Assembly: GCF_044704955.1 (NCBI RefSeq)
Contig: NC_091991.1
Location: 181,288,001-181,352,000, forward strand
DNA from: Pristiophorus japonicus
Taxonomy: Eukaryota
Reading direction: 5' to 3'
Length of the DNA stretch: 64,000 bases
Shown in pieces: positions 1 to 64,000 of the stretch; position 1 is the first letter of the stretch; the number at the start of each line of letters is the position of its first letter. The notes under the pieces were generated by a model, which saw only the letters and a list, made by a program, of their open reading frames with translations, had not been told where the DNA came from and made no database searches. Made by a program: the position numbers and the translations under genes.

Positions 1-7
1 TAGAATG

Positions 8-230
8 AAAAGACTTGCATTTATATAGCGCCTTTCACGACCACTGAACGTCTCAAAAGTGCTTTACAGCCAATAAAGTACTTTTGGAGTGTGGTCACTG
101 TTGTAGGGTTCTCATTTGTTGGCATTGCAAACAAAGTGAGTGATGGGCAATAAACGTTAAAATAGGAATGTCCGTGATGGGCAATAAATGCTGGCTTTGC
201 CAACGACAGCCAAATCCCATGAACGATAAC
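8..230 (-). mobile_element. SINE 3' tail fragment plus LINE-like remnant
   Basis: GACTTGCATTTATATAGCGCCTTTCACGACC is the reverse complement of the SINE tail. Confidence 0.65.
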
Positions 231-869
231 AAAAAAAATTAAATAAATGTAGGTCGTCCAGGGTTATACAGGTGCATTTCAAAACCGTTTTTTTGTGGTA
301 TTCTTTTGTTCTCAAATCATCGGGGCTTCAGATGAAACATCTGTGCTTCTTGCTCCCAGGTTAGGGCTGCATGAATTAAATGTAGAGTAAAGCTCACTCC
401 TAAAGTTAGACAAGCTGCTCTCTATTGCACCAGTCTTACTGTTTCCAACATTAGCCATTCTGTGACCTCTTTGAAGTTCACATTTACATGCCACATGATG
501 CCAGTTTTGTGCTGTGGACTTGCACCAGCTGGGAATCGGTTCACTTTAGTTCATACCCTTACAACCAAACACAATTTCCCTTCCATCAGTCTGAACTGGA
601 ATCAAAGCATAGGTCCCAGAGGAGAGGGGACAATGCAGGAACACTGGGTCTCCCCCTCACGCGGCACTCCCTCTCATCGAGCGCCTGTATTGCATTTCAT
701 TTACTCCATGGTCTTCGAGGTCATTAAATCCACAATGCTGTACAACTCCGATCCCGTTAATCTGTTGCCAATGCCCTCTCCTCTCCCTGAAGCAGAAACA
801 TCACAAACCAGTGGTCTTTGAAATATCACCACCTTCTGTAGTTATAAAGATAAAAGTACTGCTCCTTAC

Positions 870-957
870 AGACTCTGAATAGGCCTTCTGGCAGACACTG
901 CCAGGGTAGCTTTCACTTAAATGGATCCTCTTCAGGAGCTGCCCAGTCTTTAAGTTC
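870..957 (-). CDS. PALB2: PALB2 WD40 exon, human exon 11 equivalent ([29 protein letters not shown])
   Basis: 88 nt, CTCTTAG|GAA and TCT|GTAAGG. Confidence 0.93.
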
Positions 958-3900
958 CTAAGAGGTAAACACACAAAAATCAATCTTGACAAGTTTCTCT
1001 CCTCTCCGCTACCTGACCAACACCCATTGAATAATATTACATGACGGATCACTAAAACAAGGTGGCGATGCAGACAGAAAACAGGGAGCGGAGTTGAATG
1101 GAAGAGAGTCAGGCTGTGGTGAGTCTGGGATTAAAAAGCCTTTAGTAGTTTACAAAGTACTTTTACATAGTGATTTATCACCTATGTCAGGAATGCCCCA
1201 AACTGCTTCACATACTTTTTATTCCTTTGAAGTATACTGTCGCTCTGTTGGTAAATGCGGAAACCATTTTCTACACAGCAAGACCCCATTAACAACAGTG
1301 AGATTAAAGGCTGATTAATCTGTTTTTAAGTGGTGCTGGATGAGGGAGGAATATTGGCCTAGACATTTGGAGAACTCCTTGCTCTTCTTCAATGGGATAC
1401 TTTAATCTGAACCATCTGTAGTAGTCAAGGACAGCACCTGCCACAAGGTGGCATTCTCCAAGTGCTGCACTGGAGAGTCAGCTGATGTCCTGGATAGAGT
1501 TTTGACCCCACAACCTTCGTGCCGATAGGCGAGAGGTAAAGATGCCCCTAATTTTTTGGGGGGGTTGCGTGGCCCCTTTAACGGACAGTGTGGCCCATTC
1601 CAAGCTTTGCACATGCTCTAAATTTCACAGGTTCCAGGCTGCACGGGACAGGCAGACTGCTGCAAAGCCACGCAGCTTAGAAGGAACACGTTGGTGAGCG
1701 GGCTATTAACTGATCCAAGCTGACACCATTCCCCCTTGTTACACGCCAACTTACTCATACGTTTTAAAAGTCTGATTAAACAATAGATTACACTGAAGAA
1801 AACTGACATTTTTATTTTAATATTTTAGACAGTCAACTTTAGGCAGAGCAGCTCATACAGGTAGGGTTGGTGGGGTCTGGAACTCACTGCCTGAAAGGGT
1901 GGTGGAGGCAGAAACCCTCACCACATTAAAAAAGTACCTGGATGTACATTTTAAGTGCTGTAACCTGCAGGGCTATGGACCGAGAGCTGGAAAGTGGGAC
2001 TAGGCTGGATAGCTCTTGGTTGACCAGTGCGGGCACGATGGGCCGAATGGCCTCCTTCTGTGCTGTAAATTTCTGTGTTTCTATGAAGTATTTGCTATTA
2101 ATCCTTGATGAGTTAATTGGTATACAAGGCAGAAGATACATACAGGATTTAAGGAAGGCTTGGGTAGCGTGATCTACAAATGTCTAGTGTCACAACATTC
2201 GAGGCGAGTGCCCATCATATCGGCGTTAAAAATATAATCCCAATGAAAACCCAGTCTTTCTAAATTTGCCGTGATCTCATTGAATGGTGGAACAGGGGGA
2301 TAGAGTATAAAGACAGAGAAGTCCTGCTACAACTGTACAGGATATTGGTGAGGCCACACCTGGAGTACTGAGTACAGTTTTGGTCTCCATATTTAAGGAA
2401 GGATATACTTGCATTGGAGGCTGTTCAGAGAAGGTTCACTAGGTTGATTCCGGAGATGAGGGGATTGACTTATGAAGATAGGTTGAGTAGGTTGGGCCTA
2501 TACTCATTGGAGTTCAGAAGAACGAGAGGTGATCTTATCGAAACGTACAAGATAATGAGGGGCTCGCCAAGGTGGATGCAGAGAGGATATTTCCACTCAT
2601 CGGGGAAACTAAAGCTAGGGGACATAGTAGAATAAGGGGCCGCCCATTTAAAACTGAGATGAGGAGGAATTTCTTCTCTGAGGGTTGTAAATCTGTGGAA
2701 TTTGCTGCCTCAGAGAGCTGTGGAAGCTGGGACATTGAATAAATTTAAGACAGAGATAGACAGTTTCTTAAGGGAATAAAGGAGTGGACAGGGAAGTGGA
2801 GCTAAGTCCATGATCAGATCAGCCATGATCTTATTGAATGGCGGAGCAGGCTCGAGGGGCCTTATGGCCTACTCCTGCTCCTATTTCTTATGTTCTTATG
2901 AATTGTGCCCCAGTTATGTATTTTAACATTTTAGGGTTAGTAAGGTTACTTGTGATGTTTGAGCAGTTTATTACTGCAAGATATTTATATTACTAATTTC
3001 AGCCTCACTGCACGAGCTGGAATCATATCAAACAGTCAGGCGAGGATGACAGGACTTGTTCAGACACAGGGTGAATAGTCTGTAAAATTTACATCACAGG
3101 TCACACATACATTACCCAAATGGTCTTGGGAGTCATAATGCGTTTTATTAAGGAGCGACAGTTTTAAATATAATCAGATACAGCACGCAATCAGGATAGC
3201 GATAGTAGACATACAACCCGTAAAAGGGAACAAAATACCGGTCCTAGAACAACAACAACCTGTATTTATATAGCGCCTTTAACGTAGTAAAACGTCCTCA
3301 GGCACATCACCCGCTGATGTGGCCGGCATTCTCCTGGGTCATTAACTTACACCCTAGTTGTTGTGCTAGAATACTTATTTCTTTTATGAAATCATTATTT
3401 CTTTTATAATTCATGATTTCTTACAAGTCAAGGAATGAATCAGAAAATACCAGTACACCCGATACTCTCGTCCACTTAGAGGGAGTTGTGCACTCACCAG
3501 ATGACGATGTTGCTCATTATAGTTGATCCAATCAAAGCTTCCACCTCCCCTTCGACTTCACTGAAAGCCAGAACCATCTCATTGGGTGGCACCAGCTGCA
3601 TGCATCGCTCACTCCTAACCACGAGAATTCAGACAGACAGTCAGTCACAACACTGCAATTAACTCTACAGAAAATATTTCCTCTCCTCCCCTCGGGCCTT
3701 TCCCTGCTCCGTCAAGGCATCACGTTCCTGTTTGAGGGCTGAGGAGGGATCTCTTCACGGACCTTTACCAATGTCAGGATTAGGAAATGAGGAACCTACC
3801 CAAGTTGCAAGTGGTGAATGTGACGAGTCGTGGGGAAACCATGGTCTTCCGGAGCTTGCTTGACTGCACTATGGTGGCACTACTTCAATATCCACCATCA

Positions 3901-6900
3901 CATCTGGGTTGGAGGGTCAGTACTGAGGGAGTGCCACGCTGTCAGAGGGGCAGTACTGAGGGAGTGCTGCACTGTCGGAGGGGCAGTATTTCAGATGAGA
4001 TGTTAAACCGAGGCCCCGTCTGCTCTAAGGTGGATGTAAAAGATCCCATGGCATTATTTGACATAGAGCAGGGGTGTTCTCCCCAGTGTCCTGGCCAATA
4101 TTTATCCCTCAATCAACATCACAAAAACGGATTATCTGGTCATTATCACATTGCTGTTTGTGGGAGCTTGCTGTGTGCATATTGGCTGCCGTATTTCCTA
4201 CATTACAATAGTGACTACACTTCAAAAAATACTTCTTTGGCTGTAAAGCGCTTTGGTCATGAAAGGCGCTATATAAATACAAGTCTTTTTCTTGTTTTGT
4301 CTATTGCTCTTGAACCCTCTAAACCCTTGTATGTTGCATTTAGTTAATTGTTCAAACAAACATCAAACGCACAACAGCTAGCATGCTCAGCTGAAACACG
4401 CCAAGAACAAATACACAGATCAGATTCTGACCTTCCTTCTTTGGAGAGGGTGTTCAGTTCTATGCGTTGACTCTGGAGTGTGCCACAAGAGCAGACCAGC
4501 CTCCTTCCAGGCAGCCCCAGCACTGCGTTTATATCTCCTGTCTGCAGCAGAGTGTGTTCCAAGCAGCCTCTCTCTGTGGAGTGCAACACTCTGAAAACAA
4601 ACAGGAACAGCAGAGAAATCAATCAGCCATTTTTCAAGAAAAAGGTGCTGTCTGTCTTCAACATAGCCATGAGCTGAGCTGCAGTACCATTTGCTGTACT
4701 GCGTTTCTCGGACGCATTGTTAGGGTTGCAGTAGCACTCTGGGTAAAAATAATGGATTTATTTTCTTTTATATAAAAAAGAGTTTGATGAATCTGCACTC
4801 AAAGGGTAGAGTGTCAGTGCTGGGAATGGAACAGTTCATAATTTTTAAGCACTTTGTTTCAGCATTCAGGTGTAGTACAGGCTAGATACAGAGTAAAGCT
4901 CCCTCTACACTGTCCCATCAAACACTCCCAGGGCAGGTACAGCACAGGTTAGATACAGAGTAAAGCTCCCTCTACACTGTCCCATCAAACACTCCCAGGG
5001 CAGGTACAGCACGGGGTTAGATACAGAGTAAAGCTCCCTCTACACTGTCCCATCAAACACTCCCAGGGCAGGTACAGCACTGGGTTAGATACAGAGTAAA
5101 GCTCCCTCTACACTGTCCCATCAAACACTCCCAGGGCAGGTACAGCACGGGGTTAGATACAGAGTAAAGCTCTTTACAGTGCCTGGATACTGTACTTTAA
5201 CTAAAGTGAAGCCACACTTTATTAAAGGGTATAGTTGCATATGCTTAAAAAATTCCGGTTAACCCCCCCCCCCCCCCTTTAAAAGGCTGTCTGATTATTT
5301 ACACACTTTAACATGAATCACCCCTACTATGACATACTCTTTTAGCTTTACTTAAAAATAAAGTCTCACCTGCCCTCATGAAGTCACACTCAATAGTCCC
5401 ACACAGACAGAGAACGCGCAGGCATTCTGTTTCTGCACTTCTGCTAATTCTGCTCTGTAACCACTGCCGAGAGTTGTGCGCGATCAGTCCAAGTGGGGAA
5501 CCGACTGGTCTCCACCCAGTGCCTCCTCGAATGGCATGGCCGAGAAAGACTGGGAAGTAACCCAAGTACTAATGCAGAAAGAGCGGCAACATCCTGTGCC
5601 AATGTGCTCTCTTCAGTACTCAAATATAGTTTTTCTTTAGACAATAATTTCCCCCCAGTGTCACCACGCGACTCGGTACCGACAACCCAGCGTCGCTGCA
5701 GGCCTTTGCCTGTGCCCGTCCGAAACCAGTTGCCAAAGGAGTGTCTAAGTGGGCCGGGGAAGGCGCTCCTAATGCTTTCTCCACGCATTATGTCAGGAAA
5801 GCACCTGGCCTCTGCTCTGTGCTCACAGCTCGGCCCAGCAGTGTGCAAACCCGTCACTCCATGTCACCACATGCCCAGAACTGTGGGGGCATGTCAATTT
5901 CAACAGTTTGGTTGGTAAATGTAACAATATACTGCAGAACTGATTATTTTGGCGAGAACACTAGGTCTGCGAAAATATAATTACCACAAATACCCGATTG
6001 GAGAAACGTCAGTCAGGATGTAACGGTTGGTCCACAAATGTAAATTTAGCGCGGATCCGTGTGAGCGAGTAATCAATCAGTTCTGCAGTATTTCAATGGT
6101 TTGGTCAAAGCGCTTTGCTGCCTTACTTCACTTCCCTGATTTCCAGGTTTCCAAAGGCTACGCACAGGATGTTCACAGCATCGGGAATGGGGATGAGTTC
6201 GATTATGGGAACCTGCAAGGGTTGGGGAGTGGAGAGCAAATCAACACCAAAATCAGGTAACAACTTCAGAAGGCACCTGTACCTCAGCACTGGTCACAAC
6301 AATCGCGAATATTCAGTCCACTTCCTGCTCAGCTTCGATTCCAAAGCCCAATATACCAGCTGTATACACAACTAAAATTAAACTGTTGCTAACCGGTCTG
6401 CGAAGATACCCAATTGGATAAGATGCTGGCTGGCATGTGCGGCCTCAGTGACTTGTGATGCGAAACCCAGATTGGGACAACGCAGAGGTATCTATTTGAT
6501 TTGCGATTCCAGATACTTAGAAGATAATGAGGGGTCTCGACAAGGTAAGGATGCAGAGAGGATGGTTCCCTTCGTGGGGGATTCTAGAACTAGGGTGCAT
6601 AGTTTCAGAATGAGGGGTCGCCCATTTAAAATTGGGATGAGGAGGAATTGCTTCTCTCTGAGGGTTTTAAATCTGTGGAATTCTCTGCCCCAGAGAGCTG
6701 TGGAGGCTGGGTCATTGAATATATTTAAGGCGGAGATAGACAGATCTTTGAGCAATAAGGGAGTAAAGGGTTATGGGGAGCGGGCGGGGAAATGGAGCTG
6801 TGTCCATGATCAGATCAGCCATGATCTTATTGAATGGCGTAGCAGGCTCGAGGGGCCAAATGGCCGACTCCTGCTCCTATTTCTTATGATACACTCAGAC

Positions 6901-9900
6901 GCGTTTCTCATCGCAGCCTCGTCACAGTAGGAAGGTGTCCAGAAGAAGCCCCAACAACCTCCCTACAGACAAAGACAGGTGGGGGAGGAGGTCAGAAGTG
7001 GAGGTAACAGATCTCTGACCTGCTTTTACACGCCCTCTGGCAGATGAATCAGTCGCACTGGTTCAGGCTAGGGGCACAATTACTGGCCTGCCCTGCTATA
7101 ATCGCCAGTAGTCTGGTGAACATGAAATGCAAGTTAAAGCGGGGGTTGAATACCAAACTAAAACAATTACGTTTGCTTTAAACACACCAAACAATGTTTA
7201 AAAGGTATTCGACAGACAGTAAATGTCATATCTGTTAGTCACCCAGTGATATTTCAGGGATCCAGAGCAGATCGTCCTTTCAATATTACCGTCTTTTTTA
7301 ATCCAGGTGTACAATGTATAATAATCCTGAGGGGCCAGGCTGTAGGAAGATGGAGTTAAGGATCCTCCGAACCCAGAGGAAGAGGAAGCTGGGTGTACAA
7401 AGCAAAACCTCAAAGAAGGAGCTTTTGGGAATGAGGGGAGGAGAACCAAGAGGCAAAAGATGCCATAGTATTGTATTCCAACTTGTAGCACCAATACAGT
7501 TTATTATTAAACACACTGTTCCAACTTTTTCCAAAGACTCCATTGTATGTGGAAGACCCTCATTAAGCTGGTGTTATGTAGGTGGTGTAGATATTACAAA
7601 ACAGGCTGTTAAGGATTTAAACTTTATAATTTCAACAAGGCATCCACAATTCTGTCAGAATTTGAAGCATTTGAGTCAAAAGTGAATCATTTAGCACTGA
7701 ATACTAGACAGTCAGATCAGAATTAAGCTAATTCGCAGCATCGAGAAAAGCACAGGCGTCCTTACCTTATCGAAGGCCCACGTGTGGATATTAGTCCACT
7801 GGTTGAGCTGCTGTGGGGCCCACAGAAACACTGCTGTTTCACAGGCGCAGGCAATACATAACATTCTGGCCTCTTTCACTACCCAGAATACTGTGCACAA
7901 GTCAGTAAGGCAGGAAGTGGACGGATTCTACAAATGCAAGCGATAAAACCATTTAGTCTTCTTAAATATTAATACATTGATGAGCCATTGCTATTACAGA
8001 GCAACATAAGAACATAAGAAATAGGAGCAGGAGTTGGCCATTTGGCGCCTCGAGCCTGCTCCGCCATTCAATAAGATCATGGCTGATCTGATCCTAGTCT
8101 CAACTCCACTTCCCTGCCCGCTCCCCATAACCCCTGACTCACCTATAGTTCAAAATCTGTCTAACTCCACCTTAAATATATTCAATGACCCAGTCTCCAC
8201 AGCTCTCTGGGGCAGAGAATTCCATAGATTCACAACCCTGAGAAGCAATTCCTCCTCATCTCAGTTTTAATTGGGCGACCCCTTATTCTGAAACTATGCC
8301 CCCTAGTTCTAGATTCCCCCACGAGGGGAAACATCCTCTCTGTATCTACCTTGTCGAACCCCTTCAGAATCTTGTATGTTTTCAATAAGATCACCTCTCA
8401 TTCTTCTAAACTCCAATGAGTATAGGCCCAACCTGCTCAATCTTTCTTCATAAGTCAACCCCATTCAGTTCAGGCATCAACCGTGTGAACCTTCTCTGAA
8501 CTGCCTGCAGTTGTGAGCAAGTCTGCCTCACAACAATGATGCTCTATAGGACCGATTTTCTCATTGGGGAGCCTCTGCCACAAGCCGTGCAGATTGTGAA
8601 ATCACAAGGCTCCACGCTGGCAGCGTACATTCAAAACCGTCCCCGATACCTACAGCGGAATCTTGACTAGAACACGTAGACATTTTCCCCTTTGTGGGAG
8701 CAAATGTTCACAATTCCTATTTCAAAGAAAACAATTGTTCCTCCTACTCTTGTGATGGCGGATTTCCTGGGATTTGGGGCAACCATACCCAGTTCCCAGC
8801 TTCATTCCCAGGGGCAAAGTGCAGAGCTGGTCATTATTCTGAACCACTGACCCAGTTTTTAAAATCAGTTTTTATAACGTTGGTATCTCAGTCCCTTTGC
8901 AGAGGAAACGTTACCTTTTTAATTCTGACACTGCTCAGTATTTACTAACCTGTATCTTGGAGGTTAGCTGCAATGTCTGCTCGAACTGGCTGGTAGGAAG
9001 ATCAGGAGTCAAGGCATCATCCTTCTTCTGTAAAAAATATCCCTACACAAAGTTAGTTAAAAGACTTTGAAATCAAAAACGTAATGGACAACCTCTGTAC
9101 AATTGATGGATTCTAGTCATGTGTACAAAGTCAGTGCTCTCCCCCATCTGTTTCAAAATGGACCAAAAGTAAAAACTGGCAAGTTGGTAGATAAGCACAC
9201 ACAGTTAATGATGTCTCCAGCTAATGCATTCAGGGTATCACTGAAAACAGGGAAGGGAGGCAAGAGAAAAGCTAGCAGAGATGGCGGATTTAACACATAC
9301 TGTATTACTGATATAATAACTGCACTTCTGTTTAGGAGCGTTATCAGAGAAGTCCAAAAAGAACTGTCCTCTTTTCAATTCTGCACTCCTCAGTCACACA
9401 CTTTTCACCAGAGGGGAGGCAAGTTACAGCAGGCTGGCTCAGCAGAGTAGGCCGCCACATAACCTATTCCCCTGTGCGAGAGCCTTTGACCTCTGCTTTA
9501 CACCTCTTCCTCATCGGCGCACTCAAGATCAGGACTCGGTGGGCATTACCCTGCACCCTAACACTGTGACAACGAACCTCATCACCACAGTAACCAGCAT
9601 GTGCCATGGAAAATCTTACCTCTTCAATTACATCCTCTTCAGAAAATCCCACAGCACGCTCTTCATTTAGCACCTCTGGCTGACTGAACGTAGTCTCACA
9701 ATTGCCGTGGAAGTGCTGCGCAGGTCTCTCCTCCTTCTTATCGAGATGTTCCCTCGCAGACGAAACACACAGAGTGCCTTCTCTTATTGCTGGACTGGAC
9801 AGATTTAAATCAGGCGGCACCACTCCTTCAGCAGGTGTCTGTAACCGTTGCCCACACTTCCCATCGATATTCCGAACATCTTTACACACAGGTGACAATG

Positions 9901-12900
9901 CGGCAGTTGGTGATGAATTCTGGTTTCCACGAGTGCTTTGGGAAAGTCCTGGAGAACCGGATGCAGGCGTGAAGCCAAGTGAAGGGAGCGCAGGGCTACC
10001 TGCGCCTCGGTCCTGCTGGTGGATGCTCCCTGCCTGCACAGTACAGGAAGGTGTTGACAGCAGAAAGCTGGAAGATAGTTTATGGCCAGATGTAGTTTTT
10101 GGCATTTCCTGACCGCAAGGGCAAAGGACATCATCTGCCGCTGGCTCTTCTGGGGCCCTGCTCAATTCCTCGCAGTCGGAACTTTCTGGGGGAAGAACGG
10201 GTGCATTTTAGGTCCATTACAAGGTTCAGGCTTTCACTGTTATTGAGCCTCAAAATGACTGACTAGTGTGCAATTTTGTTTATTATTCATTCACAGGGTT
10301 TGGACATTGCTGGCAAAAGGCTGTTTCCAGGACTTCAACCTCCAGGCCAACATTTATTGCCCATCCCTAATATTCTAGGTACCACTAAAAACATAATGCT
10401 AATAATCCACTACTGAGCTTAACCCTCCAATTTTGGCCTTTTGCGCATCCCTGATTTTAATCGCTCCACCATTGGTGGCCGTGCCTTCAGCTGCCTAGGC
10501 CTGAAGCTCTGGAACTCCCTCCTTAAACCTCTCCACCTCGCTCTCCTCCTTTAAGTTGCTCCTTAAAACCTACCTCATCTGCCGTAATACTACGTGCAGC
10601 ATGTGTGTGCAAATGATACTTTTGCTTGCTACCCGCCTCTCATTTGAAACAGAACCCCCCCCGCCCCTCCTCTTTCTTTCTCAGATGTTGATCAACCTGC
10701 TGTCATACATTTTAAAATTGCTTTATTACAAAATCAAAGCTGCGTATCATTCAGTAAAATCCCAGACACAGGCGAAGGCCATTCAGCCCCTTGAGCTATT
10801 CAATTAGATCACAGCTGATCTGTACTGTAACTCCACCTTCCCACCTTGGTGCCATATCCCTGAATACCCTTGCCTAACAAAAATCTATTAAGCCAAGTTT
10901 TGAAAAGTTCAATTGACCCTCAGCCTCAACAGCTTTTTTTGGGATGGTGTGGCGGGGCAGGGGACAGGGAGGGAGGGGGGTGAGAGAGTTCCAGATTCCC
11001 ACTATCCTTTGTGTGAAGAAGTGTTTCCTGACATCACACCTGAATGGTCTGGCTCTAATTTGAAGGTTATGCCCCATTGTTCTGGTTCCTCCCACCAGTG
11101 GAGATAGTTTTTCGCTATCTACCCTATCAACTCCTTTAATCTTCTCCAGCACTTCGATTATATCACCCCTTAATCTTCTATATTTGAAGGAACAAAAGCC
11201 TAGTCGATAACAACCTGTCTTCATAACCCTTTTAGTTCTGATATCATGCTGGGGAATCAGCGCTGCAGCACCTCCAACGACAATATATCCTTCCGATGGT
11301 GTGGTGCCCACAACTGAAGGCAGTTACCAGATGGGGTCGAATCAGACTAAATGTTAACTTCAAATTTACTCTCTCTCAAGTACTGGAGACTGTTTCAGTC
11401 CAACTTTAAGGAGTCTTGCGTTGTCTGCCAATATCAGAGGTGCGACCCAAGTTACCGAGAGCTGCAGACTCACCTGCACACACAGCACAGAACGTCCTAA
11501 CCACTATTACAGGCCGTAGATGCATACAGTTTGTATTTAATGTGCACAAACGGTTGTACTGCGTGGGTAGTTTATACATATCTGGCCCGGTTAAACTTTC
11601 CCAACAGCATGACGATAAACCTGTACTATGTGTGCCCTACCTCTGTCTAAGTAAATTAGTTTAAGGACATCTTACTCGGCACTCCGAGACAAAGCTAAAT
11701 ATTGGGCTTGTAAATAACCAATGTATTTTGATTAGAACATTAAGATCTCTTCCTTTAGGAATGACTGAGCCATCTTACTTTGTGGGTGGGGCTCCTCAAG
11801 GTTTTCTGTAGCTTGTTTGATGTCCTGTGAATGTGGATTTTCACAGTGCCCTGTATTCCAATTGTCAGTCTCCACCCGAGTTTCCACAGTGCAGTCAGCC
11901 ACATCGTGCTGGGACGGAAGGAGTGATTTCCTCAATGCCTCGGCTCTTAGCTTCTCTTTAAGTAGACCGTATTCCTCGTCAGGGAGGTCAAAATCGCAGA
12001 CCTCCAAGCTGTAAAACAGCCTTTTGACAACAGGCTTCTTAACAGGGAGCAATGGTTCTGAGCACGTTAGTGCCCCGTCTTCAAGTCCCGCAGTGAACTT
12101 CCGGGAGCCAGCACGTGTTCTACGATAGCCGTTACCTATTGGGAATACACAAATCCCATTACAGCAGCAACCCCAAAATTGACGGGCAGGAAAAGACCAG
12201 CTGGTCCATCATGCCTGCCCCACAGCTGTATCACAGTTTATCCATAATGTACCTTTCACAGGCGCAGGAGAAATTAGGCAATCATTAAATGGGCAAAGTA
12301 AATATACAGCTTAGAGGTAAGCACTACATCCCAAGTTTATATTTAATGACACTTACATCATCATCATAGGCAGTCCCTCGTATCGAGGATAACTTGCTTC
12401 CACGCTAAAAAGGGACGAGTTCACAGGTGCTTCAATGAAGGACCTAATATCCAGATCCCGAACTACATGTTGAAGGGTGGAAGATGCCTGTGTGTGGATT
12501 TTTTTAACGTGTGGTGACCGTTGCACACCAGCCACCACACGGGTTCGACAGAGCTAGGTCTTGGTCCACTGGCAAGGATTAACCAAGACTAACTGGAGAT
12601 CAGCTCTGCTGCATGGACCTAGTGCGCACACATATCGCAGTGTGGGCTGGCCCGTGCTGCCTCTGGGCCCTCGGCTCTTCTGACACTTACAGGGGTGCTC
12701 ATGGAACACATGCCCATTCATGGTGCACAGTGAATGAGGGAGTCAGGATCCATTTACAATAGACTTGCTCCAGAGCAACGGGATCAATGCTTATGCCGAG
12801 ATGAATTACACAACAGTGGATGTCTCCAGTCTCTAATCACTTAGATTTCCCTCCCAATCTCTGTAAAAACCAGAAACAAACTTTTCTCTTCGTTATTGCG

Positions 12901-15900
12901 TTGGTTCGTTAAAGAAGGGCATTTCTGATTTTTATTTTAAAAACTGTCTTATTGCTTATTTATTGAAGGTAAAACCACAAAAAAAAAAATCAACCTTTAC
13001 TTAAGGGGCAAGTACTTGGGGAAGTAATTAAATGACAATAATGCACGGGTTTAACTCCTCAAATGACACCATGAAGCTGCTCAATTGTAGATCATTGCAT
13101 TCTTTCTGATCTTACTCCCCAGCCCCGTACATTACAACAGTGACTTAGCTTCAAAAATTACTTCCATTGGCCGTGAAGGGCTTTGGGGCATCCTGAGGTT
13201 ATGAAAGGCGCAGTCAAAATGCAAGTTTTTTTTCTTTCCTTATCCTAAATAAAAACAAATGTGCTTTACCCACCCGTAACAGTTATGTTAGCACTCAGAA
13301 TTAATCAATCATGAGTCATGATCCAGTCAAATCTATTAAAATCCAACAATACTCAGTGCTCACCTTTCGAGAGCCTCACCCTCCTCCTGGGCTGAGAGAC
13401 CTGCGACCGAGTGTCCTCTCTGTCTGAGTCAATCCACAATGGAAACAGCGGACTTGTACCACTCTTCCTCAATGAGATGTCTAGAAAGGGATCTTGCTGA
13501 GTCTCTGGGACCATTTCCTGGCCGTCAGCATCACCGTTTAAGCCCAAGTGATGCTCCGGCACACTCGATACAGACTCCCGTTGTGCTGATGACAGATCAT
13601 TCGTGTCCTCTTTGAAAGGCCTTACTAACACATCATTGGTCTGGCTTTTGTTAGAGTTCTGTAGTGGTTCCACAATGTGTTTAAGTTTATTCTGAGATGG
13701 GTTGGAACGCTTGATATTAAAGTTGGTAATGCTTGAAAATTCATGAGCATTCGAGTTATTTACATTATTTCCACACAATTCATTAGTGTTGGGCATTGGC
13801 TGACAAATGTTACTCTCATTCTCCTCGCCCGCTTTCTCACTCCGAACATTGGAAGTGTCAGCAGGTTGAACATCATCAGGAATTCTGTGGCCGTTCAAAG
13901 TCCTCTCTGCAAGCTCTTGATCTTTAAACACCTCAGCGTCAGTGAGCTGGGATTTTATCGATCCTCTGCCTCTTTTTCTACCGTTCCCTCGGTTTGATTT
14001 AATACTCTGAGAATCAACAGCAACATTCCTGGGGTCCTGTGAATCGCGCTGTGAGGAGGCTGCGACATCATCCTCCTGACTGTTAAACAGCAGTAACGTG
14101 TTGCTGACCTCGGCCTCAGCCTTGGGGGAGCCGGTTACAGGACTGCTTTGGCTAGATGTGGACTTCCTTGACTTTCCCCTGCCGCCATTTCTGGACTTTC
14201 CCAATTGGCTGTAAATCACTGCGTCCAGATCCACCTGTCGTTGGCAGCTGGTCATGCGGCGCGTTGTCCGCACGTAGTACTCAACAGGGAAGATAAGTCC
14301 CTCAACAAGGGTACAAGAGTTCAGCGGGTTATCTTCTGAAACTTCGCGTGCAGCAGTACCCGTCTGTGGCTGACCTGGTTCCAACGCTGCCGCCTCACTT
14401 CTAAGGCTGCTCTCGGTGTGTTCCTCGGAGCAGTTTGGCTTTGCTTGCTGCGGCCAGGTACCTTCGGTCAGCACCTCTGGGTCCCTTGAAATGAAAGCTT
14501 CATTTTCGCACACAGACACTGCTGAAGACTTGTCCCCGGGACTGCAGCATGCAGCGTCATTCACAGCTCTGCCCACGGGCGCTGTCACACAATCACCTTC
14601 CACTGCCTCTGCGCCACTCTTTAATAACGCAAAGCCTTCTTCATCTCGAGTTAAACCATCGGACGCTTTGTGCCATAAATTCCTCTTTACATCTTGACCG
14701 AGTGACTCAGAGACGTTGCTGTCCCTGCTAAAGACGGAAGATGCTGCATTCTCTTCATTAACTGCTGCATCCAGTTCTCCTATTTCTCGAGCGCAGGGCT
14801 CTCCATCACCAGCCAGAGATTCATTCACCTCACTGGCTGTTTCACACACCCCATTTCTCAGTACTTCACACAACCTCTTTTTCTTCAGTTTCAGACGACT
14901 CTGAACTCGACGGTCTGTCTGTGTGACGGGGCCCGTTTCCACAGCTGGGGATGCAGAGGGTTCTGCTGAAGGGTCTTCAGCACTTTCACATGTGCTGGTC
15001 AAAGCCACTTTTGTGATGACGTCTAGGATTTCCGGCTCAAGATTAAAGGTCACCGCTGATTTTTTCACCTTTCTTTCTTCTGCCGGGACTTGGCTTCTCT
15101 GATGTGAAAAGCTTGACTGATGTGTATCCAAACTTAGTGAGGTCTCACCTTCTTAAAAAGGAGATTCAAGAAACACACATTATGCCCCGAATTTCTTTAC
15201 CTCAGGAGAGGAGAAAGCGAAAGAAGCAGAGACAGATACATAATCTGAATATAAAGGGGAAGTGGCCTTAAAAAGTATTTATTGATTGAAAACATTCGTG
15301 TAGCAAATGTAAATTAGCTGGGAGATGGAACAGGCTCAACATAAGAAATAGGAGCAGGAGTAGGCCATTTGGCCCCCTGCTCCGCCATTTAATAAGATTA
15401 CGGCTGATCTGATCATGGTCTCAGCTCCACTTCTCTGCCCGCCCCCCATAACCCATTATTCCCTTATCACTCAAAAATCTGTCCATCTCCGCCTTAAATA
15501 TATTCAATGACCCAGCCTCCACAGCTCTCTGGGGTAGAGAATTCCAGATTTACAACCCTCAGAGAAGAAATTTCTCTCGTTTCAGTTTTAAATGGGTGGC
15601 CCTTATTCTGAGACTATGTCCCCTAGTTTTAGTTTCCCCTACGAGTGAAAATATCCTCTCTGCATCCACCTTGTCGAGCCCCCTCATTATTTTATGTTTC
15701 GATAAGATCACTTCTCATTCTTCTGAACTCCAATGTGTATAGGCCCAACCTACTCAACCTGTCTTCATAAGTCAACCCACTCACCTCCGGAATCAACCTA
15801 GTGGACCTTCTCTGAACAGCCTCCAATGCAAGTATATCCTTCCTTAAATACAGAGACCAAAACTGTATGCAGTACTCCAGGTGTGGCCTCAGTTGTAGCA

Positions 15901-18900
15901 GGACTTCTCCGCTTTTATACTCTATCCCCCTTGAAATAAAGGCCAACATTCCATTTGCCTTCCTGATCACCTGCTGTACTTGCATACTATTTGTGTTTCA
16001 TACACAAGGACCCCCAGGTCCCTCTGTATTGCAGCACTTTGCAATTTTTCTCCATTTAAATTATAATTTGCTTTTCTATTTTTTCTGCCAAAGTGGATAA
16101 CCTCACATTTTCCCACATTATACTCCATCTGTCAAATTTTTGCCCACTCACTTAGCTTGTCTTTATCCCTTTGCAGATTGTTGTTGAGGCCAGTTCGTTA
16201 GATACATTCAAAAGGGAATTAGATGTGGCCCTTACGGCTAAAGGGATCAAGGGGTATGGAGAAAAAGCAGGAATGGCGCACTGAAGTTGCATGATCAGCC
16301 ATGATCATATTGAATGGTGGTGCAGGCTCGAAGGGCCGAATGGCCTACTCCTGCACCTATTTTCTATGTTTTCTCACAATTTGTTTTCCCACCCATCTTT
16401 GTATCATCAAGGGGCTGTATGACTTCCCCCTGTTCCTAATCAGCATGGAGGCCAGTTAAAGGCAGAGATGGCAAGCGAAGGCGCCTCATGCATACGCCAG
16501 TGCCGATTGCAGAACCACACTGGGGTCTGTGGAGGAACAGGTCAACTCCCCATTGTCACTTGCCCGGAGTGCACAGGTAGCTCAGTAACACGTGCCTTTA
16601 CAGTTTCCACTCCCGATGAGAAAGCTCATCACCATGATGAGAAAAGTTCTTCACTGAGACCGCTGTGATCGAGAAGAAGTCAACTAAAAGACACAATCCA
16701 TGCTAAAGTTGAAATCGTTTTTCTGAAAACCTACCAGCTGTCAGTTGGGTCATGCTCTGCTCTTCCAGCAGCTGGTTCTGATGTTCGATGGTTTTTTTAA
16801 CATGATTCCGCACCCGCTCAGCTTTCTGTGCACGCTAGTGGCAGAAAATAAGAGATAAATACCACACTAGCGAACATAAATTCAGTGAGATAAGCCTCAA
16901 TTATGGGTTCAAGTCCTATAGTCAAGTTCTGACTCAGAAGCAAGTGTCATATCAATCGAGCTAAGCTGATATTTAAGCGCAGTTTGGTAAAACAATCAAC
17001 GTCTTCCTGTATGCACAGGGATACAGCTAGAGCTTGACCAGCTAAAACCACACAGAATAACTCAATAGAATTCCTGACCCATGTCCGAGTGTGTCACACT
17101 GTCTGAAGTGGTATATATAGTATATGCAAGCACTCTAATAATGACTCCACGAGGTAAGGGTATAGTACTTGAACTGTAGTGACCTTAGTCCGTTTATTGC
17201 AGCTCCTTGAGTTTGGACACCAAGAGGTGAGCTCCCTTTTATACTTGGTTACCTGCAGTGTACAGGTGACCCTTAGGTCTCCACCAGTAGCATCCTCTGG
17301 TGGTACAGGTATGGTGTATACAGTGTGAAGGTACATTCAGTGGTCTAGTGTTACATTACATACATTAACATACAGAACAGTACATACTAATCAAATATCA
17401 ACACATCACAGCGGATGGATTTCTCTTCCCCATCCACCCTGACAGAAAAGCATTTCACCACCAAAATAGTAAAGATCGCAGAAAATGTTAGAAATATATA
17501 GCAGGTATAATCTAGGCTGATACTTCAGTGCAGTACTGAGGGAGTGCTGTCCCATTGAAGTGCCATCTTTTCAACGGGTCATTAAACCGAGGCCCCGTCT
17601 GTCTGTACGGGTGGACGTAAAAGGTCCCATGGCACTATGGAAGAGGAGTAGGGGAGCTCTTCTGTGCTGGCAAACATTCCTCCCCCAGCCAACATCAAAA
17701 ACAGATTATCTACTTAGTCATCTCACGTTGTTTGTGCGACCTTGCTGTGCACAAATTGGCTGCCATGCCTGCCTATAATCAGTGACTGCACTCCAAATGA
17801 CAGGAGTAGGACCAGTCAGAAGGAAGGACACACACCCGAAACATTAAGCTCTCAGCCCATGCCAATGCTGACTGAACTGCTGTGCATTTTCACCTCCGAT
17901 TTTTATTTCAGGTTTCTATCACCACTATTATGATTATAAAGTACATAAGAAACAGGAGCAGGAGTAGGCCATTTGGTCCCTTGAGCCCGCTCCGCCATTC
18001 AATAAGATCATGGCCGATCTGATCATGGATTCAGCTCCACTTAACCCTTTACTCCCTGATTGCTCAAAAATCTGTCTCTATCTCCACCTTAAATATATTC
18101 AATGACCCAGCCTCCACAGCTCTCTGGGGCAGAGAATTCCATAGATTTACAACCCTCAGAGAAGGAATTCTTCCTCATCTCAGTTTTAAATCGGCGGTCC
18201 CTTATTCTGAGACTATGTCCCCTAGTTTTAGTTTCCCCCATGAGTGGAACGATCCTCTCTATATCTACCTTGTCAAGCCCCTTCATTGGCTGTAACACAC
18301 TTTGGAACATCCTGAGGTTGTGAATGTTGCTATAGAAATATAAATCTTTCTTTTTTTATAAATTTTTTTTTTAACAAAGAACACTTGCTTCTCTGCCAAC
18401 AACTTATATTTATATAGCACTTATAATGTAATATAACGTCCCAACGCGCTTCACAGGAGTGTTATAAAAAAAATTTACACCCAGCCACACAAGGAGATAT
18501 ATTAAGGCAGATGACCAAAATCTTGGTAAGAAGAGGTGGGTTTTACGGAGTGTCTTAAAGGAGGAAAGAGAGGCAGAGAGGTTTAGGGAGGGAATTCTAG
18601 AGCCTCAAGGTCCGGCCATCAATGATGGAGCATTTAAAATCGGGGATGTTCAAATGTCAGAATAGGCGGAGCACTGAGAACGAGATTATAGGGTTTGGGC
18701 GATTACATAGATAACATAGGAATTGCTAGATGAAAAAAGAACAAGGCCCTTCCAATTCAACATCAGTGTCAGCTGTGGCTCAGTGGGCAGCACCCTAGCC
18801 TGAGTCAGGATGTCGTGGGTTCAAGACCCACTCCAGAGACTTGAGCAAAAAAATCCAGGCTGACACTCCAGTGCGGTACTGAGGGAGCGATGCACTGTCG

Positions 18901-20423
18901 GAGGGGCAGTACTGAGGGAGTGCCGCACTGTCGGAGGGGCAGTACTGAGGGAGTGCCGCACTGTCGGAGGGGCAGTACTGAAGGAGCGCCGCACTGTCGG
19001 AGGGGCAGTACTGAGGGAGCCCCGCACTGTCGGAGGGGCTGTACTGAGGGAGCGATGCACTGTCGGAGGGGCAGTACTGAGGGAGTGCCGCACTGTCGGA
19101 GGGGCGGTACTGAGGGAGCGCCGCACTGTCGGAGGGGCAGTACTGAGGGAGTGCCGCACTGTCGGAGGGGCAGTACTGAAGGAGCGCCGCACTGTCGGAG
19201 GGGCAGTACTGAGGGAGCCCCGCACTGTCGGAGGGGCTGTACTGAGGGAGCGATGCACTGTCAGAGGGGCAGTACTGAGGGAGTGCCGCACTGTCGGAGG
19301 GGCAGTAGTGAGGGAGTGCCGCACTGTCGGAGGGGCTGTACTGAGGGAGCGATGCACTGTCAGAGGGGCAGTACTGAGGGAGTGCCGCACTGTCGGAGGG
19401 GCAGTACTGAGGGAGCGCCGCACTGTCGGAGGGGCAGTACTGAGGGAGCGCCGCACTGTCGGAGGGGCAGTACTGAGGGAGCGCCGCACTGTCGGAGGGG
19501 CAGTACTGAGGGAGTGCCGCACTGTCGGAGGGGCAGTTTTGAGATAGCGCCGCACTGTCGGAGGGGCAGTACTGAGGGAGCGCCGCACTGTCGGAGGGGC
19601 GGTACTGAGGGAGTGCCGCACTGTCGGAGGGGCGGTACTGAGGGAGTGCCGCACTGTCGGAGGGGCGGTACTGAGGGAGCGCCGCACTGTCGGAGGGGCG
19701 GTACTGAGGGAGCGATGCACTGTCAGAGGGGCAGTACTGAGGGAGTGCCGCACTGTCGGAGGGGCAGTACTGAGGGAGCGCCGCACTGTCGGAGGGGCAG
19801 TACTGAGGGAGTGCCGCACTGTCGGAGGGGCAGTTTTGAGATAGCGCCGCACTGTCGGAGGGGCAGTACTGAGGGAGCGCCGCACTGTCGGAGGGGCAGC
19901 ACTGAGGGAGTGCTGCACTGTCGGAGGGGCACAACTGAGGGAGTGCCGCACTGTCGGAGGGGCAGTGCTGAGGGAGTGCCGCACTGTCGGAGGGGCAGCA
20001 CTGAGGGAGTGCCGCACTGTCGGAGGGGCAGTGCTGAGGGAGTGCCGCACTGTCGGAGGGGCAGTGCTGAGGGAGTGCCGCACTGTCGGAGGGGCAGTGC
20101 TGAGGGAGCGCCGCACTGTCGGAGGGTCAGTGCTGAGGGAGCGCCGCACTGTCGGAGGGGCAGTTTTGAGATAGCGCCGCACTGTCGGAGGGGCCGTGTT
20201 TTGGATGAGACGTTGTGTGGTACAAGGGGACATTTACCTGTAATTTATACACTGTCTTTGCATATTCTTTCTTCAGCAGGGCCAACCTTTCTTTGAGCTG
20301 TGGATGAAATAAAGAAGGAATGAACTGAGCCCGTGTGGTTTGTGGTGAGAGCGGCCAGTGTCGGCTCTGCTTTACCTGCTCCCTCGCCTGCCAGCTCAGG
20401 TGCTTTCTCGCACTGTCCTCCAT
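870..20423 (-). CDS. PALB2: Partner and localizer of BRCA2 (PALB2), gene span, 3'-truncated by window edge; coding exons 20376-20423, 20238-20297, 16735-16834, 13364-15151, 11779-12135, 9620-10185, 8950-9027, 7766-7927, 6127-6212, 4432-4590, 3498-3614, 870-957
   Basis: Spliced translation has the N-terminal coiled coil ([26 protein letters not shown]), ChAM motif ([22 protein letters not shown]), MRG15-binding FxLP ([10 protein letters not shown]) and WD40 segments ([13 protein letters not shown]). All junctions are GT-AG and phase-consistent. Exon sizes 48/60/162/86/117/88 match the human exon sizes as recalled; head-to-head synteny with DCTN5. Confidence 0.96.
2296..2900 (+). mobile_element. 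CR1-type LINE 3' fragment
   Basis: ORF2 C-terminal peptide [10 protein letters not shown]...[16 protein letters not shown]; tail (TATGTTCT)n. Confidence 0.85.
3498..3614 (-). CDS. PALB2: PALB2 WD40 exon, human exon 10 equivalent ([33 protein letters not shown])
   Basis: 117 nt, GGTTAG|GAG and CTG|GTGAGT. Confidence 0.93.
3917..4292 (+). mobile_element. 5'-truncated SacSINE-like SINE with 2 copies of the 33-bp unit
   Basis: Same core and tail as 35996-36455. Confidence 0.78.
4432..4590 (-). CDS. PALB2: PALB2 WD40 exon, human exon 9 equivalent ([25 protein letters not shown])
   Basis: 159 nt, TTTTCAG|AGT and AAG|GTCAGA; human [25 protein letters not shown]. Confidence 0.92.
4883..5172 (+). 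repeat. 67-68-bp satellite (TAGATACAGAGTAAAGCTCCCTCTACACTGTCCCATCAAACACTCCCAGGGCAGGTACAGCACGGGGT), about 4.3 copies
   Basis: Unit starts at 4883, 4950, 5018, 5086, 5154. Confidence 0.93.
6127..6212 (-). CDS. PALB2: PALB2 WD40 exon, human exon 8 equivalent ([28 protein letters not shown])
   Basis: 86 nt, CTTGCAG|GTT and GAA|GTAAGG; human [28 protein letters not shown]. Confidence 0.93.
6525..6890 (+). mobile_element. CR1-type LINE 3' fragment
   Basis: Same family 3' end as 2296-2900. Confidence 0.85.
7766..7927 (-). CDS. PALB2: PALB2 WD40 exon, human exon 7 equivalent ([10 protein letters not shown]...HTWAFDK)
   Basis: 162 nt, TTTGTAG|AAT and AAG|GTAAGG. Confidence 0.93.
8003..8505 (-). mobile_element. 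CR1-type LINE 3' fragment
   Basis: Starts ACATAAGAACATAAGAAATAGGAGCAGG (reverse-complement tail). Confidence 0.85.
8950..9027 (-). CDS. PALB2: PALB2 exon equivalent to human exon 6 ([26 protein letters not shown])
   Basis: Acceptor TTTTTTACAG|AAG, donor CAG|GTTAGT; LQLTSKIQ resembles human LQLVSELK. Confidence 0.85.
9620..10185 (-). CDS. PALB2: PALB2 exon 5b ([10 protein letters not shown]...[11 protein letters not shown])
   Basis: Acceptor TTCTTCCCCCAG|AAA, donor GAG|GTAAGA, phase 1-0; matches human LSSSILLYTP and SPAFPILGTTP. Confidence 0.9.
10765..11340 (-). mobile_element. Older CR1-type LINE fragment
   Basis: ORF 10874-11311 [10 protein letters not shown]...[16 protein letters not shown]. 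Confidence 0.75.
11779..12135 (-). CDS. PALB2: PALB2 exon 5a, MRG15-binding region I ([20 protein letters not shown])
   Basis: Acceptor CCCAATAG|GT, donor AAA|GTAAGA, phase 1-1; matches human ITDFQLPDEDFGPLK. Confidence 0.9.
12355..12690 (-). mobile_element. Retroposon 3' fragment with (ATG)n tail, possibly RTE-like; second copy at ~40950-41122 (+)
   Basis: Two dispersed similar copies in opposite orientation ending in ATGATGATG; family assignment uncertain. Confidence 0.5.
13364..15151 (-). CDS. PALB2: PALB2 large exon 4 incl. chromatin-association motif (ChAM, ~14200-14320)
   Basis: 1788-nt open exon (592-aa ORF in track), acceptor TTTTTAAG|AAG, donor AAG|GTGAGC; [17 protein letters not shown] motif. 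Confidence 0.95.
15338..16410 (-). mobile_element. CR1-type LINE fragment interrupted by an opposite-strand LINE 3' end (approx. 16178-16370)
   Basis: ORF 15692-15985 [12 protein letters not shown]; reverse LINE sequence resumes after 16370. Confidence 0.8.
16735..16834 (-). CDS. PALB2: PALB2 exon 3 ([33 protein letters not shown])
   Basis: Acceptor CACTAG|CGT, donor CTG|GTAGGT; similar to human RAQRAEKIKHSIKKTVEEQ. Confidence 0.9.
17105..17385. mobile_element. Probable solo LTR related to 48425-48724
   Basis: Shared blocks AATGACTCCACG, AACTGTAGTGACCTT, CTCCCTTTTATAC, CTCCACCAGT; ends approximate. Confidence 0.55.
17944..18285 (-). mobile_element. CR1-type LINE 3' fragment
   Basis: Reverse-complement tail and ORF2 end. 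Confidence 0.8.
18765..20214 (+). mobile_element. tRNA-derived DeuSINE/SacSINE-like element whose body has expanded into a 33-bp minisatellite
   Basis: A box TGGCTCAGTGG 18776, B box GGTTCAAGACC 18818, then the array, then SINE continuation GGATGAGACGTT. Confidence 0.8.
18875..20194 (+). repeat. 33-bp minisatellite (CAGTACTGAGGGAGTGCCGCACTGTCGGAGGGG) about 40 copies, PALB2 intron 2
   Basis: Tandem repeat visible directly; 11-aa periodic ORFs. Confidence 0.95.
20238..20297 (-). CDS. PALB2: PALB2 exon 2, coiled coil ([20 protein letters not shown])
   Basis: Acceptor CCACAG|CTC, donor CAG|GTAAAT; L21, L24, Y28, L35 of the BRCA1-binding coil conserved. Confidence 0.95.
20376..20423 (-). CDS. 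PALB2: PALB2 coding exon 1 ([16 protein letters not shown])
   Basis: ATG at 20423, donor CAG|GTAAAG, 48 nt. Confidence 0.9.
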
Positions 20424-20854
20424 CGAGAGCCGAGGAAGAGGCGGCCAGGCCACCAGCGCCTCACACCAGGCCCAGGCCAAAGCCTGAACCGCGAGGCCGC
20501 CTGAGTAAGCGGCCGGCAATCGCCCCGCCAATTCCGACCAATCAGAACCGTCGCTCACCGCCGCCCCCGGCCCCTCCCTCAGCCCATTGGAGGAACGGCG
20601 GGTGGGCGGGACCGCGCCACGCCATTGGTCAACCGACACGTCAATCATTAGAGTTCCCCCTCGTACACATTTTAATTAATTTTGAGATTTATATTTTTCA
20701 ATCTCTGGGCCGGAGGGACGAGGAAAGGGAACACCGCGGGGCGTTTTGTTTTTGTTAAGATCTTTCTGGGTTCTGTGCCGGAAGTGCGTGCTATGTTTCC
20801 GGGTGGGAGGTCAGCAGGGGAGCGGTCGCCCCGACAACCGAGCGAGGAGGCGCG
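20424..20854. promoter_or_regulatory. PALB2-DCTN5 bidirectional CpG-island promoter
   Basis: 431 bp between divergent ATGs, CpG-rich. CCAAT at 20528 and 20538, ATTGG at 20586 and 20624, GC/E2F-like GGCGGGA 20605-20611, ETS/GABP site CCGGAAGTG 20778-20786. Confidence 0.85.
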
Positions 20855-36628
<15,774 letters not shown>

Positions 36629-37214
36629 GACGGGCATTTCCTCCCGAGTACAGGTACGTCGAGGGGAGGGGAATGGTGAGGGCAGGGGACGGGAGTGGAG
36701 AGTAGGGGAATGGCGAGGAGGGGACCTGTGTTCGTGAAGCTCCGGCTCTCGGTGGGACATCTGGGTGTACAATGAGTGCGACACCAGAGTTCAGTATTTA
36801 AGCTCCTCTTGTTTTTCTTCAGCCCCCTCTGTGGCCTCGGCCTCGGGGGTAGATTCGAGGAGTGGCTGGTTATGCCTTCAGCTCCCCGGTGTTGTGGTGT
36901 GCTGGCTGAATCCAGCAGCTTTCAGTGTCCTCCTGATTTGCCGGCCTCTCTTCCAGCTCCTGCAGAAATGCTACATTTTTTAATCTTTCTCTTTTGGAAG
37001 GTGTTGATCTGTTCTCGTCTCCTCTAATTGCCTCAAAACAATCTGGGAATAGCTCTCCCCTGGATCGTGAAGTGGCCAGATTTAGCAGGCGTGCGGGTTA
37101 CTGTGTCGGTAACACTGTCTCCACTGGCTCAGAAGGCACTCAGACTTGAGCACAAGTCTGGGACTGGCGGTTCAGTGCTGAGGAAGCGTTACACTGTCAA
37201 GCGAAAGACGAAAG

Positions 37215-38820
37215 AGAGGAGATCTCTTTGAAACATACAAGATTCTTAAGGGGATTGACAGGGTAGATGCTGAGAGGTTGTTTTCCCCGGCTGGGGAATC
37301 GAGAACCAGGGGGCACAGTCTCCGGATAAGGGGTCGGCCATTTAAGACTGAAATGAGGAATTTCTTCACTCAGAAGGTTATCTTTTGAATTCTCTAGCTA
37401 ACATAAAAGGGAATTCAAAAATATTCTATAGGCATATAAATAGTAAACTGGTAGTAAGAGGAGGGCTGGGGCCAATTATGGACCAAAAAGGAGACCTACG
37501 CATGGAGACAGAGGGCGATTGAGGTATTAAATGATCACTTTGCATCTGTCTTCACCAAGGAAGAAGATGCTGCCTTAGACAAAGTAAAGGAGGAGGTAGT
37601 GGAGTTATTGGATGGGATAAAATTGGTAGAGAGGAGATACTAGAAAGGTTGATTGTACTTAAAGCAGATAGATCACCTGGACCGGATGGGATCCTGGGAT
37701 ATGGAAGGAAGTTGAGATGTTAATCCGTATTCTCTAGAGTTTAGAAGAATGAGAGGTGATCTCATTGAAACATACAAAATTCTTACAGGGCTTGACAGGG
37801 TAGATGCAGGGAGGATGTTTCCTTTGGCTGGGGCGTCCAGAACCAGGGGTCACAGTCTCGGGATAAGGGGTCAGCCATTTAGGACTGAGATGAGGAGAAA
37901 CTTCTTTACTCAGAGGGTGGTGAACCTGTGGAATTCTCTGCCCCAGAGGGCTGTGAAGGCTCAGTCTTTGTGTATATTCAAGACAGAGATCAATAGATTT
38001 TTCAGGGAATCAAGGGATATGGGGACAGTGCAGGAAAGGGGTACTGAGGTGAATGATCAGCCATGATTTTATTGAATGGCGGAGCAGGCTCGAGGGGCAG
38101 AATGGCCGACGACTCCTATTTCTTATGATCTTAAATCACAGAGTTACTGGCCATAATCTTCCAATCTTCCAATCCTCCTTCGATCCGGGGCTGGTGCCAG
38201 AGGACTGGAGAGTTGTAAATGTTACCCGCTTGTTCAAAAAAGGGTGTAAAGATAAACCCAGCAACTACAGGCCGGTCAGTTTAACCTCGGTAGTGGGGAA
38301 GCTTTTAGAAACTTGGATAGGGGTAGATTAATTAAGGAAAACCAGCATGGATTTGTTAAAGGCAAATCGTGTTTTTTGATGAGGTAACAGAGTGTTGATG
38401 AGGGCATAGGGTTGATGTGGGATACACGGTCTTCCAAAAGACCTTTGATAAAGTGCCACACAATAGGCTTGCTGGCAAAGTTGAAACCTATAGAATAAAA
38501 GGTACAGTGGCAGCATGGATCCAAAATTGGCTGTAGTGCTCTTGCAGAGAGCCGGCACAGGCTCGATGGGCCAAATGGCCGCCTTCTGTACTGTAACCAT
38601 TCTATGATTCCATCCCAGAGGGCTGTGGATGCTCAGTTGTTGAGTATATTCAAGGCTGAGATCGATACATTTTCGGACTCCCAGGGGAATCGAGGGATGT
38701 GGGGATCGGGCGGGAAGGTGGAGTTGAGGTCAAAGATCAGCCGTGATCTTATTGAATGGGGGGCAAGCACACAGGGCCGAATGGCCGACTCTTGCTCCTA
38801 ATTCTTATGTTCTTATGCTC
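37215..38820 (+). mobile_element. Cluster of nested CR1-type LINE fragments
   Basis: ORF2 peptides [27 protein letters not shown]; several 3' tails. Confidence 0.8.
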
Positions 38821-41800
38821 TTGGACGCCGTCTCAGGTTAGATACTAAACCAAGGCCGTCTTTCTGTTCAATGGATATTGAAGATCTCCTATCCCATGGC
38901 ACTATTTGTAAAAGTGTGCGGAGTTCTTGGTGTCCTGACCAACACTCTTCCCTCAACTAGAATCTCCAACAGCACATTAACTGGTTATCCATCCCGTGAC
39001 CCCGCGATCATGCTGTGTCTAAAGTAGCTGCAGTATTTAGCAAATAACTTTGACTGGTGCTTAGTAATTCACTGCGAAGTGCTTGGGGATGGTTCTGATA
39101 AAATGCTCTATAAATGCACGTCCCTGCACTGAACTGGTGCTCTCATACCCAGCCTCCCACAAGCACACAGTGTTCACACCCTACAATTAACCCCCCCACA
39201 CACTCCACTCCTGATTTTGATTGAACAAGTGTTTACATGCATATCATTTACAGCATAAAAACATGGCAGTGTAAACAATCTGAACTCCTCGATTAGATCT
39301 CCGCCTCGAACCCACTCCTCCTCGGCATCCGTCATTCTGTATTTAATTATTTTTTCTCTTGTTGCAGAATCCACTTCAATGGGGGACTGAAAGCAAATGA
39401 CTGGACGTACAGAAGGCCTGGGCTCCCAAGCGATGGGGTAGCTCTAGTGTAGGGAAATGATCGCTGCCTTCGCCCTTGGTCTGGTGAAGACTCGCTGCTT
39501 CTCCACACTCGGACCGACTCTCTGTGTGGGTGGATAGTCTTCACTTCACCAATTGTAAATGGTAAACTGGCTCTGCTCAACACTAAAGAAAACCCAGAGC
39601 CCGGGAACATACTGTATTTATACTAGACATTATTTGTGGTGAAATGTGAAATCACCGAGCTTCCTGCACACTCTAACCGGCATTAACCCACTTCTAAATT
39701 AGAGAATGGCTTCAATTGCAGCCGAGTATAAAGATTGTATGCTTTCTCTCGTAAAAAGAATGCACCCATTACTGGACTTGATGTTTGTGTAAAATGCCCT
39801 TCAGACTGCCTGCTATTTGCACAGTTCTTGATTGTCTGATCTCCTTAACTAATCAACACCAGTGGGGATCCCCACTGATGCAATGCAGGATACAGCTCTC
39901 TAGGGGGCAGGATCCTGAGGGGGCATCAAGATGTGCAGCATTGTTTCAGCGCTTTGGCTGTTTCCTGGATGTCGCTGAGATCTAATGTAGGTGGTGGTGG
40001 AGGCAGGTGGGTTAATAATGAGGGACCAACCCTTCCACCAAACCAATGGTGATTCTTAGGTAACTAACTATCCAGTTTATGTGACAGCATTATTTCACTT
40101 AAGACCAACTCTTCCAGTAAGGCATGTTGCCTGATGAAATGGTGTGATTGAAAGGGAATTGGCTTCATGGGGGCAGCAAGCACAGAATTTTTAGTTTGTT
40201 TTATTAATTGGCAGAGAGAACATTTCCAGTCTTTAAAGGGTGCATGCTATGTAACAAATCAAACCCAACTTGTAGATACCTGCAGTTAAGTTCTTGCATA
40301 GTTATGTAGACTTGAATGTTCTCGGTTAGAAGGATTAGAGTCCAGATTTAGGAGGCCCGAGACAAGCAAGTGGGGTGCGAGTTGGGCGCTGGGAGCTCTC
40401 TGGTCATTGGTTGTTCTTGGGTTCCCTGTGGCTGATGGGCGTTGGGAAGGCTCTCTGGGTACTGCGCGGGTAGGGGGCCCACACCTGGTGCTTCCCACCT
40501 CCGGGGTCGACATCTGCCTCACTCGCTGGGACTGGTCAATGCCTCTCGGGTACATTGTCCCTGTGGGAGACATCCAGCTGTGCCATAACTCGGTGGGGGG
40601 GTTTCATCTCTCTGCTTGGAACAATTGAGCGTGACTTTGGACAGCAGGACTGACCTTGAGATTGTCCATCAAATCTATTTCCCCCCCCCCCCCCACCTTT
40701 TTCTCTCCCTCTTTAGGATGGCCCTCCCTTCCTCTCGGTACTTCAGTTATAACTCGTTTGCAATCTGGGCCTAAGCATGTGGGTAATGGGAGGCGAGAGC
40801 CTGCAGTGTAACGCTCGGTGACTCATCATTGGTGCAGCAGTAGCAGGGACAAGCCAGATCTAATTGCCGTCGATATTGCTTCATATGTGTGTGTGTGTAT
40901 TGTGCCCAGTCCTAGCCATGATGCACAGTTCGCATTCAGTACTGTCGCCTTGTGGTCGCTGGTATGCAACGGTCACCACACGTTAAAAAAATCCACGCAC
41001 AGGCATCTTCCATCCCATCAACTGGAGTTCAGGACTGGAACATCGGGTCCTTCATTGAAACATCTGTGAACTCTCGTGGAAGCAAGTCATCCTCGTTTGA
41101 GGGACCAGCTATAATGATGATGTCGCCACCTTGCATGCACTGTCTATTCTGCCTCTATCGCTCTCTAGAAGGGCAACCGGATTCCGTACCTTATTTTCCT
41201 GTGTCAGTTTTACATATGGACAAGTAAAGACCCTCTGGTCCATCGAGTCTGTCCCCCACAATTGCGGTATCTTGTGTATCATCATATACACACTCTCCAT
41301 CCCACCTGAAACCATGTGATCGGCGGGAAACTAGATTTAAAAACCCAGGCCAATTTGGAGACAAAAATCTGAGAGATTCCTCTCTGACCCATCTAGGTGA
41401 TCGAAACTAGTCCAGGAAATCACTCCAGCCCTGAATTCCCCGCAGTACCTACCTTCTGTAAATGGTGATCTCCGCCCCAGCCAGAAACCAGTCCAGCTCT
41501 CGCTTGAAGGAATTCAGCGGATCACCATCCACCATACGAGACGGCAGCCTGTTCCAGAGACCCACTATTCTCTGGGAAAAGAACCACTTCCTGACATCTA
41601 ACCTGGATCTGGCCTCGTACAACTTCGGGAGGACCAGGGGTCACAAATTTAACTGATTTAATTTGCCCGGGTTCCCTCTGCAGTGCACCCTGGCTGGGAC
41701 ACTCCAAGGGGAACTGGGGGACACCAGAGCACAGTTAGGACCTGCTGTATTAGTCACATCCATTAAAGCAGCATTAGAAAGTTTTGTGTGTAAATGTAAT

Positions 41801-44050
41801 AAATGTTTATGGTTACCTCTGTTTTTTGTCCATTGTAAATTCTCTTTTTCAAATATAAATGAAAAATGCTATCAGCCACTGAGGAGTTTATAAAGCACGG
41901 GGAGGGGAGGGTGTTCCCTGCAGAATCTAGTCTATAACAGAGGCTGAAAAAGGGTAGACATAGGAGCAAACCTTAGAATCTCTCAATTTTGTAACACAGG
42001 AGGCCATTCAGCCCATCGTGTCTGTACCAGCTCTCTGAAAGAGCTATCCATTATCCCATTACCCTGCCTTTTCACAATTTTGCTTTCCAATATTTTTGTG
42101 CTTCCATTTTAAACTTTTAAAATGTATCTGGGTGCTCAGTTGAGAGAGTTGGTGGACTAGAAGGACCAGGTTTGAATGGCCTTTCTCCATCCTTGACTGC
42201 TCTTGTGTCCCAACAGCTGCTCTGCCCAGCCTCAATAACTCGCTGACTGCCAGAGGAATTTCTGACACCAGCTGTCATGACGGCTCCTGGAGGGAGATTT
42301 TCAACTTGTGCCATGGTTGGTTGTTTTGTACTGAGGGCCTCCTCGGTCTGGGCTGGATGAAGCCCAGTGTCTGGCCACTGACCCAGCCCACAGCCTCTGG
42401 GCCGGCTCGTGTAGCCTTGCACCTCCCTGAGTGAACGGGCAGCCCAGGGCCGAATTACATCGCACCCACCCAAAGAATGAGGGGAATGAGCAGGTCTGAT
42501 TTTGTGTCATTAATGATGCAACAATTTATATAGCACCTTAATGCAGTAGAACGTCCCAAGGTGCTTCACGGGAGCGTATCGGACCAAAATGGACACCGAG
42601 CCAAAGGAGGAGCCATTAGGACAGGTGACCAAAAGCTTGGTCAAAGAGGTCGGCTTCACGGCGAGTCTTGGGTGGAGAGGTTCAGGGATTTCAGGAGCTT
42701 GGGCCGAGACAGTTGAAGGCACGGCCACCAATCGTGGAGTAAAGAAATTGCGGGATGAGCAAACGACCATCGTTGGAGGAATGCGGAGTGTTGGATAATG
42801 AGCGCTCAAACACCCTTACAATTAGTTGCTTTGCTTTTGAGTGCAGTCACTGTTATGTAGGTAACTAGAGCAATATGGTGACAGACTGGTTATTACTTGC
42901 TTGTGCTGGCCAGGGCACCTCTGCTTTTCTTCAAATAGTGCCACGGGACAGTTAACATTGCCCAGTTTACCATCTCATCCGAAAGATGGCACCTCAGACA
43001 GTGCCGCACTCCCTCAGTACTGCACTGGAGTGTCAGCGGCTCAAGTTACTGAGGTGGGCCTCCAATCCACAACCTTCTGAATCGGCGCGAGAGCGCTCCC
43101 CATGACTGACACTTGTGAAGCTGTGCTTGTCAGACTAGATGCTGGGTAACAGTCTGTGCGATTCTGCCCTTTACAGACCTTGGCAATAAACATGTGTTTT
43201 GTTGGCCTGAATCAATCCCATCAGCTCGCCTGTGCTACAGACTGTGAACGAGAACTATCCTCGTTCTCAGTGAGGGCACTTCAATGGCTGTCACAGCTCC
43301 TGGACTCGGGTTTTTTCACAACCCCTGCTCCTCACCATCCCATGACCCCTGTTGGCGATGTATGTGTTTGAGGTCAGGCTCAAGTTGTGATGGCTTCCAG
43401 GGTTGAATACCCCGCTGACACTTGATGTCCGAGCTCGCATGTTAAGAATGGCTAGCTGGGGGAGAGCTTGTGGAGACTGCGTGGGGGCGGTGATTCTCGT
43501 AAAGCACCGAGCAACAGACCCCTCCATTCTGATAAGTGGGTTGACACAGGCTTGTAAACTCAATTTGCAATTGGATGGAAACTACATATTAACATTGATT
43601 CTTGACAGTAAGACCAGTCATGTGTCTGCTGGGAGCTGGTGTTTGTAGTGATGCACCTTTCTCTCCTGGTTCAGGTTGCACCATCCTTTATCGGACTGAA
43701 ACTTCAGTGATTTGCTGAAGAATTGTTTCCTCCACTATTACCCAAACCGTTTGCTGGTTGACAGGACGTTGCTGTCACAGATGAACCGATCTCTCCATGA
43801 GGCTCTAACTTAAACACGTCGCTGTTAGAAAGCTGCTGTATCTCTTCGTGTGTTAGCTTGCGCTGGGGGTGTATCTGGGTGTGGTGTGTGGTATGTTGGA
43901 AAATGTCCCTATCAGGGGCTGGTGGCACAGTCAGAGATAGGTTAGGATAACAACTGAACCAGAGTTCATGAGAGATGTTGATCAGGAAAGGAACTGAAGT
44001 TGAGCTTGCACAACCATACCCTGCCCCCCTTTCCCCCTTCCCCTCCCCCT

Positions 44051-44340
44051 CTCCCACCCTCAGTACACTGCAAATATACTCCCCCACCCTTGGTACACCC
44101 CAAATGCACTCCCCCACCCACGGTACATTGCAAATACCCTCCCCCACCCCCGGTACACCCGGAATATCCTCCCCCACCGTCAGTATACCCCAAATACCCT
44201 GTCTGACCCTTGGTACACCCCAAATACCCTGCCCCACCCTCAGTACACCCCAAGATCTCACCCCCACCCCTGGTAAGCACCAAATACCCTGCCTGACCCT
44301 CGGTGTGTACCAAATACCCTCCCCCACACTCAGTATGTAC
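44051..44340 (+). repeat. Degenerate 30-bp minisatellite (CCCCCACCCTCGGTACACCCCAAATACCCT), about 10 copies
   Basis: Exact 30-nt register with no indels across units. Confidence 0.85.
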
Positions 44341-44794
44341 GAAAGCACCACTCTTGATTCCTGACTCGGAGGCAGTCCTGGGGGTGAAGTTGGTCTTCGG
44401 CGACAGAGAATCGCTCTCCCACCTGAAGCCAGTGGAAGTCAAAGAAAATCGGGTGACTGTAAAACAGTCAGCGTGTTTTGTGCAACTGTCGAAGAGTGCG
44501 GGTGTGTTTGTGAATGTGTGTGCGTCTCTCCACCCGCCCCTCCCCCTGTCATTGGTGGCTGTGCCTTCAGCTGCCTGGGCCCTAAGCTCTGGAATTCCCT
44601 CTCTCCACCTCTCCTCCTTTACAATGCTCCTTAAAACCTAACTCTTTTAGCAAACCCTGTCCTAATATTTCCTTATGTAGCTCGTGTCAAATGTTGTTTC
44701 TTTATGTTAAAGGCACAGTGTAACTACGAGTTGCTGTGTTTGGGTATGTGTGTATTTCTGGGTACATCAGATCACAGATGAAATCACCTTCGAA

Positions 44795-45600
44795 TATAAG
44801 AAATAGGAGCAGGAGTAGGCCATCCGGCCCCTCGAGCCTGCTCCGCCAATCAGTAAGATTATGGCTGAGCCGATCATGGACTCAGCTCCACTTCCCCGCC
44901 CGCTCCCCATAACCCCTTATCCCCTTATCGTTTAAGAAACTCTCTATTTCTGTCTTAAATTTATTCAATGTCCCAGCTTCCACAGCTCTCTGAGGCAGCG
45001 GATTCCACAGATCCACAACCCTCTAAGAGAATAAATTCTCCTTCATCTCAGTTTTAACTCGGCGGCCCCTTATTCTAAGATCATGCCCTCTAGTTCTAGT
45101 CTCCCCCATCAGTGGAAACATCCTCTCTGCATCCACCTTGTCAAGCCCACTCATAATCTTATACATTTTGATACGATCACCTCTTATTCTACTGAATTCC
45201 AATGAGTAGAGGCCCAACCTACTCAACCTTTCCTCATAAATCAACCTCCTCATCTCCGGAATCAACCTAGTGAACCTTCTCTGAACTGCCTCCAAAGCAA
45301 GTATATCCTTTCGTAAATATAGAAACCAAAACTGCACACAGTTTTGCCCTCACCAATACCCTGTATAACTGTAGCAAGACTTCTCTGCTTTTATACTCCA
45401 TCCCCTTTGCAATAAAGGCCAAGATACCATTGGCCTTCCTGATCACTTGCTATACCTGCATACTATCCTTTTGTGTTTCATGCACAAGTACCCCCAGGTC
45501 CTGCTGTCTGCAGCACTTTGCAATTTTTCTCCATTTAAATAATAACTTGCTCTTTGATTTTTTTCTGCCAAAGTGTATGACCTTACATTTTCCAACACTC
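44795..45600 (-). mobile_element. CR1-type LINE 3' fragment
   Basis: ORF 45023-45337. Confidence 0.85.
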
Positions 45601-46544
45601 TTATACTCGCAATCACACACACACACACACACACACAGTCACTCATGCACACAGTCACAAACGATCACATGCTCTCACTCACACTCGCATAAAACAGACA
45701 TGCTGTGCTCAGGCACCGTCCGATTTCGAGGTCGGGTCTGAAATGGGTGCATTGCCGATGCAGATCTGGGGTCTGTCACCTGGCCAAGTCTGGTGCCCTA
45801 ACCAACACTGCGAGGGGAGACCACGGAGACTGGGAATTTTTTTAAAGGCCAAATGTTGCAAGTGAGCCGTGCAGTCATAACACCAGTTAATGTGGCATCT
45901 CTTCTGTGGTAGGGGGAGTGTGAGCAATCTCCCTGCCCACACAACATGAAGCAGCAGCAGAGGCTGATGGCTCCACCCGCTGCAGGATCACCGCTCAATG
46001 TCATCACGCATTCTGTCAGCTCCGAGTCGCTGGTGTTTGCTGAATGTCTATCCGTCTCGGACCTTGTCACCGGTATTTCCTAAGATGTAATTTAGCACAG
46101 AAAGCACCGAGCATGCACTTGTGTTAGTATCAGAATCTCTGTTTGAACCGGTGCAATCTCACTGCCAATCGCACAACTGGAAATCCGCAAATTGAATAGA
46201 GCTGGAGAGGAGAGGAGGGGAGGGAGGGAGAGAGAGAGAGGAGGGAGGGAGGGAGAGGAGCAGAATTAGGAAGGGGTGGACGAGGAGGTCATGGTAAAGA
46301 TTACGAGGGATCGAAACACTGGCAACACCCACCCACCATTTAACATGATCTCTGTTGATGTTATTTTCTGCTCTCCTCCTCTCCCTCAGGATGGTGTGAA
46401 GTAGTAGGCCCCTTCCTCCTCTTCCTGGGGTGTTCACACAGGGTTGACAAGGCCTCAGGTAGGAGCAAAAGCAGAGAGCCCCTTCTCTCACTGCTCTCTG
46501 CTGCAAATGAGCAGGCCACGCCTCCAATAGCTCCACAACTCTTT

Positions 46545-46820
46545 TGGTTGGATAAAAATAAAACAGTTAAGTCAAATGCCCTCCAATCTGGGGGACACTC
46601 CAAACATTTTTCAAGGCCCTTTTTTCCTTTTTTTTTTTGTTTTTGTTTTTTGTGGGGTTTTTTTGGGCGTTAAAATCATACATTTTACAAGTGCCCCCTA
46701 TAAAAGGGGAGGGGGACACTAAAACCCGGCAGTTAAAACAAATTAAACTTTAAAACATATAAAATCAAATTAAAATTTGGTTGCCGGGGGTAATAATGCA
46801 CTCCAGTCCCTCTGGACATG
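46545..46820 (-). mobile_element. Probable Tx1/L1-clade LINE 3' end
   Basis: Minus strand reads PEGLECIITPGNQILI* then a 3' UTR with a GTGCCCCCT...AGGGGGACAC stem; family call is inference. Confidence 0.45.
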
Positions 46821-46886
46821 ACCCCTGTTACCAACAGAGGAACAAAGCAGGTGATGGAGTGAGACCAACTCAATGAAGGCTTAACG

Positions 46887-47481
46887 TAAGAACATAAGAA
46901 ATAGGAGCAGGAGCAGGCCATTTGACCTCTCAGGCCGTCCTTGCCATTTTATAAGATCATGGCTGATCTTCTACCTCAAATCCACTTTCCCGCCCGATCC
47001 CCATATCCTTTCCCTTAATATCCAAAAATCTATCGATCTTTGCTTTGAATATACTCAACGACTGAGCCTCCATAGCCCTCTGAGGTAGAGAATTCCAAAG
47101 ATACACCACCCTCTGTGAAGAAATTTCTCCTCATCTCAGTCCTAAATGGTCGACCCCTTATTCTGAGACTGTGACCCCTGGTTCTAGCTCCCCAGCCCGG
47201 GGGAAACACTCTCCCTGCATCTACCCTATCAATCCCTGTAAGAATTTTGCATGTTTCAATGAGATCACCTCTCATTCTTCTAAACTGTAGAGAATATCGG
47301 CCTAGTCTGCTCAATCTCTCCTCAAAGGACAATCCCCCCATCCCAGGAATCAGTCTGGTGAACCTTCGTTGCACTCCCTCTATGACAAGTATATCCTTCC
47401 TTGGGTAAGGAGACCAGAACTGTCCACAATACTCCAGGTGTGGTCTCACCAGGGCCCTGTATAATTACAGTAAGACGTCTT
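46887..47481 (-). mobile_element. CR1-type LINE 3' fragment, interrupted at 47481 by a TIR element
   Basis: ORF 47030-47449; LINE-like sequence resumes at ~49617. Confidence 0.82.
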
Positions 47482-49616
47482 GGGGCTGAAATTGCCCCTC
47501 TTGCTAAGGCCCATTAACACCTCAAATCGGCGGCCATACTGCGGAGTGCAGTGGCCGCCGAGCTCCCGTCAAATGGCCACCAATATTGCTATTCCCCTGA
47601 CATGGTCTTGCAGCGGTCGGCATCTCCGCACTTCCCCCGCCCCCCCAGTTCCACGGCGGTGATTGACAGCATTCAGTACGTCATCACTCCACGCATCGCC
47701 GAGGTCCCAGGAAGGAAGCGAGATTCCCCTTGAAAGGCCGCTCGGCGGTCCCAAGAGTTGCTTTTTTCTCTGGCGTTACATCTTAAAGGCTTGTTGATTT
47801 CACAGAATTTCGTGCCAGCGACTTTTTGACGTTGTTAGACTCGCGTTGCAAGGCTTCAGTGCGCACTGCTTGCCGAGTGCTGGAGGTGTCTTCCAGCGGT
47901 AGGCCACTTGGAGGAGGCGGCACTTGTGGAGGGTCTCAAGATAGGGGCACGCCTCCGTGCATTGTGCGTGCCACCGAGGTATGGAGGGAAGGCGGCGCCA
48001 GGGCAAAGGATGCCGAGGCAGCGGGCAAGGGCCGCAGGCATCATGGCGGTGCATGATGGAGAGGGCCAGGGAGATGGCCACAGAGGGCAAGCAAGAGAGC
48101 TGGCATACAAAGCCGCTCAGAAAGGGCCTCCCCCAAGGAGGAAAGTCAGATTCACCAATCCCCTCCAGCAGCTAATGGGCGAGCCAGTGAGCCACCTCAC
48201 ATAGCAAGACAGCCACACAGAAGTGGGGGCAAGAGGCCATATCACCGAAGGGTCTACCACCAAAAATTTGCATACACTGATATGAGTGATGATCAGTGCC
48301 TGCGCAGCCTGAGATTCCACTTAAGCCTGCATTTAGCTATTTCCATGGCCCACATATCATTCCCACACACTGTCATGACAGATCTGATCACAAATTTCAA
48401 ACACAAAAAGATTTATTACTATTATGTCTGTTGTGTATTTATGAATGACTCCACGCGGCAATGTGTTGTACTCAAACTGTAGTGACCTTGGTCATTTACT
48501 CGTAACGCCAGAGTAAGCAAGCCACATGGTGGCTCCCCTTTTATACAGCCCCTGCCACCAGGGCAGGAAACCCCGGCCTCCACCAGTTGCACCCTCTAGT
48601 GGTGCCAGCATAGTATATACACAGTGTAAACCTTATTGATAGTACATCAGGTAAACAAGTCTCCATCTTATGCAACTATATAGTGACTACACAGAGAGTA
48701 TATCTATCGTCTGCATATATATCAATTACAACCCAAACAATGGGTCTCAAAAACACTTACAATATCCATTATCACCCTTGTCCAACTCCTTCTTACCCCT
48801 CTTATGCAAATCTATCCTTACAGTACGCCGCAGTGTCTCTCCTTTGTCTGCCTCATGGCTTTGGGAAGGCAGTTATGTGTTTGTAGAGGAAGCTGCAGAT
48901 GTCCTTTTTGGATGCCCCGACCAGCTCTGGCCCTGGAAGGGCCGGCTGAAGACTGGGCCACATCCTCCTGTGCGCCTTCAGTCGGAAGTGGCTGGGGGAA
49001 AGCCATGCTTGGCAGCAATTACGCACTGGCAGGTCTCGGCTCAGGGCTGCTGTGAACCAGAGAGGCAACATCAGTAGCCTGGTCTGAGGAGCCCGGGGTA
49101 GCACCCCATCTCCCCCACCAAGCTGCTGGACCACAGGTCGATGGGGGGGGAGTGGAACCCTTAGGCCCCCGGACCCAGCCGCAACGGCAGAAGTCAGATC
49201 TCGCGTAGCCTCCAGCTGACACTGCATGACAGCAGCCACACTCCGGAAGCCATCAGAGACGAAAGCAGTCAGAGGCTCTGTGCCCCGTTGTCCAGAGTGC
49301 ATGAGAGCATTCTGAGCTTCCAGGGCAGCAGCTATCCTGTGCAAAGAAAGGTCAAGACGAACTGAAGACACAGCTGCAAAACCTGCCCTTTCCGAAGGCC
49401 AGGGAGTAGGTGCATGGTGAGCATGATGGTTTGCATGAAATGGATGAGGGCAATTTCTCAGTACAAACACGACACCGCAGCTACACCATTGAAAACAGCC
49501 ATTGCCACCAGCAATTAAGACCCTATTCCATTTATAACACAAAAAAGGGCAATTTCGATCTTATTACCACTGCAATCAGACCACCCCGTTTCAGGCGGAG
49601 GGAAATTTTGGGCCCC
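47482..49616. mobile_element. Degenerate TIR DNA transposon (PIF/Harbinger-like) carrying a solo LTR
   Basis: Imperfect TIRs GGGGCTGAAATTGCCC / GGGAAATTTTGGGCCCC, short (C)TT target duplication. Confidence 0.6.
48425..48724. mobile_element. Probable 300-bp solo LTR
   Basis: TG...CA ends with flanking ATTA duplication (48421-48424, 48725-48728); similar to 17105-17385. Confidence 0.55.
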
Positions 49617-50391
49617 TTTACTCTTATACCCTTAAATATGAGAAGGGTAGAAAATGGTGATGCATTCACATTCATTCAAAATTTAATAAAACAGGATAAC
49701 AAATGGGCCAGATTGTGTTACACAGGATAATACACAGACTGGCGTGTGTACACAGATGCTGACGAGTTTCCTCCAGTCTTTCTCTTACCCCCACTGCAAA
49801 GGACAAGCAGTCAGTCAGCTCCTTTATCACTTTCAGTGAGATTGCCGCAATAATCACCCGCCGTTTCTATTCAAACTCTACACCTGTGGCTGCAGCAGTA
49901 AACTGGGATTGGCCAGTTAGATTTGGAAACTGTTCGGATGATGTTGCCGAGGGGCAGCATGTAGATGCGAAATAGGAGGGGGCCAAGGATAGATCCATGT
50001 TAGGATATGGGCAGGTTGTAGTTTCTCAGTACAAGGTCTCTGATAGGTACACGTTGACTAATATCCTTACTGTCTTCCATTCTTATCTAAATCGTAGGCA
50101 GAGAATCACCTGCAACGGCTTCTCTTCCCACCCCCACATCGTTACCTCTGGTGTCCCCCAAGGATCTAGCTTGGGATCGAGACAACAGAAGGCACAGCCA
50201 CTAATGGTGGAGCGATTATAATCAGGGATGCTCAAGAGGCCAGAATTAGAGGAGCGCAGAAGTCTTGGGGGGTTGTGGGGCTGGAGGAGATTACAGAGAT
50301 AGAGAGGGGTGAGGCCATGGAGGGATTTGAAAACAAGGATGAGAATTTTGAAATCGAGGCGTTGCTTAACCGGAAGCCAATGTAGGGAAGC

Positions 50392-50870
50392 GAGCACAGG
50401 GGGGATGGGTGAGTGGGACTCGGTGCGAGTTAGGACATGGGGCTGCGAGCCCAGGGGCTGATGGGTGAGTGGGACTCGGTGCGAGTTCGGACACGGGGCA
50501 GCGAGCACAGAGGGTGATGGGTGAGTGGGACTCGGTGCGAGTTAGGACACGGGGCAGTGAGCACAGGGGGTGATGGGTGAGTGGGACTCGGTGCGAGTTA
50601 GGACACGGGGCAGCGAGCACAGGGGGTGATGGGTGAGTGGGACTCGGTGCGAGTTAGGACACGGGGCAGCGAGCCCAGGGGGTGATGGGTGAGTGGGACT
50701 CGGTGCGAGTTAGGACACGGGGCAGTGAGCACAGGGGGTGATGGATGCGAGTTAGGACACGGGTCACAGGGGTGATGGGTGAGCGGGACTTGGTGCGAGT
50801 TAGGACACGGGGCAGCGAGCACAGAGGTGATGGGTGAGTGGGACTCGGTGCGAGTTAGGACACGGGAGCA
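50392..50870 (+). repeat. 56-bp minisatellite expanded inside an antisense L2-like LINE fragment (approx. 50170-51150), about 9 copies
   Basis: Unit GAGCACAGGGGGTGATGGGTGAGTGGGACTCGGTGCGAGTTAGGACACGGGGCAGC; the reverse complement of the unexpanded monomer occurs at ~22655-22690. Confidence 0.9.
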
Positions 50871-51357
50871 GTGGGTTTAGGATCTAGTTTCCACCGGGCA
50901 GAATGTGGGAGGCCAGCCAGGAGTGCGTTGGAATAGTCAAGTCTGGAGGTAACAAAGGCATGGACGAGGGCTTCAGCAGCGGAAGAGCTGAGGCGCGGGG
51001 CGGAGACGGGCGATGTGACGGAGGTGGTAATAGGCGGTTTTAGTTACGCCGTGGATATGTGGCCGGAAACTCATTTCAGGGTCAAATATAACACCAGCCT
51101 CAGGCAGGAGTTGGGGAGAGGGATGGAGTTTGTGGCGGGAACCGAAAACCATGGGCACGGGAATAATTGGTGAAAGGCGCTATATAAATGCAAGTTCTTC
51201 CTTTTTATGCAAACCCCTCAGTTTTCTTGTCCTCCGTTGCCCGGGAAATGCCAGGCAGAGGTTGGGTAGCGCTCTGATTTGTCGGCTGAGCTGTCAATCA
51301 CACGCCGTCGCTACGTAGCCGCCCGGGAGCATTTAAACCGCTCGCTCCGCCAGTCGG

Positions 51358-51760
51358 CCAATGGGAGGCGGCGGCCGGGAATGTATTTAAATGAGCTCAG
51401 CCAATGGGAGGCGGTGGCTGGGCTGTATTTAAATGAGCTCAGCCAATGGGAGGCGGCGGCCGGGAATGTATTTAAATGAGCTCAGCCAATGGGAGGCGGC
51501 GGCCAGGAATGTATTTAAATGAGCTCAGCCAATGGGAGGCGGTGGCTGGGCTGTATTTAAATGAGCTCAGCCAATGGGAGGCGGCGGCCGGGAATGTATT
51601 TAAATGAGCTCAGCCAATGGGAGGCGGCGGCCGGGAATGTATTTAAATGAGCTCAGCCAATGGGAGGCGGCGGCCAGGAATGTATTTAAATGAGCTCAGC
51701 CAATGGGAGGCGGCGGCCGGGAATGTATTTAAATGAGCTCAGCCAATGGGAGGCGGCGCC
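51358..51760 (+). repeat. 42-43-bp minisatellite in PLK1 promoter, unit CCAATGGGAGGCGGCGGCCGGGAATGTATTTAAATGAGCTCAG, 9 full units plus a partial (10 CCAAT boxes)
   Basis: CCAAT at 51358, 51401, 51443, 51486, 51529, 51571, 51614, 51657, 51700, 51743. Confidence 0.95.
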
Positions 51761-51776
51761 GGGCTGGCTAACGGCC

Positions 51777-51792
51777 GGCGCTGGGATTTGAA
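51777..51792 (+). promoter_or_regulatory. CDE/CHR cell-cycle element of PLK1 promoter (GGCGCTGGGATTTGAA)
   Basis: Canonical CHR TTTGAA at 51787-51792 preceded by GC-rich CDE-like GGCGC, ~210 bp upstream of the ATG; CDE/CHR is established for mammalian PLK1. Confidence 0.75.
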
Positions 51793-52004
51793 TCAGAGCC
51801 CGCGAGTCGGTGCAAGGGACGGACGCGCCGCTCACTTTGCCTCCGGGTCCTGCCGCTGTGCCGAGCCGCCCCCGCTCCCAAACTCTCAGCCTCCCGGCCC
51901 GAGCACCACCCGAGCCCGAGGCTGCAGCCGCCCGGGAATTACAGGCCCGCCAACCCCGCGCTTGTTTCACCCCGCCCCCCGCCTCCCCTCTCAGCGACCG
52001 GGCA

Positions 52005-63143
<11,139 letters not shown>

Positions 63144-63241
63144 AAACCGGCGCGACTGACTGACCGATTGACCTGTGTCTGCCCCACCGGCGAGGCTGGA
63201 CCAATTCTTTCCGTTTTTGGGGGCCCGACAAAGTTTGTGTA

Positions 63242-63284
63242 AATAAATTCACTCTCTTTTGTAAAGCTCGGTTTTTGTATTAAA
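63242..63284 (+). terminator. PLK1 proximal poly(A) signals (AATAAA 63242-63247, ATTAAA 63279-63284)
   Basis: Hexamers ~100-140 nt after the stop, followed by GT/T-rich sequence. Confidence 0.55.
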
Positions 63285-63927
63285 ACACTTTATTTTGAAA
63301 TATCTGGTGTGTTTTGGATCGAGTTGGGAAGAGCGGGAGCGTGATGTCTCCATTATGTGTAGTGACTTGAGGCAGATGGGATCATGTAAATTGTAAGCTG
63401 TACATTGTGTGCTATCAAACTTGCTTTTTCACTCCTCTCTTTGTGCAGGTGTTCTCCTCTAGCTGTTCCATTCACGCCCAAATGTCACACAGCACTTTAC
63501 AATTCTGAGTTCCACTGCTTCTCGGGCAGCAGTTGCCATGGCCACTTTCTCGCCCACTTTCTGTTTTCCTGCTCCTTATTCTGACAGACCTGAAACCCTG
63601 TTCATTTCTGAGATGTGGAGCTCCTGTAGTTGGAAGAGCTGCAGGATATTTCCTAGCTAGTTGGTGCTCTTGCATGGTAAGGAGGATGTTGTGACTGAGT
63701 CCAGTTTGGTGTATAGTTGTGTTTGGATGAGACTGAAGCAGGCACCTCGCACAATGTGAATGTCTTTCTCTTTGGCCCTGTATTTCTATCGCAGAAACTC
63801 TACTATACCAAGGACAGCTGGACACACTTTTTCGGAACCACTTTCTGTACAGCTATTGACGCCAGTCAACGGGAGAACATTTTGTACCTAATGCAATTTT
63901 TTTTTTTAATGTAACATATATTTTAAA

Positions 63928-63933
63928 AATAAA
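63928..63933 (+). terminator. Candidate distal PLK1 poly(A) signal AATAAA
   Basis: Hexamer in AT-rich context with downstream GT-rich TATGTGTTGTC. Confidence 0.5.
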
Positions 63934-64000
63934 GATATGTTCTTCAGTATGTGTTGTCTTACATAACTTGCAGTGTAAGGTGGAATTAAAAAACCTGTTT

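What the first reader, a model, noticed from the sequence alone, without database searches (positions are those of the whole stretch)
51330..51795. PLK1 promoter is a tandemly amplified cell-cycle cis-module: 10 phased CCAAT boxes, nine paired with a CHR-like TTTAAA
Seen: a 42-43-bp unit repeated 9+ times ending ~250 bp before the ATG. Each unit has an NF-Y-type GCCAATGGG, a GC-rich GGCGG, TTTAAA inside palindromic ATTTAAAT, and palindromic TGAGCTCA; a canonical GGCGC-N-TTTGAA CDE/CHR follows. Unit variants run A-B-A-C-B-A-A-C-A, implying multi-unit duplications. Established: G2/M gene promoters including PLK1 use a few CCAAT boxes (NF-Y) plus CHR elements bound by MuvB (DREAM/MMB-FOXM1), and TTTAAA is a known CHR variant. 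Inference: the unit is not obviously TE-derived and looks like the native promoter module itself multiplied. The period is about four helical turns, so sites would sit near one DNA face. It could be a copy-number-variable dial for a mitotic master kinase.
Basis: partly seen in the sequence, partly recalled or inferred. Interest (0 to 1): 0.8.

Follow-up and report, generated by a model that had tools for sequence, protein, structure and literature searches.

The report
Amplified CCAAT repeat in PLK1 promoter
In this cartilaginous fish, a short piece of the switch region in front of the cell-division gene PLK1 has been copied in tandem, giving ten activator-type boxes where a related species has room for three; this looks like a recent repeat expansion that is tolerated, and whether it changes gene output is untested.

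Summary
The array is real: nine 42/43-bp units (A-B-A-C-B-A-A-C-A) and a tenth CCAAT lie 242 bp before the ATG of an intact, single-copy PLK1. The unit occurs nowhere else in the 5.9-Gb assembly. A contig from a related species spans the locus with two diverged units, 300 bp shorter. So this is a young expansion of a native promoter segment, from three CCAAT positions to ten.

Corrections: the canonical TTTGAA CHR and a MYB-like site were not amplified. The GC element does not fit CDE spacing. The TGAGCTCA palindrome is not conserved. Phasing holds only between neighbours. Human PLK1 has one CCAAT box.

CCAAT-bearing minisatellites are common in this genome. A second CCAAT/CHR-like array differs by one unit between two copies in the assembly.

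Best reading: a tolerated promoter minisatellite seeded by repeated NF-Y sites, with timing still set by the single proximal CHR. Length variation at PLK1, factor binding and any effect on expression are untested. A new member of a known kind; moderate interest.

The parts
51357..51741 (+). Nine tandem 42/43-bp units (A-B-A-C-B-A-A-C-A), each with one CCAAT box, a G-rich stretch and TTTAAA inside ATTTAAAT
   Evidence: locus-unique in the assembly; 2 units in the related species
51742..51763 (+). Partial tenth unit with the proximal CCAAT (51743-51747)
   Evidence: CCAAT has no listed difference in the related species
51769..51774 (+).
   Evidence: fits [CT]AAC[GT]G of PMC4176359; the relative's one change here (51773 G>T) keeps the consensus
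51787..51792 (+). Canonical CHR TTTGAA, single copy; the GC element before it is 5 nt away and fails the CDE model
   Evidence: no listed difference in the relative, while a base is inserted just upstream
51322..51337 (+). Upstream TTTAAA (51332-51337) with a loose CDE-model match 4 nt before it; outside the repeat
   Evidence: no listed difference in the relative
51277..51300 (-). TALE DECA-type decamer (51291-51300) beside a reverse CCAAT that is broken here (position 51280) and intact in the relative
   Evidence: 51280 T>G in run X7; no listed difference 51288-51312; decamer as given in PMC6023610
52005..52361 (+). PLK1 first coding exon (119 aa); the gene continues to about 63140
   Evidence: a contig of run X5 stops matching exactly at the donor site 52361
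50900..51206 (.). High-copy interspersed repeat that bounds the unique promoter on its 5' side
   Evidence: summed contig depth about 1e5 to 4e6 in three DNA-type runs; masked by matches to other loci

Best explanation
A recent, lineage-specific minisatellite expansion inside an ordinary NF-Y + CHR mitotic promoter. SHOWN: the array, its uniqueness, and a relative with two diverged units (three CCAAT positions 42 and 43 bp apart) before the same MYB-like site and CHR. INFERRED: the ancestral boxes shared a G-rich direct repeat of about 17 bp at 42-43-bp spacing. This let slippage or unequal exchange copy the interval between boxes, including one 3-unit block. NF-Y can probably bind several boxes and keep the region open. 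Cell-cycle timing is probably still set by MuvB (DREAM in G0/G1, MMB-FOXM1 in G2/M) at the single proximal TTTGAA. The seven extra units are mostly redundant, with at most a modest, saturating effect on output. The expansion persists because it keeps spacing and leaves the core intact, not because a high copy number was selected.
For: Same-type units are identical, while the relative's proximal unit differs from the array unit at 8 of 26 listed positions, so the expansion is young and the pattern old. The relative's contig (979 nt, depth 19.1) runs from upstream flank to exon 1 and is net 300 bp (7 units) shorter. None of 13 listed differences in 51716-51794 hits TTTAAA, CCAAT or TTTGAA (17 of 79 positions; P about 0.03). 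The genome makes such arrays readily: 8 minisatellites in 94 kb around PLK1 and three within 2.7 kb of the ATG. The triple-CCAAT pattern has 3,446 overlapping matches, and 9 of 9 inspected loci are tandem arrays. The locus is 5.8 Mb from the end of a 187-Mb contig. In human reporters, p53-dependent PLK1 repression needs the CHR and not the CCAAT box (PMC4747163). Functional CHRs sit on or very near the TSS (PMC4176359).
Against: Only one relative was seen, as one assembled contig. Two of its three CCAAT positions and one TTTAAA fall near piece ends where differences are not listed (at most 4 unlisted in that piece). Amplified motif arrays are not the rule at promoter-like sites: 1 of 25 motif-selected loci had an array over the motif. 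TTTAAA is an optimal LIN54 site with little flank dependence and is conserved in the relative's proximal unit, so extra copies may well be bound. Deleting the three CCAAT boxes of CDC25C lowers activity, and one study finds the PLK1 CCAAT box needed for p53/p21 repression, so box number can matter.
Confidence: 0.6

Rival explanations
1. Functional dial: each unit adds an NF-Y site and a MuvB site, so copy number raises G2/M output and deepens G0/G1 repression. The array is a length-variable expression modifier of PLK1.
For: TTTAAA binds DREAM about as well as TTTGAA and is the CCNB1 CHR. ATTTAAAT is spared in the relative's proximal unit (8 changes in 26 nt, none inside; P 0.028). The 4-turn spacing is kept in both species. 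An upstream reverse CCAAT is broken here but intact in the relative, as in site turnover (direction not polarised). A similar array elsewhere has 10 versus 11 units in two copies. Over 100 of 4,849 human promoter repeats associate with expression or methylation (PMC4857002 abstract).
Against: No allele, binding or expression data for this array. The TTTAAA copies lie 59-401 bp upstream of the canonical CHR and none has a CDE. The same human figure is only about 2% of promoter repeats. TTTAAA alone is not significantly conserved (P 0.33). Arrays are common background here.
Confidence: 0.28
2. The AT-rich element is a TATA-like box (TATTTAAA; likeness recalled, from no call), so each unit is a mini core promoter and the array gives several start sites 43 bp apart.
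For: Each unit has CCAAT and a GC-rich stretch followed by TATTTAAA.
Against: TATTTAAA is 26 or 69 bp from a CCAAT start, whereas PMC3730095 gives +50 for NF-Y-TATA pairs (its counting origin was not seen). CHR promoters are usually TATA-less. The relative's proximal unit has a C in place of the first T (51726 T>C).
Confidence: 0.05
3. Copy number is an assembly artefact or the unit is a dispersed satellite or transposon piece.
For: No read spanning the array was seen; the exact count of nine rests on the assembly.
Against: A 28-mer of the unit has 9 matches at up to 3 mismatches in 5.9 Gb, all here, and the upstream flank is single-copy. Units carry consistent variants A, B and C. A contig of own-species run X3 begins at 51729, exactly 30 bases before the first base unique to the last unit, as at a 31-mer graph branch. 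That points to a repeat in the raw data, though X3 may be the assembly's own sample.
Confidence: 0.04

Closest known systems
NF-Y + CHR (CDE/CHR) G2/M promoters, e.g. cyclin B2, CCNB1, CDC25C, human PLK1
   Same: CCAAT boxes at near-integral helical spacing upstream of a TTTGAA CHR. Cyclin B2 has three boxes about 33 bp apart (PMC3287175). CCNB1 uses TTTAAA without a CDE.
   Different: Spacing is 42-43 bp. There are ten boxes made by recent perfect duplication, with a TTTAAA between boxes. Human PLK1 has a single CCAAT box (PMC4040702).
Promoter minisatellites/VNTRs that carry factor sites (hTERT MNS16A with GATA sites; BORIS-MS2)
   Same: Locus-specific tandem units near a promoter; unit number could alter expression (MNS16A: search listing; BORIS-MS2: passages).
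   Different: Here the unit is the promoter's own conserved CCAAT interval, next to the core of a mitotic gene. Length polymorphism and effect are not shown.
ERV-9/LTR12 E3 repeats and the R66 tandem repeat (NF-Y-bound arrays)
   Same: Natural arrays of many CCAAT boxes; 14 CCAAT/GATA E3 repeats matter for beta-globin locus expression (as cited in PMC3730095).
   Different: Those derive from retroviral LTRs and are dispersed. This unit is unique in its genome and has an unamplified orthologue.

Membership tests
CHR-regulated G2/M promoter | CHR hexamer (TTYRAA), phylogenetically conserved | tested here: met
   TTTGAA at 51787 with no listed difference in one related species
CHR-regulated G2/M promoter | CHR on or very near the transcription start | tested here: inconclusive
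   Spliced contigs of run X5 cover at least from 51851, 59 nt after the CHR; contigs cannot show a start
CHR-regulated G2/M promoter | CDE 4 nt upstream of the CHR (optional; 23% of CHR promoters) | tested here: not met
   The model fails for TTTGAA and for all 9 in-unit TTTAAA; only the upstream TTTAAA at 51332 matches
CHR-regulated G2/M promoter | Upstream CCAAT boxes | tested here: met
   10 boxes; the proximal one is verified unchanged in the relative
CHR-regulated G2/M promoter | NF-Y and MuvB/DREAM binding; cell-cycle-dependent expression | not testable with these tools
   needs ChIP/EMSA and synchronised cells
Minisatellite (tandem repeat, unit over 7-10 bp) | Head-to-tail units of high identity, with variant units, at one locus | tested here: met
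Promoter VNTR / expression-modifying VNTR | Copy number varies among individuals of the species | tested here: inconclusive
   No second allele found in the assembly and no laid record spans the array; number differs between species (9 versus 2 units)
Promoter VNTR / expression-modifying VNTR | Copy number changes expression | not testable with these tools
   needs reporters or allele-specific expression
Dispersed satellite or transposon-derived repeat | Unit present at many loci | tested here: not met
   9 of 9 matches at this locus, up to 3 mismatches in 28

The most novel reading that the evidence does not exclude
The amplified unit is a working NF-Y + MuvB module. Its copy number segregates in the species and widens the dynamic range of PLK1 transcription (higher in G2/M, lower in G0/G1). 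The same in-place amplification of core promoter motifs recurs at other CpG-rich promoter-like sites in this repeat-rich genome (the 33/34-bp CCAAT/CHR-like array on C32, the 27-bp CCAAT array on C1), making minisatellite growth a general route for retuning promoters in this lineage.
Probability: 0.15. Interest if true: 0.7.

Novelty: new member of a known kind. Interest (0 to 1): 0.36.

Why it matters
It catches a conserved cell-cycle promoter in the act of expanding: a relative keeps three CCAAT positions, this species has ten, and the core CHR is untouched. The 2-unit and 9-unit forms are a natural pair for asking whether NF-Y and CHR site number sets output or saturates, and whether CHR-like sites away from the start site work. 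If copy number does tune PLK1, it would be a mutable dosage control on a central mitotic kinase. If not, it shows how much repeat growth such a promoter tolerates. Four paper searches listed no report of this repeat or of a tandemly amplified NF-Y/CHR module; only listings were seen, and the library lacks most subscription papers.

Tried and rejected
1. Run search: no RNA holder listed as such. Run X5 is taken as RNA only because its contig stops matching at the exon-1 donor. Its lack of cover over the array is not used as evidence on start sites.
2. Run X15 (organism C) gave no useful promoter piece. X3 had no laid piece inside 51242-51697 (72% of the run read; a hole proves nothing). So no record spans the array in the own species and no allele was genotyped.
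3. TGAGCTCA as a functional site: rejected, 3 of 8 bases differ in the relative's proximal unit. A strict CDE before TTTGAA: rejected.
4. 'All sites on one DNA face': true for neighbours only. End-to-end drift is 115, 240 or about 360 degrees at 10.6, 10.5 or 10.4 bp/turn.
5. Bidirectional promoter: of 130 ORFs scanned (of 280 listed; mainly those upstream within 18 kb), 1 hit Pfam, a DCTN5 exon at 35247-35384 on the same strand. No divergent gene was found; short exons would be missed.
6. The gene served by the C32 array was not identified: 1 of 40 ORFs hit Pfam, weakly and below cut-off.
7. The 3,446 versus 1,387 pattern-to-control count is dominated by a few long arrays and is not used as an enrichment test.
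8. The two CCAAT+CHR patterns did not match PLK1 itself and returned many copies of interspersed repeats, so they are a rough promoter sample only. The control motif was recalled as a ZNF143 site.
9. Earlier findings: two look-ups empty, one unrelated hit.
10. How the 11-bp DECA-CCAAT spacing is counted could not be seen (preprint figure and supplement not available), so the fit of the 9-nt gap here is open.

Full report
Verdict. The feature is real and native: a young tandem expansion of the CCAAT-to-CCAAT interval of the PLK1 promoter. A role as an expression dial is possible but has no direct support.

Observation. All 10 GCCAATGGG in the window lie between 51357 and 51750. They define nine 43/42-bp units in the order A-B-A-C-B-A-A-C-A and a partial tenth. 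All five A units are identical, as are both B and both C units. C differs from A by one base; B is one base shorter and differs in its middle. The order parses as A+[BAC]+[BAAC]+A, one 3-unit duplication plus one single-unit duplication, in line with TRF's 128-bp period at 97% (the parse is inference). The ATG is at 52005. Exon 1 is a kinase N-terminus matching PLK1, and the top 18 of 120 listed homologues are from cartilaginous fishes. It is the only match at E 1e-10 in the assembly, and ten exon-like hits run to about 63140. DCTN5 lies upstream on the same strand.

Not a dispersed repeat. A 22-mer of the unit junction has 9 exact matches in 5.92 Gb, and a 28-mer has 9 matches at up to 3 mismatches, all in this array. 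The flank 51215-51356 is single-copy. A high-copy interspersed repeat ends near 51206. In own-species run X3 a contig starts at 51729, 30 bases before the first base unique to the last unit. That is where a 31-mer graph branches, so the raw data likely hold the repeat. It does not give the copy number, and X3 may be the assembly's own sample.

The relative. One 979-nt contig of run X7 (organism B, depth 19.1) matches 51223-51373, then has 7 other letters, then matches 51681-51894 and 52004-52366. It is net 300 bp, seven units, shorter: two units of 42 and 43 bp and the final box, so three CCAAT positions. Its proximal unit differs from the array unit at 8 of 26 listed positions. Diverged units there and identical units here put the expansion in this lineage (inference). 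Of 33 differences in that piece 29 are listed; the rest lie near the piece ends, so two CCAAT positions and one TTTAAA are not verified base by base. This is one species and one contig.

What is conserved. None of the 13 listed substitutions in 51716-51794 falls in TTTAAA, CCAAT or TTTGAA (17 of 79 positions; P 0.03, and 0.04 among A/T positions only; TTTAAA alone P 0.33). The change at 51773 keeps a MYB-site match by the model in PMC4176359. TGAGCTCA is changed at 3 of 8 bases. The GGCGC before TTTGAA is 5 nt away here, has a base inserted after it in the relative, and fails the CDE model. Upstream, a DECA-type decamer (51291-51300; PMC6023610) and a TTTAAA at 51332 show no listed difference. 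A reverse CCAAT beside the decamer is intact in the relative and broken here (51280). The expansion pushed these upstream elements 300 bp further from the core. Contigs of run X5, taken as RNA because one stops matching exactly at the exon-1 donor (52361), cover the leader from at least 51851.

Background. The 94 kb around PLK1 hold 8 minisatellites (period 20 or more, 4 or more copies; 4.0% of bases), three of them within 2.7 kb around the ATG. The locus is 5.8 Mb from the end of a 187-Mb contig. A triple-CCAAT pattern has 3,446 overlapping matches. The 100 listed fall in about 10 loci in the first 65 Mb of C1, and 9 of 9 inspected are tandem arrays; one sits beside a CpG-rich stretch. A 33/34-bp array on C32 has TTTGAA 4 nt after a GC-rich element in each unit and CCAAT in about half. 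It shows 10 such units on C32 and 11 on contig C709, whose flanks are about 97.6% identical. Against treating this as routine: only 1 of 25 motif-selected loci had an array over the motif, and only 2 of 47 arrays in 174 kb carry both motifs, both chosen for that reason.

How it most likely works. Established: CCAAT boxes bound by NF-Y give activity, and CHRs bound by LIN54/MuvB give timing. TTTAAA is a functional CHR and fits TTYRAA, and functional CHRs lie on or very near the start site (PMC4176359, PMC3287175, PMC4974476). For human PLK1, one study finds p53-dependent repression needs the CHR and not the CCAAT box, and another finds the single CCAAT box needed. Inferred: the G-rich direct repeats at the ancestral boxes seeded slippage or unequal exchange. 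Whole-unit gains keep the four-turn spacing between neighbours and leave the CHR, the MYB-like site and the leader intact, so they are tolerated. The extra TTTAAA copies lie 59-401 bp upstream of the canonical CHR and could bind MuvB, but they are outside the usual position. I put 0.6 on tolerated expansion with little effect, 0.28 on a real copy-number effect, 0.05 on multiple TATA-like starts and 0.04 on artefact.

Comparison and novelty. It works like an NF-Y + CHR G2/M promoter and is structurally a promoter minisatellite. Membership of 'expression-modifying VNTR' is open, since polymorphism and effect are untested. Promoter repeats that carry factor sites and natural CCAAT arrays are known. 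What differs here is that the unit is the promoter's own conserved interval and the unamplified form survives in a relative. Searches listed no description of it.

Papers seen. Passages only: PMC4176359, PMC3287175, PMC4747163, PMC4040702, PMC4974476, PMC3730095, PMC6023610, PMC4973313 and bioRxiv 10.64898/2026.02.16.706105 (its figures and supplement, which bear on DECA-CCAAT spacing, were not seen). Abstract and outline: PMC4857002. Search listing only: PMC5438627. Recalled and from no call: the TATA and YY1 likenesses, the ZNF143 label and the ephrin-A label.

Noticed in passing
L104:136-475 (G000:C32, about 13,878,140-13,878,480) and L111 (G000:C709): A 33/34-bp array in CpG-rich DNA. Each unit has TTTGAA 4 nt after a GC-rich element (CDE/CHR geometry; also YY1-like, recalled) and about half have CCAAT. 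There are 10 such units on C32 and 11 on C709, whose flanks are about 97.6% identical. An ephrin-A-like exon (recognised by eye) lies about 6 kb away; the gene served is not identified.
   Followed up: partly
L024:1017-1724 (G000:C1, about 14.16 Mb): A 27-bp CCAAT-bearing array (21 copies in its best TRF row; 28 boxes in the locus) beside a CpG-rich promoter-like stretch that holds a second, 34-bp array.
   Followed up: partly
L026, L031, L036 (G000:C1, 29.5, 32.1 and 47.3 Mb): A dispersed 40-bp minisatellite family whose unit has a DECA-like decamer 9 nt before CCAAT, the same gap as in the relative's PLK1 upstream element; 4 to 23 copies per locus.
   Followed up: no
window:51898-51980: The transcript-like contigs of run X5 (same organism label, another sample) differ in the 5' leader by 3 substitutions, an 8-nt insertion and an 11-nt deletion, with no difference in coding exon 1.
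   Followed up: no
window:50385-50871 and 52665-53067: Two more tandem arrays flank the PLK1 start: a 56-bp unit inside interspersed repeat and a 27-bp poly-C-rich unit in intron 1.
   Followed up: no
window:52526-52582: Intron 1 has a reverse CCAAT (52546) followed by two TTTAAA (52558, 52575) in GC-rich sequence.
   Followed up: no
window:13356-15152 (-): A 599-codon open frame with no Pfam hit, on the strand opposite DCTN5 and PLK1; possibly a large exon of a neighbouring gene.
   Followed up: no
L101-L108 (G000:C32:13,848,001-13,928,000): 34% of this 80-kb stretch is minisatellite (38 arrays), against 4% around PLK1.
   Followed up: no
L025 and L074: Two loci share a similar CCAAT-rich leader, which suggests an interspersed element carrying CCAAT and CHR-like motifs (seen by eye).
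   Followed up: no
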